Shown here: positions 1-64,000 of the stretch, in pieces | Layout of the letters: each line of letters starts with the position of its first letter | How positions within the stretch are numbered: position 1 is the first letter of the stretch | Sequence record: MH675927.1 | Source of the DNA: Escherichia phage vB_vPM_PD114 | DNA: 64,000 bases | Strand: one strand, 5' to 3' | Translations under genes and position numbers: made by a program | Notes under the pieces: generated by a model | Told to the model about the DNA's origin: nothing | What the model saw: only the letters and a program-made list of their open reading frames with translations | Databases searched by the model: none

Positions 1-837
1 TGGATCTTAAACAATATTGGGTCTTGGATTCGCTATATGCAAGATGAATTCTTCCCAACATTGCCTACGACATATCTTCCTATAGTCGGTACTAAAATTA
101 CAATGGCAGGTGATGCTACAGGTGAAGTTACATGGAATGGTAATGCTGCTGTAACATTATCTATTCAAGTCGTAGATAACAGTCACAATCACTTATCAGC
201 TAACATTACAGACGCAACATCAAGCCAAGTTGTAGGGAATGTCCTTGTTAAGCGTGATAATGGTGGTGCTATCTATGCAGGTGATATTTACACTTGTGGT
301 ACAGGTGCTACAGATCCTGCAACATTATTTTTTAGAAACTATAATGGACAAACAGTAGGCAATATGTCTTCTGAACCAGGTGCAGGTGATCAACTCTATA
401 TTTATAGAATAAATCCATCTACTGGAGGAACATCTTGTGGAGTCCGTTTGTATGATGCAGGTTATGTTTTAATAGACAATCCTCGTTCTAATTCTGGTCA
501 AGATACTGGCAATGGTAATGCTCTTGTAAGATTAGATTATCTTAACTCAAGACTAAACTCATTGCAAAGTACACTGCAAAATAATATTAACAACGTTAAT
601 AGCAACTTGCAAGGCCAAATTAATAACATTAACAATAGAGTTTCTTCTGTTGTGTCTTCTATCCGTCTAGGAGCACGTATCCAAGCTGGTGTGTCCGAGT
701 CTCGTTTCTATGCTGGTCACGTGATCACAGGTTGGGGCTTTGGTGATAAGAAAGAACTTCGTGGTGCTTGGTATTGGTCAGCCCCGCTACAATATTATAT
801 TAATGGTAGCTGGATAACAGTAACCAACGTTTCATAA
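1..837 (+). CDS. tail fiber protein, C-terminal part (5-prime partial)
   Basis: Frame 1 is open from nt 1 to TAA at 835-837; G/S/T/N-rich fibre-like composition; directly followed by a fibre assembly chaperone gene. Confidence 0.55.
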   Translation, partial: WILNNIGSWIRYMQDEFFPTLPTTYLPIVGTKITMAGDATGEVTWNGNAAVTLSIQVVDNSHNHLSANITDATSSQVVGNVLVKRDNGGAIYAGDIYTCGTGATDPATLFFRNYNGQTVGNMSSEPGAGDQLYIYRINPSTGGTSCGVRLYDAGYVLIDNPRSNSGQDTGNGNALVRLDYLNSRLNSLQSTLQNNINNVNSNLQGQINNINNRVSSVVSSIRLGARIQAGVSESRFYAGHVITGWGFGDKKELRGAWYWSAPLQYYINGSWITVTNVS

Positions 838-846
838 GGAGAGTCT

Positions 847-1398
847 ATGAAAAAAGATGTTATTTTTACAGGTTTTGAATTGTACGAACCGGAATTAACA
901 GAGGAGAACATTCTTTATCTTTCTGTTGGCGGTGGTTTTTTGCAAGACAAGGATGGTAATGATTGGTATCAACTTCAAAAAACTTTGATGGCTGAATATC
1001 CCGACGCTTATTTCATTACCTTAGATGATAATAATATTGTACGTGGTGCTACTAAAGATGTTACTACCTATTTCCCTGCCGGACAATCTATTTTAGTTAC
1101 ATATAATGCACCAGATAAAATAGAAGATGAAAGTAATATTGGCTCTTGGCAATATGTTGAAGGTAAATTTGTTCCTCACAATAGTCTTGCTATTGAAGAT
1201 GCTACTCTTAAGTTAGAAAAGGAGTTAACTTGGGCTACGAATCAAGTGTCTGCGATTCAAGATTTAGAGGAATTACAAGGTTTATCTCAAGAACAAAAAG
1301 ATTGGTTAGGAAAAGTTAAACTATATCGTGCAACACTGATTCAAATTAACGTTGAAGATGCACCTAATATAACTTGGCCTACAAGACCTAAGAAATAG
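847..1398 (+). CDS. tail fiber assembly protein (chaperone)
   Basis: GGAG RBS before ATG 847; C-terminal QKDWLGKVKLYRATLIQINVEDAPNITWP resembles the conserved C-terminus of caudoviral tail fibre assembly proteins; sits after a fibre gene. Confidence 0.55.
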   Translation: MKKDVIFTGFELYEPELTEENILYLSVGGGFLQDKDGNDWYQLQKTLMAEYPDAYFITLDDNNIVRGATKDVTTYFPAGQSILVTYNAPDKIEDESNIGSWQYVEGKFVPHNSLAIEDATLKLEKELTWATNQVSAIQDLEELQGLSQEQKDWLGKVKLYRATLIQINVEDAPNITWPTRPKK

Positions 1399-1407
1399 GG
1401 GTAATGT

Positions 1408-1749
1408 ATGGAGCTAACAGAAGTATGGGATATCGCTAAAGAGGCGATTATCCCTCTTATTGGTGTAATCTGGGTGGTCTTCAAACAGAAGATAGATGAT
1501 ATGGCAAGTGATTTGGACAAAATGGAAGAGAAATACCGTGAACTAGAAAAGAAGTTGGTGTTTGTTGAATCCACTTATGCTACCAAAGCAGAACTTGCTC
1601 AAATGCTTAACCAGATCAACTCTACATTAATGGCAAATAATACTGCCTTAGAACAGAAGATTGAAAAAATAATGGATTTAAAAAATGCTCCTGTTCAATT
1701 AATGCTAGAGGAGATTACGAAGCGCACACAAAGTAAGGACAAAAATTAA
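1408..1749 (+). CDS. hypothetical protein, N-terminal membrane anchor plus coiled coil
   Basis: 113-aa ORF; hydrophobic AIIPLIGVIWVVF then charged heptad-like region; no recognisable catalytic motif. Confidence 0.45.
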   Translation: MELTEVWDIAKEAIIPLIGVIWVVFKQKIDDMASDLDKMEEKYRELEKKLVFVESTYATKAELAQMLNQINSTLMANNTALEQKIEKIMDLKNAPVQLMLEEITKRTQSKDKN

Positions 1750-4163
1750 TGGCGAATTTTCCAACATATCCTGCTACGACACTAGAACAAGGTGTTGATC
1801 TGGTTATATTCTCGTCTAACCAGATGCATGATGTTATTAACGGGGATGCTACAGCAACTGTAGAAACCGAAACAGGTTTAATACCTACACTGCGTAAAGC
1901 ACTTGTTGATAACTTCTTCTTTAAGAGTCCTGTTGCTTGGTCAGCAGGATCAACTGAAACTGTATTTAACCAGTTACGTTATTTTGAAAACGGCATCTTG
2001 AGTGGGTACTACTATGCCCCATCTGCCACTACTGCGAACCCTGTACCTATGCAGGGTACACCTGTAGGAGACAGTAACTGGACTCTGTACGCTCTTAAAA
2101 CTGAACAGTTAGCTTCAGATGTGTATCCTTGGTATTTTAAAGGTGCTACAGGATATGAAACAGAAATCAGTCCTCCTTATATCTTTGATAATGCTATTGT
2201 CACCATTAACGGTGTAATTCAGATTCAAGGTGAAGCATTTACTATCAAAGATAGTAAAATTATTCTGGCAGAACCATTAGGTTTAGATCCGTCTACTGGT
2301 CTACCTAACAAATTGTTTGCTTTTATTGGTAAAACAACAGCCTCTACTTCTTATGTAGAGAAAAACCTTTTGTCATCTACCACTGGTGCAGCAATGGTTG
2401 GTCTTCCATCTGGAGGCAACCTGTTACAAGCTCAATACTTTGTAACGCCTGAACAGTTTGGTGCAATTGGTGATGGAGTTACCGATGATACTCAAGCAAT
2501 TCTAAAAACCATTACTTTCGCTAACACGAATAACATTCAAGTACGTGCAGATAAGAATTATAGATTCACAAGCTCAATTGCTATGTCTGGTATTCGTTGG
2601 TATGGTGGTACATTCACTGGTAACGGTGGAACAATGATTTCTACTGTGTCCTGTTGGATTGAAAACGTTCGCTTTGAAAAATGTTATGTTAAGATGTTAG
2701 GTGGTGATTGTCGATTCTATCGTAATATCTTCTCCAACGCAACATCTACAGCAGCATTTTTAATGCAAGCAATGACAAGTGAAGGTACGTTGGACTTCAG
2801 TTACAACGAAATGTATGGTTGTAAATATGCGATCCTGCAACAAGGTACTGGAGAAGTAATGACCTATGGGCGTTACTCTAACAACTACATTCACGATATC
2901 AAAGGTGATGCTATTGAACTTAACGTAGTTCAAAGACACTACACTGAAGGTTTGATCATCGAGAATAACCACATTGCTAACGTAGATGCTTCTGGACAAG
3001 GTGCAAACTGGGGTATTGGTATTGGTGTAGCAGGTAGTGGCCCATATGGTGTTGATGCTCCTGATTCACAATATGTACGTAACTTCAGTATCGTTGGAAA
3101 TAGGGTTTACAATTGCCGTCAATGTCTACACGTTGAAATGGGTAAAAACTTCACAATACGTGATAACGAAGTTTATCCTAACACAGCAGTTTCAACAGGT
3201 ACAGGTTTAACTACTTGTGGTGTTGCATTATACGGATGCCAAGACTTTGAAGTTGATGGTTTAACTGGTTATCTGCTTAATGATCCGTCTGTTTCAACAC
3301 GCATGGTCTTTATTGACTGGGGTGTTAACGGTGGAAGATATGCGGGGCCACCAATTAACTTTACAATTAAGAATTTGGATATTCCAGAATCTTCGATTGA
3401 GATTGCAACTGCTGGATCAGACGACTGGGAAAACTCTACAATTGTTAGTAACATCAATTGTAATGATTTTAAATGGCGTGGGCTACCATCTAGCTCTACT
3501 TTTAATAATATTCGTTGCCGTAGTATTGACTTTATTGGTCAACACGGAAGCGGAGAAGGAAGTGGTGGCGGTTTCTATGCTCGCAGCCAATTCACGTATA
3601 TGAAGTGGGTAGGATGTACAGCACTTAGCGGAGATGAAACAACAGTTTCTTTTGCTAAAATCTACACGGATCGTTGCGATCAGGTTGGAAATAACTTTGG
3701 TGTTCCAACTGCTGTTGATGGTACAGGTCATCGTGGGCCAGTCTTAACCACTATTTCTGAACAATATTTTACAGATTATGATGAATTCCCAGGTGGGCGT
3801 GACTTCCCTACTGGAACAGTTATTCATTGTGCAAGCGGTAAAAAACACGTTGTTACAGCAGGTGGTGCTTTCTTTAGTGATAATGAGAAAATAAAAGCAA
3901 CTGTTACAGGTCAAACCTATCTACAGTCTAATGCTTTAAACTGGGCTAGTAATGGCTACGCTAAAGCAGCAGGTACTAAGATTGTTATTCCAGGTGCAGG
4001 AGCAAATGGTGGCGATCTTGTGACAACTATAGCACGTGCTACATATGTGACAAATAGTTTGTACACAATAGATATTGCAGATCCAATTGTAACACCTACA
4101 GCAGAGAATACACAAATTAAAGCTCTGAACCCTGTTACTTTTGTTACTGTCAATAATGCTTAA
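1749..4163 (+). CDS. tailspike / tail fiber protein with right-handed beta-helix (pectin-lyase-like) domain, possible depolymerase
   Basis: 804-aa ORF; repeated Asn/Gly-rich beta-helix rungs (NNHIANVDASGQG, VGNRVYNCRQCLHVEMGKNFTIRDNEVY); ATG overlaps upstream stop. Confidence 0.6.
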   Translation: MANFPTYPATTLEQGVDLVIFSSNQMHDVINGDATATVETETGLIPTLRKALVDNFFFKSPVAWSAGSTETVFNQLRYFENGILSGYYYAPSATTANPVPMQGTPVGDSNWTLYALKTEQLASDVYPWYFKGATGYETEISPPYIFDNAIVTINGVIQIQGEAFTIKDSKIILAEPLGLDPSTGLPNKLFAFIGKTTASTSYVEKNLLSSTTGAAMVGLPSGGNLLQAQYFVTPEQFGAIGDGVTDDTQAILKTITFANTNNIQVRADKNYRFTSSIAMSGIRWYGGTFTGNGGTMISTVSCWIENVRFEKCYVKMLGGDCRFYRNIFSNATSTAAFLMQAMTSEGTLDFSYNEMYGCKYAILQQGTGEVMTYGRYSNNYIHDIKGDAIELNVVQRHYTEGLIIENNHIANVDASGQGANWGIGIGVAGSGPYGVDAPDSQYVRNFSIVGNRVYNCRQCLHVEMGKNFTIRDNEVYPNTAVSTGTGLTTCGVALYGCQDFEVDGLTGYLLNDPSVSTRMVFIDWGVNGGRYAGPPINFTIKNLDIPESSIEIATAGSDDWENSTIVSNINCNDFKWRGLPSSSTFNNIRCRSIDFIGQHGSGEGSGGGFYARSQFTYMKWVGCTALSGDETTVSFAKIYTDRCDQVGNNFGVPTAVDGTGHRGPVLTTISEQYFTDYDEFPGGRDFPTGTVIHCASGKKHVVTAGGAFFSDNEKIKATVTGQTYLQSNALNWASNGYAKAAGTKIVIPGAGANGGDLVTTIARATYVTNSLYTIDIADPIVTPTAENTQIKALNPVTFVTVNNA

Positions 4164-4165
4164 TT

Positions 4166-4189
4166 AAAAGGGGCTTTCGCCCCTTTATA
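4166..4189 (+). terminator. rho-independent terminator (GGGGC-TTTC-GCCCC hairpin plus T-run)
   Basis: Stem GGGGC/GCCCC followed by TTTAT, just after stop of 1749-4163; same hairpin recurs at 15324-15337. Confidence 0.6.
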
Positions 4190-4203
4190 AAAGGAGTAGT
4201 AAA

Positions 4204-6165
4204 GTGATTTTAACACGTCCAAATAGTGCCATTGCAGACATGGTAGAGTCTCGCTATAGAAAGCGTAGAAGTTTTGCAAGTGGTTTTACCTTAAGAGATG
4301 CTCGTGAAGCATTGCTCTTTGAAGCTGACGGTAACTACTATCAGTGGAAAGGTTCTCTACCTAAAGTTGTACCTGCTAACTCTACTCCTACATCTACTGG
4401 AGGGATTTCAGATACAGCTTGGAAAAATGTGGGTAATGCAGATGACATTGCTCAAATAGAATCAGAATTAGATGCTATTGAAGCTGAAATTGAAGATCTT
4501 AGAGAATCCATCCCAGAAGCTGGTAAATCAGCTTACCAGATGGCCGTAGACAATGGTTTCCAAGGTACTGAGACACAGTGGTTGGCTTCTTTAAAAGGTG
4601 ATCCAGGTGCTCCATTAAAGCTATTAGGGACACTATCTAATACCAACCAATTACCTACAAGTGGAAACAATGCAGGGGATGCATGGATTGTAGGCGAGAA
4701 TATGTATGCTTGGGATGGTACTGCTTGGAGAAAAGTAAACTCACAGGGGCCAGAAGGTAAATCTGCTTATGAAGTATGGCTTGCAGCAGGAAACGAAGGT
4801 ACAGAACTAGATTATCTTGCCGCAATTAAAGGTGATAAAGGGGAGCCTGGCCCAGAGGGGCCACAAGGTGTGCCAGGTAACAATGCTAATGGTTTTGATT
4901 ACCAAGGTGCAGCTAATTCCGTTTCAGATCTTCCTTCTGCATCTCATGGAAACACATCTCAAGCATGGAGTGTTGGTACATATCTATACGTGTCAAACGG
5001 TGTAGAATGGATCAATATGGGCGCTATAGTGGGGCCAAAAGGAGATAAAGGCGACAAAGGAGATAAGGGTAACACTGGTGATTCAGCTTATCAAGTCTGG
5101 TTAAATGCTGGTAACGTTGGTACTATTGACGAATATATTGCCTCTCTGAAAGGAGAAAAAGGTGATAAGGGAGACAAGGGTGATCAAGGTGAACAGGGTA
5201 TACAAGGCTTGACGGGGCCAACTGGTGCAGGGTTGACCATTATTGACATTCTGACTAGCACTTCTGAACTGCCACAAACTGGAGAAGAGGGTGATGGTTA
5301 TCTGATCAATAATGAACTTTGGGTCTGGTTGCAAGGAGCCACAGAGTGGACAAATGTTGGTCGTTTAGCTGGTACTCCAATCACTGCAAAAGGACACGTT
5401 GCGTCTGCAAGTGCACTTCCTCCTACAGCTAATTACGGTGATGCTTATCTGACGGAAGATACAGGTCATCTTTACATTTACACCTATGATGAACAAACTC
5501 AAACTGCTGAATATGTAGATATGGGTAGTTTGAAAGGTGATAAGGGTGAAAAAGGTGACGCTGGTACTAACGGTACAGACGGTGCAACTTGGATTGTTAA
5601 AACAACAGATCCAATCTCTAGTGATGGTAAACAAGGTGATTATGCCTTTAATATCTCCACTGGCGAGGTGTTCTTAAAAACATCTGCAACTGTCTGGACT
5701 TCTCAAGGTACACTACCTAGTATCACAGATGCACCTAGTGATGGTAAGACTTATGCTCGTAAAGATGGAGCATGGGAAGAACTCACTAGTTCTGTAGATG
5801 GTCAAGATATAGTTCCAACAAAAGTAACAACTAATTTTATAGAGGTTACAGCATATACCAACAATTCTGTTACAGGGGACTGGACACCTCCAGGAACACA
5901 TAACATGAATGTGTTGAATCTTACTGGTAACTCTACTATAAAAGCATGGCCTGGTGTCGAAGATAGCACAAAACCTAAACCATTCTCTGCAATAGTTTAT
6001 CTTATCCAAGATGCCACTGGAGGTCATACTGTTACTTTAGATCCATCTTACAAAGTAATTGGTTCTAGTGATATTAATACAGATCCTAACGGAGTAACAA
6101 TACTACAACTAACATATTGTGGTGTTGGCGATTACGTGGATGCTATTGTTGCTAAACGCACATAA
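4204..6165 (+). CDS. tail fiber protein with collagen-like Gly-X-Y repeats
   Basis: GTG start with GGAG RBS; GDKGDKGDKG and GEKGDKGDKGDQGEQGIQGLTGPTGAG runs; 653 aa. Confidence 0.65.
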   Translation: MILTRPNSAIADMVESRYRKRRSFASGFTLRDAREALLFEADGNYYQWKGSLPKVVPANSTPTSTGGISDTAWKNVGNADDIAQIESELDAIEAEIEDLRESIPEAGKSAYQMAVDNGFQGTETQWLASLKGDPGAPLKLLGTLSNTNQLPTSGNNAGDAWIVGENMYAWDGTAWRKVNSQGPEGKSAYEVWLAAGNEGTELDYLAAIKGDKGEPGPEGPQGVPGNNANGFDYQGAANSVSDLPSASHGNTSQAWSVGTYLYVSNGVEWINMGAIVGPKGDKGDKGDKGNTGDSAYQVWLNAGNVGTIDEYIASLKGEKGDKGDKGDQGEQGIQGLTGPTGAGLTIIDILTSTSELPQTGEEGDGYLINNELWVWLQGATEWTNVGRLAGTPITAKGHVASASALPPTANYGDAYLTEDTGHLYIYTYDEQTQTAEYVDMGSLKGDKGEKGDAGTNGTDGATWIVKTTDPISSDGKQGDYAFNISTGEVFLKTSATVWTSQGTLPSITDAPSDGKTYARKDGAWEELTSSVDGQDIVPTKVTTNFIEVTAYTNNSVTGDWTPPGTHNMNVLNLTGNSTIKAWPGVEDSTKPKPFSAIVYLIQDATGGHTVTLDPSYKVIGSSDINTDPNGVTILQLTYCGVGDYVDAIVAKRT

Positions 6166-6167
6166 TC

Positions 6168-6193
6168 AAAGCCCCTTCGGGGGCTTATTATTT
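6168..6193 (+). terminator. rho-independent terminator
   Basis: GCCCC-TTCG-GGGGC hairpin followed by TTATTATTT, immediately after stop at 6165. Confidence 0.65.
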
Positions 6194-6204
6194 AAGGAGA
6201 TTAA

Positions 6205-8091
6205 ATGTATCCTATTCCTTTATTTATGTCAACAACATCAGCTTCAGTAGTAACAGCTACGTCTATAACCACTTCCTCTATTGGTATTGCAATAGTTGGT
6301 AGTAAAAAGCAACTGACATACACAGTTTCACCAGAAGATGGTGCGTTATTTGATATAGCTTTTTCATCTTCAGATAATACCAAAATGGTTATAGATAATA
6401 ACGGTATGATGGAGTTTGTTGCTGAAGGCGGTTTTGATGCAATAATGACAGCTAAAAATAATTTAGGTGCTGTCTTAACTGATCAATCTGGTGGCTATGC
6501 TTCAGAATTAAGTGTGTACACTGAAAGTCTGTCTGCTATGGATGCAGGAACTACTCAACAATTGGTTGCTACAATCAGTCCAGAAGGTGCTAAAGACCTT
6601 CCAGACATGGTAATTACGTACACCACAACAGATCCAGAAGTAGCTACTGTAAGCCCTACAGGATTAATAACTGCTCTTAAAGATGGCAGTTGCCGTATAG
6701 GTTGTACTGCAACTTATCAAGGAACAGTGGTGGCCTCTGATAGTTCTTATTTAGGTGTTAATGCTATTCCTGTTATTTCTAATGTAACAGCCGTGGCAAA
6801 CAGCTATGGAGACATTCGTGTTGCTTGGGATGTAGCTGATCCGCTAGATGGTGATACTTATACTGTAGAAGTATTAGATTTAAGTAATAACAGTGTCCAG
6901 TGGACTACAACAACCACGAATACTTACGCTTACTTTGATATCTCTGACTCTATTCCTCTTTATGGGTTTGCTCCAACATACCTTAAAATTAGCGTTAAGA
7001 GCACCAAAGCAGCACCCGTTATCTTTAATAACTCAATAGCTACAGATGATTCATTCATTAAAGAAGTTATTGTCTTTGCTGGACAAGATAACGTAAATGC
7101 ACACTTTACAGAATTATCTGGTGCAAATAAAGCAGCAATGAGTAGCACAACAGCCCGTAACGCATATGCTACGCAACGTGGTTTAGCAAATGCTGAAGTT
7201 CTTCCGTTAAATGCAGCTTCTGGATCATCAGCAGCAGATAAATATGCAGATGATAAAGCCGGAACAGGTACACCAGACAACTACTGGTATGATCTGGATA
7301 ACGCAGCAGATGGGCCATGCTTAACTAATTTTATCACTAAAGTCACACCTTATGCAAGTAAGGTTAAAGCAATTATTTGGGGACAAGGTGAAAACGATGC
7401 TGTATCAGCATCTTCGACTGTTGCAGGTAGGTACAGTAACACTACACGTTACCATGATGCTACGATAGCTATCTTTGATAAGATGCGTACAATAGTTCCT
7501 GCTTCTCAAGCAAAAATTGTTTGGCAGATCCTAGGACGTTCTTATCTATATGGTGTAGAAGTTAATGGTGTGGATTGGCAGAAATACAGAAATGTACAAA
7601 GAACCATCTCTACAGCACGTGACGATGTTATCATTGGTTCTTGGGTGGATGGTGCTGAACGCTACAGTGGTTATGTTTATGAAGAAGGTATTGATGGTCG
7701 TATCCATTATGTTTCTTCTGTATATCAAACAGCAGCTACAAAACTTGCTAAATCAGCAGCAGACGGTACAGACTTAACATCAACACCGCCTGTTTGGGTT
7801 GATATGTCTGTTCCAACAGGAGGAGCCGCTGTAAGACAAGCTAACCAAGATGCAATTATTTCTTGGGAACCAGCAGGATATACCAAACATTACTTCCGAA
7901 ATGTAAACGTCCTCACAGCAGCAATTCTTACAGAACAAACTCTTGATACTAACACTTACACATTTACTTATGCAGATCAGGTTGAACAATACGGGTTTGC
8001 AGCAGGTACAACAGTGTTTGATGTTGCACACTATGATGCTGATAATGACGTGTTATCACCTCTTGTCAGATTTACAGTTAATATTACATAA
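6205..8091 (+). CDS. tail fiber / receptor-binding protein with Ig-like (Big_2-type) domain and C-terminal SASA/SGNH-like esterase-like domain
   Basis: RBS AAGGAG; Big_2-like segment ATVSPTGLITALKDGSCRI; C-terminal blocks VIVFAGQDNV and KAIIWGQGENDA resemble sialate O-acetylesterase (SASA) blocks GQSN and WxQGESD. Confidence 0.55.
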   Translation: MYPIPLFMSTTSASVVTATSITTSSIGIAIVGSKKQLTYTVSPEDGALFDIAFSSSDNTKMVIDNNGMMEFVAEGGFDAIMTAKNNLGAVLTDQSGGYASELSVYTESLSAMDAGTTQQLVATISPEGAKDLPDMVITYTTTDPEVATVSPTGLITALKDGSCRIGCTATYQGTVVASDSSYLGVNAIPVISNVTAVANSYGDIRVAWDVADPLDGDTYTVEVLDLSNNSVQWTTTTTNTYAYFDISDSIPLYGFAPTYLKISVKSTKAAPVIFNNSIATDDSFIKEVIVFAGQDNVNAHFTELSGANKAAMSSTTARNAYATQRGLANAEVLPLNAASGSSAADKYADDKAGTGTPDNYWYDLDNAADGPCLTNFITKVTPYASKVKAIIWGQGENDAVSASSTVAGRYSNTTRYHDATIAIFDKMRTIVPASQAKIVWQILGRSYLYGVEVNGVDWQKYRNVQRTISTARDDVIIGSWVDGAERYSGYVYEEGIDGRIHYVSSVYQTAATKLAKSAADGTDLTSTPPVWVDMSVPTGGAAVRQANQDAIISWEPAGYTKHYFRNVNVLTAAILTEQTLDTNTYTFTYADQVEQYGFAAGTTVFDVAHYDADNDVLSPLVRFTVNIT

Positions 8092-8092
8092 A

Positions 8093-8124
8093 CAAAAAGG
8101 AGCCATTAGGCTCCTTTTCTTTTA
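8093..8124. terminator. bidirectional rho-independent terminator between converging modules
   Basis: GGAGCC-ATTA-GGCTCC hairpin flanked by an A-run upstream and a T-run downstream; lies between the plus-strand fibre genes and the minus-strand genes. Confidence 0.65.
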
Positions 8125-8126
8125 TC

Positions 8127-8558
8127 TTAATCAGTGAAAATTACGCTTACATCTTCTTTAGAGAAGAGTTTATGATCTTCACCTTTTGTCTCAAGAGTTT
8201 CATACAGGTTAAGAAGTTCTGAAACATCTTTCTCTACTAGTTTCTTCAATGTTGCAATTTTCTGTTTGCGATTTTTAATACGTTCAGCTACAACCTTACG
8301 TTGGTATCCAGCAGTACGATAACCTGAGAAAGTTACACCAGTAAGACTTGCAGTTACAGGATCGTAGTGACGTTCAATCTGAAATTTATTAAAAGGTACA
8401 GCGTCATCACGAATAATCTTACCGCCATTACTTACTTGACGAAGACCAGTAACTTGTTCCAGTCGTGCCATAGAAATCTTTGGAGACAGACCAGAGTCCA
8501 GGTTCATACCGTTGTTAATCAGTGCTTTCAGGGTGATTTTGCTGTTCAGTGTACTCAT
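8127..8558 (-). CDS. hypothetical protein
   Basis: 143-aa ORF directly downstream of the methyltransferase gene with 44-nt overlap; no recognisable motif. Confidence 0.4.
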   Translation of the reverse strand: MSTLNSKITLKALINNGMNLDSGLSPKISMARLEQVTGLRQVSNGGKIIRDDAVPFNKFQIERHYDPVTASLTGVTFSGYRTAGYQRKVVAERIKNRKQKIATLKKLVEKDVSELLNLYETLETKGEDHKLFSKEDVSVIFTD

Positions 8559-9246
8559 TTAGTCGTTCCTCCGCTTGCTTAAAAATATTTACATCGGCTT
8601 CACAGCCTAAGTATTCTCTACCTGTTAAAAGTGCCGCAACTTGTGTTGTTGCACTTCCAGAGAAGAAGTCTAAGACTACATCTCCTTCGTTGGTATGTAT
8701 ATTAATAAGGTCACAAAACAAAGTCAAGTGTTTTTGTGTTGGATGAAAACGATCTGCTCCTTGATAGATAGGATACTCAAACACACCCTTATGGTAGGAA
8801 GCATTGAAGGTTGGCTTCGAACCTTTAACACAAACAATAGCCATCTCTTTAGCGTTACTAAGGTAGTTAACACCACTGTTGATGGGTACAGGGTTTGTTT
8901 TAATCCATTCAATAGTACGGAACATACGAAAACCAAGTGGTTCAAGGATCTCACGTAGCTCCTGGATCTTCCAGATATCATACCAAACTATGCAAGTACC
9001 ACCTTTTCTAAGCACCCTATAGGCTTCTTTGAATACTTCTTTAAAGTAAGGAATATCTACAACATCCCAGTCACCAAAGTTGTAAGATACACGGAATCTA
9101 TCCGTATCTTTTCCAGTAGGCTCTCCAGATTGAAAATTTGTGTCACGAGAAATAGCATATGGTGGGTCAGTAAGAATCAAATCTACACTATTGCTTTCGA
9201 GGGTTTGCAGGTAGTTTAATGCAGTGTTGTTTACAAATTCGCTCAT
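8515..9246 (-). CDS. DNA methyltransferase (N6-adenine/N4-cytosine type, DPPY motif)
   Basis: Motif IV LILTDPPYA precedes motif I-like VVLDFFSGSATT (beta-class order); GGAG RBS; no adjacent restriction endonuclease recognised. Confidence 0.75.
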   Translation of the reverse strand: MSEFVNNTALNYLQTLESNSVDLILTDPPYAISRDTNFQSGEPTGKDTDRFRVSYNFGDWDVVDIPYFKEVFKEAYRVLRKGGTCIVWYDIWKIQELREILEPLGFRMFRTIEWIKTNPVPINSGVNYLSNAKEMAIVCVKGSKPTFNASYHKGVFEYPIYQGADRFHPTQKHLTLFCDLINIHTNEGDVVLDFFSGSATTQVAALLTGREYLGCEADVNIFKQAEERLNEYTEQQNHPESTD

Positions 9247-9253
9247 TATATCT

Positions 9254-9285
9254 CCTTCAAAGAAAAGGAGCCGTTAGGCTCCTTA
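9254..9285 (-). terminator. stem-loop, putative terminator or attenuator
   Basis: AAGGAGCC-GTTA-GGCTCCTT hairpin between stop of 9307-10254 and start of the methyltransferase; followed on the minus strand by TTCTTT. Confidence 0.4.
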
Positions 9286-9306
9286 TATTCACACAATATT
9301 TAATTA

Positions 9307-10254
9307 TTAGAAACAGTGCAGGAAGTTTCGACCATATTGCAAACCAATAGGAGCAAATGGGATATCATCATCGAAATCTTGAACAACAGGTTCTGGTTCT
9401 TTCGGTGCTGGCTCTTTCTTCTCTACTTTTTTAGTTTCTTTCTTAACTTCTTGTACTGGAATAGACATTCCACGGATAGCAGCAGCTACTTTATCAGACA
9501 AAGCAAGAACTTCACGAGCAGCTTCAATAATCTCTTCTGCCGTTACAGTTTTACCTGTATGATCACGACAAGCGTTAAGAATTGCGTGTCCAACTGAAGC
9601 ACCAAGATCATAGTCAGTCACATCAACGCCACGATCTTTAGCAATTTCAGCTTTCAGAGTAACAGTTGCAGATTGTACCACACCAGCCAAGTCGAAAGCA
9701 TCACCTTTCACACCAGCACGTAGAAGCTCCAGAGCGCCGTTTACAGCGTGTCCTGTTTCAATCCCTACGGTATCACGTTTTTTGTAGTTAGGCTTGCTAC
9801 CGTCATTATTAGATGGCTTATTTCCACCTTTTGAAGAGGATTGTGCTTGCTGAACACCTTCTGTTGAAAGAATAGTGATTTTACCTTTAGAGGAGTTGTA
9901 GTATGTTTTGCCATTCCATTCGGAAGGTTTAACATCCATAGTTAGTTCTACGCCTTTTTCGATAGTAACCCACTTATCACCATCTTTAACTTGCAGGTTT
10001 TCATGTTCTGGGTGCAGTTTAACTTCACCTAGGCTAACCCAAACACCTTTATCATCAGCACCAGCACCTTTCTCTTTAATAAGCAGAGATGCTTTGTGAG
10101 TTGATTCAATTTTCTTATCTGGTTGACCTGCAACCTTAATATAAGAGACTTTCATTTCATCAAACTTATCTAGTTTGACATATTCGACAATACCTTCAGC
10201 CCAGAATGCTTCTTTTTTAGTACGACGGTCGATTTCAGAATTAATTACTGGCAT
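9307..10254 (-). CDS. putative ssDNA-binding protein (SSB-like acidic motif DFDDDIPF near C-terminus)
   Basis: GAGGAG RBS; 315 aa; contains DFDDDIPF, identical to the E. coli SSB C-terminal tip, but followed by 15 extra residues (APIGLQYGRNFLHCF); adjacent to replication genes. Confidence 0.4.
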   Translation of the reverse strand: MPVINSEIDRRTKKEAFWAEGIVEYVKLDKFDEMKVSYIKVAGQPDKKIESTHKASLLIKEKGAGADDKGVWVSLGEVKLHPEHENLQVKDGDKWVTIEKGVELTMDVKPSEWNGKTYYNSSKGKITILSTEGVQQAQSSSKGGNKPSNNDGSKPNYKKRDTVGIETGHAVNGALELLRAGVKGDAFDLAGVVQSATVTLKAEIAKDRGVDVTDYDLGASVGHAILNACRDHTGKTVTAEEIIEAAREVLALSDKVAAAIRGMSIPVQEVKKETKKVEKKEPAPKEPEPVVQDFDDDIPFAPIGLQYGRNFLHCF

Positions 10255-10270
10255 AAATTCTCCTCTATAA

Positions 10271-10669
10271 TTACATTACTTTAACACAAAACTCTCGTAA
10301 AAGAGTAGCGTCAGTTTCTTCCAACAGGTATTTACCAAGACCAATACCAAATCCTATTTCACCACTTTCAAAATGGAGAATTTGTATCTTTTCTCCACCA
10401 AGGTTAATTACTTTTGCTTTTCCAGGATTGTCCAAAACATCTCGTATTGTGTCCTGTAGTAGCATTAGTTCACGTTTTGTGATAGTGGTTTCAGATATCT
10501 CTTTGTCTTCTACCCGCACTGTTAAACGGTTGTATCCACCAAAGAGACATAGTATTTGAATAAAAAAGGTATTATCTTGAGGTTCAACATCTTTTTTAGT
10601 TAGTTCAAGACGATTAGTTTCTCTACTGTAGAACGTCTCGACTAAGATTTTAGAACGATTGTCTGTCAT
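10271..10669 (-). CDS. hypothetical protein
   Basis: 132-aa ORF with GAGGA RBS; no recognisable motif. Confidence 0.45.
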   Translation of the reverse strand: MTDNRSKILVETFYSRETNRLELTKKDVEPQDNTFFIQILCLFGGYNRLTVRVEDKEISETTITKRELMLLQDTIRDVLDNPGKAKVINLGGEKIQILHFESGEIGFGIGLGKYLLEETDATLLREFCVKVM

Positions 10670-10712
10670 TCAAGTCCTCATAATAACACATAATTGTAAG
10701 GTTTGTCAACAC

Positions 10713-11306
10713 TTAAATCTTAAATTCTTCGTTGTTAAATGAATCCAGTGTACGTACTTCTGGTTCTTTGGGAATGAAAACGTCTTTTACAAAGCGGAAC
10801 ATAGGGAAACGTTCTGCCATTTTACGGACGTGTGCTTCTTTACCTGTGTATCGGTGATTAATAGTGCAAATATTAGTTTTCAATGCAAACTCAAAATCTG
10901 GATGATATACATAATTTTGACCATCCCAGTAACACAGGCAAATAGCTACGTCAAAGTTCCATACGATTTCACTGCGTACACCCTCTTCCATGATCATAAA
11001 GTTAAACTTAAGGTCTTTATAGTATGCTTCAAATACCCATTTCAAATGTGGTAGTTCGGCATAAGTGTGTTCTGTTTGCTTAGTAAGTTGTTTAACATTA
11101 CGTGCACCAACACCCAACATCAAAAACTTCTCTACTAGCACGAGTGTATTGTGGTTAGGCATACGCAAGTAAATGTCAATGTCTTGTGCAGGTTTCTCTA
11201 ATCGCCAATCACGTACAGCGCCGCCAGCTACAATTGCAAACGGATCTACCAGTTGGCACATACGTAATACTTCTAAAGCGCGTACTTTTTGATCTTCAAT
11301 ATTCAT
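10713..11306 (-). CDS. nucleotidyltransferase of the poly(A) polymerase / tRNA CCA-adding head-domain family
   Basis: Motif VAGGAVRDWRL...DIDIY matches the GGxVRD...DxD signature of PolyA_pol/CCA-adding enzymes; start placed at ATG 11306 (RBS AGGAGA) rather than the upstream GTG. Confidence 0.6.
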   Translation of the reverse strand: MNIEDQKVRALEVLRMCQLVDPFAIVAGGAVRDWRLEKPAQDIDIYLRMPNHNTLVLVEKFLMLGVGARNVKQLTKQTEHTYAELPHLKWVFEAYYKDLKFNFMIMEEGVRSEIVWNFDVAICLCYWDGQNYVYHPDFEFALKTNICTINHRYTGKEAHVRKMAERFPMFRFVKDVFIPKEPEVRTLDSFNNEEFKI

Positions 11307-11314
11307 ATTTTCTC

Positions 11315-11911
11315 CTATCGTTTCCACTCTTTGTGTTGTTCTACATGCTCAAGCATTTCATTATATAGTGCTTTAAGATGTGGAACAACTCTTTCATCTT
11401 CAGTTTCAAAGAATTTTGTAAGCTGCTCTGCCTTAGCTTTCAACCAGCAAAGATGCGCTTCAATTTCAGTATTAAAACGTCCCAGCGTTTTCATGCGACT
11501 GCCTACTTTTATGTTGGCTTTATACTTTTTACGATCTTTCTCGTAACTACAGCCTACCATAGTCCCATGAGATCTTTTACTTACTCTATAAGCTAAGAAC
11601 TTATTAAGATCTCCTGTTACTAAAAGACAGGTATCGGGAGAGTAAACTCTCCCTCCTATAATATCTTTATCAAGTTCTAAGTTTTCCCAGTTATCCCAAG
11701 TTTGCAACCAGGAATAGAAATTGGAGAACAACTTCCATTCTTCACAAACCGTCACCCCCTTATAACAAGGATCACGTTCTTGTTGACAAGGGGAGTAACA
11801 CCTCCCCAACATAGCCATCCATTTCATATAATGCGGCGTTAGTTTCTTACTACCAGGTAGTGTACTCTCGCCTTCCAAATCATTAATACCTTCACTATAC
11901 ACGGTAAGCAT
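11315..11911 (-). CDS. putative homing endonuclease-like protein with AP2-type DNA-binding domain
   Basis: N-terminal WMAMLGRCYSP...YKGVTVCEEW block typical of phage HNH/AP2 endonuclease families; C-terminal YEKDRKKYKANIKVGSRMKTLGRFNTEIEA is AP2-like; adjacent to the DNA polymerase gene. Confidence 0.5.
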   Translation of the reverse strand: MLTVYSEGINDLEGESTLPGSKKLTPHYMKWMAMLGRCYSPCQQERDPCYKGVTVCEEWKLFSNFYSWLQTWDNWENLELDKDIIGGRVYSPDTCLLVTGDLNKFLAYRVSKRSHGTMVGCSYEKDRKKYKANIKVGSRMKTLGRFNTEIEAHLCWLKAKAEQLTKFFETEDERVVPHLKALYNEMLEHVEQHKEWKR

Positions 11912-11938
11912 AAAAACTCCTTTAAAATCAAAGAGATG

Positions 11939-14900
11939 TCAGTGACAAGTTGACCATGAACTACCAACATCGTAACCAGCAGTTAGAGGTACATTAAGAT
12001 TGTAATACTCACCAGCTTTATTAACAGCGATAGATGCTAATTCTCCAGCACGACTGTAGGCTGTAAACCAACCACCTTTCGGAGATTCATGTACGTTAGC
12101 CCAAATCTTGCCAGTACGTTTCTCTTCCTCTTCTTTCCAGGTATTAACTTTATCCAAACATTCTTTATCAATTTTCTTTTGTTCTTCTGGATCATCAACT
12201 TGAGTCCAACCTAAAGATTCTTTAGAGAACCATTTAAAATGCACGAGATCACGAGTTACTTCAAGCTGTGCTTCATCGTGATATGCAATCATTTGTTGAA
12301 CGAATGACTTATTTTTCCAGTCATCAACAAAAAAGTCAACAGCTAATCCTTCTTCTTCGATAAGATCGTCGTAGATAACCATTGCTCTTTTTGCACAAAT
12401 AACACCACCACTCTGGAACAGAGAGTTAAGTATTGCGTGTGCAGATCGTGTAGGTACTTTCCTACCATCAATACCAAGAATGTATTTCTTACCTGTTTTA
12501 ACCCAAAAATCATGCAGACGTTCTTTAAGAAGTGCAAGAGGTTTTGCAGCTTCCCAGAAAGCATCGTATACAAGCTGTCCTGTATACATATCACTACCAA
12601 TAGTTTTTGCTACTTTTGCAGCTTGAGCACCATAAGTAATACCATACTTAACAGATTTAGCAGGGCTTCGTTCAAACTTACGACCAATAGTGTCAGAAAT
12701 ACGTCGAGCCATCATTGTATGAACATCATTAGGTTTTTCCAACAATAGAGCATTACAATATTCGTGTGGTTCCTGCTCGTACCGCCAACAATTCCCTGTA
12801 ATCGTGATGCAGTCTTTCTGACGCATAACCCATGTACCGAGTTCTGTTTGTGGACACCAAACATCTTCTACACCCCATTCTTCAATAGTCAGACTTTGAA
12901 CAGGGATGTGAGAGCGGTTAGCCAACGTTGCCACTTTTACTTTCTGGTCTTTCGTATTGAAGGCTACAGAAATATTACCCCCATGAACCAGGTATGAGGC
13001 AGTTAAGGCTGCTTCAAAAAGTTCTCCTGGGTTCTGCGCCCAGCGCCAAACAGGTTTTTGTTTATGTTTGTGCCAGTAACCATCCGCAATCAAAAAACCT
13101 TCCAAGAAAGCCACACGCTCGGCATGAGACATATTAACTACACGTTCTACCCACGGAACATCCCATTTACCTTGTTGAACAGAAGTTAAACTATTTACTT
13201 GATCTTGTTCCATGTTAAATGGAGCATTACAAATAATGTTATCTCCTGTGCAAAGCTCGGCAGTTGTTCTGACTTTAGGCACATAAGTATTCCCTGTACT
13301 ACGAGTATTAACATACCAACGGTGATCTGCTGTTGCACGATAAGTATGGGATTTTCCTTTAATCTCAAACGTCTTACTATTTTTATAGAAGACCTTACCT
13401 TTTACTTTAGTCCATTCTTTAAGTCCTGTTTCTGGGTTATATCCTAAGATTTCATCCCCTTCTTGTAGATCGTGATAACCAACCCAACCTTTACGGGTTA
13501 GTGCTTGTGCATCCATAGGTACACAGTAATGTGATTCTATTTTTGCCTCAAGAGAATCAAAGTCATAACCAATTTGGAAGTATTTTGGAACTTCTACACC
13601 AAATAAGTTACGCATTTCATATCCGTACAGAGATGTTACACGTGGGATGTTTGCTACTAACCTATGTTTCATACGAGACGTAGCTGCATCGCACGTTGCA
13701 GCAGGGGTTGGTATACGACCATCAGCCCTTACTGCCGCCAGATAACCTTTATCGTAATCCTCTTCATCCTCTTCCCAATCAGCGCCACCCCCTAGAATAG
13801 AGTTCCTACGATGTTTATACGTAAGATACTGCACAATCTGCGTAGCATAAGGAAACTTTTCACCTAGTGCTTCCAAGTTAGGACAAATATCCTTCTCTTG
13901 CCCTTTTGTAAAGGAAGGGTTAGTAAGCACTTTAACACCACGGCCTTTAGCTTTAGCAATACGATCTCTTAGTTTCCATTCCAAAGTTTCTGGTGTGCAC
14001 TCCAGATGATCACATCTATCCTGGCAGAAGTTAGATGCTAACGTTTGATCAACATAGTCACGAATAGCTTTCTCCATTTGTGCTTCATCTTTCTTAATCT
14101 TAGTGCCAGATTTAAGAGTGATATCTTTATCTTTATATTCAGATGGACTCCAACCTAAACCAACTAACCAATTTTTAATATGTGTAGTGTCGTCTAAAGT
14201 AGCAGGTACTGTAGGATCACAAATAGGTTCTTCTGCTGGAATAGGTAGTTTAAACTCCTTACCTAATGCAAATAACCACCAACCATCTTCTTTTTGTACA
14301 AGTTCACCAGAATGTTTCTCTGCAAACTTTATCATGTTACTTGAAGGTTCACCATTCTTTTTAAACTGTAGTTTAGGTGGAATGAATGATTTCAAATAAC
14401 CTTTAGTAGCAGGTTTAGGAGGTAGTACAGGTTCTGCCTCTAAACGACATGCTTCCATTCGAGCATCCAGATCACGAATATTATCTTCTGCTTGTTTCAT
14501 ATTGAAAGCAAAGCCACGGTGCTCTTGACGTGTAATAATATCAGCTACACGTTGTTCTAAGTTAAATGGTTCAGACCACTTATTATAATCACCCCACTCT
14601 TCCATCAAATAACGGAACACTGCGGTGTTAGCTTTGTTATCGTAAATACAGTAATACAGCATATCTGCTGCAAATGTTCTAAATCTTTCAGTTTCAGGGA
14701 TGTTTTTTCTAAAATCAATTTTAACATCCCCTCCAGCTTTCTTAGATAACTCTGCCAGACTATGACCACCGAAGCGATCAGGGTTTAGTGTCTTACTTAA
14801 GATCATAGTATCACAAATTTCAATGTTACTATTACCCCAAGTATTGTACTTAATACTGTAGTTGAGTTTAAAAAATAATTTAATTGCCAGTAAGTCGAAG

Positions 14901-15253
14901 TTAATGATGTTGTGTCCAACTACTTTGGTAATTTTATAGTTTGAATTACCTTTAAATTTACCTGTTCCATTTACAAAATCAGGAAAATCTTTAAGAGGGA
15001 AATGGGTATATTCTAAATGCTCATATTCCTCCAGTCGGTATTCATACTTTCCGTCAGTCTCAATATACGGACGACCATCGAAAAGATATTTATCACCATC
15101 ATGGAAAGCAATAATCTCTCCAGTATCATGACTTTCGCACACAATACAGTGCATTGCAAAACTATCTTTTAAACGATATGGACTTGCCAAGTAATCTACA
15201 CTTTCGTCATTAAGCAAGTTGTTACTTTCAATGTCGAAAGTAAAAGCTCCCAT
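11939..15253 (-). CDS. DNA polymerase, family A (T7 gp5-like), with 3-prime-5-prime exonuclease domain; contains an intein
   Basis: N-terminal exo motifs (FDIES, HCIVCESHD, GGHSLAEL) and C-terminal motifs (KSVKYGITYG, GIDGRKVPTRSAHAILNSLFQSGGVICAK, AYHDEAQLEV) colinear with T7-type polymerases; RBS AGGAGGGAGA. Confidence 0.9.
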   Translation of the reverse strand: MGAFTFDIESNNLLNDESVDYLASPYRLKDSFAMHCIVCESHDTGEIIAFHDGDKYLFDGRPYIETDGKYEYRLEEYEHLEYTHFPLKDFPDFVNGTGKFKGNSNYKITKVVGHNIINFDLLAIKLFFKLNYSIKYNTWGNSNIEICDTMILSKTLNPDRFGGHSLAELSKKAGGDVKIDFRKNIPETERFRTFAADMLYYCIYDNKANTAVFRYLMEEWGDYNKWSEPFNLEQRVADIITRQEHRGFAFNMKQAEDNIRDLDARMEACRLEAEPVLPPKPATKGYLKSFIPPKLQFKKNGEPSSNMIKFAEKHSGELVQKEDGWWLFALGKEFKLPIPAEEPICDPTVPATLDDTTHIKNWLVGLGWSPSEYKDKDITLKSGTKIKKDEAQMEKAIRDYVDQTLASNFCQDRCDHLECTPETLEWKLRDRIAKAKGRGVKVLTNPSFTKGQEKDICPNLEALGEKFPYATQIVQYLTYKHRRNSILGGGADWEEDEEDYDKGYLAAVRADGRIPTPAATCDAATSRMKHRLVANIPRVTSLYGYEMRNLFGVEVPKYFQIGYDFDSLEAKIESHYCVPMDAQALTRKGWVGYHDLQEGDEILGYNPETGLKEWTKVKGKVFYKNSKTFEIKGKSHTYRATADHRWYVNTRSTGNTYVPKVRTTAELCTGDNIICNAPFNMEQDQVNSLTSVQQGKWDVPWVERVVNMSHAERVAFLEGFLIADGYWHKHKQKPVWRWAQNPGELFEAALTASYLVHGGNISVAFNTKDQKVKVATLANRSHIPVQSLTIEEWGVEDVWCPQTELGTWVMRQKDCITITGNCWRYEQEPHEYCNALLLEKPNDVHTMMARRISDTIGRKFERSPAKSVKYGITYGAQAAKVAKTIGSDMYTGQLVYDAFWEAAKPLALLKERLHDFWVKTGKKYILGIDGRKVPTRSAHAILNSLFQSGGVICAKRAMVIYDDLIEEEGLAVDFFVDDWKNKSFVQQMIAYHDEAQLEVTRDLVHFKWFSKESLGWTQVDDPEEQKKIDKECLDKVNTWKEEEEKRTGKIWANVHESPKGGWFTAYSRAGELASIAVNKAGEYYNLNVPLTAGYDVGSSWSTCH
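12791..13525 (-). mobile_element. intein inserted after polymerase motif A (about 245 codons, LAGLIDADG-type endonuclease motif)
   Basis: In-frame block CVPMDAQALT...ITITGN followed by Cys; contains VAFLEGFLIADGYW; flanking extein ...LEAKIESHY|CWRYEQEPHEY... is contiguous relative to T7-type polymerases; terminal dipeptide is GN rather than HN. Confidence 0.7.
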
Positions 15254-15320
15254 TCTCCCTCCTTAAAATATTTCTAAAGTCTTAATTTGTTAATACTGTA
15301 CCATAAATTAATTGTTTTGT

Positions 15321-15340
15321 AAAGGGGCTTTCGCCCCTTC
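15321..15340 (-). terminator. stem-loop, putative terminator (GGGGC-TTTC-GCCCC)
   Basis: Same hairpin as at 4170-4183; 7 nt downstream of stop of 15344-15739 on the minus strand; weak U-tract. Confidence 0.35.
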
Positions 15341-15343
15341 TTG

Positions 15344-15739
15344 TTATTTATTGTCAGCACTTAATTGTACTTTAATAAGGCAATTAGGGACACCATTGGT
15401 ATTTCTCAAGCCTACACGTTCAATTTTAACTGTTCCTGTTAAGCCACTAAAAGTGGAAACAATGTTATTAATGTTTTCATCCTTACTGGCGATATCAAGA
15501 ACAACTTTATCACTAACATTTTTCAGCATACGATCTACAAGCTCTCCCACAAAACCACTGGTAGTTTGAATGAGAAGGTATAGGCAACCATCCTCAAACC
15601 ACAAATGTTCGCCATAAGCATAACCGTATGGTTCTAACTCCGATCCATCTTGAAATTTAAACTTGGCAATAGTTTTCGTATAATCATACCCTAACGCAGA
15701 AGGGGATACCCCATAAAGGATATTTTCGTTGTCTTTCAT
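15344..15739 (-). CDS. hypothetical protein
   Basis: Start trimmed to ATG 15739 (RBS AAGGAGAGAAAT), just downstream of the primase-helicase stop; the longer track ORF would overlap the primase. Confidence 0.45.
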   Translation of the reverse strand: MKDNENILYGVSPSALGYDYTKTIAKFKFQDGSELEPYGYAYGEHLWFEDGCLYLLIQTTSGFVGELVDRMLKNVSDKVVLDIASKDENINNIVSTFSGLTGTVKIERVGLRNTNGVPNCLIKVQLSADNK

Positions 15740-15749
15740 ATTTCTCTCC

Positions 15750-17522
15750 TTAATAAGAACCATCAGGAATATTCTCTGGGTTACTTGTGTATTGATCGTA
15801 ATCGTGAAGTGTAGCTGTTTTAATCTCATAGAAGAAACTACCTGCTGCACCAGTCTCTGAGAACTCACGGTTCTTTAGGATGTAGCAATATGTGCGGTTA
15901 CGTTCCATAGGATCTTCAGCTTGTTTATCACGCTCCAGCGCAATTGTGATACCAGCACCTTTAGCAAGGAAGCTACTACCCATTGCATCATCTTCTACAA
16001 TATGTTCATTACTATTGTTAGAAGACTTTTTAACGTGTGAAATTACAACAATGGTAATTGCGTACTCTTTCATAATGCGTTTGAGCCACGTCGCAAGTTC
16101 CTCTTGTTGTGACACGTCCATACCAGAAAGCAAGTCAGAATAAGGGTCGATAACAAGAATGGTTACTCCGAAATAAATAATCATTTCCAGAACCTTCTCT
16201 TTAATCACATCTACGTTAGCTCCACGATCATCACAAACATAGAAACGTGGTGTTCCATCTTCTCGTTCGTAAAAATCCCGAATCTTTTCTTCATTATCTT
16301 TTAAAATCTTTTCCTTCTCTTCTTTTGTTTTACGGTGAAGAGGGATGTGTAAGAATGAAGACAGTAAGTTACGAGAATACTTCTTATACGTTGCCTCCAA
16401 AGATAAAATACCAAGAGTATGTTCTGGGTGTGCAAGAATAATGTGCTTCGTAATCTCGTTAACCAACAGTGTTTTACCGATACTTGTTTTTGCAAGTATA
16501 ACAGTAATTTCTTCTTCTACCAAACCTCCACCTAACATATTAGAAGCAACACGCATGAATGGAGGAAGGGTGATCATTTTAGCTTCCAGGCATTCCAAGG
16601 CTGCTTCATACAGTACGTTAGAAGCATAAACACCAGCAGGTGTGTACAGTTTAGCTTTGAAAAAGCGATCAAGAAAATGATCAATTTTTCCTTCTACTAG
16701 TGCCTGGTTAGGATCTTTAACATCTGTTAGTTCCATCACGTAAACTTTATTACGTGGTAAGATTTTAACACATTTCTCAACTGCTGCACGTCCAGCTTCA
16801 TCATTATCCATACACAGAACAATCTTTTTAAATTGATCTAAGAATTTATAACGATGTTGAAGCTGCTTATGCAGAGATGTTTCGCCACAAGTACCAGACA
16901 CTACAGCAGGAACAGGATATTTACCGCCCTTGTTATAATCTTTTAGCATCTGTGTTGCAGCCAGCATATCGTGTTCACCACCAACGATTAGAATAGTACC
17001 ACTGTGGTTACGATATTTAAACTCCCCAAAAAGATCACAATCCTTTCCTGTTTCACCGATAGGATGCGAAAAATCTTTTGGATCGATACGTTGTTTATAC
17101 CCAGCAATATTGTAATCTTTAGTTGTAGGGTATAATGTTGAAATTACTTCGCCAGTAGCTTCATCGTACATATAGCGTACACCGAAAGGTTTAGAGATAT
17201 CTTCACGAATACCGCGATAACCTTTTGGATTAGTTCCAGTGCTGGCTTTTAGTTTATCATGTACTTCTGGATTAAACTCACTACCCAAGATATCCTCCTC
17301 TTCAATTTCTTCGCCGTGTGCATTTAACCATTTTTGATCAGGGATAGTAAAGCCACAAGAAAAACAATGTGCGCCTCGATGGTCTTCATCGGCATCTAAG
17401 CCATATACCATCAAATTGTTTTGTGATCGATCACGCCCTCCTTTCATACAACGAGGACACCCAGTATGTCCTTCTTGACTTAGATCAATGTTATACCCAT
17501 ATTTATTTACAACATAAGACAC
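15750..17522 (-). CDS. DNA primase-helicase (T7 gp4-like: Zn-ribbon, TOPRIM, DnaB-type helicase)
   Basis: N-terminal CPRC...CFSCG zinc ribbon, central TOPRIM-like region, Walker A ILAKTSIGKT and Walker B-like ILVIDPYSD; GTG start with AGGAGA RBS. Confidence 0.85.
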   Translation of the reverse strand: MSYVVNKYGYNIDLSQEGHTGCPRCMKGGRDRSQNNLMVYGLDADEDHRGAHCFSCGFTIPDQKWLNAHGEEIEEEDILGSEFNPEVHDKLKASTGTNPKGYRGIREDISKPFGVRYMYDEATGEVISTLYPTTKDYNIAGYKQRIDPKDFSHPIGETGKDCDLFGEFKYRNHSGTILIVGGEHDMLAATQMLKDYNKGGKYPVPAVVSGTCGETSLHKQLQHRYKFLDQFKKIVLCMDNDEAGRAAVEKCVKILPRNKVYVMELTDVKDPNQALVEGKIDHFLDRFFKAKLYTPAGVYASNVLYEAALECLEAKMITLPPFMRVASNMLGGGLVEEEITVILAKTSIGKTLLVNEITKHIILAHPEHTLGILSLEATYKKYSRNLLSSFLHIPLHRKTKEEKEKILKDNEEKIRDFYEREDGTPRFYVCDDRGANVDVIKEKVLEMIIYFGVTILVIDPYSDLLSGMDVSQQEELATWLKRIMKEYAITIVVISHVKKSSNNSNEHIVEDDAMGSSFLAKGAGITIALERDKQAEDPMERNRTYCYILKNREFSETGAAGSFFYEIKTATLHDYDQYTSNPENIPDGSY

Positions 17523-17534
17523 ATGATTCTCCTA

Positions 17535-17804
17535 CTAAAATGATTCGTTTGTCTCCATAATATATTGCATTTCCAAATCTTCCATATGTTTCTTAAATTG
17601 GTAAACAATTTCCGATGGGGAAATATCTATATCAAAAAGTTCTTTTGTACCAGAATAAAACCTAATACCATCAACAATAAGACCACCATAATAATCCCAA
17701 TCACTTTCTCGTGAGAAAGGATTAGGTTCTTCATAATAGTAATCTACTTCAACAATAATAGGTTCTTTATTATCTTGTTTATACTCAAAATCAAAAGTGT
17801 TCAT
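17535..17804 (-). CDS. hypothetical acidic protein
   Basis: 89-aa ORF abutting the next gene; no motif. Confidence 0.4.
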   Translation of the reverse strand: MNTFDFEYKQDNKEPIIVEVDYYYEEPNPFSRESDWDYYGGLIVDGIRFYSGTKELFDIDISPSEIVYQFKKHMEDLEMQYIMETNESF

Positions 17805-18748
17805 TATAAATCCTCGATAAGCAGTCTGCGGGTTTCATTTAAATCATCAATATTGTAGTTATCTCTTACATACTTAGCAAGAGCCAATCCTTTCTCAATA
17901 CAAACATCAGGAGATTCGATTAAGTATTCTACAATATCTTTCCACTCTTTAACTGAATCAGCAAAGAAGATTAGATCTTTAAACTCTTCAGTATAATAGT
18001 TCTCTCTTGGTGAACAAACGAGTGGCAAACCTTTAGCACCAGCTTCAAGAATTTTTAAATTACTTTTGGCATTATTAAAATGATTATTTACTAATGGAGC
18101 TATGGAGATTTGATGACCATCGTATGCTTCCATATAACACTCATAAGGACGAATACCTTCATAAACACAATCTGGTTGAATATCTTCTTTAATTTGCAAC
18201 CATTGAGCACTACTTAACTCTTCATGATCTCTACGAAATCCACATAAAGTTAAATCTTTACCAAAACTAGGAAGAATAGCTAAATCATGTTTATGTGTTT
18301 CACTTCCCGCCCAAACCAGTGGACTTTTAGAATAACGATCTTTCGTAAGAACAAACTGTCCTTCATCAAAAGGTAGTCCGTTAGGCACAATATGTACATT
18401 ATCATTGTATTGGCTTAATTCAACCTTTAATGCTGGAGTTGTTGTAGTTACAAGATCGCTTCTTTCAAGGAACCATTTTAGGTCATCTCGGATTTGATTT
18501 TCAAATAATCCTTCAAGCATATGCCCTTCAGGAATAATTAAAGAATCATCCAGATCCATTACCAATTTAAACCCAAGTTGTTTAAGAGCCAGGAAACCTG
18601 GCTTTCCACGGGTTGGTACTCCATTGAACACAAAAATATTATGCTTAGGATTAATGGTCAGTTTGCGTTTATATGGCAAAATGATTCTATGAAAATCACA
18701 TACACTATACTTTTCATTTCCGCGTGTGTCAAGAATAATATTAGGCAT
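17804..18748 (-). CDS. glycosyltransferase (GT-B-like), paralog 1
   Basis: C-terminal SNLKILEAGAKGLPLVCSP resembles the GT1/GT4 nucleotide-sugar binding motif; clear paralog of 18760-19734 (shared LPxDEGQFxLTKDRYS, YDGHxIxIAPLVxNxFNNxKSNLKILEAGAKGLP). Confidence 0.5.
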   Translation of the reverse strand: MPNIILDTRGNEKYSVCDFHRIILPYKRKLTINPKHNIFVFNGVPTRGKPGFLALKQLGFKLVMDLDDSLIIPEGHMLEGLFENQIRDDLKWFLERSDLVTTTTPALKVELSQYNDNVHIVPNGLPFDEGQFVLTKDRYSKSPLVWAGSETHKHDLAILPSFGKDLTLCGFRRDHEELSSAQWLQIKEDIQPDCVYEGIRPYECYMEAYDGHQISIAPLVNNHFNNAKSNLKILEAGAKGLPLVCSPRENYYTEEFKDLIFFADSVKEWKDIVEYLIESPDVCIEKGLALAKYVRDNYNIDDLNETRRLLIEDL

Positions 18749-18759
18749 ATGGCTCCTTG

Positions 18760-19734
18760 TTAAAGACTTTCAATAACTTGACGACGCAGTTCATTGGCAT
18801 CTGCAAGATTATAATTAAGACGAACGTGTTCTGCAAGCATCATACCACGATCTTCTGTGTATCTAGGGTTCCTCATTAGCTTGACAACTTCATAATGCCA
18901 AGATGCTTTAGAATCTGCATAGATAACAGCCTTTGCATCTACCGGATTGAAGTACGGCAGCACAGGAGAACAGATAATAGGAAGACCCTTTGCACCTGCT
19001 TCCAAAATCTTCAAATTGCTTTTACAGTTGTTGAAGTCATTGTCTACCAGAGGAGCAATTGCAATACTATGACCGTCATACACAGACATATACTCACCTA
19101 AATTTTTAATAGCTGGTTTATACTGTGCATTTGGAATTTTACGTTTTACTTTAACCCACTCCGCAGTAGTTAGATACTGACTATTATTTCCAACAGGTGC
19201 AGAAGGATACACTTCATAACCTGCAATTGTCAATAGCGTATCATCAAATGTATTAGCTACAAGAGATAAATCAGGTTCATGGCTTGCTCCTCCAGCCCAG
19301 ATAATAGGCGTGTCAGAATAACGGTCTTTTGTCAAAGTAAATTGACCTTCATCGTAAGGCAGTGCGTTTCTAATAACGACAACATTACGATTTAAATGAC
19401 GAATTTTGTAAGCCAGGTATTCTGTTGTTACTGTAACAACATCTGCTAACTTAACCATCTCTACAATAGTCTTTGAATGATTAGTAAATACGCCAGCCAT
19501 ATAATGTTCAGGATTAAGTGAATAAAAGTCATCTAAATCAACAATAATCTTAACACCTTGTGCCTTCAGGCGTTTAACTTCGTCTGCTCCATGAGAATAC
19601 ACTCTATTAAAAACTAAAACGTCTTTCTTAGGTTTAAACGTATTTCCAGCAAATGGCATTACAATACGATGGTAATCACAACCACTGCCTAACTTATTAT
19701 CACACTTAAGTACAGGAGTATTAGGATTTACCAT
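18760..19734 (-). CDS. glycosyltransferase (GT-B-like), paralog 2
   Basis: Same motifs as paralog 1; start placed at ATG 19734 (RBS AGGAGG) by alignment with paralog 1. Confidence 0.5.
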   Translation of the reverse strand: MVNPNTPVLKCDNKLGSGCDYHRIVMPFAGNTFKPKKDVLVFNRVYSHGADEVKRLKAQGVKIIVDLDDFYSLNPEHYMAGVFTNHSKTIVEMVKLADVVTVTTEYLAYKIRHLNRNVVVIRNALPYDEGQFTLTKDRYSDTPIIWAGGASHEPDLSLVANTFDDTLLTIAGYEVYPSAPVGNNSQYLTTAEWVKVKRKIPNAQYKPAIKNLGEYMSVYDGHSIAIAPLVDNDFNNCKSNLKILEAGAKGLPIICSPVLPYFNPVDAKAVIYADSKASWHYEVVKLMRNPRYTEDRGMMLAEHVRLNYNLADANELRRQVIESL

Positions 19735-20407
19735 ATTTTTGAGCCTCCTCATAAGAGATAAAAGTTTTACCATTGCGAAGATCCTCCAGTGATTGTTTAT
19801 ATTGTTCCCAGTTTACACCAATCCCCTGTTCTTTCTCTTCTTTTGACAGATTCGCAAAAGGTAAAGGATTGTCTCCAAACACATCGTCAGGATGGATAAA
19901 CGCCATAATTCGAATAGGACATGGTACGCCTGGAATACCTCGGTTCAAACCTGCCAGCGGAACGCGCTGAATCCACTCTGCATCTTCATATCCATAACCG
20001 TGGGTGTATGAGCGGAAATAGCCAGCTTTCTCAATAACTGCACGGGAATACATACCAAACTGGCACATCCCTAGTTCCCAAATAACCACTTCCCCTTCAA
20101 TACCTTTTACTTTATCTTTAAAGTATTCAGGCATACCAAAGAAATCCCAACCATTTTCCTTCGCCTGTTTTACAAAATATGTTTCCCAACCTTGAACAAC
20201 AGGATAACAATCATCATCAAAAATAAACCAGTAATCATACCCTTCATCATAAAACTTTTTCATCAATTCATTACGAGCATATGCAACACCTTTTCGTTCC
20301 CGATCATACTGTACAACAAAAGTAGCATTAGGATCAGTCACAAGATAGTCTTTAAGAGGACGCTTACCTACAGTAATAACACCAACACCAATTTTTGTAT
20401 TTTCCAA
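19721..20407 (-). CDS. glycosyltransferase, family 2-like (GT-A fold)
   Basis: GVAYARNE...YDYWFIFDDDCYP (DxD-type) and GYGYEDAEW motifs typical of GT2 enzymes. Confidence 0.55.
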   Translation of the reverse strand: MENTKIGVGVITVGKRPLKDYLVTDPNATFVVQYDRERKGVAYARNELMKKFYDEGYDYWFIFDDDCYPVVQGWETYFVKQAKENGWDFFGMPEYFKDKVKGIEGEVVIWELGMCQFGMYSRAVIEKAGYFRSYTHGYGYEDAEWIQRVPLAGLNRGIPGVPCPIRIMAFIHPDDVFGDNPLPFANLSKEEKEQGIGVNWEQYKQSLEDLRNGKTFISYEEAQKYGKS

Positions 20408-20416
20408 AATAACTCC

Positions 20417-20980
20417 TTAAATAATTTTATTCATGTCTTGACAATGTAAAAGGTGTGAAACAGCTTTTCTAGGATCATCGTTACCTAAACGATACGTGTG
20501 AAATAAATATAACCCACGTAGTAAACCTAGCCTTTTATTATTAGCATGTAATGCTTTAGAGAAAATTATATCAAACTGTATTGATCTTTCCTCAAAAGGG
20601 ATTTCATTCCACAGACTCTTACGAAAGAGAAGAAAGAATCCTGCTAAGATAGCATCTGTAGGTACTTCCTCTATTGAGTTTCCCCATTCTAGATGTGCTC
20701 TTTTTGCAATCTCAATGTGGTGTAATATATTTGGATCTTCACTTCTTTCATTATTAAATAATTGATATGTTGATCCTAATCTATTACAAGATGCACCAAG
20801 AACATCAAAATCAGGATTTGAACGGACTATTGATTCCAACCAAGCAGGTTGTTCTGGAAGAAGAAACATTGTATCAATGTCTCTTAGGCAAATCCAACTA
20901 TCTTCTGGTAAGACACTTATTGTGTCATTGATACCTTTTCCAATATCTCCAGAAAGATAGGGAGTTATGTGAAATATCAT
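20417..20980 (-). CDS. putative nucleotide-sugar transferase-like protein (tentative)
   Basis: ICLRDIDTMF DxD-like motif; fourth member of a contiguous glycosyltransferase cluster. Confidence 0.35.
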   Translation of the reverse strand: MIFHITPYLSGDIGKGINDTISVLPEDSWICLRDIDTMFLLPEQPAWLESIVRSNPDFDVLGASCNRLGSTYQLFNNERSEDPNILHHIEIAKRAHLEWGNSIEEVPTDAILAGFFLLFRKSLWNEIPFEERSIQFDIIFSKALHANNKRLGLLRGLYLFHTYRLGNDDPRKAVSHLLHCQDMNKII

Positions 20981-21037
20981 ACTCCCTCCGTATTATTACT
21001 TTAGCATTTTTAGACTAAAAAGTCCAAATGGTTTTAC

Positions 21038-21232
21038 CTATTGATTACGTTTTGCGAGTTCCATTTGGATAGCTAAACTGTGATCTCGTGCTTCCATATA
21101 CTCTTTATATGTTTCATTAAGATGATCACGACAAACATCACGCAGTTTAATCAGTTTATCTGTAGGGATACCACTAAGATCATCCCAAGATTTTACAACT
21201 TCACCAGTATCATTGATCCCAATGGTTTTCAT
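21038..21232 (-). CDS. hypothetical protein
   Basis: 64-aa ORF with AAGGAGG RBS. Confidence 0.4.
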   Translation of the reverse strand: MKTIGINDTGEVVKSWDDLSGIPTDKLIKLRDVCRDHLNETYKEYMEARDHSLAIQMELAKRNQ

Positions 21233-21440
21233 CTACAACCTCCTTAATTGCTACAGCACAGTTTTTGCAGATACACTGCCCTTTACCTTTAGAAATCTGG
21301 ATGTAAGGTTCATTTTCATCTTCGCCCTTACGTGAGTCATATATTACAGAATTGAAGCACACAACGCAAATATTTTTTAAGATTGTATACTTATCAACTT
21401 TCTTTTTTGTTTTAAAGTTAACTTCAATAACATCAGCCAT
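21210..21440 (-). CDS. hypothetical zinc-ribbon protein
   Basis: Start trimmed to ATG 21440, coupled to the upstream stop (TGATG); two CxxC pairs (CVVC, CKNC). Confidence 0.4.
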   Translation of the reverse strand: MADVIEVNFKTKKKVDKYTILKNICVVCFNSVIYDSRKGEDENEPYIQISKGKGQCICKNCAVAIKEVVDENHWDQ

Positions 21441-21718
21441 CAGTGTAACACTCCCAGTATGTTGTTTTGTGACATAACCATAGAACATTCAACAGTATCG
21501 TGACTACGTGAAAAACGTTCCCAAACATCTTCATCGACTCGTAAAGCTATACAAGGATAGACGTTATCATTGATCATTTCAATTGAATAAACATCCATAT
21601 TGTCTTCGTCTTCGATGAACATCATTGCAAACTGTTCTAAATGTTTCCTAATGTAATGTACATCCTCTTCTGTAAGACCAATAACAAGATAACTTGCAAC
21701 GATAACGCCATCTTTCAT
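21440..21718 (-). CDS. hypothetical protein
   Basis: 92-aa ORF. Confidence 0.4.
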   Translation of the reverse strand: MKDGVIVASYLVIGLTEEDVHYIRKHLEQFAMMFIEDEDNMDVYSIEMINDNVYPCIALRVDEDVWERFSRSHDTVECSMVMSQNNILGVLH

Positions 21719-21728
21719 CTATATCTCC

Positions 21729-22238
21729 TTAGCGATAGAATTGATGTTCTTTGTAGCGGTACACTAGAACCATATCTTTTTCCCAGTGTGCTCTTATTGT
21801 AGATTTTTTAAAGTATAATGCTCCTTTAGTAATATCTAGTGCAATTCGTAGTTCTGGAAAATGGTCATCGAGATAAAGCAGACGTTCTGCTATAGCCTTA
21901 GCTTCCTTCCACTTATCGTGTTCCATAACGTTGAATGTCTTTGTGTAAGAGAATTGTCCTTTTTGAAACAAAACTTCTTTTATAGTATCAGGGAAATATG
22001 AATCTCTCGCCCTATTCAATACTACATTACCAACAGCAGACATACCGCGCTTTCCTTGATTACGACTTTCTGCATAGATTGCACAAGCTAATAGATTTTC
22101 TTTACTATCACGCTTTGTACACTTGTGAACTACTTTAGCAGTTTTTACGTTTGCAGCTTCGGCTTGCGCCACAACAGGTGTAAATGTAAAAGCAGTTAAG
22201 GATAGTAACGCAATTGCGACAAAGGTTTTTATTGACAA
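21729..22238 (-). CDS. secreted cell-wall hydrolase, SleB/Hydrolase_2-like
   Basis: N-terminal signal peptide (IALLSLTAFTFTPVVAQA); CAIYAESRNQG...GMSAVGNVVLNRAR matches the SleB-type cell wall hydrolase signature. Confidence 0.6.
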   Translation of the reverse strand: MSIKTFVAIALLSLTAFTFTPVVAQAEAANVKTAKVVHKCTKRDSKENLLACAIYAESRNQGKRGMSAVGNVVLNRARDSYFPDTIKEVLFQKGQFSYTKTFNVMEHDKWKEAKAIAERLLYLDDHFPELRIALDITKGALYFKKSTIRAHWEKDMVLVYRYKEHQFYR

Positions 22239-22301
22239 ACTTGCCTCCTATTTTGTTAAACGAACTTTTATTGTAACACAGAAGAGGCTGTTTTGCAAGT
22301 G

Positions 22302-22320
22302 GAGGGGGATAATCCCCCTC
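22302..22320 (-). other. intergenic stem-loop (GAGGGGGAT-A-ATCCCCCTC)
   Basis: Perfect 9-bp inverted repeat downstream of 22331-22936; no clear U-tract. Confidence 0.3.
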
Positions 22321-22330
22321 TTAGACTCTG

Positions 22331-22936
22331 TTAGATATTGTAAACCTTTGTATGAGTTACTACACCATCTTCTACAAAATCAATACGTTCTTGATCCGTA
22401 ACCAGTGCAGACAACACTTTAAATTTAATTTTTACACGTTCAAAAGCTGGTTGACCATCTTTAAGATAATTATGTTCGGTTGTCACTGTCTTGTTTACAA
22501 AATCAACTTTCGCTTTACCGTTTTCGCGTAGGTGGAATGTTTTTCCTGCTTTGTACACAATTTCAACATTACCTTCGAGAATAATTCCTTCAAAAAGTTC
22601 ACCATCTTCTTCTTCATTTTCTTCACTTTTGAACAGACGACGAAACTCTTCCATATCAAGATAAACAACATCTTCAGAATGACTATCAGTAAGGTATGTC
22701 CTACCATCCATTAACCCGAAATATTGCCAGATTGCAGAATAAACATCACAAGTTGATCCTGCGGTTTCCTCTAGTTTAGTTCCACGGATTACTTCATAAA
22801 CTTCAAAATTAAAACCAGACTGCAAAGCATTAAACAGTACATCACTAACTTCTAAAGCATAATCTTCATTGTTGTCAATATCTACAAGAAAATTGCCGCT
22901 ACGAATAAGTTTTTGACCTTCTAAAGTAATACTCAT
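22331..22936 (-). CDS. hypothetical acidic protein
   Basis: 201-aa ORF with RBS. Confidence 0.45.
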   Translation of the reverse strand: MSITLEGQKLIRSGNFLVDIDNNEDYALEVSDVLFNALQSGFNFEVYEVIRGTKLEETAGSTCDVYSAIWQYFGLMDGRTYLTDSHSEDVVYLDMEEFRRLFKSEENEEEDGELFEGIILEGNVEIVYKAGKTFHLRENGKAKVDFVNKTVTTEHNYLKDGQPAFERVKIKFKVLSALVTDQERIDFVEDGVVTHTKVYNI

Positions 22937-22961
22937 TGTTTTCTCCTCTTTTATTTTAAAT

Positions 22962-22981
22962 ATGCGCCCCGAAGGGCGCTA
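22962..22981 (-). other. intergenic stem-loop (GCGCCC-CGAA-GGGCGC)
   Basis: GC hairpin between TerD stop and the next gene start. Confidence 0.3.
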
Positions 22982-23000
22982 TGATTTATTACCTGACTTA

Positions 23001-23597
23001 TTACTCGAACCAATCGTCGCCAGCGCCAAACGCTTTAACTACATCGTAAATATCAAGCCCAGCTTTACCTACACCATATGCTTTCAGTTTCCATTCACTA
23101 TCTTCCCGTACCAGGGAGGCAACGTGGCAAATGGTGTTACCTGCAAGTTCTGGAGCCAAGAAATCAAAGTCCAGCAGTTCAACATTACGTTCATCATCGA
23201 AGATTTTAAGGAAACCTTCGGTAGCATGACCAAGGCGTTTCTTACCCGTTTCGTCATCAATAGTAATTACGAATGCAATTTCCTGTGCTTCAGCAGAGAT
23301 ATTATCCAGTGTAACATCAATCTGCTCCATTTGTCCTACACCGTCACGAACATCTTCACCTGCAAAAGTAGAACGTTCAGGATCAAATTTCTGTGCGTAG
23401 CATACCAGGTGGCGAGGAGACAACAGTTCCGGCAGACCAGATGCATTGTGTCGGCAAATCAGAGCACTAACATCCAGATCCAGTTTTTCGTTAGATTTCC
23501 AAGAGAATTCCAGACGAATACGTTTCAGTGCTGGTGCGATCTTTTTCAGAGAAACTTTTTCGCTAGAACCTTTTTTCAGGGAAATTTTCTGAGTCAT
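23001..23597 (-). CDS. TerD-domain protein (tellurium-resistance TerD/TerZ family)
   Basis: N-terminal ISLKKGSSEKVSLKK and C-terminal ...WKLKAYGVGKAGLDIYDVVKAFGAGDDWFE follow the TerD pattern (acidic core, C-terminal W-K-F-x-A-x-G-x-G); RBS AAGGAGA. Confidence 0.75.
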   Translation of the reverse strand: MTQKISLKKGSSEKVSLKKIAPALKRIRLEFSWKSNEKLDLDVSALICRHNASGLPELLSPRHLVCYAQKFDPERSTFAGEDVRDGVGQMEQIDVTLDNISAEAQEIAFVITIDDETGKKRLGHATEGFLKIFDDERNVELLDFDFLAPELAGNTICHVASLVREDSEWKLKAYGVGKAGLDIYDVVKAFGAGDDWFE

Positions 23598-23670
23598 AAT
23601 TTATTATCTCCTTTGTTGTTAATTTACGTTGTCTATTTTACTAATCTTTTCTACAAAGTCAAGCGTTTTT

Positions 23671-24465
23671 TTACGCTTTTGCTCCGAATTTTTTAACCCA
23701 CTCGCCAAACTCTTCGGATAACAGTTTATCGTAGAGTTCTTCATCAGACAAGGACAAATCTGCAATACCGATAAAATCAACATTATCGTATTCTTTTGCC
23801 AAGTCTTTCAGGAATTTAAAGTTTGCATTACCTACACCAACCATAAACCAGTAAACAGGCGTATTGCGGTGTTTGTTCAGTAAGCTACGTACTGCTGAAG
23901 TATCCATGTTCTCCCCGTCAGTTTGGAAGAAAATCATTGCAGGAGTACGATCAACTTGTGCATCAGTATCTACAACCTGTTCTACAACAGTACGTGTTAC
24001 TTCTACAAGTTCTTTTTTACCAGTTAATTTAGCAAGGAAACCCTTAGCCGGAACTTCTTCATACTCAACGACTTCGCGTGTAATATTTTTCATAGGTACA
24101 CTACCGAAGTATGTATCATAGATCTCTTGCATTACTGGAGCATAAGCAGTACCACCGTTGATGCAAACATTAGACATGCAAGAGCCGACATAATCATCAT
24201 ACACATCAGCCGTTGCAGGAGGCAGTTCAAAAGAAGAACTATTGAAAGCCCACATGTCAATCTGTGCATTGTCATCAAACTTCATACCAAACGGCAGCAG
24301 TTTACCTACAAAATCACTAACAGTGCCATCACGATACAGCTCACACATACTACCCGAAATATCTAAGGCGCTACCGACACGAAGAACAACATCGTTAATC
24401 TTTTTCTTACGCAGAGATACAGTAAGAGTTTCTTGACGTTTTTTAAGACTGATTTTATTGGACAT
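23671..24465 (-). CDS. von Willebrand factor A (vWA) domain protein, TerF/TerY-like
   Basis: MIDAS motif LDISGSM, downstream GGTAYAPV and IFFQTDGEN; short TerD-like N-terminal ISLKK segment; adjacent to TerD. Confidence 0.65.
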   Translation of the reverse strand: MSNKISLKKRQETLTVSLRKKKINDVVLRVGSALDISGSMCELYRDGTVSDFVGKLLPFGMKFDDNAQIDMWAFNSSSFELPPATADVYDDYVGSCMSNVCINGGTAYAPVMQEIYDTYFGSVPMKNITREVVEYEEVPAKGFLAKLTGKKELVEVTRTVVEQVVDTDAQVDRTPAMIFFQTDGENMDTSAVRSLLNKHRNTPVYWFMVGVGNANFKFLKDLAKEYDNVDFIGIADLSLSDEELYDKLLSEEFGEWVKKFGAKA

Positions 24466-24466
24466 A

Positions 24467-24736
24467 TTATTTCTCCTTTCTGAGTGTAATGTTAGTAACT
24501 TCTAAATCCACTTCTACCATTTCTGTATCATATGAAATACAGCTAAGTTGACCTCTTTGTGAACCGTTCAGACACATTGCTTGGTTTGTATTAACTTTAA
24601 TAAACACTAAGTTTCTGAACGTATCTAAACCAGAATCTTGATACGCAACATAATATACGAATGTATCACCTGCGTCAAGTTCTCCAAAACATTTAGGTTC
24701 ATCTGATTTATCGTCTTTGATATTAAATTTAAGCAC
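24467..24736 (-). CDS. hypothetical protein
   Basis: 89-aa ORF tightly packed in operon. Confidence 0.4.
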   Translation of the reverse strand: MLKFNIKDDKSDEPKCFGELDAGDTFVYYVAYQDSGLDTFRNLVFIKVNTNQAMCLNGSQRGQLSCISYDTEMVEVDLEVTNITLRKEK

Positions 24737-25292
24737 TGTCTTCTCCTTTACCTGCTCTCAAACCTAAATAGAAAGCCTCTCTGGTGATCTTTTGCAACTC
24801 GTTTAAAGAGATAGTTACAACTAAATCATCTTCAATTTCTAGCTTTGAGTCTTCTTCTGTCTCAATGCAAGTATTATGCACTTTGTGGTAAGGATTGTCA
24901 ACACGTTTAAATTTATTATTTTCAGTGCTGAAGAAGCAATCTGGATCTTCTTCTCCATCACCCCAGCCCTGGTTAGGGTCTTCTTCAGATCTTTCTGTTG
25001 GGATCTCACCTGTAAAGTGCTCTTCTAATACCATAGCGATACCATCTCCAAGATCGGAAGAGAACATCAAATTACAAACTTCTTCCCAAGGCGTAGACCA
25101 CTTAAAACTTTTACGATTGCCATGTTTATCTTCTTCGTTAGAGAAAACACTACCATAGCTATCATAATTGCCATACATCTCTTCAACAACTTTACCACCT
25201 TTCAAAAGAAATAGGTAGCAAGGAGAGCCATCGAAAGAGGTAGAAAGAGCAGCATTACCAGACTCTTTGCACAAGAAACTAAAACACCCCAT
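24729..25292 (-). CDS. hypothetical acidic protein
   Basis: 187-aa ORF. Confidence 0.4.
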   Translation of the reverse strand: MGCFSFLCKESGNAALSTSFDGSPCYLFLLKGGKVVEEMYGNYDSYGSVFSNEEDKHGNRKSFKWSTPWEEVCNLMFSSDLGDGIAMVLEEHFTGEIPTERSEEDPNQGWGDGEEDPDCFFSTENNKFKRVDNPYHKVHNTCIETEEDSKLEIEDDLVVTISLNELQKITREAFYLGLRAGKGEDSA

Positions 25293-25492
25293 TATACACC
25301 AGCCTTAAGATCAATTAAAGCCAAAGTTGTTTCAGAATGTGTTTGCTCGTCTACAGGTGCAGTCATATGATAGTACAAAAAGTCTTCGGCATCATACCAA
25401 TCTGACTCTTGACCTTGTTTCCAACCATCAATGAAAGCATCTTCCATAATGGTTTGTAATTCTTCACGAGTTAAGTGAATATCTTTATTCAT
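25292..25492 (-). CDS. hypothetical protein
   Basis: 66-aa ORF, abutting neighbours. Confidence 0.35.
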   Translation of the reverse strand: MNKDIHLTREELQTIMEDAFIDGWKQGQESDWYDAEDFLYYHMTAPVDEQTHSETTLALIDLKAGV

Positions 25493-25725
25493 TACACATT
25501 CTCCTCTTTTACCAATCCCATCGTTGAACTATCAAAACCATCTTTAGAAGAATAGGTATAGACAGAACGTAGTTCTCGCAGGACAGTAAACACATTAGGA
25601 TCATCTAACCAAGCATCCTGGAGGAGAACATAACGATCTTCATTGTCGTACTGGACAGCGATCATAGAACCAGACAGTTTGTAAATTTTAATATTCATAA
25701 TATATTTCTCCTTAAAGTAGACCAC
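25492..25725 (-). CDS. hypothetical protein
   Basis: 77-aa ORF. Confidence 0.35.
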   Translation of the reverse strand: MVYFKEKYIMNIKIYKLSGSMIAVQYDNEDRYVLLQDAWLDDPNVFTVLRELRSVYTYSSKDGFDSSTMGLVKEENV

Positions 25726-26815
25726 GTTTAACAGTTTGAATCATACCATCTTCAAGAGATTGTACTTCTTGAATGTAATCAATACGAGCAGCACGGGCTT
25801 CAGTGTTGATTCGGTTAGTTTCTTCCAACATTTTAACTAAGTTTTCTTGATCGCGACGTAATGTTTCAATATCCAATACTTGACGATTAGCAAGTTGCGT
25901 AGCTTCAATTTGGTTTTGTGCAGCCAGATCACTACCCATTGCAATAGCCGCATTAAATTCATTCAGTACATTGTTCTGTGTATCGGCTGCTTTCTTCTGG
26001 CGTAGACTTTCAATATACATAGAAAAGTTTGCAGAGTAAGCAGGAATAACATTATTCACAATATTACGGGCTGATCGCATCAAACTTGCAGATACTTTCT
26101 GCATACTTTGTACACGTGGCCCCATCTGAACACACAGTAAACGCAAGGCTTTCAGGTCTGCAATACGAATTTCAAGCAGATCCATAGTATCACGAGTACG
26201 TTGACGCTCTTCTACTTCATTTTCAGGTAGTGTATTAAGGCGAACTTCTTCTTTTTCATAAGTAGCTGTTAGAAGCTCTATATCCCTGTTTAAGCTAAGA
26301 GCATATTTTGCAATAGCCTCTTCTAAACGTTGCAGATATCGTAAAGAATCTTCTTCTTTTTTCAAGTCTGTTTGGAGTGTCTTTACCAAACCTTCAATAC
26401 GATTATTGATGGTGTCAAATTCACCAAACAAATCTTCTTTCATACCTAATACTTTCTTAACTAGTTTACCTAAGCCTTTAGATTGTTTAATAGAGTTAGG
26501 ATCAAGTTGCTTTGCTTGCTTAATAAGTGCAGTTAAACGTTCACTCATTTCATCTCCCTGGGATGAACGCTGGTGTTTAAGCACTTCAGCATTAAGGTTA
26601 CGAAGAGTAAGTCCTGCATCAGCACCAACCTGTTCAATCTCTTCACGAGACATTGGAGGCAGCATTTGTACAGGTCGTGCAACAGCAGGGGCATATACAG
26701 GGCTTGCATCCATAGCACTTGGAGCAAACAAAGACTTACTTTTTTCTGTTGTTGCCGTGAATACACTCATTTCAGACGGTTTGCTTTTTACGGCACTAAT
26801 AAAAGGACTGGACAT
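25712..26815 (-). CDS. TelA-like (toxic anion resistance / KlaB family) protein, tentative
   Basis: 367-aa, strongly coiled-coil protein of TelA-like size and composition; GGAGG RBS; sits among TerD/vWA/TerC genes. Confidence 0.5.
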   Translation of the reverse strand: MSSPFISAVKSKPSEMSVFTATTEKSKSLFAPSAMDASPVYAPAVARPVQMLPPMSREEIEQVGADAGLTLRNLNAEVLKHQRSSQGDEMSERLTALIKQAKQLDPNSIKQSKGLGKLVKKVLGMKEDLFGEFDTINNRIEGLVKTLQTDLKKEEDSLRYLQRLEEAIAKYALSLNRDIELLTATYEKEEVRLNTLPENEVEERQRTRDTMDLLEIRIADLKALRLLCVQMGPRVQSMQKVSASLMRSARNIVNNVIPAYSANFSMYIESLRQKKAADTQNNVLNEFNAAIAMGSDLAAQNQIEATQLANRQVLDIETLRRDQENLVKMLEETNRINTEARAARIDYIQEVQSLEDGMIQTVKRGLL

Positions 26816-26883
26816 TCAATTTCCTCCATATTCTTTAGTAGATGGTGATACCTCTGTACCACCATCATAACACAAATTAAGTA

Positions 26884-27735
26884 TTAAACAAACATATCTA
26901 AATAATTTGTAGTAATAAATGCTCCATCTGCTTCCAGATTAACATAACCAGTAGCATTAGTGGTTAAGAAATCCAGATCGAAGGACTCTTTAACACCCCG
27001 TACCTCAACACGAGAGATATCGAATACAGGTAGTGTAACAGCCTCTTCGTGCAATACCGTACCTTTGTAGGTTGCCTTAATGATAAACTTGATATTACCC
27101 GTTCCCGCATCATACAAAACACTTTCAAAGCCTTTGAGAGTATACTTATCACCAGAGGTGAAGTGCAAAGTTGCTTTGTTTACAGTACGTTTTTTACGAG
27201 GAGTTCCTTTCACACGTTTATGATCACTACGTTTTTTGTATTTAGGAATGAATACAAACGATACACTCTCAAGAAAAGTATCAACATCAAGGATTTTAAT
27301 ATCCTCTGTTTCAGCAAATTTTGAAGTCGTTGCATCAAAATGCTTTGCCCTGCGATCATACATAAAGATATCAAACCGATCTTCTAAATCAAACAAATTG
27401 TGTATCTTAATTTCAGAATGCTTGCACATTGCAGCAACCTTAAACTCTTCAAAACGTGGGTGTTCTACAAGCTCTTCAAGTTTTACACCAAAGACAGTAT
27501 ATTGTTTCGAAGTTTTTTCTGGCGTTGGCATTACAGAAGCATAATCACCGATTGCGCTTTTAAAGCAAAATTGTTCTTGACCTGTATTTTTACCAACGAA
27601 TTTACAGTATTCGTCATCGTGCATACTTTCTTTGGTAGTACCAACAAACTCAAAACCATCTTTATTCTTCTCAAGAATTTCTTGATTAAAGATCAAACCT
27701 TCCAGGCGATACACTTTACCAACTTCTAGTTTCAT
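26884..27735 (-). CDS. hypothetical protein
   Basis: 283-aa ORF; no motif recognised. Confidence 0.45.
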   Translation of the reverse strand: MKLEVGKVYRLEGLIFNQEILEKNKDGFEFVGTTKESMHDDEYCKFVGKNTGQEQFCFKSAIGDYASVMPTPEKTSKQYTVFGVKLEELVEHPRFEEFKVAAMCKHSEIKIHNLFDLEDRFDIFMYDRRAKHFDATTSKFAETEDIKILDVDTFLESVSFVFIPKYKKRSDHKRVKGTPRKKRTVNKATLHFTSGDKYTLKGFESVLYDAGTGNIKFIIKATYKGTVLHEEAVTLPVFDISRVEVRGVKESFDLDFLTTNATGYVNLEADGAFITTNYLDMFV

Positions 27736-27770
27736 CTGTTTCTCCTTCTTATTTAATCTGTATTAAATTA

Positions 27771-28361
27771 TTAACGACGACGTGAGCTACTAAAACTACG
27801 TTTCGACGAAGAATAACTTTTCGAAGACTTACTATAAGAGCTAATAGGGCTTGAGTAAGACTTACGAGCAGAGTAATCACTATTCACTTTTGTTGTTGAT
27901 GGGCGTGAATACGTTTGTACACTTTGCTGCTTAATTGTGTTTTGTTTAGTGGTTGTATATGTATTCCCTTGTTTATCATAAAAACTATGCTTTTGTGTTG
28001 TATATGCTTTACTATTAGTTGTAGGAGCAGCGTTGTTATTGATAATTGTTGTATTGCTACCGCCATCTCTATAACCACCACCGCCACTATTACCACTCAA
28101 CATATGACCAAGAAGCATACCTGTAGCAAACTCACCTACGCCAGAAGAACCACTGCCGCCTCCTTGCACAACAACTGTTGAAGGTTGTGCAGGTGCTGCT
28201 TGAACAACTTGAGGTGCAGGTTGATTTACATATTGTTCATCTACCATCTGATTTGGTGTTTGTTGGTAACGTTGGTTTTGTACACTTTCAGAATCATCAC
28301 AACCTACCAGCAATGCACTGCCTAAAACAACTGCAACAATAAAAGATTTAATGTTTTTCAT
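27771..28361 (-). CDS. lipoprotein with Gly/Ser-rich low-complexity region
   Basis: Start at ATG 28361 (RBS GAGGG); signal peptide ending in lipobox LLVGC; GGGSGSSG and S/Y/K-rich tail. Confidence 0.5.
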   Translation of the reverse strand: MKNIKSFIVAVVLGSALLVGCDDSESVQNQRYQQTPNQMVDEQYVNQPAPQVVQAAPAQPSTVVVQGGGSGSSGVGEFATGMLLGHMLSGNSGGGGYRDGGSNTTIINNNAAPTTNSKAYTTQKHSFYDKQGNTYTTTKQNTIKQQSVQTYSRPSTTKVNSDYSARKSYSSPISSYSKSSKSYSSSKRSFSSSRRR

Positions 28362-28554
28362 CTGTAACCCTCTCATTTAAAGTCTCGACACAATTTTTAA
28401 AATCTCTAGAGAAACAATACATCTGTTCTCCGTTCCTGTTGATAGTAATTGTATGGTTATCAACATATGTTGTCAAGATAAAAATCAAACAAAATAACCC
28501 TAAAGCAAAACAAATATTTTCAAACAGAATCCAAAGAACACGTAAAACCACCAT
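28348..28554 (-). CDS. small membrane protein
   Basis: 68 aa with one hydrophobic helix. Confidence 0.3.
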   Translation of the reverse strand: MVVLRVLWILFENICFALGLFCLIFILTTYVDNHTITINRNGEQMYCFSRDFKNCVETLNERVTDEKH

Positions 28555-28565
28555 CAGATCACCTC

Positions 28566-28590
28566 AATAAAGCCCCCGAAGGGGCTTAAT
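28566..28590 (-). terminator. rho-independent terminator after the TerC gene
   Basis: AGCCCC-CGAA-GGGGCT hairpin followed on the minus strand by TTATTGAGG. Confidence 0.5.
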
Positions 28591-28593
28591 GAA

Positions 28594-29571
28594 TTAAGCA
28601 ACAGCCTGGTCTTCTTTTTCAGGGAAGATTAAACTTGCAATAACACCCAGCCCCAGAGTACCTAACACAATATACATACTGATCGTCGGATCAATGTGTG
28701 CTGGCAGGAAACTCACTTTTGCGTGCAGAGTTTCTGCAAACGGGTGATACATCAGTTTTACACCCACAAATACCAGGACTACGATAACTGCTTTCTCCAG
28801 ATGAACCAAATATTTCAGTGCAACACTAAGGACAAAGAACAGAGCACGTAGACCTAAAATTGCACACAGCATTGAAGAAAATACAAGCAGAGGTTCTTGT
28901 GTCACTGCAATTACTGCTGGAACAGAGTCTACTGCAAAGATTACGTCAACCATTTCCATTACAAACACACAAACCAATGCAGGAGTTGCTACACGAACAC
29001 CATTTTTGATTGTGAAGAACTTCTCACCATCCATCTGATCAGATACAGGGAACAGCTTACGAACAATGCGAGTAGCCCAATGTTTAGAGTAATCAACTTC
29101 TGCGTCATTATCTCCAGCAAATACCATTTTAGCTGCACAGAAAAGGATGACCGCACCGAAGAAGATATTAACATACCAGCCCAAACTCAACAAGTAAGTA
29201 CCTACTGCTACAAACACACCTCGGAAGACAATCGCACCTGCAATACCCCAAAGTAGAATCTTATGCTGCAAGTGTGTGCTTTTAATACCAAAACTTGCGA
29301 ATACTGCCACAAATACTACTAAGTTATCTACAGAAAGAGATTTCTCCAACACATACCCACTCAAGAACAAGCTCGCAAAATCAGCACCGTGTTGGAAGTA
29401 TACAAAACCATAGTAGGCTAACGATACCCCAATCCAGAAGATTGACCAGCCAATTGCAGATTTAAATGAAATTTCTTTGTTTTCTCTGTGTCCAAAGAAA
29501 TCAATACAAATCGACAAGACTAAAATACCCACTAAAACAACCACATCAATAATTGGGAAACCCAGTTGCAT
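28594..29571 (-). CDS. TerC-family integral membrane protein
   Basis: Multiple TM helices; hallmark EKSLSVDNLVVFVAVF and second repeat DVIFAVDSVPAVIAV (TerC/Alx signature). Confidence 0.8.
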   Translation of the reverse strand: MQLGFPIIDVVVLVGILVLSICIDFFGHRENKEISFKSAIGWSIFWIGVSLAYYGFVYFQHGADFASLFLSGYVLEKSLSVDNLVVFVAVFASFGIKSTHLQHKILLWGIAGAIVFRGVFVAVGTYLLSLGWYVNIFFGAVILFCAAKMVFAGDNDAEVDYSKHWATRIVRKLFPVSDQMDGEKFFTIKNGVRVATPALVCVFVMEMVDVIFAVDSVPAVIAVTQEPLLVFSSMLCAILGLRALFFVLSVALKYLVHLEKAVIVVLVFVGVKLMYHPFAETLHAKVSFLPAHIDPTISMYIVLGTLGLGVIASLIFPEKEDQAVA

Positions 29572-29589
29572 TCTTTTCTCCTCTTTAAT

Positions 29590-29608
29590 GCGGAGGACAA
29601 TCCTCCGC
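29590..29608 (-). other. intergenic stem-loop (GCGGAGGA-CAA-TCCTCCGC)
   Basis: 8-bp GC stem immediately upstream of the TerC RBS. Confidence 0.3.
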
Positions 29609-29648
29609 TCTATGTCGTATACTATAAACTGTTTTTAAAGAAAGTCAA

Positions 29649-29897
29649 CTAGTTCAGTTCTGTAATTTTAAGTTTATCTTCTTTGTTAATGATAGGGAAA
29701 GCTACAGCATCACCTACATCATCAATAAAGCAAATAGCAAGACCACCTTCCACTTTGCTAACCTGACCATTAAAGGCGTGATACGGGGTAGGAACAATAT
29801 CTCCATCTTCAAGGAGAATAGCCTCATAAACCTTACCAACAGTACAATCACGAGTGTTTATAAATTTTTCAAGCACTTCAACATTTACTTTACGCAT
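29649..29897 (-). CDS. hypothetical protein
   Basis: 82-aa ORF. Confidence 0.4.
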   Translation of the reverse strand: MRKVNVEVLEKFINTRDCTVGKVYEAILLEDGDIVPTPYHAFNGQVSKVEGGLAICFIDDVGDAVAFPIINKEDKLKITELN

Positions 29898-29911
29898 ATA
29901 AAGATCCTCTC

Positions 29912-30118
29912 TTATTTGTTAGATTGAAAGATACCACGAAGTACCGCAAGAATGAACGTCACACAGACTACACTCCAAAACGTTACAGGAACATGATGCC
30001 AGTCTAAGCCGATAATGTCAATCATATAGTTGTATGCTAAAAGCAGTAGCCAACTAGGGATTAACACAATCAAGAACACAACAATAAAACAACCTAATAC
30101 TGCTAAAACACCTGCCAT
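29912..30118 (-). CDS. small membrane protein (two TM helices)
   Basis: 68 aa, hydrophobic. Confidence 0.4.
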   Translation of the reverse strand: MAGVLAVLGCFIVVFLIVLIPSWLLLLAYNYMIDIIGLDWHHVPVTFWSVVCVTFILAVLRGIFQSNK

Positions 30119-30127
30119 ACTTTCTCC

Positions 30128-30844
30128 TTATTTCAGTTTGTAAACAATTACATTTAAACCTTTGTTCACTAGAGTTTCTTCGATCATAAGTTTTACAATA
30201 TTCCAAGAACCTCCAGCCAAACCACAACCAAGCATTGGTAAACCTACAATTTTACCGCCTGAAGATACAACATCGTCTCCCATACTATCTAACGCATTGT
30301 AGATAGCTTCATAATTCAGGTCACGCTTACCTTCCTCACGACGACTATAACCATATTGTCCATATAAATTATAAATTGTCAAATTGTTTTCTGTATACTT
30401 AGTAAACGTACCTAATTTTTTATAATCACCACGTTTAGTGGCACAATCTGCTTTAAACGCACCAGGCCACTTGCTTTTAATTTTTGGTGCAATACCACTA
30501 CCCATAGTGCAAAAACAGTTACAGCAGTGTGCTATAGCGTCTATATCGCCTCTCTCGGCTGCTGCTAAAAGATCACCGTATACCTCAATGATACCTGCTG
30601 GATAACTTGTTACAATTTCATCTTCCCAGTACATTTGCTCTACACCACCGATTAGTGCAAAGTTTTGTGTAATGCGATCATCAATATAATTAAGACCTGA
30701 AACATACACAGCATATTCATCCTGTGCTGTAATGCCTTGTACACGAATTCTTAAGACACCATCTTTATCTGTTGCTACACGCCCAAAATCTTTTTCTGTA
30801 ATACTGGTGATAGGATCTCCGAAAGTCGTCACTTTATTAGACAT
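30128..30844 (-). CDS. Macro-domain protein (ADP-ribose binding/processing) with N-terminal extension
   Basis: Start at ATG 30844 (RBS AAAGGGGA); C-terminal half GDIDAIAHCCNCFCTMGSGIAPKIK ... GLPMLGCGLAGGSW matches macro-domain blocks. Confidence 0.6.
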   Translation of the reverse strand: MSNKVTTFGDPITSITEKDFGRVATDKDGVLRIRVQGITAQDEYAVYVSGLNYIDDRITQNFALIGGVEQMYWEDEIVTSYPAGIIEVYGDLLAAAERGDIDAIAHCCNCFCTMGSGIAPKIKSKWPGAFKADCATKRGDYKKLGTFTKYTENNLTIYNLYGQYGYSRREEGKRDLNYEAIYNALDSMGDDVVSSGGKIVGLPMLGCGLAGGSWNIVKLMIEETLVNKGLNVIVYKLK

Positions 30845-31694
30845 AATAATCCCCTTTAACATTAGATTTGTTGATAATGTTGCTTTCAAAAAATTGATGC
30901 AGGAAATCAAAGTTCTCTTTGTATTTTTCAATATTATTGTAACCTTCTGCAAGGCAACCAAAGAACAGTTGTTCTACATAATACAAAGGAAGTTGTGAAA
31001 GTGCAATTTTAAAATCAACTTCGCTTTGACTCATTAGATACTTAATAGGACGAACCAAACATTTAGCATCAGTTTCTTGCTTAATCATTTTAATAAAAGC
31101 TGCCAGGTTATTGATATAGTTGAAGTTAAGTGCAGCTTCGGTGTTGGCTTCTGTACCTTCATACTTTGCAAAGTACAGGAAAAACGTATCGTTTTCAACA
31201 CCTTCTTTGTCTAAAATTTCAATAAGTTTTTCTTCGTGTGTTCCTGTAATATTAACATCATCAATGAAAATCAGAGTTTTATTACCCCAGAAATCACGAT
31301 TGATAGAGAAAGTGTCACCATCGATCAAAGCCTTACGATCTTCTTTGCTAAGAAATCCATAATCATTGATATAACTCACTTTACGATGAACGATATCCCA
31401 CTCTACTGCTTTACCTCCTTTGATAGAGATTAGGTAGTTGAGGTGATCTACAAAATGTTCAGATAACACTGTAGCTGCATTTTTCACATAGTTATATGGA
31501 GATGGAATAACAACAAAACTTTCATTTACTAGTCGTTCTTCATATTTAAAAAAGAAACTTTCAGCCAGAATGCGTCCCATTCTTTTTGCTGCCTGGTTAC
31601 TACCAAACTTTAGTTTGGAATAATCTGCAATGTTAAATTTTGCTTCCTTCAGGTTAGTAAAAGTATTAGCAAAATGTTGAATTTGATTACGCAT
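30837..31694 (-). CDS. phosphoribosyltransferase (type I PRTase) domain protein
   Basis: PRPP-binding motif TLIFIDDVNITGTHEEK (hydrophobic-DD-hydrophobic-x-TG-T); RBS GAGG; overlaps the HAD stop by 8 nt. Confidence 0.6.
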   Translation of the reverse strand: MRNQIQHFANTFTNLKEAKFNIADYSKLKFGSNQAAKRMGRILAESFFFKYEERLVNESFVVIPSPYNYVKNAATVLSEHFVDHLNYLISIKGGKAVEWDIVHRKVSYINDYGFLSKEDRKALIDGDTFSINRDFWGNKTLIFIDDVNITGTHEEKLIEILDKEGVENDTFFLYFAKYEGTEANTEAALNFNYINNLAAFIKMIKQETDAKCLVRPIKYLMSQSEVDFKIALSQLPLYYVEQLFFGCLAEGYNNIEKYKENFDFLHQFFESNIINKSNVKGDYYV

Positions 31695-32343
31695 TAATAA
31701 GTTCCTCTTTTTTAAGTTTAGCCAACAAGTCTTCTGGATTAATAATATGACAGAACTTCATCCCTATGTCAACAGCTTTTCCATCATAAATCAAACTATC
31801 CCCAACGTGTAAAATCTCCTCTGGTGCGAGATCAAACGTTACCATTTCATCAAAAGAGAGTTTAAAAAACCTAGGATCTGGTTTACACAAGCAAAACTCA
31901 TCAGAAAAATGCATAAAGTCAAATGGTAATTTTGTTAAGCCAGAATATACAGCTAAGAAACTACCTGGTACAAAATTAGTATTGCTCTTAATACTCAAAG
32001 AATAGGTTGAACTTAGCTCTTCCAACTTCTTGCAAAGCTCAGGGTTCAATATTGGAGGATGTTTTATAAACATTGCTAAACAGTCTCTTTTTAACCCATC
32101 CACTTTATCAAGATCAATGTTGAAACGAGTAGAAAGTGTTTCCCAAGCGTTCCTAGACGTTCCACAAATGCCTTTTTCTGCTTTTAAATCCAGGAGAGTT
32201 TTTACCTCTTTATATACGGTAGCTGCTTCTGCCTCAGAACAAGAGGCATACTCGGCAATAACCTTGTTGCGTTCTTCTGCATACAAAGGATTAGCAGTAA
32301 TAAGAGTATTCCATACATCAAAAGAAATATGCTTAACAGTCAT
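31687..32343 (-). CDS. HAD-superfamily hydrolase (phosphatase-like)
   Basis: Start at ATG 32343 (RBS GGAGG); motif I ISFDVWNTL and motif IV HVGDSLIYD (GDxxxD). Confidence 0.55.
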   Translation of the reverse strand: MTVKHISFDVWNTLITANPLYAEERNKVIAEYASCSEAEAATVYKEVKTLLDLKAEKGICGTSRNAWETLSTRFNIDLDKVDGLKRDCLAMFIKHPPILNPELCKKLEELSSTYSLSIKSNTNFVPGSFLAVYSGLTKLPFDFMHFSDEFCLCKPDPRFFKLSFDEMVTFDLAPEEILHVGDSLIYDGKAVDIGMKFCHIINPEDLLAKLKKEELINA

Positions 32344-32345
32344 TT

Positions 32346-32501
32346 TTAATCCTCCGTCCAAAAGAATATCATCTGCTTAATTTTATTGATCTCTTGATGT
32401 AGTAACTTTCCAGCATGTGATTGATCTTTAATATTGACAGCAAGAATTTCAAGCTCCGTTAGTTTTTCCTGGATAGCTTTATATTCATCATCTGTAAGCA
32501 T
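32346..32501 (-). CDS. small hypothetical coiled-coil protein (not in supplied ORF track)
   Basis: ATG 32501 with RBS AAGGGG; 51 codons; fills the gap before the HAD gene. Confidence 0.3.
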   Translation of the reverse strand: MLTDDEYKAIQEKLTELEILAVNIKDQSHAGKLLHQEINKIKQMIFFWTED

Positions 32502-32512
32502 TTTCTTCCCCT

Positions 32513-32704
32513 TTAGAATGGTAATCTTTGTATGTCACTTAGCCCCACACCCAGAAGTCTAGCAATATCCTTATCTAAAAGCAACTCTTTTTGTTCTAAA
32601 ATGTTAATCAAATCTCCTAATACTTCTTTAATGTCACGATCATTTTTAGCAACGTGACCACCTGCGGTATCAACTTTATCTTTAAAAACAAAATAATGAT
32701 CCAT
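32513..32704 (-). CDS. hypothetical protein
   Basis: Start trimmed to ATG 32704 (RBS GGAGG). Confidence 0.35.
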   Translation of the reverse strand: MDHYFVFKDKVDTAGGHVAKNDRDIKEVLGDLINILEQKELLLDKDIARLLGVGLSDIQRLPF

Positions 32705-32721
32705 AATACCCTCCATATAAA

Positions 32722-32747
32722 TAAAGGAGGCTTTCGCCTCCTTTTAT
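32722..32747. terminator. rho-independent terminator (GGAGGC-TTTC-GCCTCC)
   Basis: Hairpin with T-tracts on both strands; downstream of the AAA ATPase gene on the minus strand. Confidence 0.5.
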
Positions 32748-32750
32748 CAC

Positions 32751-33911
32751 TTAGTAAGAACGACCACCAAACACATACTCTGTGTAGTTTTTACGTTCTT
32801 TGTTTTTAATAACAACTTCAATGTTGTTACCTTTATCATCGGTGAACATAAAGTGATAGCCGTCACCACCCATTGTACGAATGTGTTTTTCATCATACGT
32901 TAGCAAGATACGGTCTACACCCCAGTAGTAGTCACCTTCTTCATCTTTATCTTCTACGGTAACAATCCCTTCCATTTCAGGAAGATGCTCTTCTCCTGAC
33001 TTATGATCTACAGCTACAACATAACGATTACCGCTAAACAAACCTTGTGCTGTCATACCGTCAATATCGGTATCTGACGAAACATCTCCTGTACGATCTA
33101 CACCGTTAACTTTCAGAAGTTTAACTTCTTTTGCAGCATAGCCGTGTTCAGTAATACTGATACCCATTAATGCAAGTGCATCAGAGAATTTGTCATTAGG
33201 ATAACGGTTAAGTTCTTCTACTAATGACTGAACAATATCAAAGTTCAAATCCACGGAGAGATTATAAAGCGTTTCAAAATCTGGTAAGAAGGCTTTGTTC
33301 TCCAGATTTTTAGCCAGATAATCATCCATAGTAGCTTTAGGTAGTTTCTTATAGCTAAAACTGTAGAAAATACGGCTAGGACGATTACGCAAAAATTCTG
33401 ATACATAACCATCATTTTTAGTCAATACAAACAGCTTGTCATAACCACCAACACCATCCAGCAGGGTAAGCAAACCATCTTGTGCATCTTTTTCAGCATA
33501 CAGTTTATCAAATTCATCGATCATAATCATCACAGGTTGTGTGATTTTAGACATAAAATTGATAAAGCCTTCACCATTAAAAGCACTACCGATAGAAATA
33601 GTAGGAATACCCATTTCACGAAGAGCAGAAGACAGCATTTTAGCTTGCAAAGTTTTACCGCTACCTTTCGTACCCTCAAGGAGAACACCTGTGTTTTTAC
33701 CTTTGCGGCTAAGGAACGTCTTGATAATACGTTCTGATTTATCATCAGTATCACCGTATGTTACTGAAGGGACTTCCATATCATTTTTAGGATACAGGAA
33801 GAACTCGCCACTTTGAGTAACACCTACACCAAAAGTTCCTGCTGGAATTTCTTCAATATCTGTACCAGACTTCTGACGCAGGAAGATTTGATTGCCGAAT
33901 ACTGTAAACAT
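32751..33911 (-). CDS. AAA-type ATPase, paralog A
   Basis: Walker A GTKGSGKT, Walker B IMIDEFDK, sensor-like RPSRIFY; paralog of 49472-50599 with a divergent C-terminal half. Confidence 0.65.
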   Translation of the reverse strand: MFTVFGNQIFLRQKSGTDIEEIPAGTFGVGVTQSGEFFLYPKNDMEVPSVTYGDTDDKSERIIKTFLSRKGKNTGVLLEGTKGSGKTLQAKMLSSALREMGIPTISIGSAFNGEGFINFMSKITQPVMIMIDEFDKLYAEKDAQDGLLTLLDGVGGYDKLFVLTKNDGYVSEFLRNRPSRIFYSFSYKKLPKATMDDYLAKNLENKAFLPDFETLYNLSVDLNFDIVQSLVEELNRYPNDKFSDALALMGISITEHGYAAKEVKLLKVNGVDRTGDVSSDTDIDGMTAQGLFSGNRYVVAVDHKSGEEHLPEMEGIVTVEDKDEEGDYYWGVDRILLTYDEKHIRTMGGDGYHFMFTDDKGNNIEVVIKNKERKNYTEYVFGGRSY

Positions 33912-33931
33912 AGTTTTCTCCTCTATTTAAT

Positions 33932-34402
33932 TTAGTCAGATTCCCAAATGTTGTCTTTCTTAACCCACATTCGTTGATTATCTGAACCTCTATAACGTTT
34001 CGTTGTTGGTTGATTCATATCATACTTACCATCTATCACTATGTCAACCAGTTTTTTAATTTTCTCTGGAATTTCTTCAAAAAGATATCCTGTATATAAG
34101 ACAATATCTTTTTTGTTTCCAAAACAATCTCTTACCTTCTCAAGAACATACTCTACAGTGTCAATGTTCTCTTTGTCAAGAGGTTCACCACCTAAAACTG
34201 TTAATCCTTTAATGAAAGGTCGAGATAAATCTTCCAAGATAAGATCTAATGTTTCAGCAGTGAACTCTTGTCCGTAATTATACGACCAGGCTTTCTGGTT
34301 AAAGCAGCCACGGCAACCGTGGCTACAACCGCTCACCCACAAAGAGCATCTTACACCGTCACCGTTGAGCATGTCAACAGGTTCATATCCGGCGTAATTC
34401 AA
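33932..34402 (-). CDS. nrdG: anaerobic ribonucleotide reductase activating protein NrdG (radical SAM)
   Basis: MNYAGYEPVDMLNGDGVRCSLWVSGCSHGCRGCFNQ follows the NrdG N-terminus including the CxxxCxxC radical-SAM cluster; TTG start; 4-nt overlap with nrdD stop. Confidence 0.85.
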   Translation of the reverse strand: MNYAGYEPVDMLNGDGVRCSLWVSGCSHGCRGCFNQKAWSYNYGQEFTAETLDLILEDLSRPFIKGLTVLGGEPLDKENIDTVEYVLEKVRDCFGNKKDIVLYTGYLFEEIPEKIKKLVDIVIDGKYDMNQPTTKRYRGSDNQRMWVKKDNIWESD

Positions 34403-35340
34403 AAATGTTTCTCCCTTTCTAGTACCTCTTGCATTTTACCTTTATTATAAGGGCGAGAGTTAGGAGCAGAAAGGTATCCTGACACTCTTCTGATCACAGA
34501 TATGGATTCTTCTTCATGATTACCGCAACTTGGACACTCGAAGCCTTTAGCCGTTGCTTTAAACTCACCATGAAAACCACATTTGAAACACTGATCTACA
34601 GGTTGGTTCACGCCAAAATAAGGAATTTTGTTGTAGGCATAATCTACAAGAGTTTCCAGTGCTTGCAAGTTATTTTTAAGGTTTGGTGTTTCTACATAAC
34701 CTATGTTCCCACCGTTACTAATTTGTGCAAAACCTTCCTCATAATCCCACTTTTGGAACGGGGTAGTGTGCATCCATACAGGTTGATGGAAAGAGTTTGT
34801 CAAGTAGTCACGATCAATAGAACCAGGATAGCGATCATTTAATGCTTTGGCAAATTTATAGCACAAGGATTCTGCTGGTGTTCCATACAAACTAAAAGCT
34901 AAACCAGAACGTTCTTTAAATGTGCCACAGATATCCTTCATATATTGAAGGATGTTTTTACCCATTGCTTTTGGATTGGTGTTACCTGGGTATAAAATCT
35001 CCATAGCTTCTGCTAAACCTACATAACCGATACTAATAGAGGCATAACCACCTTCGAATAGTTTACCAATCTCTTCATTAGCTTCTAGTCGAGCTAAAGC
35101 CCCTTCCATAAACAATGTAGGGTTTTGAGATGCTTTGGTATGTCTAATACGGTTAACACGTAGCATATGTGCCTTATACGCCATCTCCATATGTTGTTCC
35201 AACAGTTCAGTAAATAAGATGCCCTTTTCACGGGACTCTGCTGCAATGATAGGTAAGTTTAAAGAAACTACGCCTAAGTTGAAACGACCATCATATTTTT
35301 CACCTTGCTCTGTTGCATAGTATGACAAGAAACTTCTACA
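34399..35340 (-). CDS. nrdD: anaerobic ribonucleotide reductase NrdD, exon 2
   Basis: C-terminal zinc ribbon CFKCGFHG...CPSCG and glycyl-radical motif RRVSGYL; exon starts TGT AGA (CRSFLSYY) right after the predicted 3-prime splice site. Confidence 0.8.
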   Translation of the reverse strand, partial: CRSFLSYYATEQGEKYDGRFNLGVVSLNLPIIAAESREKGILFTELLEQHMEMAYKAHMLRVNRIRHTKASQNPTLFMEGALARLEANEEIGKLFEGGYASISIGYVGLAEAMEILYPGNTNPKAMGKNILQYMKDICGTFKERSGLAFSLYGTPAESLCYKFAKALNDRYPGSIDRDYLTNSFHQPVWMHTTPFQKWDYEEGFAQISNGGNIGYVETPNLKNNLQALETLVDYAYNKIPYFGVNQPVDQCFKCGFHGEFKATAKGFECPSCGNHEEESISVIRRVSGYLSAPNSRPYNKGKMQEVLEREKHF

Positions 35341-35619
35341 CATTATGTTCAAAGTGGCTCGCAAGGCCACTCCCGCACCATTACGTGCTGCTGCATGTCA
35401 CCATGCAGATCAGACTATATCTTCATGCTTAAAGCATGTCTACCATTTGGGGTGTCATAGGCTTACACCCTACGCTGCTACATTCATCACAGCTAGTCGT
35501 TAGGCATTTCGTAATAGTACCCCCTTCTTCTGTGTTGGGAGTTCTGTTACGTTTAGCACGGGATTGTCTCGTTGAGAGTTCCCCCGTTTAGGCAGATTTT
35601 ACATGAGCAGTTATAGTTT
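35341..35619 (-). ncRNA. group I self-splicing intron (td-like, no internal ORF) interrupting nrdD
   Basis: 279 nt between the two nrdD reading frames; core-like TAAACGGGGGAACTCTCAACGAGACAATCCCGTGCTAAAC and P7 3-prime element AAGATATAGTC; CTGCATG-GTGA-CATGCAG hairpin near the 3-prime end; ends GAACATAATG; exon 1 ends ...ATGGGT. Confidence 0.75.
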
Positions 35620-36477
35620 ACCCATGCTTGTGACGCGACCATCTGAAGATCCTGTAACTTCTTTGTTTAAAGGTACAGAGATAAAATCAGGATAAATGCG
35701 TTCAGCACAACACTCCATTGCCAGTTGCTTCAAATCATAGTTTGGATCGCCAGCTTTCATGTTAACACCATCTTCCAAGAAGAAGATAACTTTAGGAAAC
35801 ACAGGAGTTACCCTATCTTTTCCTAATCCTTGTTTGTGCACCATTAGGTAGTTTTTAGTGATCATTCTACCAAAAGCAGAGGTATCCAAACCTAAACTAA
35901 TTGTTATAAAAGGTGACTGACCATTTACACTCATTAGAGTGTTCACCTGGTAGATTAAAGTTTGCATTGCATCATAGACCTGTTTATCTACCATACGCAT
36001 AGCAATATCATAATCGCCAACATCGGCATATATTTTATTAAAACTTGCTTTAACGTATTGACTAAGCCCAGTATCAACATGTGCACAAGTTTGTCCACCA
36101 TATTGGCTAGAGGCTACTGCTTGAATAATTTGAGTTAGGACAGTAGTTGCTACACCGATAGATTTTGGTTTTTCAATATGTGCATTACCAATACGGAAAC
36201 CGTTCTCAAGCATATCTTGGTAATTTACCAGGCAACAATTAGTTAGAGGTGAGAGTAAATAATCTAAATCGTGAATGTGACCATACCCGCTTTTATGCCA
36301 TTCTGCCAGATCTTCCGGTAAAATATGGGTCATTGCCATGTGCTTGCTCAGAATACCTGCTAGTAAGTCTCGGTGAGTATTAACAATCATTGCAGGTTTG
36401 TTTGCATTTTCACGAGTAAATTCTTCGGATGTTTGTTCGAGGAATCCGATTACATCCTCATATAGTTTTTGGGTCAT
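35620..36477 (-). CDS. nrdD: anaerobic ribonucleotide reductase NrdD, exon 1
   Basis: Start ATG 36477 (RBS GGAGG); reading frame stops 9 nt into the intron; splicing predicted to join ...RVTSMG to CRSFLSYY..., giving a 599-aa product. Confidence 0.8.
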
Positions 36478-36494
36478 TAATCCTCCGTGGAAAA

Positions 36495-36520
36495 TAAAAG
36501 CCAGCATTAAGCTGGCTTTA
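36495..36520 (-). terminator. rho-independent terminator
   Basis: AAAGCCAGC-TTAATG-CTGGCTTT hairpin followed on the minus strand by TATTTTCC; between 36567-37517 and nrdD. Confidence 0.5.
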
Positions 36521-36566
36521 GGGTGGATCTTTATTTTAAATCTTTTTCGTAAGATTGTCCTTGATC

Positions 36567-37517
36567 TTAGTCAAGGTTTTTGGTAATACGTGTACAACCG
36601 TCAGAAGTCAAACCGTCAACTTGAGTTTCCCAAGTACCATGAATATTTCGGAACAATGTTGTTACACCTTTTGGTTCATTAATAATGATTGCCATAACAA
36701 GTTTAGGATCGATAACAGACATAATCTTTTCCTCAATACCCTCTGTAATAACATTATTGCGCACAATATTAATTGCATCTTCTTGTACAGTAAGAACACT
36801 TACGTTCTTAAGAGTATATACCTGCTGTGTAGTGTAAATGATACGAACATAACTTACAGAACGAGTAGGCACAGGTTTACGCGGTCGGCGAAAACGTGGT
36901 TTTGGTGAAGATTCAGTTTTACTTTCATCTTTTGAATAATACTCCTCAAACAGTTTAGTAAATGTTTTTACATCAACTACAAACCGATCTTTCCGATATG
37001 GAGAATTCTTATGTGCACCATTAATACCACTGTTTTCATCGAAGAAAGTAATGTTTTCTTCATTTGAATACATTAGATAATGATCTGCATTTTTCCAATG
37101 TGGTTGTGGACAACGAGGATTACAAACGGAAAGCAGATAACTAATATCTTCTTCCGTGGCATCAGTATCCACGAAACACGTATTATGCACAGTCAGTTGT
37201 ACTTTTTCAGCCATATCTTTTTCTTTATCCTCTTTAGCAAGATATTCAGTACGAATAATCTCCAGAAAATTTTCAGGTGTTACTTCCATAAATGTATATT
37301 CAGGATGAAGTTCCATATATTCAAATCCACAACCATCTAACTGCTGTAGAAAGTTAGGGTAGAAGAACAAATCATTAACACTGTGAATCAGATCATTGAT
37401 TTCTGCTTCAGTTGTGTAACCAAAACTCTTGTGAATTGCTTCGTTAAGAATATGCAGGATACCCATCTCTTCTGCTGCTTTTTTAACTTCCAGTTTATTA
37501 GCGTAAAATGCAATCAT
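36567..37517 (-). CDS. hypothetical protein
   Basis: 316-aa ORF with AAGGAG RBS. Confidence 0.45.
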   Translation of the reverse strand: MIAFYANKLEVKKAAEEMGILHILNEAIHKSFGYTTEAEINDLIHSVNDLFFYPNFLQQLDGCGFEYMELHPEYTFMEVTPENFLEIIRTEYLAKEDKEKDMAEKVQLTVHNTCFVDTDATEEDISYLLSVCNPRCPQPHWKNADHYLMYSNEENITFFDENSGINGAHKNSPYRKDRFVVDVKTFTKLFEEYYSKDESKTESSPKPRFRRPRKPVPTRSVSYVRIIYTTQQVYTLKNVSVLTVQEDAINIVRNNVITEGIEEKIMSVIDPKLVMAIIINEPKGVTTLFRNIHGTWETQVDGLTSDGCTRITKNLD

Positions 37518-37534
37518 TATGTTCTCCTTCTAAA

Positions 37535-37969
37535 TTAGTTTAAAATTTCTTTTGCAATGGTAGAAGCAAGTTTTCCATCATATTGATTCGGATACTCTGC
37601 TTTAAGGTGTTTCATCATATCTGGCATTTTCTTGCCTGTCAAGGCAAATTCTTCAGCAATAGCTCGAAGATCATCTTCAGATAGCATTTCTGGCAAATAT
37701 TTTTCCAGAGTGGTGATATCACGCATAGCTCGCTCACATTTGCTAATGGAGGCATTAACTTTCTTAAGTGAGTCTAGTTCCTCTTTAGCGTGTGCAATAC
37801 CAATCTTAACAATGTTAATCATAATATCGTCTTCTGATTTGTTTAGATTTGCCTTTTGAGTACGAGCAAGGTCAAACTCACCAATAATATTAGTTAACAA
37901 AGCAAAAGCACCCTTATCGGTTGTACGTGCTAAGATACGATCTGCTTTCATTTGTGTCACAATAGACAT
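37535..37969 (-). CDS. GatB/YqeY-domain protein
   Basis: Pattern ...LEKYLPEMLSEDDLRAIAEEFALTGKKMPDMMKHLKAEYPNQYDGKLASTIAKEIL matches the YqeY/GatB C-terminal domain (YLPxxLSEEEL...MGxVMKxLK...GRADGKxVS). Confidence 0.55.
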   Translation of the reverse strand: MSIVTQMKADRILARTTDKGAFALLTNIIGEFDLARTQKANLNKSEDDIMINIVKIGIAHAKEELDSLKKVNASISKCERAMRDITTLEKYLPEMLSEDDLRAIAEEFALTGKKMPDMMKHLKAEYPNQYDGKLASTIAKEILN

Positions 37970-37981
37970 TCTATTCTCCTC

Positions 37982-38554
37982 TTATTTGCTAATGCTTTGA
38001 ATGTTATTTACAACACGGTTTATTGCCAGTGAAGCCCTAGGCTCCGCAATACCTGTTGCATAGATATAAGGATGACCTTTTGGAGACTCCCTCATACCGA
38101 ATGAACCTAATTCTAAACCATATTCATCCTCTACGTCAACCCCAATATTAGTGGGTACTAAATATGTTTTAACTCCATAATAAGTAGAGAAGAAACAGCG
38201 CATAGCGTTAGCATACTCTTCAATTGTAGCATCAGGGTAGAACTCAATCAACTCCAATTTCAAGAAAATATTAAAATGGGTATCATCTAAATTTTCTTCT
38301 GTACGGTAACATGGCGTTAGTGCCATATACGGATTACCTGCTGCAAATTCAAAACCATCCTTCTCCATTTGCAGGAAAGATTGTTCTGCACTAGCTACAT
38401 AGTATTTACCGTTAGGATGCCCTAATGGGCGATCCTCTTTATTTTCTGGTAGTGTGTACGCCAGTATATCAGCATCCACGAGATATGGAACTTCTAACAT
38501 TTGTGCAAATCGACCATAGTAATCAATAGCTTGAGCTATTACTGCAACATTCAT
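37982..38554 (-). CDS. hypothetical protein; weak class II aminoacyl-tRNA-synthetase-like core resemblance (tentative)
   Basis: Possible motif-2-like TPCYRTEEN...FNIFLKLELIEF and motif-3-like ATGIAEPRASLAI; too short for a full synthetase; start ATG coupled to upstream stop (ATGA). Confidence 0.3.
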   Translation of the reverse strand: MNVAVIAQAIDYYGRFAQMLEVPYLVDADILAYTLPENKEDRPLGHPNGKYYVASAEQSFLQMEKDGFEFAAGNPYMALTPCYRTEENLDDTHFNIFLKLELIEFYPDATIEEYANAMRCFFSTYYGVKTYLVPTNIGVDVEDEYGLELGSFGMRESPKGHPYIYATGIAEPRASLAINRVVNNIQSISK

Positions 38555-38802
38555 GATCGACCTCCGCTACGGAATGCACGTTTAGTAATGTTTGACATAG
38601 TGATCAAATCTTGAAGCGTCATCTCAGGAAAATGCTGTTCAAGAACACCTTCAACAGCGCCTACAATATCTGATAACTCAATAAGTTGCATCAGCTTGCA
38701 ATCTTGATCAATAGCATCTTGAAGTTCATAAAGCTCTTCTTGAATCTTAGCAACAGAACCATATTCCTCTTTGCTAATCTCCTTCAAATGATACCCTGCC
38801 AC
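38551..38802 (-). CDS. MazG-like all-alpha NTP pyrophosphohydrolase (tentative)
   Basis: EExxExxD-type motif (IQEELYELQDAI) and downstream acidic helix typical of short phage MazG proteins; GTG start with AAGGGGGG RBS. Confidence 0.4.
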   Translation of the reverse strand: MAGYHLKEISKEEYGSVAKIQEELYELQDAIDQDCKLMQLIELSDIVGAVEGVLEQHFPEMTLQDLITMSNITKRAFRSGGRS

Positions 38803-38813
38803 TTTAACCCCCC

Positions 38814-41588
38814 TTAGTTTACCAGTTTATTTATGTCTGGTAAAAGATTTATTTCACCTAAGAAATCACCTTCACCTTCCTCTAGCCAACTCTCATATGC
38901 TTGTGCATGATTATAGTTACCATCAAAAGAATCTGCAACAAATTTTTCTACAGTTTTTCGAGATGTGCCAGCGCCAAATACACCAAGTTTAATACCATTG
39001 ATCGGTAAAGTGGTGCTTGTGGGTACTTTCTCTGTTGCAACACGGTTGATATCTATAATCTCCTGTACGGTTGTGTTCCATTGTAAGCATTTAACACAAC
39101 GGGTATGCGCTACATACAGTAGGTTTCGCTCTGCCTCTTCTAGTCCTACCCACTCACCAGTCTTTTTATCATAGTTGGAAGGAAAATCATTAGCAACAAT
39201 AACCTGATCCCACTCCAAACCTTTAGACTTGTGTGCTGTAGTCAATGTGACTTTTGCTGTAGGAGAATTTCTATGCGTTCTAAGTGTATGTGCTATAGTG
39301 TTTGCCTTACCAGAAACTACAATGTTTAACAAGCGTTTAGCATCTGGATCAGCCTCTGCACACTCAACAAATTCATTCCAGTCTGCGTAAGGTAATACAG
39401 TTTCATGTTTTACTTTCTCAATATCTCCTCTCCGAAGAGCATTAACACTATCTACCATAGAGATAAAATCCCTGGTATCTACGTTAATAATAATTTCTTC
39501 CCCATCTGCAATACGATCCATTGCCTCCATAAGCAAGGTTAAATTCTTGCGAAAGATGATAGTGTAAGGTTTTGTATAGTCTACAACATCTGATTTGTAG
39601 CTACCTACTACAGTATCAAAGCCTTTACCAACCAAAGGATGACGCAAAGGTTCTTTATCACTTAAAATCATATTTGCAATGTTTGCCACTTTGGGGCCAA
39701 AACGGAAGCAAGCAGTTAATGGAAGCTCTGCCCCATACTTAGCTGTTTCAATCATCATATTAGAGCTACCTCTAAATTGATAAATGCAGTTGTGGCTAAG
39801 AATTTCATTGCCAAAAAAGTTAGCAGTATCTTCTACTTCAATATCATAATAGATACCCTCACTATCTACAATGTCCACTATCTCTTCTGCCGTTACAGTA
39901 TCACCATCTTTTACTAACACAGACATGCCTTTAAACAAACCCGCTGCCGGAATTAAATTATATTTGGCAGTGTTCACAGAGGACATGCATTCTTTTAAAG
40001 ATGCAAACGGAACTATTTCAAGGATCTTTTGTGCAAAACTCAATGCTTCACGATAAGAATTGAAATATTTACGTACACGGTAACGACCTTCCAATTTAGC
40101 AACACTTACGCTTACACCTGCTTCAATGAGTGAGGCATAGATTGGCATTTCACTTTCTGTCCACTCAAAGCTAACTTGTGTTCCTTTACAACCTTGTGCT
40201 CGCAAAGTCACTGTTAACATTTTTCTTGCATCTACTGCACAATTGATGCTGTGCCAATGTGGATAAGCAAAATGATAGTCTTTATCCTCTAAAAGTTTAA
40301 AACCATTTTGTCCGAATTGTTCAAAGATATTGTTGATCCTTTCTTGATTAATACCGCGTGAACTTGCTTCAAATACACAAGTAGGAATGCCATATTGTAA
40401 ACTGTATGCCATTTCTTTTTCCATAGCAGCTTCACGGTTTTCAACAATATCCAACACCCACAACTTCTGTGCTTTTTCAGAACGTGTACGTTGCCCCAGT
40501 TTAGAAAAACCTTCTTTATCATCGAATTTGTTAGTGATCCCTACTCGGAAACCTAAATCTTTTCTCCACATTAGGTATACCACCATCTGATCATCTTTCA
40601 GAACATAAGGTGAAGCCCAAATACGATGGTTATGTGTCATATCTAAAGTCTTACCTTTAGCAGTAATAATATTCCTACCTTTTGTACGTGTAGATAAAGT
40701 CTTATTTGTTACTTTTCTAAATGTAACTTTACCGTTAGAATAAGACTCTACCTTATCACCGATTTGCAGGTCTTTCATTGTAACCTGACCATTTTCGGTA
40801 TTAAGTACCGTGTTTTCTGACACACATTGGAATTCATCACCAACTACCACAATTTGTTTGGCAGATTTAGCATTCCGCAGAATAGACAAGAATGCAGGGT
40901 TAACATCCTGGAATTCATCCCCAAAAATAATGTCATAACCAAGATCAGCACCAGACAATTCAAACAATTTTACATAGGTGTCATGCGTCATCAAAGTATC
41001 TGTGTTAGGGTCAATGCGCTCTCGCCACAATTGTTTTGCATACTTAACTACTTCTGTAATTAGTTTGTGTTCGTTAATACCTTTTCTTTTAATATCTGCA
41101 AGATGTACACTAGGAAAATGTTTACGGCTGATAAAAGGATCATCCGAAAATTCAAACTTACCTACGGTTTGCTTGATCATTAAACCAATCATAGCACGAG
41201 TTAAAAGTGTTTTCCCTCGTTTATCAATAAGATTATTAATCTTAAATTTCTTTGCTATCTCACTACCTGTACCTGCAACGTTAACATACTGTCCTTCTGG
41301 TCGTGACAGTTTTGCACGTAAACGATGATCCAGGAATTGATAGCAAATGGAATGCAATGTACGGCATTCTACATTTGGTGGCATCTTACGCCGTGCTTCT
41401 TCTGCCATGCTTTTATTGAAAGCTAAGTAAAGAATGCGATCTTCTGTACTGTTAGCCAGCAAATAAAGTGTTGACGTTTTTCCTGATCCAGATTTAGCTT
41501 GGATAGTTAAAAACCGATGATCTGGAAAAGCCTCCTTAATAGCTGTTTGCTCTTCTGTTGGAGTAAAACTCAACTCTTTCTTAGCCAT
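38814..41588 (-). CDS. UvrD/PcrA-like superfamily 1 DNA helicase; contains an intein
   Basis: Walker A AKSGSGKTS, motif II IIFGDEFQD, motif III VVVGDEFQ|...|CIYQFRGSS split by the intein; start at ATG 41588 (RBS AGAGAGG). Confidence 0.85.
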   Translation of the reverse strand: MAKKELSFTPTEEQTAIKEAFPDHRFLTIQAKSGSGKTSTLYLLANSTEDRILYLAFNKSMAEEARRKMPPNVECRTLHSICYQFLDHRLRAKLSRPEGQYVNVAGTGSEIAKKFKINNLIDKRGKTLLTRAMIGLMIKQTVGKFEFSDDPFISRKHFPSVHLADIKRKGINEHKLITEVVKYAKQLWRERIDPNTDTLMTHDTYVKLFELSGADLGYDIIFGDEFQDVNPAFLSILRNAKSAKQIVVVGDEFQCVSENTVLNTENGQVTMKDLQIGDKVESYSNGKVTFRKVTNKTLSTRTKGRNIITAKGKTLDMTHNHRIWASPYVLKDDQMVVYLMWRKDLGFRVGITNKFDDKEGFSKLGQRTRSEKAQKLWVLDIVENREAAMEKEMAYSLQYGIPTCVFEASSRGINQERINNIFEQFGQNGFKLLEDKDYHFAYPHWHSINCAVDARKMLTVTLRAQGCKGTQVSFEWTESEMPIYASLIEAGVSVSVAKLEGRYRVRKYFNSYREALSFAQKILEIVPFASLKECMSSVNTAKYNLIPAAGLFKGMSVLVKDGDTVTAEEIVDIVDSEGIYYDIEVEDTANFFGNEILSHNCIYQFRGSSNMMIETAKYGAELPLTACFRFGPKVANIANMILSDKEPLRHPLVGKGFDTVVGSYKSDVVDYTKPYTIIFRKNLTLLMEAMDRIADGEEIIINVDTRDFISMVDSVNALRRGDIEKVKHETVLPYADWNEFVECAEADPDAKRLLNIVVSGKANTIAHTLRTHRNSPTAKVTLTTAHKSKGLEWDQVIVANDFPSNYDKKTGEWVGLEEAERNLLYVAHTRCVKCLQWNTTVQEIIDINRVATEKVPTSTTLPINGIKLGVFGAGTSRKTVEKFVADSFDGNYNHAQAYESWLEEGEGDFLGEINLLPDINKLVN
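39789..40826 (-). mobile_element. intein in helicase motif III (346 codons)
   Basis: Starts CVSENTVLNTENGQVTMKDLQIGDKV (canonical intein N-terminal block), ends FFGNEILSHN followed by Cys; removal restores VVVGDEFQ-CIYQFRGSS. Confidence 0.75.
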
Positions 41589-41589
41589 T

Positions 41590-42066
41590 TCAACCTCTCT
41601 TAATTTGTTTAACAAGCATAGGAACAAAATCTCGTTTTAAAATTTGTTCAATAATATGATCAGGTAGCTGTTGGAAATTATAATTAAACGCTACTGTCTC
41701 ACCTTTAGGTGTTTCTACCCGCACATATAGCATGTTACGAAGTTTATCCACTTGTGCTGTATATTCTAAACCACGTAATTGATGCATTGCAAACATCAAA
41801 TCCTCAGTTTCAGTTTGGAATCTATCCCTTGTTTGCATCAAGGATAAGGCAAAAGGTAGATTTTCCCTAAGAGCCACCTTCTTAGGCACTAATGAAGGGA
41901 AATACTCCCCAATAACTTCCTGTGTAAGCTGAATACACTCTTTTTCAAGCTGGTTTTGTTCCTTGAGTTCACAAACACTTTTTTGTAAAGTGTTAACCTC
42001 TTTTTGCAAAGCTGCTAGTTGAGCACTTAACTTTCTTTTTTGATTACGACCAAAACGTTTAGACAT
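41590..42066 (-). CDS. hypothetical coiled-coil protein
   Basis: 158-aa ORF. Confidence 0.4.
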   Translation of the reverse strand: MSKRFGRNQKRKLSAQLAALQKEVNTLQKSVCELKEQNQLEKECIQLTQEVIGEYFPSLVPKKVALRENLPFALSLMQTRDRFQTETEDLMFAMHQLRGLEYTAQVDKLRNMLYVRVETPKGETVAFNYNFQQLPDHIIEQILKRDFVPMLVKQIKRG

Positions 42067-42074
42067 ATTTCCCC

Positions 42075-42590
42075 CTAGTAAAACCCCTTAACAATTTGTA
42101 TTAACTCGGCACAACGGTTGACCAACTTTTCATCGTACAATACACGTTGTGGCATATGTTGTATAATATACTCCATTTGCTCATGCCATGTCCACTTTTC
42201 TTTTTTGTCTGGGATAACATCACTAGCACGAGAATTATCTTTTAATGTTTGTATAATCCAATTGCTTGGAAAGTGCTCTCCACCTTTCTTAAATGGTTTA
42301 TAGTGGCCTAGAGTGAATTGAGAATCCCCTGTTAGAGCACCCAATTTATTTAGATGGATAATCAAACTACGAAACACATAATATTCATAGATGTTATCCA
42401 CCGTATAGCAAGCATAATATTTCAAGATGCCCTTATCTCGCGGATACTTACCAACATCCAGATTACACCAGTTGACATTTTCTGGATCATAGTGGTGTTC
42501 CTTAAGCCATATTTCTCTTTCATCAAAGTCTGGATATATTACCGCCCTGCTTACAGAGTCAACAAGTGGAGATTGAGCATCAAAAAACAT
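42075..42590 (-). CDS. hypothetical protein
   Basis: 171-aa ORF. Confidence 0.45.
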   Translation of the reverse strand: MFFDAQSPLVDSVSRAVIYPDFDEREIWLKEHHYDPENVNWCNLDVGKYPRDKGILKYYACYTVDNIYEYYVFRSLIIHLNKLGALTGDSQFTLGHYKPFKKGGEHFPSNWIIQTLKDNSRASDVIPDKKEKWTWHEQMEYIIQHMPQRVLYDEKLVNRCAELIQIVKGFY

Positions 42591-42612
42591 TATATTTTTC
42601 CTTATTGGTTTA

Positions 42613-42978
42613 TTAAACGTTTTCTAAATCTTTTAAGGCATTACCCAACGTTAGAACAATAACATCGTTTGCTGCCTCTTCCCCATTGATATTGGTGAAA
42701 TTTGGTGTGACAAAAGTAACCATATAAAACTCGTCCACCTGGAAGACAGCAATAACACCGTCCATCTTAACATCTTGACGAAAGGAAAAACCAAGCATCT
42801 TCTCTTGCAAAGGCATATCCCCTTCCTTCATTACTGCCAGGGAGTTTTCAGGAATGTTATATTTATCTGCTCCGATGTAGATGTACGTAATGTTATCTTT
42901 ATCGTGATGATACAGGGTTGCTTTTTCCATATCTAAACCTGACAGATCAAATACGTTAATTTCTTGTGTAGTCTTCAT
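42613..42978 (-). CDS. hypothetical protein
   Basis: Start trimmed to ATG 42978 (RBS GGGAGG). Confidence 0.4.
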   Translation of the reverse strand: MKTTQEINVFDLSGLDMEKATLYHHDKDNITYIYIGADKYNIPENSLAVMKEGDMPLQEKMLGFSFRQDVKMDGVIAVFQVDEFYMVTFVTPNFTNINGEEAANDVIVLTLGNALKDLENV

Positions 42979-43342
42979 AAATATCCTCCCAAATCCAATA
43001 ATCATCTGTGTAAGTAGGATGCCTTTTATCCCACTCTGTTCTAGCCCAAGCAACCGCTGCTACCAACACATCACCATGACAAGGTTGAGGTGCGCAGAAG
43101 CAAACTAAGTCTTTCCCTTCTAATTCTAACAAATCCTCAAGAGTGATTTTACCACAACGAATTTGTTCCCACAACCACTCTTTATATCTTTGTATAGTTG
43201 ACCCTCGTGGTTCATCATCCTTTAACTTAAAAGGATTTGCAAACTTTGAGGCTTTTAACCCCATATGAGGCATAGCTCTGCCAATGTACACTGCACCTTC
43301 AGGTATTACTTTACCTAAGTGGTAAAAATTTAATACTTTCAT
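42956..43342 (-). CDS. DUF4326-family protein (predicted ADP-ribose-processing domain)
   Basis: AVYIGR...GSKFANPF...YKEWLWEQI...LEGKDLVCFCAPQPCHGDVL matches the DUF4326 signature; start ATG 43342 coupled to upstream stop. Confidence 0.6.
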   Translation of the reverse strand: MKVLNFYHLGKVIPEGAVYIGRAMPHMGLKASKFANPFKLKDDEPRGSTIQRYKEWLWEQIRCGKITLEDLLELEGKDLVCFCAPQPCHGDVLVAAVAWARTEWDKRHPTYTDDYWIWEDIYEDYTRN

Positions 43343-43343
43343 A

Positions 43344-43694
43344 TTAACCCAAACACATCTGTGCAATCAAGCCCTGTATAAATTTATTAGCTTCTTTACT
43401 GTCGTAATCAGTTTCTTCTGGATATCCATCTTCATCGTACACAACTGTACCTTCAATATACCCTGCCTCAATTAAGGCGCGGATCATATCAAATTGCCAG
43501 CATGAATTACCAAATGGACGTTTACCATTAAAACACTCTTCTTCTCTCCATAACGTAGAGAGTAGTTGTCGGAAATATTCCCGTACAGTGACAGTACCAA
43601 GATCTGAATCCTCAAACATAACATCCAGGGCATCAGGATTGCTTTTCTCTACATAAGGAATATATTTAACACCATTAATAGTTACATCAAGCAT
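43344..43694 (-). CDS. hypothetical protein
   Basis: 116-aa ORF. Confidence 0.4.
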   Translation of the reverse strand: MLDVTINGVKYIPYVEKSNPDALDVMFEDSDLGTVTVREYFRQLLSTLWREEECFNGKRPFGNSCWQFDMIRALIEAGYIEGTVVYDEDGYPEETDYDSKEANKFIQGLIAQMCLG

Positions 43695-44057
43695 TTATTT
43701 CTCCTTATCATCATATTCTAGGAACATATCTGCACGATATGCTTTACGCTCTTCAAACTTAGCAGGATCTACAACAATAAGCAATACAAGGTTAACATCT
43801 AAATACTTCTTAACAAATAGAAATAAATCTTTTCCACAGTTAAAACCTACACCAGTATAGGCATCCCCATATTGATCTACTGATTTAATCTTCTTACTAA
43901 CCGTACATTCTATGCTATTCTTTTCTTCTTGGTATAAGGCTTTCCCACCCCAATATGTAAAGAATTTAGTACCGTCAGCACCAAGTTTAAAACCCTCTGT
44001 TGCATGTCCCGCAAATGAAAGTAAACATAACCAAGTGATCATCAGGTACTTTAGCAT
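43695..44057 (-). CDS. hypothetical secreted protein
   Basis: Start at ATG 44057 (RBS GGGTGG); signal peptide MLKYLMITWLCLLSFAGHA. Confidence 0.4.
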   Translation of the reverse strand: MLKYLMITWLCLLSFAGHATEGFKLGADGTKFFTYWGGKALYQEEKNSIECTVSKKIKSVDQYGDAYTGVGFNCGKDLFLFVKKYLDVNLVLLIVVDPAKFEERKAYRADMFLEYDDKEK

Positions 44058-44058
44058 T

Positions 44059-44541
44059 TTAACCACCCAATTGCAAATGTTTAGAAAGAACAATATCCCA
44101 CTGATCACCACAACCGTTATCTATGCGGAACATAATGTACGTATCATCTTCTTCTACGACATACCGTACCTCATAGGAGTTACAACAGCCTTCCCAATTT
44201 TTAACGGCTTCTGGTGTATGATGTGTAAGAATTTCATTACCATCATATGACCAAAACAAAGGGGTAAGGTTTTCGAAGGTCAGTGAAGTAGGGTTTACTT
44301 CATCTTTAACTGCTTCCTCATATTCTTTATGTGTTTGTACTGCTTTAGTTAGTGTACTCATGTCTATCTCCTTTTCTCCTTCTTGACTATGAAGGATAGC
44401 GAACTCTCTAAACTCCACCTCACGCCATGTTTTCAGGTAGTGCTTTATAATTTGATCAACATCTGCCTGTTCAACGTTACTTTTCAAGCAATAGTAGTCA
44501 TGGTCTTCACCCATTCTACCCCATATGCTATACATTGTCAT
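44059..44541 (-). CDS. hypothetical protein
   Basis: 160-aa ORF. Confidence 0.4.
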   Translation of the reverse strand: MTMYSIWGRMGEDHDYYCLKSNVEQADVDQIIKHYLKTWREVEFREFAILHSQEGEKEIDMSTLTKAVQTHKEYEEAVKDEVNPTSLTFENLTPLFWSYDGNEILTHHTPEAVKNWEGCCNSYEVRYVVEEDDTYIMFRIDNGCGDQWDIVLSKHLQLGG

Positions 44542-44809
44542 CTGATTGATCCTTCACATTGTTCTTGGCATACACAGGAATAACATCATGGTGATCTTTA
44601 TTACTTTCGTCTGTTAAAGCCCAAAACAACTTACCTGCCGGATGTTTAAAGATGTAAGCAATAGGTTCCTCTTCCTGTGCTTCTTTGCTACGGATGCCAT
44701 CCCGCCAGGCAAGCCAAGTGTAAATCATCACTTCTTGACGTTCTTCTTCATTAGGCCACAGATGGGGTAGAAAGTTTTTATCAAACCATTGCTTAAATTC
44801 TTCAGTCAT
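44528..44809 (-). CDS. hypothetical protein
   Basis: 93-aa ORF. Confidence 0.4.
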   Translation of the reverse strand: MTEEFKQWFDKNFLPHLWPNEEERQEVMIYTWLAWRDGIRSKEAQEEEPIAYIFKHPAGKLFWALTDESNKDHHDVIPVYAKNNVKDQSDDNV

Positions 44810-44819
44810 AGTCTACTCC

Positions 44820-44984
44820 TTAGCGTACAAAGTTAACTTCTGCTTCTTTCAGCTTTGACACTTCTACATAACCACCATGATCATCTTTAATCCATTCTTT
44901 TCCTTTACGGATGATAACAGGATACGTAGAGTGAGTAAGTTTAGGTACAGATCTTTTTGTTTTAGTGATAGAAATGTTTTGCAT
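44820..44984 (-). CDS. small hypothetical protein (not in supplied ORF track)
   Basis: ATG 44984 with RBS AAGGAA; 54 aa. Confidence 0.3.
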   Translation of the reverse strand: MQNISITKTKRSVPKLTHSTYPVIIRKGKEWIKDDHGGYVEVSKLKEAEVNFVR

Positions 44985-45044
44985 AGTAGTTTCCTTAGTA
45001 AATTTTACATAGAGTTTAGATTATTTAGTAGGTAGAGTCAATAA

Positions 45045-45311
45045 TTAATTACTGTTAGATCTGTACTCTGTCTTCCATTCGCAATGGTAAACTTCAACAG
45101 GTTCTAACTTCCAGTGTTCAGGAACTAGTTCAGGACAATATCTACAAAAGAGAAATAGATAGATAACTAAGACAGGTATTAAATAGTAAAATGGTATACG
45201 ATCATAACCATACTTACGAGATAACATGTAGACATATAGATAGGGTATAACAATTAAACCTATAACTATAAGTAAGAAGAGAAGTATAAACCTCAGTGTA
45301 GTAACATCCAT
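45045..45311 (-). CDS. small membrane protein
   Basis: 88 aa, two hydrophobic helices. Confidence 0.4.
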   Translation of the reverse strand: MDVTTLRFILLFLLIVIGLIVIPYLYVYMLSRKYGYDRIPFYYLIPVLVIYLFLFCRYCPELVPEHWKLEPVEVYHCEWKTEYRSNSN

Positions 45312-45475
45312 AGTATTCTCCTATACAGTAATATACTCTGTTCCTGCCCCTCCATGAGTGACAGGAACAATATCTATAGAGAATACTAACTCGCTTCGCT
45401 CGTCACCTTTCAGGTTTAGGGTAGCATGTTTTTCTGAAAAAGTCAATACTCTCCACAAAACTTTACAAAATGTTT

Positions 45476-45748
45476 TTACATAGGTACAACAGAGTCTGTT
45501 TTGAAGTCGTACATATGATTTACACCTGTGATTTTTGACATAGAGATTGCACGTTTAGCACCTGCAATTACCTGGTCTGTCTTCTTAATCTCTTCACGGA
45601 ACTTACGTACAGTTAGAGAGAAGAAACGATGATCCATCCATTGACGATTCACACGATCACGCTTGAAGTGACGGAAATCTTCAATCTGTTTATTGCGCAA
45701 TCGGCGCAGTACATGCAATAATTTATAGTAAGGGTGTTTACTTTTCAT
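45476..45748 (-). CDS. hypothetical basic protein
   Basis: 90-aa ORF rich in K/R. Confidence 0.4.
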   Translation of the reverse strand: MKSKHPYYKLLHVLRRLRNKQIEDFRHFKRDRVNRQWMDHRFFSLTVRKFREEIKKTDQVIAGAKRAISMSKITGVNHMYDFKTDSVVPM

Positions 45749-45751
45749 AAT

Positions 45752-46180
45752 TTATTCTCCAAATCGAAAATCGTCAATATCATCAAACCATACACAATGG
45801 CGAGTCCTTTCTTTTTCTGTTGCAGACATTGTTTCAACAGCTTTAGGACTAAGCACAACAGGAATGTAACGAACAGGTCGTTCATAATAGTAGCCATACT
45901 TTTCTGTATTAGCTGCCTCAAAGACTTTACGGCGTTCTTCAAGATCTTCTATGGTGAATCCTACCATATAACCATCATGTTTGCTACCCCATCCTTCCTC
46001 ACTTTCAACAATCGGGATATAAAAGCCGTTACGCGTTCCTGACGCTGGTTCTTCTTGAGCCTGAAGGCAAGCCTCCCATCCTGCTTTAAAGACGTTATAG
46101 AGCGATTTACGCACGTTATGAGTGCCGCTTTCGCTTGCTGGATAGAGTTCATTAAATTTGTCTTGGATTTGTTGTGTCAT
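45752..46180 (-). CDS. hypothetical protein
   Basis: 142-aa ORF; RBS AAGGGG. Confidence 0.45.
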   Translation of the reverse strand: MTQQIQDKFNELYPASESGTHNVRKSLYNVFKAGWEACLQAQEEPASGTRNGFYIPIVESEEGWGSKHDGYMVGFTIEDLEERRKVFEAANTEKYGYYYERPVRYIPVVLSPKAVETMSATEKERTRHCVWFDDIDDFRFGE

Positions 46181-46323
46181 ACTCGCCCCTTAGTGATTAT
46201 TTGACCAGCTAAACAAATAGCTTGTAGTACAATAAAGAAGTAGCCTAATTTTACACTACCCAATACCCAGAATGCAATGTTTGCAAACAAACAAAAAGCA
46301 ATATTAAGTCTAAAGAATAACAT
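46177..46323 (-). CDS. small membrane protein (not in supplied ORF track)
   Basis: 48 aa (MLFFRLNIAFCLFANIAFWVLGSVKLGYFFIVLQAICLAGQIITKGRV); translationally coupled on both sides (TAAATG upstream, ATGA downstream). Confidence 0.4.
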   Translation of the reverse strand: MLFFRLNIAFCLFANIAFWVLGSVKLGYFFIVLQAICLAGQIITKGRV

Positions 46324-46590
46324 TTAATCCCCTTCATATTTAGGTAAAGGCATATATGCCACAATAGGAGGGTAATCAAAGTGAAAATGATGGTTCACCA
46401 CAATAATCTTACCAGACATACTTTTATGCACTTCACAATACCCTTTTCCACCATCTTCCATTACCACCACATACTCACCTAGTGGGATATCGTATGGATC
46501 TTCTACTTTTACCCATCCTGTCATTTTGTAAACTCCTCGTAGTAAGGTAAAGCCTTGATCAGTTGTTCTGAAGTGCCATTTTGCACCCAC
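46324..46590 (-). CDS. hypothetical protein
   Basis: 88-aa ORF. Confidence 0.4.
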   Translation of the reverse strand: MGAKWHFRTTDQGFTLLRGVYKMTGWVKVEDPYDIPLGEYVVVMEDGGKGYCEVHKSMSGKIIVVNHHFHFDYPPIVAYMPLPKYEGD

Positions 46591-46656
46591 GTAACACCAT
46601 TGTCAACAGAAACATACCCTTTTTTGTCAATAAATTTACGCAGACAGCCAGTGAAC

Positions 46657-46836
46657 TTATTTTTGTAGATCATTTCTTCTTTCCTTTTTGATTACAGCCC
46701 CATCACTCCCTTGCCAAACTTCCGATCTGAATTCCATCTCAAACCACTCACCACCGCAAAAACGGCTATGTTCAACACGTCTATCTTCCTTCATTGCTTC
46801 TTTAGCTTCGATAGAAGTTAGTTCGATGTTTTGCAT
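46657..46836 (-). CDS. hypothetical protein (first gene of the minus-strand block)
   Basis: Start trimmed to ATG 46836 with strong RBS GAAAGGAGA; the longer track ORF lacks an RBS. Confidence 0.4.
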   Translation of the reverse strand: MQNIELTSIEAKEAMKEDRRVEHSRFCGGEWFEMEFRSEVWQGSDGAVIKKERRNDLQK

Positions 46837-46954
46837 TTGTTTTTCTCCTTTCATTTGGTATGCGCTAATCTTAACAAAATAAAAATGTATGTCAATACTT
46901 GATTTGAAATTAGTTTCTGGTACTCTGTGTGTATCGTAACAAAAGAGGTTAGAT

Positions 46955-47245
46955 ATGAACATCACACTAGCAACTAAGAATATTACAGAAACTTTTGATG
47001 GTTTTGGCATTATTATTGCTGTTCATGGGCATAACGAAAAATGGTTAGCCTCTTTTGAAGAGGACAAAGAACGCAATGTACGTTTGAATGCACCAATCAA
47101 AGTTTTACACCAGGTAGGTGAGAATAAGAAACAATGGAGATCATACAAAGAGTGGAACATTACGAACGAGTTAATACACAAACTTGACAAAGTGATAAAC
47201 ATGTTCGACAATGCACCAAGCAGTGCAAAACGTGTCTTAATGTGA
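46955..47245 (+). CDS. hypothetical protein
   Basis: 96-aa ORF; RBS AAAGAGG; first gene of the divergent plus-strand block. Confidence 0.45.
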   Translation: MNITLATKNITETFDGFGIIIAVHGHNEKWLASFEEDKERNVRLNAPIKVLHQVGENKKQWRSYKEWNITNELIHKLDKVINMFDNAPSSAKRVLM

Positions 47246-47257
47246 GAGGAGAACCAA

Positions 47258-47545
47258 ATGTATTATTCACAAAATGAAGTAGCAAACATTAAACTGGCAG
47301 TGGGCGATCTTATTGTGTCACCTAACTACTATTGGGATAACACAGATTTGGTTGAAGTAGTAACCTATGTTGGAGTTGAAGGTATTGTGCTCTACACACT
47401 AGGTGGAGGTGTTGTTGGGGAAATGGAACGTTATACGACAACGAAGAAACTGGTAAGCTCTTATCGCATGTTTTTACACCAAGGTTCGGAAGAGTATACA
47501 GCTTTCTTGTTGAAATTAGATGCAGATCGGGAGAAGGCACGATGA
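47258..47545 (+). CDS. hypothetical protein
   Basis: 95-aa ORF with RBS GAGAGGAG. Confidence 0.45.
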   Translation: MYYSQNEVANIKLAVGDLIVSPNYYWDNTDLVEVVTYVGVEGIVLYTLGGGVVGEMERYTTTKKLVSSYRMFLHQGSEEYTAFLLKLDADREKAR

Positions 47546-47895
47546 AAATTGTACACGATGAAATTCAATTTGAAGAGAGTGATCTTCTTGATCTGGATGT
47601 GACACTAAGTAAACTGATCTACAACGCACTTTCTGCATATCGTGCAAAAGTGATAGCCACAAACAATGTTGAAATTCCTAGCGGGTTACTTCGTCGGATG
47701 TACCCACACGCTAAAGGTGACTATCTACCTTATATGGAAGAACGAGCAGCAGAACACTGGTTAGAAATTCTTGAAAAAATGGAGTCCTCTTTTAAAGATT
47801 CAACTCCACCGGAAGAAGTTAATGAAAAACAACGGCAAGAGCGTTTAGAAGGTCGTATTTTGTTTGCTAAGTATTTCCATAATTTGTGGAGCTAA
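47542..47895 (+). CDS. hypothetical protein
   Basis: 117-aa ORF, ATGA overlap with upstream gene. Confidence 0.45.
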   Translation: MKIVHDEIQFEESDLLDLDVTLSKLIYNALSAYRAKVIATNNVEIPSGLLRRMYPHAKGDYLPYMEERAAEHWLEILEKMESSFKDSTPPEEVNEKQRQERLEGRILFAKYFHNLWS

Positions 47896-47971
47896 ACATA
47901 TCTGGTAAAATCACTTATATGTTCTTAGTATACTTGTGTAAAGAAGTTATCGGTCTAATTAAGGGGAAGAT

Positions 47972-48223
47972 ATGATTCAGTTTCAAAAAGGTCAAAAGAT
48001 GACGGTATACGACGCAAAAGATATGGAATTTGCACTTGAACTTCTCGAAGATGCAGGTTTTGTGTGGATCAACGGCGGAGAGAAGCCTACGGCTTGGCTT
48101 CCACATGAAAAAATAGCCAACCACACCTTTCCTGATAGTATCAATTGGCATTCTGATGGTAAGATTTGCCGTGGAAGTTACCCAACAGGTGTTGAGTGGA
48201 CTATTAAATTAGGAGGACTTTAA
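47972..48223 (+). CDS. hypothetical protein
   Basis: 83-aa ORF with RBS AAGGGGAAG. Confidence 0.45.
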   Translation: MIQFQKGQKMTVYDAKDMEFALELLEDAGFVWINGGEKPTAWLPHEKIANHTFPDSINWHSDGKICRGSYPTGVEWTIKLGGL

Positions 48224-48224
48224 T

Positions 48225-48563
48225 ATGTTTAGTAAAGAAATGAGAGAAGTAATTGCCACTTTGGTAGTTGATCATGGTGTTGAAGTTGAGCGTCACGTTT
48301 GGAACGATGAACCTCCTTTCTTCGATTTGGCATCACGAGCTAAAAGTCATATGTACCTGCTGGAAGACGGTAATGAGTTTGTTCTCCGTATGCGTTATGA
48401 TCGAGAGTTTCGAATTCCGCTTGACACTGAACCAGATGGTGTAGTAATGTGGTTGGCAGAACATTTCGCATACGATGCACTACATGGAAGAAGTTTTGGT
48501 AATGAGCGTTGGGATGCCATTTGTCGTAAGCATAATATTGAACCAGAGTACGGGAGTATGTAA
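48225..48563 (+). CDS. hypothetical protein
   Basis: 112-aa ORF with RBS AGGAGG. Confidence 0.45.
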   Translation: MFSKEMREVIATLVVDHGVEVERHVWNDEPPFFDLASRAKSHMYLLEDGNEFVLRMRYDREFRIPLDTEPDGVVMWLAEHFAYDALHGRSFGNERWDAICRKHNIEPEYGSM

Positions 48564-48814
48564 TGTTAAGTATCAAACCTAAAATGATAACGGAAGATGA
48601 AGCAGACTTTATTTTCAAATGTGGACGTGTATGGAGAGAATTCACAAAAGGAAATGAAGTGGTTGTTGTTGTCGAACACAAGATATCTATCCAGGATCTG
48701 TTTGGACAATATGTTGATGTTATTAAATTAGGTATTGACAAGGGTTTAGTTGAGGTGTTAACATTAGATCAAGTTGAAGCAGAGCACCTCGATAAAGTAG
48801 TGGTTGAATTTTAA
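48563..48814 (+). CDS. hypothetical protein
   Basis: 83-aa ORF overlapping upstream stop. Confidence 0.45.
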   Translation: MLSIKPKMITEDEADFIFKCGRVWREFTKGNEVVVVVEHKISIQDLFGQYVDVIKLGIDKGLVEVLTLDQVEAEHLDKVVVEF

Positions 48815-48834
48815 AATACAGACGGGAGAAAGGT

Positions 48835-49008
48835 ATGAGTTTCTTTGTTACAGTATTTATGGCTATCTGGATTGTAGTCTCACTCGTTCTTTTCCTGGTG
48901 GGTTGTCTGGAAGAGATTAAGAAAGCGGTTATTTGCGGTTTCTTTGGCTTTATTATCTCTCCTGCCTGGATGTGGTTCTTCATTATGATTGGTTTCCTTA
49001 AAAGGTAA
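48835..49008 (+). CDS. small membrane protein (not in supplied ORF track)
   Basis: 57 aa, two hydrophobic helices; RBS GGGAGAAAGG. Confidence 0.35.
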   Translation: MSFFVTVFMAIWIVVSLVLFLVGCLEEIKKAVICGFFGFIISPAWMWFFIMIGFLKR

Positions 49009-49022
49009 GTGAGGAATAAAGA

Positions 49023-49460
49023 ATGAGTAAAACAAACGCAATTGCAGATAAAGCAACGGATGTACTTCTGAATATGGTTAACGTCACTATTCAAACAATG
49101 AGTGATGTTGTAGAGTTTGGAAAACAACAAATTCCAGAAGTAATCCATCAATTACTAGTGTGGAAAGCAGTATCCGCAGGTTTATGGCAACTTTTTAGTA
49201 TTTGCTTTATGTTTATTACTTTTATTGCTGTGCGGAACCTCGTAAAAGCAATTAAAGATAAAGAATGCCTGTGGTCACGAGATCGCTATGGTGAAGTATC
49301 TGCTTTACCTATTGTTGGTCTTGTTGTCTGTGCTTTCTTTTTCTTTTTAGGATTTGTTATTTTCTTTTCGAATTTTGATTGGCTAAAAATCATTATTGCA
49401 CCAAAAGTGTATCTGATTGAATTTGCTGCTGATTTAATTCGTTCATCTCAACAAAAATAA
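49023..49460 (+). CDS. membrane protein
   Basis: 145 aa with hydrophobic helices; RBS GAGGAA. Confidence 0.45.
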   Translation: MSKTNAIADKATDVLLNMVNVTIQTMSDVVEFGKQQIPEVIHQLLVWKAVSAGLWQLFSICFMFITFIAVRNLVKAIKDKECLWSRDRYGEVSALPIVGLVVCAFFFFLGFVIFFSNFDWLKIIIAPKVYLIEFAADLIRSSQQK

Positions 49461-49471
49461 AAGGGGTTAAA

Positions 49472-50599
49472 ATGAAATACACGATTTATGGTGATATTGT
49501 AAGTGTAAATAAAGATATGGGTGTGGAATCTAATTATCTTCCACCTGGATTCTATACTGTTAGTCGTGATCCCCTTGGCAATTATTTTTTAAGCCGTGGT
49601 AATCTAACAGGTGTACCGGATGTTCTGTATGGTGAAACAGAAAAACGAGCAAATCACGTTATCCGTACATTCCATCGCCGGAGTGCACAAGGTAAAAATA
49701 CAGGTTTGCTTCTGACAGGAACTAAGGGCAGTGGTAAAACTATGTTAGCCAAGCTCATTAGTCGTGACCTTGTAGAAGAAGGTATTCCAACTATTATGGT
49801 TACTCAAGCCTACAGTGATGCTAATTTCATTGAACTTATTAGCAAGATCACCGACAAAGCAGTGATTATTTTTGACGAGTTTGATAAAGTATATGAGAAG
49901 AAACAAGATCAAGAAGCACTTCTCACTTTGTTAGATGGTACTGGCAGTGGTAATAAACTGTTTATTCTAACTAAAAACAGTGGCTTTATCTCTGAATTCT
50001 TTCTAAATCGTCCTAGTCGTGTGTTTTATAATTTTAATTATGATAAAATCTCACTAGAAACTATGATTGACTATTTAGATAAAAACCTGGATAACAAAGC
50101 ACACTTTGATAATTTCCAAAGACTTTGGGATGTAAGTTTAGAGTTGTCCTTTGATGTGATCCAAGGTATAGTAGAAGAACTTAATTTCTACCCTGATTTA
50201 TCCTTTAAAGAATGCATCTCTATGATGGGCGTTTCTTTGGGTGGTGGTAATAAATGGGATATCAGCAGCGTTGTTATTAATGGAAAACTTCAGAAAGTTA
50301 GCTGGGTATCTAGTTGGCATAACTTTACACCTGCAATCTTTTTAGGTGGCTCGTGCACACTAGACGTGTACTTGTCATCTCCAAGTGATGCAGACTCTAA
50401 AGAAGCCCTTGCTAATAGCTCTTACGTGGTTTTTGATGATGAAGGCGATGCTCGAATTCCATTGAATGCGACAAAAATGAAAGCAGATCTTATTACAGGC
50501 GGTAAAATCGTTGTGTTTAGTGATGATCCAGAAGATTCTTTCCGTATTGTTCTGGAACCAACTATCACCAATGGTGCAACTTTGGCAAGTGTGTTTTAA
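49472..50599 (+). CDS. AAA-type ATPase, paralog B
   Basis: Walker A GTKGSGKT, Walker B IIFDEFDK, RPSRVFY; N-terminal 230 aa colinear with 32751-33911, C-terminal half unrelated. Confidence 0.65.
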   Translation: MKYTIYGDIVSVNKDMGVESNYLPPGFYTVSRDPLGNYFLSRGNLTGVPDVLYGETEKRANHVIRTFHRRSAQGKNTGLLLTGTKGSGKTMLAKLISRDLVEEGIPTIMVTQAYSDANFIELISKITDKAVIIFDEFDKVYEKKQDQEALLTLLDGTGSGNKLFILTKNSGFISEFFLNRPSRVFYNFNYDKISLETMIDYLDKNLDNKAHFDNFQRLWDVSLELSFDVIQGIVEELNFYPDLSFKECISMMGVSLGGGNKWDISSVVINGKLQKVSWVSSWHNFTPAIFLGGSCTLDVYLSSPSDADSKEALANSSYVVFDDEGDARIPLNATKMKADLITGGKIVVFSDDPEDSFRIVLEPTITNGATLASVF

Positions 50600-50612
50600 G
50601 TAAGCCAGCAAA

Positions 50613-50640
50613 TAAAAACCCGCTTCGGCGGGTTTTCTTG
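50613..50640 (+). terminator. rho-independent terminator
   Basis: AAAACCCGC-TTCG-GCGGGTTTT followed by CTTG. Confidence 0.7.
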
Positions 50641-50673
50641 TATTGATGCCAGATTTAATAAAAGGAGCAGTAG

Positions 50674-51864
50674 ATGCCAGCACCAAAATCATGGGAACAA
50701 TATAAAGAAGAGTGTCAACTTCTTGCGAATAAGAAGGGGATTGAGATCCTAGGGTATGTTGAACCGTTTATAGGGGGTAGTACAAAAATGATCCTACGCT
50801 GTAGACAGAAACATGAATGGAATACTTGTAGTATTAAGAATTTCAAGCGCGGTAGAAGTTGTCCTATCTGTGCTGGTAAAAGCAAGACGTTAGAAGATTA
50901 CCTTGCAGAATGCCAGCCATTAGCTGTTGAAAGAGGGATAGAGATTTTAGGTATCAATGGTGAGTTTATAGGTTGTGATACGAAAATGATGCTACGTTGT
51001 AGGCATGGTCACGAATGGAACACATGTAGCTTTGATAATTTTAAACGTGGCAATGGTTGTCTTGTATGTAGGTATGAGAATACAAGGAAGTTACAAACAA
51101 TATCCGACGATCAACACGTTGCAGACTTCTTTTCTACTGGTGTCTTCCCTGAAGGCACTATCTTCACTAACACAGGAAGAAGTAACAAATTTGGAAAAAG
51201 TATTTGGATGATTGAGTGTCCTGTTTGTTCTCACGATGAATATGTGAAAGCTGGTGTATGTAATGGTAAATTTTATTCTAGAGGGTGTCACCTAAAACAA
51301 GGGAGTATCCCTTGCCGTTGTTCTACAAACTACCGTTATACAAAAGATCAGATCACCTACAGGGTAAAAAAGACAGTAGAAAGGAAAGGGTATGTTTGGG
51401 TAGGTTGGATCGGTAAACCGTCTATAAGACCAGGTAAGTTTAAATATCTTTGTCTTATGCATGGGGAACAGATAGGGCGTGCTGATTCCTTATTAAATCA
51501 GGATAGTGGTTGTCCACAATGTGCTGGTCATAGTCAACAGCAATTATATATTAATATTGTTAAAGATAATGATATTATAGTTGCTCTTAAGTTTGGCATA
51601 GCTAAAGATAGCGATAGACGATTAAACAGTCAAAATAGCCGTAATCTGTTTTTTATGGAGCGTATTTGTTTATATGATTTTAGCACAGTGAAACAGTGTA
51701 AGGCTGCTGAAAGAGCTATAAAGAAAAAATTAAAAACTGGTATTTTAACAGCAAGAGAGTTGAAAGACGGTCATACAGAAACAGTAAGTGTTTCTGATTT
51801 GGAAAATCTTCAAAAAATTATTACACAATGTGGTGGCAAATTAGTATACAATAAGGAGGTGTAA
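50674..51864 (+). CDS. zinc-ribbon repeat protein with C-terminal T5orf172/GIY-YIG-like domain (putative DNA-binding or nuclease)
   Basis: Repeated units ...HEWNTCS..NFKRG..CP.C...; C-terminal LYINIVKDNDIIVALKFGIAKDSDRRLNSQNS resembles the T5orf172 motif. Confidence 0.4.
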   Translation: MPAPKSWEQYKEECQLLANKKGIEILGYVEPFIGGSTKMILRCRQKHEWNTCSIKNFKRGRSCPICAGKSKTLEDYLAECQPLAVERGIEILGINGEFIGCDTKMMLRCRHGHEWNTCSFDNFKRGNGCLVCRYENTRKLQTISDDQHVADFFSTGVFPEGTIFTNTGRSNKFGKSIWMIECPVCSHDEYVKAGVCNGKFYSRGCHLKQGSIPCRCSTNYRYTKDQITYRVKKTVERKGYVWVGWIGKPSIRPGKFKYLCLMHGEQIGRADSLLNQDSGCPQCAGHSQQQLYINIVKDNDIIVALKFGIAKDSDRRLNSQNSRNLFFMERICLYDFSTVKQCKAAERAIKKKLKTGILTARELKDGHTETVSVSDLENLQKIITQCGGKLVYNKEV

Positions 51865-52416
51865 ATGCGGATTACTGACAAGTATGTGTTCTTCTTCTCG
51901 GCAAAAGATGAATTTAGCAACTGGTATCTATCATCTTTTATTGAACCTTTAGCTCCCAAGTATAATAATTCTATTACAAGTTCTGTCGAATTTACTTGTG
52001 TGGAACAATATATGATGTGGAGAAAAGCATGTTTGTTTTATGATTACAATATTGCATCTTCTATTTTAACCGGAGATCTAAGATATACAGGAGAAAAAGA
52101 ACAAGCATATTATAAACGACTAGGCAGATCAGTTAAAGATTATGATGAAGATACTTGGACTTCTTTACGGGAGAAGATTGTCAAGCGTGGTTTGTATCTT
52201 AAATACACACAAAATGAAGATCTCAAAAATAAACTTATCGCTTACGCAGATAAGGAGTTCGTAGAGGCAAGCCCCTATGATTCTATTTATGGTATCAAAA
52301 TGGGGATGTGGGATCGTGATGTTGAAAACAAGGATTGTTGGAAAGGACAAAATCTTTTAGGAAAATGGCATACAGACCTTGCTGTTTATCTAAAAACACA
52401 ATCTGATATTTCCTGA
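51865..52416 (+). CDS. NADAR (YbiA/DUF1768) family protein, predicted ADP-ribosyl N-glycosidase
   Basis: VFFFSAKDEFSNW...FTCVEQYMMWRKA...RLGRSV...ASPYDSIYGIKMG...GQNLLGK colinear with the YbiA/NADAR signature; RBS AAGGAGG. Confidence 0.75.
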   Translation: MRITDKYVFFFSAKDEFSNWYLSSFIEPLAPKYNNSITSSVEFTCVEQYMMWRKACLFYDYNIASSILTGDLRYTGEKEQAYYKRLGRSVKDYDEDTWTSLREKIVKRGLYLKYTQNEDLKNKLIAYADKEFVEASPYDSIYGIKMGMWDRDVENKDCWKGQNLLGKWHTDLAVYLKTQSDIS

Positions 52417-52634
52417 TATTTTGAAAATTTTTATTTTTATAAAAAGGGGTGTGGGTTTCATGTACGGAAATCCACCCTCTGAATAATATATCCAGAGTAA
52501 GTAGTATTCTGTACTCTGTTAATAAAGTATTTAATTTGTTTGTTGGACTATGATATCTGATCTTTAAAAGGCATACTATCTCTTAACTACTACTTATAAC
52601 AAAACAGTAAAATCCTTTTTATAAAAAGTACAAA

Positions 52635-52840
52635 ATTATTTAAAGTTTTTACAGATTTTCGGGTACAAATTTTGAAAATGAAAAGTTCAAGTTTGGTCAA
52701 AATTATTTAAAGTTTTTGTACGTATTTCTATCCAGATTTTGAAAATGAAAACTTCAATTTTTTAAAAATTCCCCAGTTTATTTAAAGTTTTTTTGCCTTT
52801 TTCCGTAGAAAAATCAAAAATGAAAAGTTCAATTTCGTGT
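52635..52840. repeat. three tandem direct repeats of about 66-76 bp
   Basis: Each unit has TTATTTAAAGTTTTT (52635, 52701, 52777) and TTTTGAAAATGAAAAGTTCAA (52671, 52737, 52811). Confidence 0.7.
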
Positions 52841-52855
52841 TTTTATAGGTGTGTT

Positions 52856-52967
52856 AATGAGAATCATTTTCGTTTGTAAATGAGAATCATTATCATTTAA
52901 CTATGTAAGTGATAATCATTCTCAGTAAGAGAATGAGAATCATTAGCAAATGAGAATTTTTCTCATT
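52856..52967. promoter_or_regulatory. cluster of Fur-box-like palindromic sites (AATGAGAATCATT family)
   Basis: At least five copies; AATGAGAATCATTATC (52879-52894) matches 15/16 positions of the E. coli Fur consensus; perfect palindrome AATGAGAA-TTT-TTCTCATT at 52948-52966. Confidence 0.45.
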
Positions 52968-53229
52968 TACAGAATAACGCGCAGGGGCGGTGTTTGTCTC
53001 GCGCTCCCGTGTCCCCTCGCCATACAATAAGAATAGCATAACCAACAACAAAAGCAAGCGATTATTTTTATCTTTACATTTCTTTACAAATTTATTTTAG
53101 ACGAGCTACCGGCGATCAACCTTCCAACCAGTGCCCCCTGGTATGTTAGCCCCGCCTTTACGCCGTGGGGGTGGCGTTTCCTCTTCTGTATGTAAAACAG
53201 TATAAGCCCGATCCCTGGGCTTGTCAAGA

Positions 53230-53496
53230 TTATTTTTTGTTTTCTTGCCAGGATAGGACACCTAACCAAAAATACATGTCGCCCCGCGCCCCTGGTGGGA
53301 TCTTGCTTTCCCCGCCGCCACTGCAAGCCCATAGATAACCATTTACGAACGTATCAAAGTGATCTATCTCTTCCACCTTATGATCGCCCAGGTTGAGAAC
53401 GGTTTCAACCTTTAAGCCCGTTGCGCTTGCTACCTGGTGCACCGTGCCGCCTTGCCAGCCCAGTGAGTGCATGAGATGTAAAGGAGTATTTGTCAT
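53230..53496 (-). CDS. hypothetical protein in a G+C-rich island
   Basis: 88-aa ORF with RBS AAAGGG; region is visibly more G+C-rich than its surroundings; no motif recognised. Confidence 0.35.
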   Translation of the reverse strand: MTNTPLHLMHSLGWQGGTVHQVASATGLKVETVLNLGDHKVEEIDHFDTFVNGYLWACSGGGESKIPPGARGDMYFWLGVLSWQENKK

Positions 53497-53607
53497 GGTA
53501 TCGCCCTTTCTTTGTTGTGCGCCCTGGTTGGCGCGGTAGAAAGATGATAGCCGTTTCCTTTATAGATAGCAAGCAAAAAAGAAATGAAAAAAGATTAAAA
53601 AAAATGG

Positions 53608-53636
53608 TTGACGTTCCTCACCTGGTAGCGTAGTAT
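53608..53636 (+). promoter_or_regulatory. sigma70-like promoter (TTGACG-17-TAGTAT), first of the rightward early-gene array
   Basis: Near-consensus hexamers with 17-bp spacer about 130 nt upstream of 53765. Confidence 0.5.
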
Positions 53637-53764
53637 TCATCTTGTCGAGGGGCGGCAAGGCACAACGACAATAAACAATAGGCGGGTGCAATGCAAGACG
53701 GGCAAAGGTGAGGATCTCCACAATCCACCGTCACAATAACATTACTTATAAAAGGTTGATAACA

Positions 53765-53869
53765 ATGATCAAGAAAGAAAATAGCTTGACGGTTGGAACG
53801 ATTAACGCTATCATTCTTGCCGTTCCCTTTTGGATTGTAGTGTCAGTTATTATTTCAATCATTCTATAA
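53765..53869 (+). CDS. small membrane peptide (34 aa; not in ORF track)
   Basis: ATG with AAAGG RBS; hydrophobic. Confidence 0.3.
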   Translation: MIKKENSLTVGTINAIILAVPFWIVVSVIISIIL

Positions 53870-53879
53870 GGCGCACACT

Positions 53880-54161
53880 ATGAGCAAGGTAATTAGTCAT
53901 AAAGAGTTAAGCCCTACTCTTTCAATGAGTGAGTGCACCGATGGCTTTTGGCTGTATGATGATACGCGCGGCATGAATTTAGCTATGCGTGAAAAAACAG
54001 AAGAGGCGGCGTATATTGAAGCCCTGGAATACTACCAGGAACGACTAAAGGAAGTAGAAAACAATTATAATAACCTAAAAACAAAGGTAGATCATTTTAT
54101 CAGCCAGGTGGCAGATGACGACGATGATCACTATTGCGAGCGGTGCGGATCATACAGCTAA
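53880..54161 (+). CDS. hypothetical protein
   Basis: 93 aa; acidic DDDDD tract and C-terminal CERCG. Confidence 0.45.
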   Translation: MSKVISHKELSPTLSMSECTDGFWLYDDTRGMNLAMREKTEEAAYIEALEYYQERLKEVENNYNNLKTKVDHFISQVADDDDDHYCERCGSYS

Positions 54162-54181
54162 AATTATTTTTAAAAATATTC

Positions 54182-54242
54182 TTGACAACGTTTTTTAAAC
54201 TGATAAGATGTATCACATAGGGCGGCGGAATACTTCCCCGCC
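54182..54242 (+). promoter_or_regulatory. sigma70 promoter (TTGACA-16-TAAGAT, extended TG) plus GC-rich leader hairpin
   Basis: TTGACA 54182-54187, TAAGAT 54204-54209, hairpin GGGCGGCGGAATACTTCCCCGCC 54220-54242, then RBS and ATG 54265; 40-nt promoter sequence repeated at 56520. Confidence 0.6.
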
Positions 54243-54264
54243 AAAACAAAAAAAGGGTAATGCA

Positions 54265-54627
54265 ATGAGCAAGCAAATCAATACTATCATGTTTAATCTG
54301 GTATCTTTCCGCGACGATATGAAAAATTTACCACGTGAAACGGTTGATATTCATGTTTCAGCTTATCGCGCCCTTATTGATATGTTACCGCTAAAACGTG
54401 ATCAACATGCCGCTAATATGATGCTTAATGCTATGCTTAAAAAGATGATTCAAACGGATCTCACCCTGGCGTATGAGTATCAAGGGCGCTTATATGCAAC
54501 TTACAACAAGGCGGTACCTGGTCTGGGAAGTACCGAAGAGTTGCACGGCTTAAACCTGGATCAAAACACTTGGGATAGTATGCGCCGCGTTATGGTATGG
54601 GCCGAAAGCGGTAAAATTTACGAATAA
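54265..54627 (+). CDS. hypothetical protein
   Basis: Start at ATG 54265 (RBS AAGGG) downstream of promoter and hairpin; the longer track ORF begins inside the promoter. Confidence 0.5.
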   Translation: MSKQINTIMFNLVSFRDDMKNLPRETVDIHVSAYRALIDMLPLKRDQHAANMMLNAMLKKMIQTDLTLAYEYQGRLYATYNKAVPGLGSTEELHGLNLDQNTWDSMRRVMVWAESGKIYE

Positions 54628-54633
54628 AAACGG

Positions 54634-54686
54634 TTGACATTGCACTAAAACCTGATAAGCTATCTTAAAGCGGGAACTATTCCCGC
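54634..54686 (+). promoter_or_regulatory. sigma70 promoter (TTGACA-16-TAAGCT) plus leader hairpin GCGGGAA-CTA-TTCCCGC
   Basis: TTGACA 54634-54639; hairpin 54670-54686. Confidence 0.55.
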
Positions 54687-54705
54687 TTACATAGGATAAA
54701 ACTTT

Positions 54706-54852
54706 ATGAAACAATATGTAATGAGTATTCATACCAAAAACGGCGCTACTGTTACGACTCCGGCACGGTTTGCACTTGTAAACCGTTGCAACAGACTAAA
54801 ACGAGAGCTAAAAAATAACCGTGCAACGGGCTTTAAACGCTGGGGAGGATAA
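54706..54852 (+). CDS. small hypothetical basic protein (48 aa; not in ORF track)
   Basis: ATG 54706 after promoter and hairpin; stop 2 nt before the next gene start. Confidence 0.35.
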   Translation: MKQYVMSIHTKNGATVTTPARFALVNRCNRLKRELKNNRATGFKRWGG

Positions 54853-54854
54853 TC

Positions 54855-55115
54855 TTGTTTTTTCTAAAAGTTTTTGATAATGTGATCGCTTTTGAACATG
54901 CTACAACGTTCGACCTGGCGAGATATGCTATCAGGTTTAAAGATAATGTTTATCCCCGTGCTGGCGGCGGTTACACTATTTTTAATCATCGCAACGCGCA
55001 ACTGACTGATGTAACTAATCCAGATCCTGGAGTGTATCGGATAGGCTGGCTACCGTCAAAAGACGCTGCAAGCATGTTTAAGGTATGTAAACTACTAACA
55101 GAAGAGGCGAACTAG
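54855..55115 (+). CDS. hypothetical protein
   Basis: TTG start with RBS GGAGGAT; 86 aa. Confidence 0.45.
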   Translation: MFFLKVFDNVIAFEHATTFDLARYAIRFKDNVYPRAGGGYTIFNHRNAQLTDVTNPDPGVYRIGWLPSKDAASMFKVCKLLTEEAN

Positions 55116-55116
55116 C

Positions 55117-55671
55117 ATGGGGCGTGAATATGTGATCCAGTCCTGGGTAAAGCATGACGCAAATGATCCGCGCATAATACCAGATGACATGATCGATCAC
55201 ATGGTAGGGTATAGCGGGGAGCAGATAGGAAATCGAGCGGCAAAGAGCAACGGCAATACCAGGACGAGATCCGTTCGCCCTGGATGGCTGGCGAATGGTA
55301 ACGCTGACATTGCAAGCGCCGCAGATCCAAGCGATGACGCTAAAAATAATCCCTTGTACAGCATTGATCCGGCTTTTAAGGTGTTGGAAGAGTATCCCGC
55401 TAAATTAGCCGCACTAGATAAGGCATACGCAGAAAAGCGCATGGCATGGACTGTATACAACACCGCTAAAATGGTGCTAGATGCAAAACTAATTAAAGCC
55501 CAGGAGAAGATCAATAAACTTGTTACCATAGCGCAAAAGGAAGACCAGGGCGACCAGGAGGAAGAGGAAGAAATCATGCCTATCCTGGAAGAGGAAGAGA
55601 TCCAGCCATACATGCCGACGGAAGAGGAAAAAAGACAAGCCTTAAAAAATTATGAAAATTGTGTTGTGTAA
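55117..55671 (+). CDS. hypothetical protein with acidic C-terminal tail
   Basis: 184 aa; EEEEE-rich C-terminus. Confidence 0.45.
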   Translation: MGREYVIQSWVKHDANDPRIIPDDMIDHMVGYSGEQIGNRAAKSNGNTRTRSVRPGWLANGNADIASAADPSDDAKNNPLYSIDPAFKVLEEYPAKLAALDKAYAEKRMAWTVYNTAKMVLDAKLIKAQEKINKLVTIAQKEDQGDQEEEEEIMPILEEEEIQPYMPTEEEKRQALKNYENCVV

Positions 55672-55674
55672 GGC

Positions 55675-55729
55675 TTGACATATGCAAACAAGCCCCGTAA
55701 TATATACCACATAGAGCGGGGCAACGCCT
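55675..55729 (+). promoter_or_regulatory. sigma70 promoter (TTGACA-17-TAATAT) with degenerate GC leader element
   Basis: TTGACA 55675-55680, TAATAT 55698-55703, CATAGAGCGGGGCAACGCC downstream. Confidence 0.45.
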
Positions 55730-55751
55730 CAAAGGTGAAATAAAAAATCAC

Positions 55752-55779
55752 TTGACACCTGAAATCAGTAAGCTATAAT
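55752..55779 (+). promoter_or_regulatory. consensus sigma70 promoter (TTGACA-16-TATAAT)
   Basis: Perfect -35 and -10 hexamers at 55752-55757 and 55774-55779, upstream of ATG 55817. Confidence 0.65.
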
Positions 55780-55816
55780 GCTTATATAAATTAAAGCGTT
55801 ACTAAGGAATAAAATC

Positions 55817-56182
55817 ATGGCTAAAAATATCAATGTTTCTGCTTATGCTACCCTGGCTAACACTGCTAAAATTGAACTATCCAGCATTGAAGCGGTACAT
55901 ATTAGCGCCCGTCGCTGGTTTCAAAAGTCTTATGGTAATACTTATTTCTCTTTGATGGTTGACGTTGAGATCGGCGGTAAACTGATTGAAGTCGTTAACG
56001 TTCCGTTTCAATATGGTTATGGTGATCATTTTGATACCGTTGCCCTAGAAGAGTTTAGCAAGGTTATCAACCTGGAAGGTAAAGACTTTTCAAATTATGC
56101 TTACCTTTCCCGTTTTTGCCGTGACAATGGGATCGCTGTATACAGTCATGCAAGCGATGTTAAACGTAAAAAAGATTTATAA
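55817..56182 (+). CDS. hypothetical protein
   Basis: 121 aa. Confidence 0.5.
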   Translation: MAKNINVSAYATLANTAKIELSSIEAVHISARRWFQKSYGNTYFSLMVDVEIGGKLIEVVNVPFQYGYGDHFDTVALEEFSKVINLEGKDFSNYAYLSRFCRDNGIAVYSHASDVKRKKDL

Positions 56183-56188
56183 AAAGCA

Positions 56189-56246
56189 TTGACAGCACGA
56201 ATAAAAAGCATATAATACTTATATCGAGAGCGGGAATAGTTCCCGC
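56189..56246 (+). promoter_or_regulatory. consensus sigma70 promoter (TTGACA-16-TATAAT) plus leader hairpin GCGGGAA-TAG-TTCCCGC
   Basis: TTGACA 56189-56194, TATAAT 56211-56216, hairpin 56230-56246. Confidence 0.65.
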
Positions 56247-56270
56247 CTCACTGAAAAAGAGATTAACATC

Positions 56271-56510
56271 ATGGCTAAATCTAAAATGTACAACGGTCAC
56301 AAAAATAAAACTCATTGGAATGTAAGCCTTTGGATTAATAACGATCCAGGTTTTTATAATATGGCAAAAGAATTTATAGCCGTGAACAACAATAAAGATA
56401 ACGCCGCGCGTGAAATGATGTCACTACTTAACGAAATGGGCCAAACTACTACGCCAGATGGCTATAAATTCAGTAAAACCAGTATCCGCGCCGCTATGGT
56501 AGGAATGTAA
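56271..56510 (+). CDS. hypothetical protein
   Basis: 79 aa. Confidence 0.5.
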   Translation: MAKSKMYNGHKNKTHWNVSLWINNDPGFYNMAKEFIAVNNNKDNAAREMMSLLNEMGQTTTPDGYKFSKTSIRAAMVGM

Positions 56511-56519
56511 TAAAAACAG

Positions 56520-56579
56520 TTGACAACGTTTTTTAAACTGATAAGATGTATCACATAGGGCGGGAAATGGTTTCCCGCC
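56520..56579 (+). promoter_or_regulatory. sigma70 promoter (TTGACA-16-TAAGAT) plus 21-bp palindrome GGCGGGAAATGGTTTCCCGCC
   Basis: Promoter nearly identical over 40 nt to the one at 54182; palindrome 56559-56579. Confidence 0.6.
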
Positions 56580-56601
56580 AAATCAAAGAAAGGTTAACAT
56601 T

Positions 56602-56829
56602 ATGGCTATCGTTATTGTTCGCGTATCCGGTACGGTTGGGATCTCCCAGGTAGTAGCAGTTATCACCGAGAAGAAAGGGGATGATCTTCACTCCTCTTTG
56701 AATAGCTGGGCGGTCGCTAACTTTGGGCAATGGTCGAGCGTTGAGTACATCGAAGCATACCAGGTGCCAACGATTAGCCTAACCGATCTAAATGTTGATC
56801 GCTTGTTGTGCCTGGATCAATTAAACTAA
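56602..56829 (+). CDS. hypothetical protein
   Basis: 75 aa. Confidence 0.5.
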   Translation: MAIVIVRVSGTVGISQVVAVITEKKGDDLHSSLNSWAVANFGQWSSVEYIEAYQVPTISLTDLNVDRLLCLDQLN

Positions 56830-56837
56830 AAATAATA

Positions 56838-56895
56838 TTGACAAGATAACTAAAATCAGTAAAATGTAATGCATAGGGCGGCACTATTGCCGCCC
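56838..56895 (+). promoter_or_regulatory. sigma70 promoter (TTGACA-16-TAAAAT) plus leader hairpin GGGCGGCA-CTAT-TGCCGCCC
   Basis: TTGACA 56838-56843; hairpin 56876-56895. Confidence 0.55.
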
Positions 56896-56916
56896 CTAGT
56901 GAGAGAGATTATCAAA

Positions 56917-57132
56917 ATGGCTAATATCCGCACACTGTTAAAAAATGCAAGTCAAGTTTTATTTTCAGATGACGAGTATTTCAACAAAGACATTACAGGC
57001 GTGAAAAATTTAAAAGACGTGAAGGATGTTATCGGTATCCGTGGATCTTTACGTAAAGATGACATATACGGTAACAAGGTGCAATATAAATTGTCAAAAG
57101 ATTATGATTTTACTTTGACAATTATTTCATAA
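56917..57132 (+). CDS. hypothetical protein
   Basis: Start at ATG 56917 after the leader hairpin; the longer track ORF would start inside the hairpin. Confidence 0.5.
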   Translation: MANIRTLLKNASQVLFSDDEYFNKDITGVKNLKDVKDVIGIRGSLRKDDIYGNKVQYKLSKDYDFTLTIIS

Positions 57133-57138
57133 AACTAC

Positions 57139-57199
57139 TTGCAAACCTGGTAAAATAAAGTAAACTATATTCATTAAGGCGGTAGAATAGCCCACCGCC
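57139..57199 (+). promoter_or_regulatory. sigma70-like promoter (TTGCAA-16-TAAACT) plus leader hairpin GGCGGT...ACCGCC
   Basis: TTGCAA 57139-57144; hairpin 57178-57199. Confidence 0.45.
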
Positions 57200-57222
57200 T
57201 AACAAAGAGAAGAGGAAACATC

Positions 57223-57393
57223 ATGATTACTTTCGCCACCCGTGAAGCCGCTCGCAACGTTGCACGTAAAGTTAACGCCGCCAACCTGGGCGCTACGCTT
57301 AAAGCACCGGTTAAAGATGAATCAGGAAAATGGATCTTTCCTGGTCTGCGTCACGCTGATAAGCTGGGAACATTAACGTTAAAAAATAAATAA
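57223..57393 (+). CDS. small hypothetical basic protein (56 aa; not in ORF track)
   Basis: ATG 57223 with RBS AGAGGAAA after promoter and hairpin. Confidence 0.4.
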   Translation: MITFATREAARNVARKVNAANLGATLKAPVKDESGKWIFPGLRHADKLGTLTLKNK

Positions 57394-57400
57394 TATTCGC

Positions 57401-57459
57401 TTGACAGTAGCATCATTTATAAGTAAAGTAACAACAACGGCGGGAAATGGTTTCCCGCC
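57401..57459 (+). promoter_or_regulatory. sigma70 promoter (TTGACA-17-TAAAGT) plus palindrome GGCGGGAAATGGTTTCCCGCC
   Basis: TTGACA 57401-57406; palindrome 57439-57459. Confidence 0.55.
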
Positions 57460-57479
57460 ATCAATAAAGAGATAAGATT

Positions 57480-57839
57480 ATGAAATCAGCAAAAGCAATT
57501 AAAACTTACATTTTATCGGCTATTTCTTTTGATGGTACTACAACCGAAAAAGAAAAGATCACCGAACTGATGCGCCGTTTTAACTCTGAATACTGGTATC
57601 CCGATAATCAAAAACGTTACAATCATAACATGACCAAGGCGATAGCCTCATGGTTACAAGGTTTACCGTCAGAAGTCAATATTGCTTTTGATTATAATGA
57701 GATCGATCACTTGTTAATTGAATGGAAGTGCATAAAAGAAACAAGCAAAGAAACAACCGTTACCCGTGAGCGGGAAAATTATTGGTTATATATTGCAAGC
57801 ATGATCGTAATCCTGGCAAAACAGCATAACGTGGCGTAA
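57480..57839 (+). CDS. hypothetical protein
   Basis: 119 aa. Confidence 0.5.
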   Translation: MKSAKAIKTYILSAISFDGTTTEKEKITELMRRFNSEYWYPDNQKRYNHNMTKAIASWLQGLPSEVNIAFDYNEIDHLLIEWKCIKETSKETTVTRERENYWLYIASMIVILAKQHNVA

Positions 57840-57854
57840 TTAAGAGGAAGAAAC

Positions 57855-57992
57855 ATGAACGCATCACAGCAGATCGAAAAATTCAACCGCAGCAAGGCGC
57901 GTAAAGATTGGAACGAAGAGATCACCAAAAAAGGCGATAAGCGGAACAAAACAAAAAGAGATCGCAGCACAAAAAGACACTGGAACGAATAA
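57855..57992 (+). CDS. small hypothetical basic protein (45 aa; not in ORF track)
   Basis: ATG 57855 with RBS GAGGAAG; K/R-rich; followed by a terminator. Confidence 0.35.
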   Translation: MNASQQIEKFNRSKARKDWNEEITKKGDKRNKTKRDRSTKRHWNE

Positions 57993-57994
57993 CA

Positions 57995-58021
57995 AAAAGG
58001 GCGCAATAAGCGCCCTTTTAG
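57995..58021 (+). terminator. rho-independent terminator (GGGCGC-AATA-GCGCCC)
   Basis: Hairpin with A-run before and T-run after; same hairpin at 62880. Confidence 0.7.
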
Positions 58022-58110
58022 CTTATATAGAGGCTTGTTACCCATAGGCAATGGTAACGCCAGGGCAAGCCTATAAATCAACGTTAGACGGCTTTACAGG
58101 AGCTTTAAAA

Positions 58111-58293
58111 ATGAGATTAGAAGAAATAAGCAAGGCACTAGCCCAGGGGCAAAGGTTATGCGCCCGATATCGTGATCAATATGGCTTCATAACTAGCGGC
58201 GTGATCCTGGGGATTGAAGGCAATAAAATTTTTATTGACACGTTGAAAAACGTTGTATATAGTGACAATATAATCTCAATAAAACATATATGA
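58111..58293 (+). CDS. hypothetical protein
   Basis: Start at ATG 58111 (RBS CAGGAG); 60 aa. Confidence 0.4.
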   Translation: MRLEEISKALAQGQRLCARYRDQYGFITSGVILGIEGNKIFIDTLKNVVYSDNIISIKHI

Positions 58294-58301
58294 GGCAAGA
58301 A

Positions 58302-58703
58302 ATGAAAAAATTATTGATCGCTGGTTTAATCTCTTTTGGCATGGTTGGAACATCTAGCGCGGCGATATCCTCCACAATAGCAGAATTAAGCGCCGTTGAT
58401 GCAATGGAAAACGTCATGATCATTAATAACGCGATCCCCGATGAAATCATGGAGGATTCTCACATGATCGCTTATGGTGCTGTTACACAATTAACGGCAA
58501 AAATAGATAAATCTATTGTTAATGGCTTAAATGAAGATGTACCATGTGAAATTATTACCAGTGTGCTAACGACTCAAAATTTTACGCCGTGGCTAAAAAG
58601 TATTCAAAAGGTACACAGCACCGCCGCAGATCGTAGCAATGAAAAACTAGTGTCAGCACTTGCAACGTATACCCTAGCAAAATGTACCGAAATAAAAGAT
58701 TGA
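58302..58703 (+). CDS. hypothetical secreted protein
   Basis: Signal peptide MKKLLIAGLISFGMVGTSSAA; start ATG 58302 (RBS GAGG). Confidence 0.5.
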   Translation: MKKLLIAGLISFGMVGTSSAAISSTIAELSAVDAMENVMIINNAIPDEIMEDSHMIAYGAVTQLTAKIDKSIVNGLNEDVPCEIITSVLTTQNFTPWLKSIQKVHSTAADRSNEKLVSALATYTLAKCTEIKD

Positions 58704-58728
58704 CAACATAGAAAGCACGTTATAAGAT
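58700..58728 (+). promoter_or_regulatory. sigma70 promoter (TTGACA-17-TAAGAT)
   Basis: TTGACA 58700-58705, TAAGAT 58723-58728, followed by RBS AAAGGAGA and ATG 58751. Confidence 0.55.
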
Positions 58729-58750
58729 ACACACAACAAAGGAGAACTAC

Positions 58751-59053
58751 ATGAACGGCATAGCTAAAACGTTTTTTCTTTTTTCTGGTGTAAATGATCC
58801 ATCAATAAAAGTCGATAGTGTAAAAGAAAACAACACTATCACCGCTAAATTGTTTCAAGATGAAACAAATAACGTGCTAATCATTAATCTTAAAGAAATA
58901 ACGAAAGGTTATTATACTATTGCTTACCATGCGATCTATCATGCGGGTACTAGTGAGGAAGTGCAAACAAGCAACAACGAAAGCGCGGCGCTACCTGGTG
59001 ATCTGGTGCTGGGCGTTATCAGTTTAATTGTCAATGATTTTTTTAAGGAGTAA
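58751..59053 (+). CDS. hypothetical protein
   Basis: 100 aa. Confidence 0.5.
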   Translation: MNGIAKTFFLFSGVNDPSIKVDSVKENNTITAKLFQDETNNVLIINLKEITKGYYTIAYHAIYHAGTSEEVQTSNNESAALPGDLVLGVISLIVNDFFKE

Positions 59054-59057
59054 AACC

Positions 59058-59153
59058 ATGCCCTATTTACATTTATTTTTCGGTATCTTATTGACAGGAT
59101 CTTTTTTCTTCTGTATGCTTGTTTCTATTGTAAACCACGTTTTAAGACATTAA
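59058..59153 (+). CDS. small hydrophobic peptide (31 aa; not in ORF track)
   Basis: ATG with RBS AAGGAG; single TM helix. Confidence 0.25.
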   Translation: MPYLHLFFGILLTGSFFFCMLVSIVNHVLRH

Positions 59154-59162
59154 GGAAACAGC

Positions 59163-59282
59163 ATGAAAATTATTCCCGTACAGTATAGCGTAATAAATCC
59201 AGCATATGAGGAAGGAAGGAAAACAAGCATGGTTTTATGTTGTATTGCTACTATAGCCATGTTATTATACATTGTGTTTTAA
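59163..59282 (+). CDS. small hydrophobic peptide (39 aa; not in ORF track)
   Basis: ATG with RBS AAGGAAA; C-terminal TM helix. Confidence 0.25.
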   Translation: MKIIPVQYSVINPAYEEGRKTSMVLCCIATIAMLLYIVF

Positions 59283-59311
59283 TAGGTTTTATAGTTGTAC
59301 GCTTTAAAGGC

Positions 59312-59363
59312 TTGACAATTTTTTGTTATGCTTTAAACTATATCTTGAAAACGGCAAAGGCCG
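59312..59363 (+). promoter_or_regulatory. sigma70-like promoter (TTGACA-16-TAAACT) plus short leader hairpin CGGC-AAAG-GCCG
   Basis: TTGACA 59312-59317; hairpin 59352-59363. Confidence 0.45.
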
Positions 59364-59382
59364 CAAACAAAAGGGTAAAATT

Positions 59383-59706
59383 ATGAAATCTGTGATCGGT
59401 GTTTATTTGGATAACTCTGATTTTTTCTATCATCGTGCGCGTTTCCTTGATGCGATTGAAATGATAGAATCAGGCTTTAAAGAATACCGCCTTGCACATG
59501 ATGACCTGGAAGCATTACAGGGCAATAGTGTTTTTACATTGCAAGCGAAAGCACTATGCAAAAGCCGGATCGACATTGCGAGCAAAAAGATAGAACGCGG
59601 CATGTCCTGGTTGCGCACCGCAGAAATCAACATGGGGCAATGGTACGGCGAAAACTTAGAAAATAAACGCCCTTTTGTAAATGTAGAAAATCTTAAAGAT
59701 TATTGA
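59383..59706 (+). CDS. hypothetical protein
   Basis: Start at ATG 59383 (RBS AAAAGGG); 107 aa. Confidence 0.5.
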   Translation: MKSVIGVYLDNSDFFYHRARFLDAIEMIESGFKEYRLAHDDLEALQGNSVFTLQAKALCKSRIDIASKKIERGMSWLRTAEINMGQWYGENLENKRPFVNVENLKDY

Positions 59707-59768
59707 TTGACAGCACACCTGATAAGTAATATATTGTATCTCATAGAGCGGGGAAATGGTTTCCCCGC
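59706..59768 (+). promoter_or_regulatory. sigma70 promoter (TTGACA-17-TATATT) plus leader hairpin GCGGGGAAA-TGGT-TTTCCCCGC
   Basis: TTGACA 59706-59711, TATATT 59729-59734, hairpin 59747-59768. Confidence 0.55.
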
Positions 59769-59789
59769 CTAACAGAAGAGAGAAAAATC

Positions 59790-60074
59790 ATGAAAATCAC
59801 AAAAAGCCTAACTAATTATGCAGCACGTCGCGGATTATGTTTAACCGTTGAAAACTTAGGGAAAGAAGACTTTTTGTGTTTTTGGGAGCTTGAAAATGAT
59901 TGCGAGTGGATGTTTTCTTATTCTATCTGCGAAGATCAAAACGGTTGTTTGTTAACCTGGCGCGGTAATATCTATTTACCGGAAGAAATTAAAGAAGAGT
60001 TACCAGGTACGATCATGACAGAGAGACAGCTTAAGGAAGTGATCAATTTTGTAGGGCAAAACATTAAAAAATAA
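59790..60074 (+). CDS. hypothetical protein
   Basis: 94 aa. Confidence 0.5.
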   Translation: MKITKSLTNYAARRGLCLTVENLGKEDFLCFWELENDCEWMFSYSICEDQNGCLLTWRGNIYLPEEIKEELPGTIMTERQLKEVINFVGQNIKK

Positions 60075-60075
60075 T

Positions 60076-60136
60076 TTGACAGCACGCAAACAACGTAGTA
60101 AAGTTTATTACATAGAGCGGTGGACCATTCCGCCGC
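60076..60136 (+). promoter_or_regulatory. sigma70 promoter (TTGACA-17-TAAAGT) plus leader hairpin GCGGTGGA-CCAT-TCCGCCGC
   Basis: TTGACA 60076-60081, TAAAGT 60099-60104, hairpin 60117-60136 (one mismatch in stem). Confidence 0.5.
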
Positions 60137-60159
60137 TCACAACAGAAGAGAAACAAATC

Positions 60160-60330
60160 ATGATCCCGACTATGTTTTATGTATCGCGCAAAGGTCACAA
60201 TATTTTTTGGTCTGAAGATTTAAATGAAGCCATGACGTTTGCCCGTAATCGTGTTGCTATCGGTGGCGTTAACATCACCGTAACCGATGAAAACGGCATT
60301 GAATACTATAACGGCGACGATGAAGAATAA
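60160..60330 (+). CDS. hypothetical protein
   Basis: Start at ATG 60160 after the hairpin; 56 aa. Confidence 0.45.
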   Translation: MIPTMFYVSRKGHNIFWSEDLNEAMTFARNRVAIGGVNITVTDENGIEYYNGDDEE

Positions 60331-60337
60331 TTAATGA

Positions 60338-60357
60338 GGCGGGGGAGTATTCCCGCC
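60338..60357 (+). promoter_or_regulatory. intergenic GC hairpin without an obvious promoter (GGCGGG-GGAGTATT-CCCGCC)
   Basis: Same hairpin family as the leader elements, but directly between two genes of one transcription unit. Confidence 0.4.
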
Positions 60358-60376
60358 ATTAATAAAGAGGTAAATC

Positions 60377-60652
60377 ATGAAAATATCATTGGACGTTGCA
60401 ATCAAGGCCATCGAATCCGGTTACACCCTGGTAAAAGATGATAAGGCTAAAATAGTGCATCATGTTAACAAGGAAACAGGCGAAAGCATGATCACATATA
60501 AAGCCGCCTACTTTCTCCAATCAGTAGCAGATCCGCGCGTACAACGCCAGGTTACGGCGGCTATTGCTAAAAAATTATGTGCTTTACAGGGTACAAGTTT
60601 TAACGAGATCGCCCCGTGTTTTGACTGGTCGAGCTTGAAAAAATTAGTTTGA
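60377..60652 (+). CDS. hypothetical protein
   Basis: 91 aa; RBS AAAGAGG. Confidence 0.5.
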   Translation: MKISLDVAIKAIESGYTLVKDDKAKIVHHVNKETGESMITYKAAYFLQSVADPRVQRQVTAAIAKKLCALQGTSFNEIAPCFDWSSLKKLV

Positions 60653-60710
60653 CAACAGTCAACAATCTGGTAAAGTGTACTACATAGGGCGGGGCAATAA
60701 GGCAACGCCC
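60649..60710 (+). promoter_or_regulatory. sigma70 promoter (TTGACA-16-TAAAGT) plus GC-rich leader element
   Basis: TTGACA 60649-60654, TAAAGT 60671-60676, GGGCGGGGCAATAAGGCAACGCCC 60687-60710. Confidence 0.5.
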
Positions 60711-60728
60711 ATTAATGATGGTAGAATC

Positions 60729-60833
60729 ATGTTAGAGAAAATTTTCACGGTTGTAATAGTGGGCCTGGCGTTATCGGTTGGAGTGGTTGCAACTATGGCT
60801 AATATGATCCTATCTTCCCACGGTATCGGTTAA
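60729..60833 (+). CDS. small hydrophobic peptide (34 aa; not in ORF track)
   Basis: ATG 60729; single TM helix. Confidence 0.3.
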   Translation: MLEKIFTVVIVGLALSVGVVATMANMILSSHGIG

Positions 60834-60847
60834 AAGAGAGACACAGC

Positions 60848-61234
60848 ATGAAAACAGAAATCATTATTGAAATCATCAACGGTTATAAAGAAGCCTTTAT
60901 TTTTGCTGAATCAGCAAGGGATCATGAAGGTAATTTTATTGAAAACTTAGACGATTATGATTTTTCTCCTAGCGCGGATCAACGGATCGCCCAGGATGTA
61001 ACAGCCTTTATTAATGCTAATCTTGCCGCTATCTCTGAGGCAATGAGCGACGGCGCAACAGCCAACCAGATCGGGAATGATTTACATTTTACTCGTAACG
61101 ATCATGGCGTTGGTTTTTGGGATCGCCCTGAAATATACACTACTAACACAGCAAACCGTTTAACTAATGCAGCTAAATTAATGCCATCGGTGCATGCTTA
61201 CATTGGTGAAGATAATTTGATTTATATTGAATAA
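60848..61234 (+). CDS. hypothetical protein
   Basis: 128 aa; RBS AAAGAGAGA. Confidence 0.5.
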   Translation: MKTEIIIEIINGYKEAFIFAESARDHEGNFIENLDDYDFSPSADQRIAQDVTAFINANLAAISEAMSDGATANQIGNDLHFTRNDHGVGFWDRPEIYTTNTANRLTNAAKLMPSVHAYIGEDNLIYIE

Positions 61235-61240
61235 AAAGTG

Positions 61241-61299
61241 TTGACACCGATCCCCAATATGGTATTATTTACCACGTAGGCGGGAAATGGTTTCCCGCC
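61241..61299 (+). promoter_or_regulatory. sigma70 promoter (TTGACA-16-TATTAT) plus palindrome GGCGGGAAATGGTTTCCCGCC
   Basis: TTGACA 61241-61246; palindrome 61279-61299 (third identical copy). Confidence 0.55.
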
Positions 61300-61322
61300 A
61301 GGTAATCAAAAAGGTAAATACT

Positions 61323-61712
61323 ATGCGCAACCTGGTTTCTGTTTCTAACGTTGAAAAATTCCAATCCTTGCAGGGTATCGTTAACAACGTAGCGCCTTTT
61401 TTAGTCAATGGCTTGATTGCAAAGATGAAAAATAAACATCATGCGGCATGGTCTGCTTACTGCTTTGATAATGATGAAAAAGCGGCTGAAATGATGTTAA
61501 ATATGCTGCTAGACAGTGTAGAATCATCTTTACCGGAAAACATCGCAGAAGAGATCACCTATCGTTATAATATGGCGATCACTTACCAGGAAGTAGCACA
61601 GTTTAACATGATGGATGAAGATGACCAACAGGATCAGGAAATGTTTTGGGAGTATGCTGATCGTCAATCGGCTTTTGATGAAAAATTAGCGATGTATTAT
61701 AACGAATATTAA
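61323..61712 (+). CDS. hypothetical protein
   Basis: Start at ATG 61323 (RBS AAAAAGG) after the palindrome; 129 aa. Confidence 0.5.
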   Translation: MRNLVSVSNVEKFQSLQGIVNNVAPFLVNGLIAKMKNKHHAAWSAYCFDNDEKAAEMMLNMLLDSVESSLPENIAEEITYRYNMAITYQEVAQFNMMDEDDQQDQEMFWEYADRQSAFDEKLAMYYNEY

Positions 61713-61724
61713 TACACGGTAAAA

Positions 61725-61754
61725 GAAAGGGGCGCACTAAGCGCCCTTTTTTGT
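61725..61754 (+). terminator. rho-independent terminator (GGGGCGC-ACTA-AGCGCCC)
   Basis: Hairpin followed by TTTTTTG. Confidence 0.7.
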
Positions 61755-62097
61755 ATTCTTTTTTCACGATAGAAACAACACGTAAAGAATAGGCGTAAAG
61801 GTGGCGTAAAACCATCTAAAACCGATTGTAACCGCTTAAACAAGGTAGGGATGATTAATCACCTTACCAGGACGAAAAAGCCGTTATAAAGCTATCTAGA
61901 GCGTTTAAAGCACATAGGAAATAATTTGCTTTTTATCTTGCCTTTTATTCTGCTTTTGATTATTATTATGGAACGGGCGGCACCTGGGGACAGGGGAAGA
62001 TAATCACCGGAAGATCCCGCTATATATTGATAGCTAACATCTATCAAACAACAAAACATCAAAGGAATAAACTATCAAATCTTTACAATCTCACCTA

Positions 62098-62156
62098 TTG
62101 ACACCGGATCGCCCTTATACTAAGATGTATCACGTAGGCGGGAAGTGGTTTCCCGC
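62098..62156 (+). promoter_or_regulatory. sigma70 promoter (TTGACA-17-TAAGAT) plus leader hairpin GCGGGAA-GTGG-TTCCCGC
   Basis: TTGACA 62098-62103, TAAGAT 62121-62126, hairpin 62138-62156. Confidence 0.6.
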
Positions 62157-62175
62157 TCAATATAGGAATCATATC

Positions 62176-62406
62176 ATGATCGAACAAATTAAACGCGCTG
62201 AGGCTATTAACGGCAATGTGATCTATTCTGTCAGCAATAACGAAAAAGGCGTACCTTATGCAGCGGTGATAGTACAGCCTGACGGTGATTATTGGTTTAC
62301 TGTATACGGATCTTATTCTTTTGGGCGTCCAGTACATGATAAAATTTTGAAAGTAGCTAATCCCACCGGCAAGAATATCACAGTAGAAAAATTCTATGAA
62401 AAATAA
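62176..62406 (+). CDS. hypothetical protein
   Basis: Start at ATG 62176 after the hairpin; 76 aa. Confidence 0.5.
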   Translation: MIEQIKRAEAINGNVIYSVSNNEKGVPYAAVIVQPDGDYWFTVYGSYSFGRPVHDKILKVANPTGKNITVEKFYEK

Positions 62407-62407
62407 C

Positions 62408-62436
62408 TTGCTTTATAGCCTCTGTTAATTTATAGT
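62408..62436 (+). promoter_or_regulatory. sigma70-like promoter (TTGCTT-17-TATAGT)
   Basis: Hexamers at 62408-62413 and 62431-62436 upstream of ATG 62482. Confidence 0.45.
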
Positions 62437-62481
62437 TATCGTGTAGGGCAAGCAATTTTAAACGGTAAACGAGGAATCTCC

Positions 62482-62865
62482 ATGAGCAATATCATCAACC
62501 TGGCGGCTACTGTAAACGGTAAAGATTTTAATGGCGCTGTAGATCGTGATCCTATGTGGTGCTTATCCGTATTCAAAGGTGACTTGGTTGAAGTTAGAAC
62601 AACCGAAGGTTATAGCGACGATTATAAATGTGAGATTCATTTGCACAACTGGTACACGGGTAAAACTTATGCGCTGAATCATGCGTTTATCGGGAAAATT
62701 GAATATCGCGAGATGATCGACGAGGAAACCGGGCAAGATTTTAGCGATTATGTTTATATTCGTTCAGAAACATTAGCCGAACGTTTGATCGAGAAAATGA
62801 AAGCAAAAAATAAAATTAATTTAGCTCATTGGCTTGATATAACAAACGATCCGGCTTATAAGTAA
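62482..62865 (+). CDS. hypothetical protein
   Basis: 127 aa; RBS GAGGAA; last gene before the terminator and AT-rich region. Confidence 0.5.
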   Translation: MSNIINLAATVNGKDFNGAVDRDPMWCLSVFKGDLVEVRTTEGYSDDYKCEIHLHNWYTGKTYALNHAFIGKIEYREMIDEETGQDFSDYVYIRSETLAERLIEKMKAKNKINLAHWLDITNDPAYK

Positions 62866-62877
62866 ATAACATTTCAC

Positions 62878-62907
62878 ACAAGGGCGCAATAAGCGCCCTT
62901 TCTTTTT
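62878..62907 (+). terminator. rho-independent terminator (GGGCGC-AATA-GCGCCC)
   Basis: Same hairpin as at 57997; followed by TTTCTTTTT. Confidence 0.7.
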
Positions 62908-63111
62908 ACCTCAATAAAGATGATATCTTTTACCTATCAAAAACGTTCACCGAAAAAGTGAATAGATCGCGGTATCGAGCTAATCAAGGAGCAGATGAAC
63001 AACCATACCATGAAGATCATAAGGCGCTTACAACGTGTTTTAGACCGCTTATTTTTAATTTCTTCATGCAACTATCTGGCAAAAACAGCCTTTTTCTTGT
63101 CTTTCCTCTTA

Positions 63112-63184
63112 AATGATAATCATTCTTATTTATAGCTGATTATTTATGCAATAAACTGAATAATGTAATAATGATAATCATTCT
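63112..63184. promoter_or_regulatory. two Fur-box-like sites (AATGATAATCATTCTTA)
   Basis: ATAATGATAATCATTCT (63168-63184) matches 16/17 positions of the E. coli Fur consensus; second copy at 63112-63128. Confidence 0.45.
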
Positions 63185-63911
63185 TAACTTAAGACCATCT
63201 AACCTATAAAATAATAAGTTATCTAACTAAATTAAAACTAATTATCTCACCTTTATTTATAACTTACTGTTACTATGTCATTGATAACCTTATATTAAAC
63301 AACAATAACTAATATAAATCATTACTAAGCTAAATATAATATATCTAACCTTTAAAACTATAACTATAATCTATTGAATTATTGCACAAAGTAACTATTA
63401 AATCGTTAGTAACATTACTAAATAATTCATATCCTATCTATTTATAATCTAACCTTTATCTTCCTATCTATTACCTAAGTAATCATTTCATACAATAATT
63501 ATAACAAGAAATATAATTAGCAAGCGTATCATTAGCAGCCTATGCCGGACACATAGGCGGCTAATAATAACGCAACTACACACCTCACATAATAACCATC
63601 ACCGATAGTTATTATCTGTGCTTATGTAGCTTGCAACAACTGCAAGCGCAACAATATACATGGTATATTGTATTCCCTTACATTGTTGCGGTGCGTTATT
63701 ATTAGCTAATGTTTGGAACATTGGCTATAATATAAGCTATCCAATAATAAACATAGTGAATAATGACCCTGATGATCATAATGCGCCACCTTCCAGGGGG
63801 CGCTATGTGAACACAAAGAAATCTTTCTTGTCAAGAAAAATATTACCATTATTGCGCAAAATTATTTACATCTGAATAGATGGTTTTTCATACTATTGCC
63901 CCCAATACTAT

Positions 63912-64000
63912 CCCTATTTGTTGTTATTTGTTGGATAAAATTATCCCTATTTGTTGCAGTATAAACTATTATTTGTTGCCCTAACTATTGCTATTTGTTG
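63912..64000. repeat. iteron-like direct repeats (C)TATTTGTTG, at least five copies, running to the window edge
   Basis: CCCTATTTGTTG at 63912 and 63945; TTATTTGTTG at 63924 and 63969; CTATTTGTTG at 63991. Confidence 0.6.

Follow-up and report, generated by a model that had tools for sequence, protein, structure and literature searches.

The C-terminal tip of SSB (single-stranded DNA-binding protein) serves bacterial genome maintenance as its central docking hub, and the accepted rule is that this tip must be a free C-terminus. In phage T7, both the SSB gp2.5 and the helicase-primase gp4 dock on the phage polymerase with acidic tails that have a terminal Phe. The pockets that receive the bacterial tip (SSB-Ct) hold the Phe side chain together with its α-carboxylate (PMC3159472), and when a fusion is made to the C-terminus of E. 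coli SSB, ExoI binding is lost and the protein behaves as a dominant negative (PMC7293020). The SSB of phage HK620 has an altered C-terminal hexapeptide (NDYPPF, not DDDIPF), which is needed to recruit the phage Sak4 annealase (PMC5928155).

The window, the whole 64-kb stretch of phage DNA analysed here, has 99.5% nucleotide identity to Escherichia phage vB_vPM_PD06, and by sequence its source is a phi92-like coliphage of the genus Justusliebigvirus, subfamily Stephanstirmvirinae. It encodes a 315-residue protein that contains the octapeptide DFDDDIPF of the E. coli SSB tip, followed by 15 more residues. A first-pass annotation had drawn attention to this internal tip, and its position is confirmed by the ORF translation and by a six-frame regular-expression scan. 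The same annotation had left the 15 residues as an unexplained add-on; they are instead a conserved and selected module that tracks the host clade and is common to many phage SSBs. The protein itself is not new, its gene being present in many sequenced phages; what appears to be new is the combination of an internal SSB tip with a conserved host-tracking peptide on many scaffolds. Full-text literature searches found no description of a post-tip extension, including for the SSBs of lambdoid and Vibrio phages.

Gene, neighbourhood and protein architecture

The gene occupies positions 9307–10254 on the minus strand (315 codons and a stop codon), and begins with an ATG preceded by a good Shine–Dalgarno sequence (GAGGAG). 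Its homologues are phi92 gp156 and PD06 gp090, and it belongs to PHROG 4477. Phages PD114 and PaulScherrer (the latter by tblastn) encode an identical protein, and phi92 gp156 falls into the same 90%-identity cluster. A 132-aa ORF (10271–10669, minus strand; PHROG 16560) lies directly upstream, an arrangement kept in related phages. This two-gene unit is flanked by a promoter-like site, TTGACA-18-TATTAT (10680–10709, minus strand), which is a match to the consensus only (11 of 12 positions, with the TG present), and by a terminator-like hairpin just downstream of the SSB-like gene (9265–9284, minus strand), composed of an 8-bp stem and a T-run. The unit is part of a replication module with the order primase/helicase, Pol I-type polymerase, HNH endonuclease, nucleotidyltransferase, 132-aa ORF, SSB-like gene and DNA methylase.

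Structure prediction with AF2 from the family alignment gives an all-β domain (residues 1–130), a disordered linker, a four-helix domain (residues 163–260) and a disordered tail from approximately residue 261 to the end. The N-terminal domain (positions 9865–10254, minus strand) is predicted to be OB-like and has a pLDDT of about 93 (93 when modelled alone). The linker that follows it (residues 131–160; 9775–9864, minus strand) is rich in Ser, Gly, Asn and Lys, has a pLDDT of 45–65 and is variable in the family alignment. The four-helix domain (residues 161–262; 9469–9774, minus strand) is the best conserved part of the family, with invariant alignment columns and a pLDDT above 90; its helices span residues 163–179, 186–208, 215–230 and 239–260, and it contains the motifs GHAxNGA and YDLGASVGHA. 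A second disordered linker, rich in Lys, Glu and Pro (residues 263–292; 9379–9468, minus strand; pLDDT 52–65), varies in length and sequence within the family and is analogous to the intrinsically disordered linker (IDL) of SSB. It leads into the tip (residues 293–300; 9355–9378, minus strand) and the extension (residues 301–315; 9310–9354, minus strand), which is predicted to be disordered (pLDDT ~52) and is directly followed by the stop codon (9307–9309). The protein ends in ...EPEPVVQDFDDDIPFAPIGLQYGRNFLHCF, or over a longer stretch in ...VVQDFDDDIPFAPIGLQYGRNFLHCF, and its extended tail reads ...DFDDDIPFAPIGLQYGRNFLHCF, where a free tip would end in ...DFDDDIPF.

Sequence searches with the body of the protein returned no canonical SSB. 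Pfam gave no match at E-values up to 1, an NCBIfam search found nothing for the body, and phmmer found no match among all PDB sequences; no OB domain of the PF00436 family was recognised by HMM or by similarity to solved SSBs. With a profile of 43 homologues, matches among the PDB sequences were confined to 25 residues at the C-terminal end of E. coli SSB (PDB entry 1eqq) and of a second SSB (PDB entry 7f2n), and the sequence similarity to canonical SSBs is therefore limited to the tail. The match to PHROG 4477 (E = 7.9e-101), a family that carries no functional annotation, ends at residue 300, the Phe of the tip.

At the level of structure, the top Foldseek matches of the N-terminal domain in the PDB are mostly ssDNA binders with an OB fold, comprising STN1, RPA32 (probability 0.98), RPA70, the MCM N-terminal domain, the SSB of lactococcal phage p2 and Rim1, with weak scores throughout (for the domain, E-values of 0.13 at best and TM-scores of 0.26–0.44; for the whole protein, a best E-value of 5e-3). 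Across the PDB and BFVD together, Foldseek returned only weak OB-type matches and uncharacterised family members, and gave no assignment for the four-helix domain. An OB fold of the N-terminal domain is thus likely on these predicted models, rather than proven.

The first-pass description of the protein as SSB-like has indirect support. It agrees with the replication module, the OB-like N-terminal domain and the disordered tail with the host tip, and no other SSB was detected in the PD06 genome, where tblastn with eight SSB scaffolds (T4 gp32-type not among them) matched only the tail of the SSB-like gene; the body has neither a Pfam nor a PDB sequence match to canonical SSB. Altogether, it is probable that the gene encodes the phage's own SSB, and the protein presumably binds single-stranded DNA (ssDNA). 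It would then have a non-canonical SSB scaffold, in which an OB-like β-domain is joined to a four-helix domain and to a disordered tail that copies the host docking tip. Some records already name relatives 'single-stranded DNA-binding protein'; nearly all records of the protein itself label it 'hypothetical protein', and the homologues in phi92 (gp156), rV5, phAPEC8 and PVP-SE1 are still mostly annotated in this way.

The octapeptide has no second tip-like counterpart in the six frames of the window, as judged by the regular-expression scan. The chance expectation of the exact 8-mer in a six-frame translation is ~5e-6 (~128,000 positions × 20^-8), and the longer E. coli string EPPMDFDDDIPF occurs in members of the family. 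Since relatives have this longer string and the family profile finds SSB tails in the PDB, the sequence match to the E. coli SSB tip is more than chance. A sequencing or frameshift artefact is rejected, the gene being covered in full by megablast in all 56 phage records, 55 of them with a nucleotide identity of at least 95%.

The post-tip extension in phages and their hosts

We define class A extensions as those with [AS]P[IVL][GT]L[PQM][FY] directly after ..[IVT]PF, followed by 7–10 residues that include His/Tyr and by a hydrophobic end, with a total length of 14–17 residues; the short form of the motif is AP[IV][GT]L[PQM][FY]..H... The extension of the window protein, APIGLQYGRNFLHCF, fits this pattern. 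Of the best 100 family clusters, 78 stop precisely at ...[IVL]PF and 22 continue beyond it, 20 of the latter with a class A extension of the form [AS]P[IVL]GL[QPM]Y, followed by 7–10 residues with His/Tyr and a hydrophobic end. Carriers in the family range from ~99% down to ~30% identity to the window protein, and forms of 310 residues (with the extension) and 295 residues (without it) occur together in one 90%-identity cluster. In these best 100 clusters the tip is equally conserved in members with and without the extension.

The same class of extension follows the tip on other scaffolds. It is present on the canonical OB-fold SSB of the lambdoid phage HK75 (...DFDDDIPFAPVTLPFPRHAIHAI), on that of Vibrio phage phiV039C, likewise canonical (...DFDDDIPFAPVGLQYGRNLLHVI), on the SSBs of epsilon34 and mEp235, on one SSB of PHROG 743 and, outside the SSBs, on a 691-aa primase/helicase of Klebsiella phages (...DDDTPFAPIGLQYAKHAIYVI). 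Other post-tip extensions are found on SSBs of PHROG 9002, PHROG 112 (gp2.5-like) and PHROG 378/2300. A scan of IMG/VR for DNA encoding DDDIPFAP, which requires Ala-Pro after the tip, gave at least 120 matches; among the 120 listed, 55 are class A, 38 have the form AP[LMH]H[HY]L[AN]G[AVST], and the remainder are shorter types such as APEWR, APAWLI and APCM, some of them on the SSBs of PHROG 9002, PHROG 112 and PHROG 378/2300. In-frame matches to FAPIGLQY are class A in 43 of 44 cases. The extension is therefore a portable, conserved peptide module and not a quirk of one gene.

Many of the SSBs that bear an extension adjoin genes for Erf or Sak4-like proteins. A link between extension class and the type of neighbouring recombinase was considered and not adopted: class A occurs mostly beside Erf and also beside Sak4-like ATPases and in replication modules, in a sample that consists mostly of near-identical prophages.

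Codon variation shows that the class A peptide is under purifying selection in the reading frame of its carrier. In a set of 35 distinct class A coding sequences, entropy averages 0.77 at first, 0.52 at second and 1.44 at third codon positions of the extension, so that most of the variation lies at third positions. The window and phage nieznany, which carries the same class, differ at 5 of the 48 nucleotides of the extension, and all five differences are synonymous in the SSB frame.

The extensions also follow the host clade. In a scan of bacterial genomes, one per species, with the same DDDIPFAP query (and hence with Ala-Pro required), class A was found in 22 genome matches among those listed, and its hosts in that list are Escherichia, Enterobacter, Kluyvera, Lelliottia, Proteus, Sodalis, Tatumella, Trabulsiella, Atlantibacter, Idiomarina, Pseudoalteromonas and Oceanisphaera. 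Among the matches listed, 19 of the 20 named hosts of the APLHHLAGA type are Pseudomonas, APISRLLLNII is from Pseudomonas, Stutzerimonas and Aquipseudomonas, APE[WVLT]R is from Rhizobium, Agrobacterium, Mesorhizobium, Bradyrhizobium, Devosia, Methylopila, Pararhizobium and Pseudohoeflea, and APHFDGQF is from Psychrobacter; further types in the list belong to Competibacteraceae, Gallionella, Kistimonas and Paenalcaligenes. By host group, class A in the matches listed corresponds to Enterobacterales, Vibrio, Alteromonadales and Aeromonadales, and APE[WV]R to Rhizobiales. Phages of Escherichia, Vibrio, Klebsiella, Salmonella and Aeromonas carry class A in the phage database.

The four bacterial loci that were inspected resemble prophages in having an integrase, Erf, Sak4-like ATPases or exonucleases in the vicinity. 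On plasmids, the SSBs of F-like conjugative plasmids match the tip only, and the extension is carried by non-mobilizable plasmids of 40–60 kb, which are probably phage-plasmids. Within one host group, one extension class is present on several unrelated scaffolds, a distribution that is hard to explain by descent of the carriers and points to a host-linked function, although the correlation could be due in part to the confinement of phage lineages to their hosts. The extension is dispensable for replication in E. coli, since close relatives that infect E. coli, such as phAPEC8, do not have it.

Readings of the extended tail

We propose that the tip and the extension form one bipartite linear motif that retargets the phage SSB, a reading to which we assign slightly less than an even chance. 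It is the one that fits best, because the tip is kept and the residues that follow it are conserved and host-tracking. An internal tip should dock poorly in generic host pockets, such as those of ExoI and RecQ, because these pockets hold the α-carboxylate of the Phe (PMC3159472), which in the extended tail would be buried in the chain. The extension would offer a second contact, redirecting the phage SSB to a particular partner and excluding the generic ones. We infer that partner selectivity is altered and that a partner exists, and as its possible identity we consider either a factor that is specific to Enterobacterales and Vibrio-type hosts or a phage-encoded protein that has to tell the phage SSB from that of the host. 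Points against this reading are that the extension, being predicted as disordered, gives no structural hint, that the OB assignment has weak Foldseek scores, that close relatives infecting E. coli lack the extension, and that an extension as short as APEWR hardly seems large enough to dock independently. The first-pass annotation had suggested proteolytic trimming, a different use of the motif or a decoy for host proteins; a conserved, host-tracking module favours different use over a simple decoy, and over accidental read-through.

Peptides of the QLSLPL type are β-clamp-binding motifs, and the segments PVTLPF and PIGLQY of class A extensions resemble them. Binding to the clamp was not adopted as an explanation, as extensions that vary with host clade argue against a universally conserved pocket.

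A pro-peptide is an improbable explanation of the extension, in which a host or phage protease would cut after Phe300 and free a normal tip, with the conserved sequence as its recognition site. The tip is as strictly conserved as in members that end at IPF, nearly all extensions in the family have Ala or Ser, usually then Pro, right after the Phe, and the host-clade-specific sequences could match host proteases, all of which would suit such processing. However, 15 conserved residues are much for a leaving group, short classes such as APEWR and APCM would be odd pro-peptides, and the relatives that end at IPF obtain a free tip without such a route. A literature search found no paper on cleavage here, and we know of no protease or cleavage motif for the site after Phe300.

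We also regard it as unlikely that the extension is a pure mask or dominant-negative cap, which would block the Phe carboxylate and prevent the recruitment of host nucleases, helicases and restart proteins, with the tip being kept for intramolecular regulation of DNA binding. Such blocking is what the E. coli SSB fusion that loses ExoI binding and is dominant negative would predict (PMC7293020), as would the part played by the α-carboxylate in recognition (PMC3159472), and the presence of several unrelated extension classes is expected if the exact sequence matters little. A mere cap, however, needs neither 15 residues kept across divergent carriers with mostly synonymous change nor classes that track the host, and simple loss of the tip would serve equally well, but the tip has been retained.

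The extension is also associated with a mobile endonuclease. The genes of phAPEC8, which has no extension, and nieznany, which has one, are ~99% identical up to the codon of the tip Phe and unrelated after it. In nieznany the tip is followed by the extension and a gene for a 164-aa endonuclease, and then by a tail-protein gene; in phAPEC8 it is followed by a terminator only. The nieznany endonuclease starts inside the extension: its ATG falls within CAATATGG, 26 nt ahead of the stop codon of the SSB-like gene. The same overlap, with a homologous N-terminal zinc-finger, is present in Mt1B1_P17, in contigs L022 and L023 (17 nt before the stop codon) and in the rV5-like phage JES2013. The overlapping genes, of the Zn-finger/HNH or endonuclease VII type, match PHROG 2340 and PHROG 1035 (annotated as endonuclease and endonuclease VII), and in the six extension-less alleles examined there is no downstream gene on that strand.

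No endonuclease gene is present at the extension in the window, where the out-of-frame ORF (MVETSCTVS*; 9306–9335, minus strand), with its ATG inside CAATATGG, stops after 9 codons, the first 6 of which (MVETSC) match the nieznany endonuclease. The corresponding slot contains the terminator, an N6_N4 DNA methylase gene (PF01555) 60 nt further on, and a 143-aa ORF. The extension DNA of the window and nieznany is ~89% identical, as compared with ~40–83% per 60-nt block in the rest of the gene, an indication that their genera have exchanged the 3′ end. A homing-type element uses the extension site and has probably helped to spread the extension among these myophages.

From this pattern it might be argued that the extension is a neutral hitch-hiker, having arrived with the endonuclease cassette or serving as its landing pad, and persisting in the window as a scar after loss of the endonuclease. 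The endonuclease start inside the extension, the six alleles with neither extension nor endonuclease, the break in identity at the Phe codon, the higher identity of the extension DNA and the endonuclease codons retained in the window would all be accounted for. We nevertheless consider this very unlikely, as class A is common without a nearby endonuclease (HK75, phiV039C, L052 and many prophages), it is chiefly the third codon positions of the SSB frame that vary, and the differences between the window and nieznany spare the SSB frame and not that of the endonuclease, in which two of the five alter a residue. The cassette thus does not explain the conservation of the peptide. Conservation through overlap with the endonuclease alone is rejected on the same grounds and because the window has no such gene.

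C-terminal tags such as those of ssrA, MuA and SulA are known degrons and are loosely similar to the ends of the extensions, all classes of which terminate in small or hydrophobic residues (..HCF, ..HAI, ..YAL, ..AGA). A degron that would hand the phage SSB over to a host AAA+ protease, and thereby set its level or lifetime, has little probability in our view, given that the most conserved part adjoins the tip (IPF-AP-IGLQY) and not the extreme C-terminus, and that we know of no reason for host-specific degrons when the proteases are conserved across these hosts.

Post-tip extensions could more generally constitute a host-clade addressing code that makes a generic hub motif private, with a family of homing endonucleases specialised on landing there; we consider this broader proposal doubtful. 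Phages and phage-plasmids would append the peptide to their SSBs, and sometimes to helicases, with the effect that a clade-specific host factor of replication, restart or repair is hijacked, or that the phage DNA is shielded from host nucleases and from defences that sense SSB.

The free-C-terminus rule is broken by many natural phage proteins in a conserved, selected and host-tracking way. If the extension retargets the tip, it would show how phages separate their own SSB network from that of the host, would point to a binding partner, which could be a factor of the host, a sensor of its defences or a nuclease that the phage must avoid, and would provide short peptides with which SSB–protein interactions might be modulated. 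These interactions are already pursued as antibacterial targets.

Comparison with described systems

The window protein has in common with bacterial SSB (PF00436) an identical DFDDDIPF, which ends a disordered linker behind a DNA-binding-type domain, and presumably also the role of ssDNA coat and docking hub. It differs from it in a body with no PF00436 or PDB sequence match, in the additional four-helix domain, and in the position of the SSB-Ct motif, which is internal and not at the extreme C-terminus. The best structural matches, the eukaryotic subunits RPA32 and STN1, consist of an OB-like barrel followed by a helical domain, as is predicted here; with E-values of 5e-3 at best, TM-scores of at most 0.44 and ~10% identity, no homology is claimed.

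The T7 system resembles the present one in that a single type of tail, the tip plus extension, is carried by both SSB-like proteins and the primase/helicase of Klebsiella phages, and in that another post-tip extension occurs on a gp2.5-like SSB (PHROG 112). In T7, however, the aromatic residue is the very last one, whereas 15 more residues follow it in the window protein. Such a tail is absent from the primase/helicase of the window phage itself, and class A is also found in lambdoid phages that encode no polymerase. The shared tails of T7 gp2.5 and gp4 are one precedent for phage SSB tails that are tuned to a partner; the SSB of HK620, with its Sak4 partner, is another (PMC5928155). The HK620 tail still ends in Phe, unlike that of the window protein, the gene of which lies in a replication and not in a recombination module.

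Counterparts of the tail are in the SSBs of the lambdoid phages HK75, epsilon34 and mEp235 and of Vibrio phage phiV039C. Their bodies are ordinary PF00436-type OB domains, unrelated in sequence to the window protein, yet they carry the same class A extension after the same tip, ending in ...DDDIPFAPVTLPFPRHAIHAI or ...APVGLQYGRNLLHVI.

Endonuclease gene starting in the extension codons

In three phage groups, the codons for the extension that follows the tip of the SSB-like protein also contain the start of a gene for a zinc-finger endonuclease of the HNH or endonuclease VII type (PHROG 2340/1035). This gene is present in phage nieznany (L005 4905–5399), in the rV5-like phage JES2013 (L146 3044–3667) and in the contigs L022/L023, and no such zinc-finger endonuclease gene accompanies the alleles lacking the extension. 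The gene looks like a homing element with the tip/extension codons as its target. In the window, only the first codons of the endonuclease frame are retained (9306–9335).

In phAPEC8, whose SSB-like protein has no extension, the 3′ untranslated bases past the stop codon (L006 4886–4910) read TAATCTTATTGATTTATAAAGAG and are similar to the extension codons of nieznany at approximately 10 of 19 positions. This similarity could represent a decayed extension, or could have arisen by chance given the AT-rich DNA.

Neighbourhood of the SSB-like gene

The slot behind the SSB-like gene is occupied in the window (8127–9246, minus strand) by an N6_N4 DNA methylase (PF01555; 8515–9246, minus strand) and an overlapping 143-residue ORF (PHROG 20244; 8127–8558, minus strand). 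In phAPEC8 nothing fills this slot, and in nieznany it is taken up by the endonuclease gene; these differing contents mark it as an accessory-gene hot spot.

On its upstream side, the SSB-like gene adjoins a 132-residue ORF (PHROG 16560; 10271–10669, minus strand) that is conserved at this position in the phi92-like and phAPEC8-like phages, with an ORF of similar size at the equivalent position in one rV5-like phage. The two genes appear to share a promoter-to-terminator unit, and the product of the ORF may be a partner protein. The window has an HNH endonuclease gene (PHROG 953; 11315–11911, minus strand) between the Pol I-type polymerase and nucleotidyltransferase genes. An HNH endonuclease is annotated at the corresponding position in the close relative PD06 and in nieznany, but not in phAPEC8, which makes this a second presence/absence endonuclease polymorphism of the module.

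Other carriers of the tip and extension

Four records labelled 'Campylobacter phage' (A150, A145, C3 and A110a; accessions MG065639, MG065645, MG065656 and MG065689) show approximately 98% identity to the SSB-like gene of the window, and their host labels are probably wrong. Among PLSDB matches, similarity to the SSB of large conjugative (F-like) plasmids is limited to the tip; extension-bearing SSBs are found in Escherichia and Enterobacter on non-mobilizable plasmids 40–60 kb in size, probably phage-plasmids.

A 691-residue primase/helicase of Klebsiella phage vB_Kpn_K54_rec3 (L004 503–2566) has the C-terminal end DDDTPFAPIGLQYAKHAIYVI, and primase/helicases ending in an SSB-like tip with a class A extension ([AS]P[IVL][GT]L[PQM][FY]) are also present in L273, L291 and L310. 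The occurrence of the SSB-like tip and class A extension on a Klebsiella-phage helicase resembles the common tails of gp2.5 and gp4 of phage T7.

Follow-up and report, generated by a model that had tools for sequence, protein, structure and literature searches.

A probable Gad2-like minimal nucleotidyltransferase in the DNA replication module of Escherichia phage vB_vPM_PD114

Gad2 (Gabija anti-defence 2) is the 400-aa product of ORF159 in Bacillus phage SPbetaL7, for which AlphaFold predicts a nucleotidyltransferase (NTase) domain (10.1101/2023.05.01.538930). Deletion of gad2 renders SPbetaL7 sensitive to Gabija, co-expression of a 394-aa homologue from a Brevibacillus laterosporus prophage abolishes Gabija defence, and the SPbetaL7 protein is toxic upon expression in bacteria (10.1101/2023.05.01.538930). 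A 2026 review describes Gabija as acting on the ends of phage DNA in the absence of active RecBCD and lists the mechanism of Gad2 as unknown (PMC12904381); no solved structure of Gad2 was found. Gad2 is among the few anti-defence proteins predicted to be enzymes.

Several other groups of small NTases bear comparison. The MNT-like NTases described by Ho et al. from phages BCP1 and Av05 are counter-defence proteins of the Pol-beta superfamily that make competitor cyclic dinucleotides and block TIR-STING (10.1101/2022.06.09.495361), and RlaP is an RNA-ligase-associated family of Pol-beta NTases (PMC7824862). Head-only NTase-like proteins encoded among replication genes occur in Klebsiella phage fHe-Kpn01 (Gp22, 182 aa) and in P. 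putida phage Emajogi (gp22), and some phage annotations name homologues of the latter as members of the Gad2 family. Both are toxic when over-expressed, which is consistent with enzymatic activity on a host-relevant substrate and favours no particular reading of what such enzymes do.

The remaining group comprises the class II template-independent enzymes that extend RNA 3' ends, exemplified by E. coli PcnB (3AQL), the A. aeolicus A-adding enzyme (4WBY/4WC2) and the B. stearothermophilus CCA enzyme (1MIV). In these proteins motif B (RRD) recognizes the ribose 2'-OH, motif D (EDxxR) acts as a protein template for the incoming base, and the body and tail domains bind the acceptor/T-arm of tRNA. 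A stand-alone bacterial 'CCA-adding enzyme head domain' of 191 aa has also been solved (2LA3; NP_344798.1 of Streptococcus pneumoniae), under the entry name 'Uncharacterized protein'.

Here we compare with these systems a gene of Escherichia phage vB_vPM_PD114 (record MH675927.1), a Justusliebigvirus, that is, a phi92-like virulent E. coli myovirus of ~148 kb. The stretch of DNA analysed, hereafter the window, is 64,000 nt long, and its positions 9300-12000 are 99.0% identical to phage vB_vPM_PD06. The coding sequence occupies 10713..11306 on the minus strand (stop codon 10713-10715 included) and specifies 197 aa. It is a real gene rather than a chance open reading frame, and is already catalogued: proteins 99-100% identical to it are present in 43 phage records and 95-99% identical ones in 12 more, the exact sequence recurs in 472 blocks of a public assembly collection, identical proteins in GenBank/RefSeq carry the name 'nucleotidyltransferase', and it matches PHROG 1614, of the same name, with an E value of 2e-34. 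The gene thus has a GenBank annotation and falls within a Pfam family.

A first-pass annotation had described this product as a 197-aa protein carrying the GGAVRD...DxD signature of CCA-adding enzymes and poly(A) polymerases while lacking the usual C-terminal body and HD domains, and this description stands in every part. The minus-strand frame is preceded by a good ribosome-binding site; both halves of the signature (AGGAVRDW, residues 27-34, and DIDIY, residues 42-46) are present in the translation; and 197 aa is too short for a body, a tail or an HD domain. The first half of motif A, A27-G28-G29-A30-V31-R32-D33-W34 (11205..11228, minus strand, as are all features below), corresponds to the hG[GS] nucleotide-binding turn, and the second, D42-I-D44-I-Y46 (11169..11183), supplies two metal-binding aspartates. 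Conservation was computed on 242 family sequences, in which G28, G29, W34, D42 and D44 are conserved at 100%, R32 at 98% and D33 at 90%. A third catalytic carboxylate is likely to be E93 (11028..11030), assigned by its position and by the h[DE]h pattern 'FEA' in strand 88-96; the family has E at this residue in 69% of the sequences, D in 8% and N in 11%. Further conserved residues are Y82 (11061..11063), a family-invariant tyrosine (99%) in a loop modelled with lower confidence, and K162 (97%), A10 (96%) and Q6 (95%). The segment F118-D-V-A-I-C123 (10938..10955) corresponds by alignment to 'RRDxTINA', motif B of class II enzymes, and to 'FDFTVC' in Gad2, with F118 conserved at 89% and C123 at 72%, and neither N117 nor D119 conserved. 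The site of class II motif D corresponds to the first neck helix, Y153-P168 (10803..10850), which keeps K162 and F167-P168 but is without ED..R; the helix at 158-166 is present in the AlphaFold2 model.

The family to which this protein belongs is large and almost only found in phages. A word-indexed homologue search with the NTase alone gave two matches, and the search was reseeded with the Phapecoctavirus orthologue and then with an alignment; single-sequence searches of PDB, NCBIfam and PADLOC with the NTase gave nothing useful. A profile built from 118 homologues then retrieved 3049 cluster representatives (50% identity) at E<=1e-3, 1136 of them at E<=1e-10. Nearly all members are free-standing proteins of 175-250 aa, and the N-terminal extensions carried by a few are without Pfam match. 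Matches in the annotated collection include phages of Escherichia, Klebsiella, Vibrio (including ICP1), Aeromonas, Pseudomonas and Pseudanabaena. A rough scan with a single peptide pattern, covering 185,579 species of bacteria and archaea by one genome apiece, found 3 loci only, all on MAG contigs, so that there is no cellular context to draw upon.

A confident fold was predicted for the protein by AlphaFold2 from the family alignment (mean pLDDT 91.8, pTM 0.84), with lower confidence only in loop residues 71-90 (pLDDT 74-79) and in the last ~20 residues. The best Foldseek matches among solved structures are all class II template-independent RNA 3'-end NTases, and the nearest of these are CCA- and A-adding enzymes. 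E values run from 2.5e-6 to ~1e-4, with TM-scores of 0.41-0.54 by query length and 0.20-0.31 by the length of the targets, which are 342-517 aa long. The model has the head-domain fold of class II CCA/poly(A) polymerase enzymes, and at the level of this prediction the protein is shown to be a cut-down head of that type together with the first neck helices; compared with the class II enzymes it is without the body and tail, the device that measures tRNA, and without the HD domain. The S. pneumoniae head domain 2LA3 has only 9% identity to it, with no relation detected at the sequence level. Many phage protein models of 167-215 aa in BFVD share the fold.

The closest relationship to a protein of described function is with Gad2. 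Pfam PF26128 'Gad2' is recorded unmarked (E<=1e-5), as a precomputed result, for the exact NTase sequence, as well as for a 99%-identical protein (P0001) and many other relatives; the name 'Gad2' for PF26128 was taken from the look-up of contigs encoding the NTase, and a literature search for PF26128 itself found nothing. For direct comparison we used nine Gad2 homologues from Supplementary Table 10 of Yirmiya et al., one of them experimentally verified (10.1101/2023.05.01.538930). Aligned by hhalign, the NTase family profile matches these nine with 96.9% probability (E 2e-10) over 125 columns spanning the AGG turn, the DxD, the F-D-x-x-x-C strand and the next helix, and it matches the verified Brevibacillus Gad2 alone with 87% probability (E 3.7e-6). 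In BLASTP the NTase is 24% identical to the Brevibacillus protein across 117 aa (E 1e-5). A rough HMM of the nine sequences scores the NTase at 21.7 bits and its 41-45%-identical relatives at 39-44 bits, with no match to E. coli Cca or PcnB.

Gad2 and the NTase thus share homologous NTase domains, with the AGG turn, the DxD and the F-D-x-x-x-C strand in common, and both are phage-encoded. The alignment covers only residues 14-142 of Gad2, and the ~230-aa C-terminal region that follows the NTase domain in the two studied proteins (394-400 aa) is absent from the 197-aa NTase; the published list of homologues also holds short forms of 214-278 aa. Where the NTase family has an invariant (P/V)RDW, Gad2 has ITSLF, and because Gad2 is without the invariant R32-D33-W34 signature we regard the two as distinct subfamilies. 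Their settings differ as well, Gad2 lying in an anti-defence locus of temperate SPbeta-like phages and the NTase gene after polA in a virulent myovirus. Taken together, these comparisons make it very probable that the protein is a Gad2-like, minimal and free-standing NTase. One 400-aa family member (P0148) was considered as a possible long form of the Gad2 type and set aside, as its NTase domain is C-terminal and the protein has no match in Bacillus phages.

Like the protein studied here, the NTases of Ho et al. are small and phage-encoded; their signature, however, is GS-x-AY[GAN]T-x4-SDxD (10.1101/2022.06.09.495361), whereas the NTase has a class II-like AGGAVRDW...QDIDIY. The 'phage NTase / Atd1' system of Ho et al., reported in Justusliebigvirus and Phapecoctavirus, was considered for this gene and rejected, since its NTase component is of the MNT-like kind and its Atd1 component a MazG-like pyrophosphatase. 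The small podovirus NTases Gp22 and gp22 were not retrieved by tblastn with the NTase at E<=1e-5.

Some relatives are annotated 'putative tRNA nucleotidyl transferase / poly(A) polymerase', and the first-pass annotation had likewise identified the protein as a head of such an enzyme. What stands of this identification is motif A, GGxVRD ... DxD, and the head fold. Pfam PolyA_pol (PF01743) scores the NTase at 19.1 bits, under its cut-off of 23 and over residues 26-81 only, and seven relatives score 13-20 bits or give no match. When the family profile was run against the full set of PDB sequences, CCA enzymes came up at no better than E 0.068, with motif A as the matching part; by hhalign the profile aligns with E. 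coli Cca over 24 columns (13% probability) and with E. coli PcnB over 53 columns (46%). Profile similarity to class II enzymes is accordingly confined to ~25-55 residues, and motif A is the sole stretch of the NTase that aligns with Cca and PcnB. The site collinear with RRD reads N117-F118-D119, lacking both arginines, with no arginine there conserved in the family, and at the site of EDxxR residues 154-161 (TGKEAHVR) are all less than 60% conserved; the mapping of motifs B and D is inferred, anchored on predicted secondary structure and on a collinear, non-significant hhalign of Gad2 with Cca. Apart from motif A, nothing supports the label 'tRNA nucleotidyltransferase / poly(A) polymerase', and its common use in databases for these genes is probably misleading.

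The genomic neighbourhood of the gene is one of DNA replication. On the minus strand the order is primase-helicase, a 130-aa open reading frame, DNA polymerase I with an intein (1104 aa; 11939..15253), an HNH homing endonuclease (11315..11911; PHROG 953, E 7e-73), the NTase, a conserved 132-aa protein directly downstream (10271..10669; PHROG 16560), a 315-aa SSB-like protein with DFDDDIPF near its C-terminus (9307..10254; PHROG 4477, annotated as SSB in phage ESCO9) and a methyltransferase. Both the intein and the HNH gene are mobile elements inserted here: two contigs that encode an identical NTase, L021 and L022, carry an intein-free polymerase of 859 aa (PF00476), and in L021, otherwise identical, the HNH gene is absent from the NTase site, so that the NTase there directly follows polA. 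A near-consensus sigma-70 promoter, TTGACA-18-TATTAT (10680-10709; 11/12 matches, with TG), sits just past the NTase stop codon, and for this reason the NTase seemingly ends the polymerase transcription unit.

The order polA, NTase, ~131 aa, ~300 aa (295-317 aa) recurs in Phapecoctavirus, with an NTase 37% identical, and in Pseudomonas phage PsgM04F, with one 35% identical. Within Stephanstirmvirinae (Justusliebigvirus and Phapecoctavirus) the gene belongs to the replication module as a conserved component, and its conservation and synteny across these two genera and a Pseudomonas phage are more what one expects of a core function than of a variable anti-defence gene. More widely, 8 of the 9 sampled lineages house the gene in modules of replication or nucleotide metabolism. 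Family genes adjoin DNA polymerase and RNR in Pseudanabaena phage PA-SR01, nrdB and nrdG in an Aeromonas phage, DNA ligase in ICP1 and VnaP, and a helicase, an RNase-H-like protein and an HhH protein in a Zobellviridae phage; the VH-8-like Vibrio phages are the sole sampled lineage without an obvious replication neighbour. In many isolates of ICP1 the homologue is split or truncated, which suggests that the gene is dispensable there.

A second, slighter link to replication comes from the C-terminus. The last 22 residues of the NTase, VFIPKEPEVRTLDSFNNEEFKI (10716..10781), form a flexible acidic and aromatic tail modelled with low confidence (pLDDT 63-74 over its final 20 residues). In the syntenic orthologues of Phapecoctavirus the C-terminus reads ..(D/E)DDIPW, like the DFDDDIPF near the C-terminus of the 315-aa SSB-like protein, and several Gad2 homologues end ..KPIF, ..VPIF or ..YPWF. 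We take the DDIPW endings to resemble also the C-terminal tip of E. coli SSB, a tip that recruits partner proteins. Among 176 members of at most 60% mutual identity, 8 have P[FWY] as their last two residues, where 0.87 would be expected and none of 500 shuffles gave more than 4, and P[FWY] is the only enriched ending, a C-terminal aromatic residue as such not being enriched across the family (32 against 25 +/- 4.7). The SSB-like tail is present in only ~5% of the family, and the NTase's own ..LDSFNNEEFKI is not canonical. These acidic-aromatic tails are a modest hint, from sequence, of docking to replication or SSB-interacting proteins.

By analogy with Gad2, we tentatively favour a role in counter-defence through the tailing of 3' ends, a reading that we consider possible rather than probable. 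The protein keeps the GG turn, both aspartates of DxD and a probable third carboxylate, and would, by two-metal catalysis, use an NTP or dNTP as donor of the nucleotide that it attaches to an acceptor hydroxyl. As the nearest fold suggests, the acceptor may be a 3'-OH at the end of a nucleic acid generated by the DNA metabolism of the phage, and its modification would serve, as in a Gad2-like system, against nucleases that sense DNA ends or nucleotides, such as Gabija; the CCA ends of tRNA would not be what is rebuilt. The flexible tail would probably dock the enzyme on a replication or SSB-interacting partner, and since the RRD motif is lost it may be, speculatively, that sugar specificity is relaxed. 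In its most specific form, which we consider quite unlikely as a whole, the proposal is that a replisome- or SSB-tethered NTase adds untemplated, possibly deoxy- or mixed nucleotides to 3' ends or nicks of phage DNA and so hides them from Gabija-like nucleases.

The gene may instead be a housekeeping accessory of replication with no link to defence, for example a terminal transferase or a primer- or end-processing enzyme for genome replication or maturation. In its favour are the conserved order of polA, NTase, 132-aa and SSB-like genes in three genera, together with the presence of the gene in essentially all Justusliebigvirus records and the SSB-tip-like tails of some orthologues. The frequent disruption of the ICP1 homologue speaks against it, however, as does a position that varies by lineage, with RNR or ligase neighbours in place of polymerase; moreover, of the proteins whose role has been shown by experiment, the nearest is Gad2, and it acts in counter-defence. 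On balance we consider a purely housekeeping role unlikely.

We give a similarly small chance to an acceptor that is a small molecule or a protein, such that the enzyme would make a nucleotide signal or decoy, or nucleotidylylate a host defence protein, with no nucleic-acid ends involved. The absence of an obvious domain for holding nucleic acid would suit such an acceptor, Gabija reportedly senses nucleotides, and the production of TIR-STING-blocking cyclic dinucleotides by other small phage NTases (10.1101/2022.06.09.495361) offers a parallel.

Tailing of RNA in the manner of a poly(A) polymerase, in which untemplated tails would alter the stability of host or phage RNA, for instance by hastening the decay of host mRNA, is also of low probability. 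Missing from the NTase are the C-terminal part with which PAP I binds RNA and the nucleotide template of motif D; its context is DNA replication, not transcription or RNA decay; and the small phage NTases found to be toxic belong to a different subfamily.

The first-pass annotation had further proposed repair of tRNA 3' ends damaged during infection. In this reading, taken here to include maturation, the enzyme would restore CCA, whole or in part, on host or phage tRNAs. Nearest solved folds that are CCA- and A-adding enzymes, a GGAVRD..DxD identical to class II motif A and the annotation of relatives as putative tRNA nucleotidyl transferases would all agree with this, and the phage lineage does have tRNA genes and a repair cluster of RNA ligase and phosphoesterase. 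No tRNA gene is present in the 64-kb window; the whole genome of PD06 has 15, outside the stretch that matches the window, and 15 of these 15 already encode the terminal CCA, so that the phage tRNAs need no CCA synthesis. The E. coli host, moreover, owns a cca gene, and the complete 46.9-kb genome of Vibrio phage 402E50-1 has a member of the NTase family and no tRNA gene. In PD06 the NTase gene (53.4-54.0 kb) adjoins DNA replication genes and is ~51 kb from the RNA ligase/phosphoesterase cluster (104.3-106.2 kb), so that the genomic association with an RNA ligase that marks RlaP is not seen there. Without body or tail for the tRNA elbow, with RRD and EDxxR not conserved and PolyA_pol under the Pfam threshold, with a family kinship to Gad2 and with phage tRNAs that encode CCA, the protein is very unlikely to repair tRNA. 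The likelihood that remains after these five readings goes to something else.

To the existing annotation the analysis adds that the NTase is very probably a minimal relative of Gad2 and is a conserved component of a replication module, for which the name of CCA-adding enzyme or poly(A) polymerase has no support past motif A. The phi92-like phages, including the BASEL phages Bas60-62, are well-studied, tractable and virulent E. coli phages in which to study a domain-only relative of Gad2; a literature search found no published Gabija phenotypes of Justusliebigvirus or BASEL phages. If the NTase counters Gabija or a related sensor of DNA ends, it would offer a simple model for the substrate of the Gad2 NTase domain, and countering Gabija would imply that the long C-terminal region is dispensable for the activity of the domain. 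Otherwise there is still a family, almost exclusive to phages, of more than 3000 clusters (50% identity) of class II-derived NTases in replication modules. Were tailing of DNA ends true, it would reveal the mechanism of Gad2 and a new class of counter-defence, 'DNA-end camouflage'.

Two minor properties of the gene and its product may be added. The isoelectric point is uninformative as to nucleic-acid binding, that of the NTase being 6.3 and that of E. coli Cca 6.2. At the 5' end, the ATG start codon at 11306 is preceded at a distance of 5 nt by the ribosome-binding site AGGAG (11312..11316), read directly from the sequence, which overlaps the TAG stop codon of the upstream HNH gene. An alternative GTG start at 11327 is possible and would lengthen the protein by 7 residues; the ATG is preferred because of the AGGAG so placed, overlapping the TAG of the preceding gene.

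The DNA polymerase I gene upstream of the NTase gene is a 1104-aa open reading frame on the minus strand (window 11939-15253), and its counterpart in phage SD2 is labeled an 'intein-containing DNA polymerase precursor'. The intein is a mobile insertion, since contigs encoding an NTase identical to that of the window carry a polymerase of 859 aa. Between polA and the NTase gene, also on the minus strand, sits an HNH homing endonuclease gene (window 11315-11911; PHROG 953, E 7e-73), whose stop codon overlaps the ribosome-binding site of the NTase. This HNH gene is absent from the polA-NTase junction both in Phapecoctavirus and in L021, a contig encoding the identical NTase.

A group I catalytic intron was also detected on the minus strand at window 35391-35665, matching the full length of the Rfam model (RF00028, 72.5 bits, E 1.8e-16). 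Judging from gene annotation, it probably interrupts the gene for the large subunit of anaerobic ribonucleotide reductase, because in the near-identical phage PD06 this subunit is annotated there as two adjacent genes. Elsewhere, a stretch of ~1.3 kb (window ~52420-53700) contains only short open reading frames of at most 88 aa, and its PD06 counterpart has no annotated genes; a tRNA search and an Rfam search of this stretch found neither a tRNA nor an Rfam family.

Downstream of the NTase stop codon is a gap of 43 nt in which a near-consensus sigma-70 promoter is predicted (window 10680-10709, minus strand; TTGACA-18-TATTAT, 11 of 12 matches, with an extended -10 TG), ahead of a conserved 132-aa open reading frame (window 10271-10669, minus strand). 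This is followed on the same strand by a 315-aa SSB-like protein (window 9307-10254), annotated as SSB in one relative, for which a Pfam search returned no match. Its DFDDDIPF motif is similar to the tip of E. coli SSB but is not terminal, lying 24 residues short of the C-terminus and followed by APIGLQYGRNFLHCF.

A few members of the NTase family depart from the usual free-standing form of 175-250 aa. P0252, P0176, P0212 and P0238 bear N-terminal extensions of 70-100 aa, and P0148 and P0142 bear a ~90-aa N-terminal module in one or two copies; these extensions, found in few family members, had no match in a Pfam search, and might be a clue to targeting or substrate binding. The homolog in Vibrio phage ICP1 (3959-4541 of stretch L002, from ICP1_2006_A, and likewise in other ICP1 records) is annotated in many isolates either as two open reading frames (139 and 60 aa) or as one 137-aa protein. 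It may be a decaying gene or a shorter variant, given that its match is confined to residues 3-126 of the window NTase.

PD06 has 15 tRNA genes, all 15 with an encoded CCA, and further encodes a cluster of phosphoesterase, RNA ligase and ATPase, together with NadV, Prs and a MazG-like pyrophosphohydrolase. The regions concerned lie at 32884-35939 of the PD06 stretch L012 (PD06 ~94.9-97.9 kb, outside the window) and at 4287-6177 of a second stretch, L011. Taken as a set, these genes look like a sizeable toolkit for RNA repair and anti-defense, located elsewhere in the genome.

Follow-up and report, generated by a model that had tools for sequence, protein, structure and literature searches.

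A probable homing-endonuclease-type gene of the IPA-HNH family beside the DNA polymerase gene of a phi92-like Escherichia coli phage

A short gene lies between the DNA polymerase and nucleotidyltransferase genes of a phi92-like Escherichia coli myovirus of the genus Justusliebigvirus, and it raises the question of what its product is and whether it behaves as a selfish element beside the polymerase gene. An earlier note, made from the sequence alone, had proposed a free-standing homing-endonuclease-like gene at this position, composed of an AP2 DNA-binding domain and an HNH-family N-terminal block and adjoining a DNA polymerase gene that contains an intein. Here this proposal is followed up on the same stretch of 64,000 nucleotides (the window), of which the 6 kb around the gene share 99.2% identity with phage PD06 and 98% with phage phi92.

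The reading frame was found exactly where it had been placed, intact on the minus strand and preceded by a Shine-Dalgarno sequence of its own (Table 1). Its ATG side lies 27 nt past the stop of the 1104-aa DNA polymerase ORF (11939-15253), which matches the Pfam domain DNA_pol_A and hence encodes a family-A DNA polymerase, and its 3' end lies 8 nt before the annotated ATG of the nucleotidyltransferase gene. Since promoter- and terminator-like matches in the region spanning these three genes were no commoner than in shuffled sequence, the gene is likely to be co-transcribed with the polymerase gene and to form part of the polymerase operon. The gene and its flanks have the same GC content, and the base-composition test gave no sign of recent foreign origin. 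Comparison of the intact gene with other alleles gave dN/dS values of 0.08-0.16, over dS values of up to about 1; purifying selection thus acts on intact copies, at a dN/dS of about 0.1.

Table 1. Features of the gene and its borders, with positions in the window and the basis of each assignment
Feature	Position	Strand	Basis
Complete IPA-HNH/AP2 homing-endonuclease-like ORF	11315..11911	-	198 aa plus stop, ATG start, uninterrupted
Shine-Dalgarno sequence AGGAG	11917..11921	-	5 nt upstream of ATG at 11909-11911; read from the sequence
Divergent "IPA-HNH" nuclease-like domain, aa 1-112	11576..11911	-	AlphaFold2 (pLDDT 91-92), large cluster family
Predicted beta-beta-alpha core, aa 78-106, with motif L-D81-K82-D83...Y90-S-P-x-x-C95...N103	11594..11680	-	AlphaFold2 and conservation
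AP2/ERF-type DNA-binding domain, aa 117-168	11408..11563	-	Family profile, PF00847 in homologues, Foldseek
End of the DNA polymerase gene, its final 8 codons with the stop; hypervariable patch, candidate target or conversion-tract boundary	11939..11961	-	Comparison of 14 genomes
3' end of the gene with a decayed counterpart in the 137-bp relic	11307..11393	-	Alignments, 69-80% identity
Segment cleanly deleted (448 bp) in phage "outra"	11375..11822	-	Remnant in outra 96.7% identical to the window

The C-terminal half of the protein was analysed by sequence, by family profile and by predicted fold. When the protein was searched on its own, the Pfam and NCBIfam scans returned zero matches, even at E ≤ 1, and a sequence search of the PDB gave a chance match only (E 0.12). 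A profile of 41 homologues matched the AP2 domains of WRI1 (7wq5, E 3.5e-5), ERF096 and AtERF1 in the PDB, and nine of these 41 homologues individually matched PF00847 (AP2); the query protein itself falls below the Pfam gathering threshold for PF00847, so that its AP2 membership comes from the family profile and the fold. The full AlphaFold2 model (pLDDT 92.4) has two domains, the C-terminal one comprising strands at residues 121-124, 129-136 and 139-146 followed by a helix at 149-168. Foldseek matched the model to the AP2 domains of TEM1 and WRI1 with probabilities of 0.92-0.99 and an rmsd of 1.2 Å over 47 columns, and the fold search of the PDB with the full-length model returned AP2 domains only, with nothing for the N-terminal half. 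Because the profile matches, the PF00847 matches in homologues and the fold matches agree, the AP2 assignment made in the earlier note is sound at the family level.

The N-terminal half is indeed a conserved block, as had been claimed, and matches the PHROG family phrog_953 "HNH endonuclease" at 7e-73, with separate PHROG families covering residues ~22-109 and ~108-180. It is not a canonical HNH domain, because the catalytic histidine is absent, and in this respect the earlier description has to be amended. The homologue search yielded 120 proteins, and conservation was scored over 121 sequences, some of them down to about 30% identity. Residues Y50, D81, K82, D83, Y90, C95 and N103 are invariant (121/121); C38 is conserved in 74% and C56 in 89% of the sequences, and among these cysteines C95 alone is invariant. 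Using the N-terminal domain alone, a search of 1.84 billion cluster representatives gave 10,290 clusters at 50% identity with E ≤ 1e-3, and the strict pattern [LIVM]-D-K-D...Y-x-P-x-x-C-x7-N was present in 128 of the 148 best distant cluster representatives. None of these 148 has a histidine at the position of K82, which is a lysine in all 121 homologues. The Pfam, NCBIfam and PDB sequence searches found no HNH family in the query, and neither did Pfam in any of the 41 homologues.

Comparison with known systems was used to place this block. Magnani et al. 2004 is reportedly the work to be named for the canonical HNH-AP2 homing endonucleases, of which I-HmuI (Pfam HNH_3, PF13392; His-Me group 2) is the type considered here, its sequence having been checked against PDB entry 1U3E. 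Like the window protein, this group is modular, with a nuclease or nuclease-like domain joined to AP2, and it has a beta-beta-alpha core of the kind predicted for the window protein. The resemblance between (D)(H)KDGNK..N...NL.WVT...N in I-HmuI and DKDIIGNK.YSPDTC.FV....N in the window protein is one at the level of motifs. A gapless comparison sets D81, K82 and N103 opposite D74, H75 and N96 of I-HmuI, with a spacing of 22 residues from the aspartate to the asparagine in both, whereas the core register found by hhalign leaves a gap opposite the I-HmuI histidine and aligns KD..GNK with KDGNK and N103 with N96. The histidine is thus either replaced (by K82) or deleted, and the general base is missing in both registers. 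The hhalign probabilities, 0.1% for I-HmuI, 0.3% for 120 I-HmuI relatives and 1.3% (P 0.039) for the core only, are non-significant, and the window protein gave no Pfam match to HNH_3 or NUMOD4.

A His-Me nuclease that lacks the histidine has been described in PacI, where a tyrosine of the inter-strand loop takes its place and the metal is held by one aspartate and one asparagine (PMC5714182, PMC4081073). When the model of the N-terminal domain was compared with the PDB, 13 matches were obtained at E ≤ 10, none of which is significant (all E ≥ 1.8); seven of the 13 are His-Me nucleases, among them PacI, pyocin AP41, TasH, colicin E9 and Gme HNH. PacI (group 20, PDB 3LDY) is the top structural match, albeit a weak one with E 1.8, TM 0.45 and 16% identity. 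In the predicted structure, helices are followed by strands at residues 78-81 and 96-99 and a helix at 100-106, a beta-beta-alpha topology with D81 in strand 1 and N103 near the start of the helix. The features that recall PacI are the lack of a histidine base, the invariant Y90 in the loop of residues 82-95, and D81 and N103. PacI differs in being a homodimeric restriction enzyme with two Cys4 zinc sites and no AP2 domain, the window protein having C95 as its sole invariant cysteine.

Because Y90 is invariant and occupies the corresponding loop, a PacI-like mechanism can reasonably be proposed by analogy. One metal ion would be held by D81 (and/or D83) together with N103, and Y90 would act as the general base or as the nucleophile, as in PacI, possibly with assistance from K82. 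We tentatively consider it possible that the N-terminal domain represents a phage family of more than 10,000 clusters of His-less beta-beta-alpha-metal nucleases that would use Y90 and/or K82 and a metal bound by D81/N103 in a PacI-like manner. If so, the His-Me finger would exist here in a catalytic variant of its own, with PacI-like chemistry recruited for homing, and how such a His-less, invariant D-K-D/Y/N site would work is a mechanistic question worth following.

A family with the same domain composition was defined by Barth et al. (2023) as the "IPA-HNH" homing endonuclease genes, represented in Vibrio phage ICP1 by gp59, gp115/116 and gp209 (PMC10448857). These genes combine a C-terminal AP2 domain with an N-terminal HNH-related domain whose divergence puts it out of reach of Pfam HNH_3. 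Barbaviruses have many of them, and 29% of them adjoin DNA polymerase genes; HHsearch matches are reported for the ICP1 members, and the paper gives no biochemistry (PMC10448857). A tblastn search with the window protein found homologues in 1551 phage records. One of these is ICP1 itself (32% identity, 3e-15, 85% coverage; ORF HQ641350 112284-112916), whose homologue carries the motif VLDKD...YHPDLC...N as in the window protein, and 115 are Rheinheimera Barbavirus records with ~36% protein identity. From its similarity to the ICP1 protein, with the identical motif, and to the Barbavirus proteins, the window protein is, as judged by sequence, a member of the described IPA-HNH family of putative homing endonucleases. 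Both are free-standing, with AP2 at the C-terminus and an HNH-like domain that HNH_3 misses, and there is no real difference between them. The missing catalytic histidine and the invariant K/Y motif of the family are undiscussed in PMC10448857, and in the literature searched we found neither a biochemical assay of any IPA-HNH member nor use of the term "IPA-HNH" in later papers.

The position of the gene is also shared more widely, as homologues come right after the stop of the polymerase gene in Phapecoctavirus (78-86% nucleotide identity), in Klebsiella phage KP2025 (69%) and in Barbavirus. In the RefSeq record of PD06 (99.3% identical) the gene is annotated as "HNH endonuclease", a label that it already carries in near-identical RefSeq genomes, and it is a new member of a kind that is known from computational work. 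A homologue in a jumbo phage sits elsewhere, away from the site after the polymerase gene.

The earlier note had held that presence of the gene at an identical site in all relatives would count against a homing gene. A census by search with the phi92 junction returned 55 Justusliebigvirus-type records (≥95% identical), of which 27 carry the gene, 27 have a relic only and one has an internal deletion, so that the homing reading is not refuted on this count. Carriers include PD06 and the BASEL phages PaulScherrer, EmilieFrey and JohannJBalmer; phi92 is without the gene. The gene-less allele is a contiguous spacer of 137-139 bp which retains the ribosome-binding site, the ATG and a stretch of the 3' end of the gene, broken by stop codons, and it is a deletion derivative rather than a clean empty site. 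At 20-31%, the divergence of this relic from current alleles is greater than the synonymous divergence of the flanks (dS 0.10-0.13), suggesting descent of the relic from another, older allele. Phage outra, in contrast to the relic carriers, has lost the middle of the gene cleanly and represents an independent, recent loss allele. In some records a small ORF of 31 aa is annotated within the relic; it was judged spurious, as the relic reads as what is left of the gene's 3' end, with many stops.

The borders of the gene were examined by SNP association over 900-bp flanks in 14 genomes, with the aim of locating a target site. No haplotype beside the gene was found to track its presence in these flanks, and the sole SNP that separates carriers from non-carriers among the 14 genomes lies ~590 bp away. 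Three haplotypes of the polymerase 3' end were distinguished, each found both with and without the gene, and a SNP that lies 26 bp into the nucleotidyltransferase gene likewise occurs in all combinations with gene presence. Because close markers on either side are combined in every way with the gene, there has been repeated recombination within tens of bp on both sides of it. Variation is concentrated at the polymerase end, where 9 of the last 23 bp are variable against 42 of 817 further in. The polymerase there ends in GSSWSTCH or GNSWASCH, with serine codons that are either AGT or TCT and a stop that is either TGA or TAG. The gene marks a local boundary of recombination, a point of importance to phylogenies and to the engineering of phi92-like therapeutic phages.

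Given a constrained ORF beside an essential gene, its presence or absence among relatives, its degenerate copies and the local recombination breakpoints, we consider the gene to be probably a free-standing selfish gene of the homing-endonuclease type, belonging to the IPA-HNH family, for which we infer nuclease activity, catalytic residues, a target site and homing. The proposal of the earlier note is supported to this extent, the similarity to the IPA-HNH family and the optional presence of the gene pointing to such a putative activity. Under this proposal the protein would be translated from its own AGGAG site on a transcript shared with the polymerase gene, and its AP2 domain would bind a specific sequence where the polymerase and nucleotidyltransferase genes adjoin, or close to that point. 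Genomes that have the relic allele only would then be nicked or cut by the beta-beta-alpha-metal domain at the N-terminus, and in a mixed infection recombination with a genome that carries the gene would repair the break and so copy the gene, along with short tracts from its flanks, into the empty site. Once cuttable targets were exhausted, copies would decay and be deleted, and the relic allele and the outra deletion would follow from this.

Similar behaviour is known from SegG and MobE of T4-like phages, which are also intergenic, lie by conserved essential genes and are present or absent among relatives. Genes of the SegG/MobE type drive localized marker exclusion and co-conversion. They differ from the window gene in having GIY-YIG or canonical HNH_3 domains with a zinc finger, and in that their cleavage and homing are known from experiment, whereas for the window gene we infer both.

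Other readings were weighed against this one. The protein could be a sequence-specific DNA-binding protein without nuclease activity, acting as a regulator of transcription or replication and using a degenerate nuclease fold for DNA binding or dimerization. The general-base histidine is missing in every family member examined, several records label homologues as "DNA-binding protein", and there is a precedent in Smad MH1, a His-Me domain that has lost catalysis and become a DNA binder (PMC5714182). Phage AP2-domain proteins are also known that bind specific DNA and act purely as transcriptional silencers, namely the CasPRs, in which AP2 is combined with CapR (bioRxiv 10.64898/2026.02.23.707548), and some homologues of the window protein bear CapR/DUF723 zinc-finger modules at the N-terminus. 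The CasPRs come from Bacillota prophages and have no nuclease-like domain, however, whereas the window protein has the DKD...Y...N domain and no CapR domain; Pfam found none of CapR, DUF723 and DUF4379 in the query, these occurring only in N-terminally extended homologues. The invariant D, K, D, Y and N residues stand at the positions expected for metal ligands and for a PacI-type tyrosine, a core regulator would not be expected in only half of genomes that are 95-100% identical, nor to decay repeatedly, and a patchy distribution beside conserved essential neighbours is what homing endonuclease genes typically show. We therefore regard a purely non-catalytic role as rather unlikely. The gene could also encode an active nuclease and be an accessory gene that is inherited vertically, is lost repeatedly and serves a role other than homing, such as phage exclusion, anti-satellite activity or DNA degradation or processing. 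Loss is directly observed, in the gene-less allele and in outra, and gain is not; the identical position in four phage groups fits an ancient residence, a GC content matching the flanks is in keeping with this reading, and in ICP1 the nuclease Odn is an example of a homing-endonuclease-related nuclease domain co-opted for anti-satellite defence (PMC10448857). As the allele without the gene derives from a deletion, the same distribution could also come about without homing, through vertical inheritance, losses and the ordinary recombination of phages. Against such an accessory nuclease, the excess divergence of the relic over its flanks suggests distinct gene lineages, with alleles moving between backgrounds, tightly linked markers to either side have been reassorted with respect to the presence of the gene, and the polymerase gene has a hypervariable patch at its 3' end, right beside the gene; we judge this explanation to be improbable.

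A further reading involves the intein of the adjoining polymerase, which the earlier note had pointed out and which was recovered as a 245-aa element (aa 577-821, nt 12791-13525) missing from many relatives. Introns and free-standing homing endonuclease genes are known to engage in collaborative homing (discussed in PMC10448857), the gene lies ~880 bp from the intein insertion site, and its product might mobilize the intein in trans by cutting the intein-less polymerase allele. However, the intein holds a LAGLIDADG-like block of its own (FLEGFLIADGY), and the two elements occur in all four combinations, with both in 7 of the records listed, the intein only in 4, the gene only in 20 and neither in at least 8. 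Statistically, presence of the gene does not depend on that of the polymerase intein, and there is no sign of cooperation; owing to this independent assortment collaborative homing, which we hold to be highly improbable, was rejected.

The probable homing-type gene would add a further selfish element to a replication module that was said to hold two inteins and a group I intron, all of which were found. Besides the polymerase intein, a second intein lies inside a UvrD-like helicase ORF (38814-41627), with Hint and Intein_splicing matches and with Cys1 and ...SHN/C ends (the slash marking the junction), and the group I intron was recovered as an Rfam match at 35391-35665 (72.5 bits). The IPA-HNH family to which the gene is assigned is large (1551 phage records, ~10,000 protein clusters) and is routinely annotated as "HNH endonuclease" even though it is without the HNH histidine. 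E. coli phages that carry the gene and others that lack it are available and can be cultured, which makes it convenient to study in them whether the protein cuts, where it cuts and by what chemistry. Within the window no paralogue of the 198-aa protein was found, and phi92 gp074, which is located elsewhere in the phi92 genome, is a 39% paralogue.

The last eight codons and the stop of the DNA polymerase ORF, which lie beside the endonuclease-like gene, were found to form a hypervariable patch when 14 genomes were compared (Table). In these otherwise ~98%-identical genomes, 9 of the 23 sites at the polymerase 3' end are variable, against 42 of 817 deeper in the gene. The encoded C-terminus occurs in two versions (GSSWSTCH and GNSWASCH), with Ser codons alternating between AGT and TCT and the stop between TGA and TAG. 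There are three haplotypes of this polymerase end, every one of which was found both with and without the neighbouring endonuclease-like gene.

A second allele class of the endonuclease-like gene (588 bp), to which phages PaulScherrer and ECGD1 belong, differs from the window allele only within the first ~80 nt, at the N-terminus, and this confinement indicates mosaic recombination inside the gene. The adjoining nucleotidyltransferase ORF on the minus strand has two possible extents, namely 10713-11327 with a GTG start, overlapping the endonuclease-like gene by 13 nt at its 3' end, and 10713-11306 with an ATG start. The ATG at 11306 is annotated in RefSeq and the longer form in the BASEL collection's records.

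Two inteins and a group I intron are also present in the window. The polymerase intein is missing in most relatives, and as it has a lone LAGLIDADG-like block (FLEGFLIADGY) and gave no match to Pfam, its endonuclease may be degenerate. Within the helicase ORF, Hint and Intein_splicing matches with scores slightly under the Pfam cut-offs were identified at aa 267-613, and the intein boundaries are ...DEFQ/CVSEN at the start and ...SHN/CIYQ at the end. The group I intron sets apart two NrdD-like ORFs (34399-35370 and 35611-36507) and is too short to hold an endonuclease ORF of its own.

Coordinates of the inteins, intron and hypervariable patch in the window
Feature	Position	Strand	Details
Polymerase intein	12791-13525	-	245 aa, CVPMDAQ...ITGN/C; within polymerase ORF
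Second intein	about 39789-40829	-	in UvrD-like helicase ORF 38814-41627 (-)
Group I intron	35391-35665	-	Rfam RF00028, 72.5 bits
Hypervariable patch	11939-11961		last 8 codons + stop of DNA polymerase ORF; 14 genomes

Phage phi92, which does not have the gene beside its polymerase gene, encodes a 39% identical paralogue elsewhere (gp074, FR775895 30098-30508); the gene family thus has more than one insertion site within the genus Justusliebigvirus. In Rheinheimera phage barba_12-8G, a 36.5% identical homolog immediately follows the Barbavirus DNA polymerase gene (MT497264 14265-14918; 4462-5115 of comparison locus L019). This homolog bears the label 'tRNA nucleotidyltransferase', apparently an annotation error. 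In Klebsiella phage KP2025, the polymerase gene that lies upstream of the homolog is split in the annotation into three or more CDS segments separated by gaps (4567-8530 of comparison locus L007), which suggests introns or other insertions in this polymerase gene. Four records are labelled as C. jejuni phages, namely 'Campylobacter phage' A150, A145, C3 and A110a (GenBank MG065639, MG065645, MG065656 and MG065689). At the junction of the polymerase and nucleotidyltransferase genes they share 99.2% identity with coliphage phi92, and these genomes are probably contaminants or carry the wrong label.
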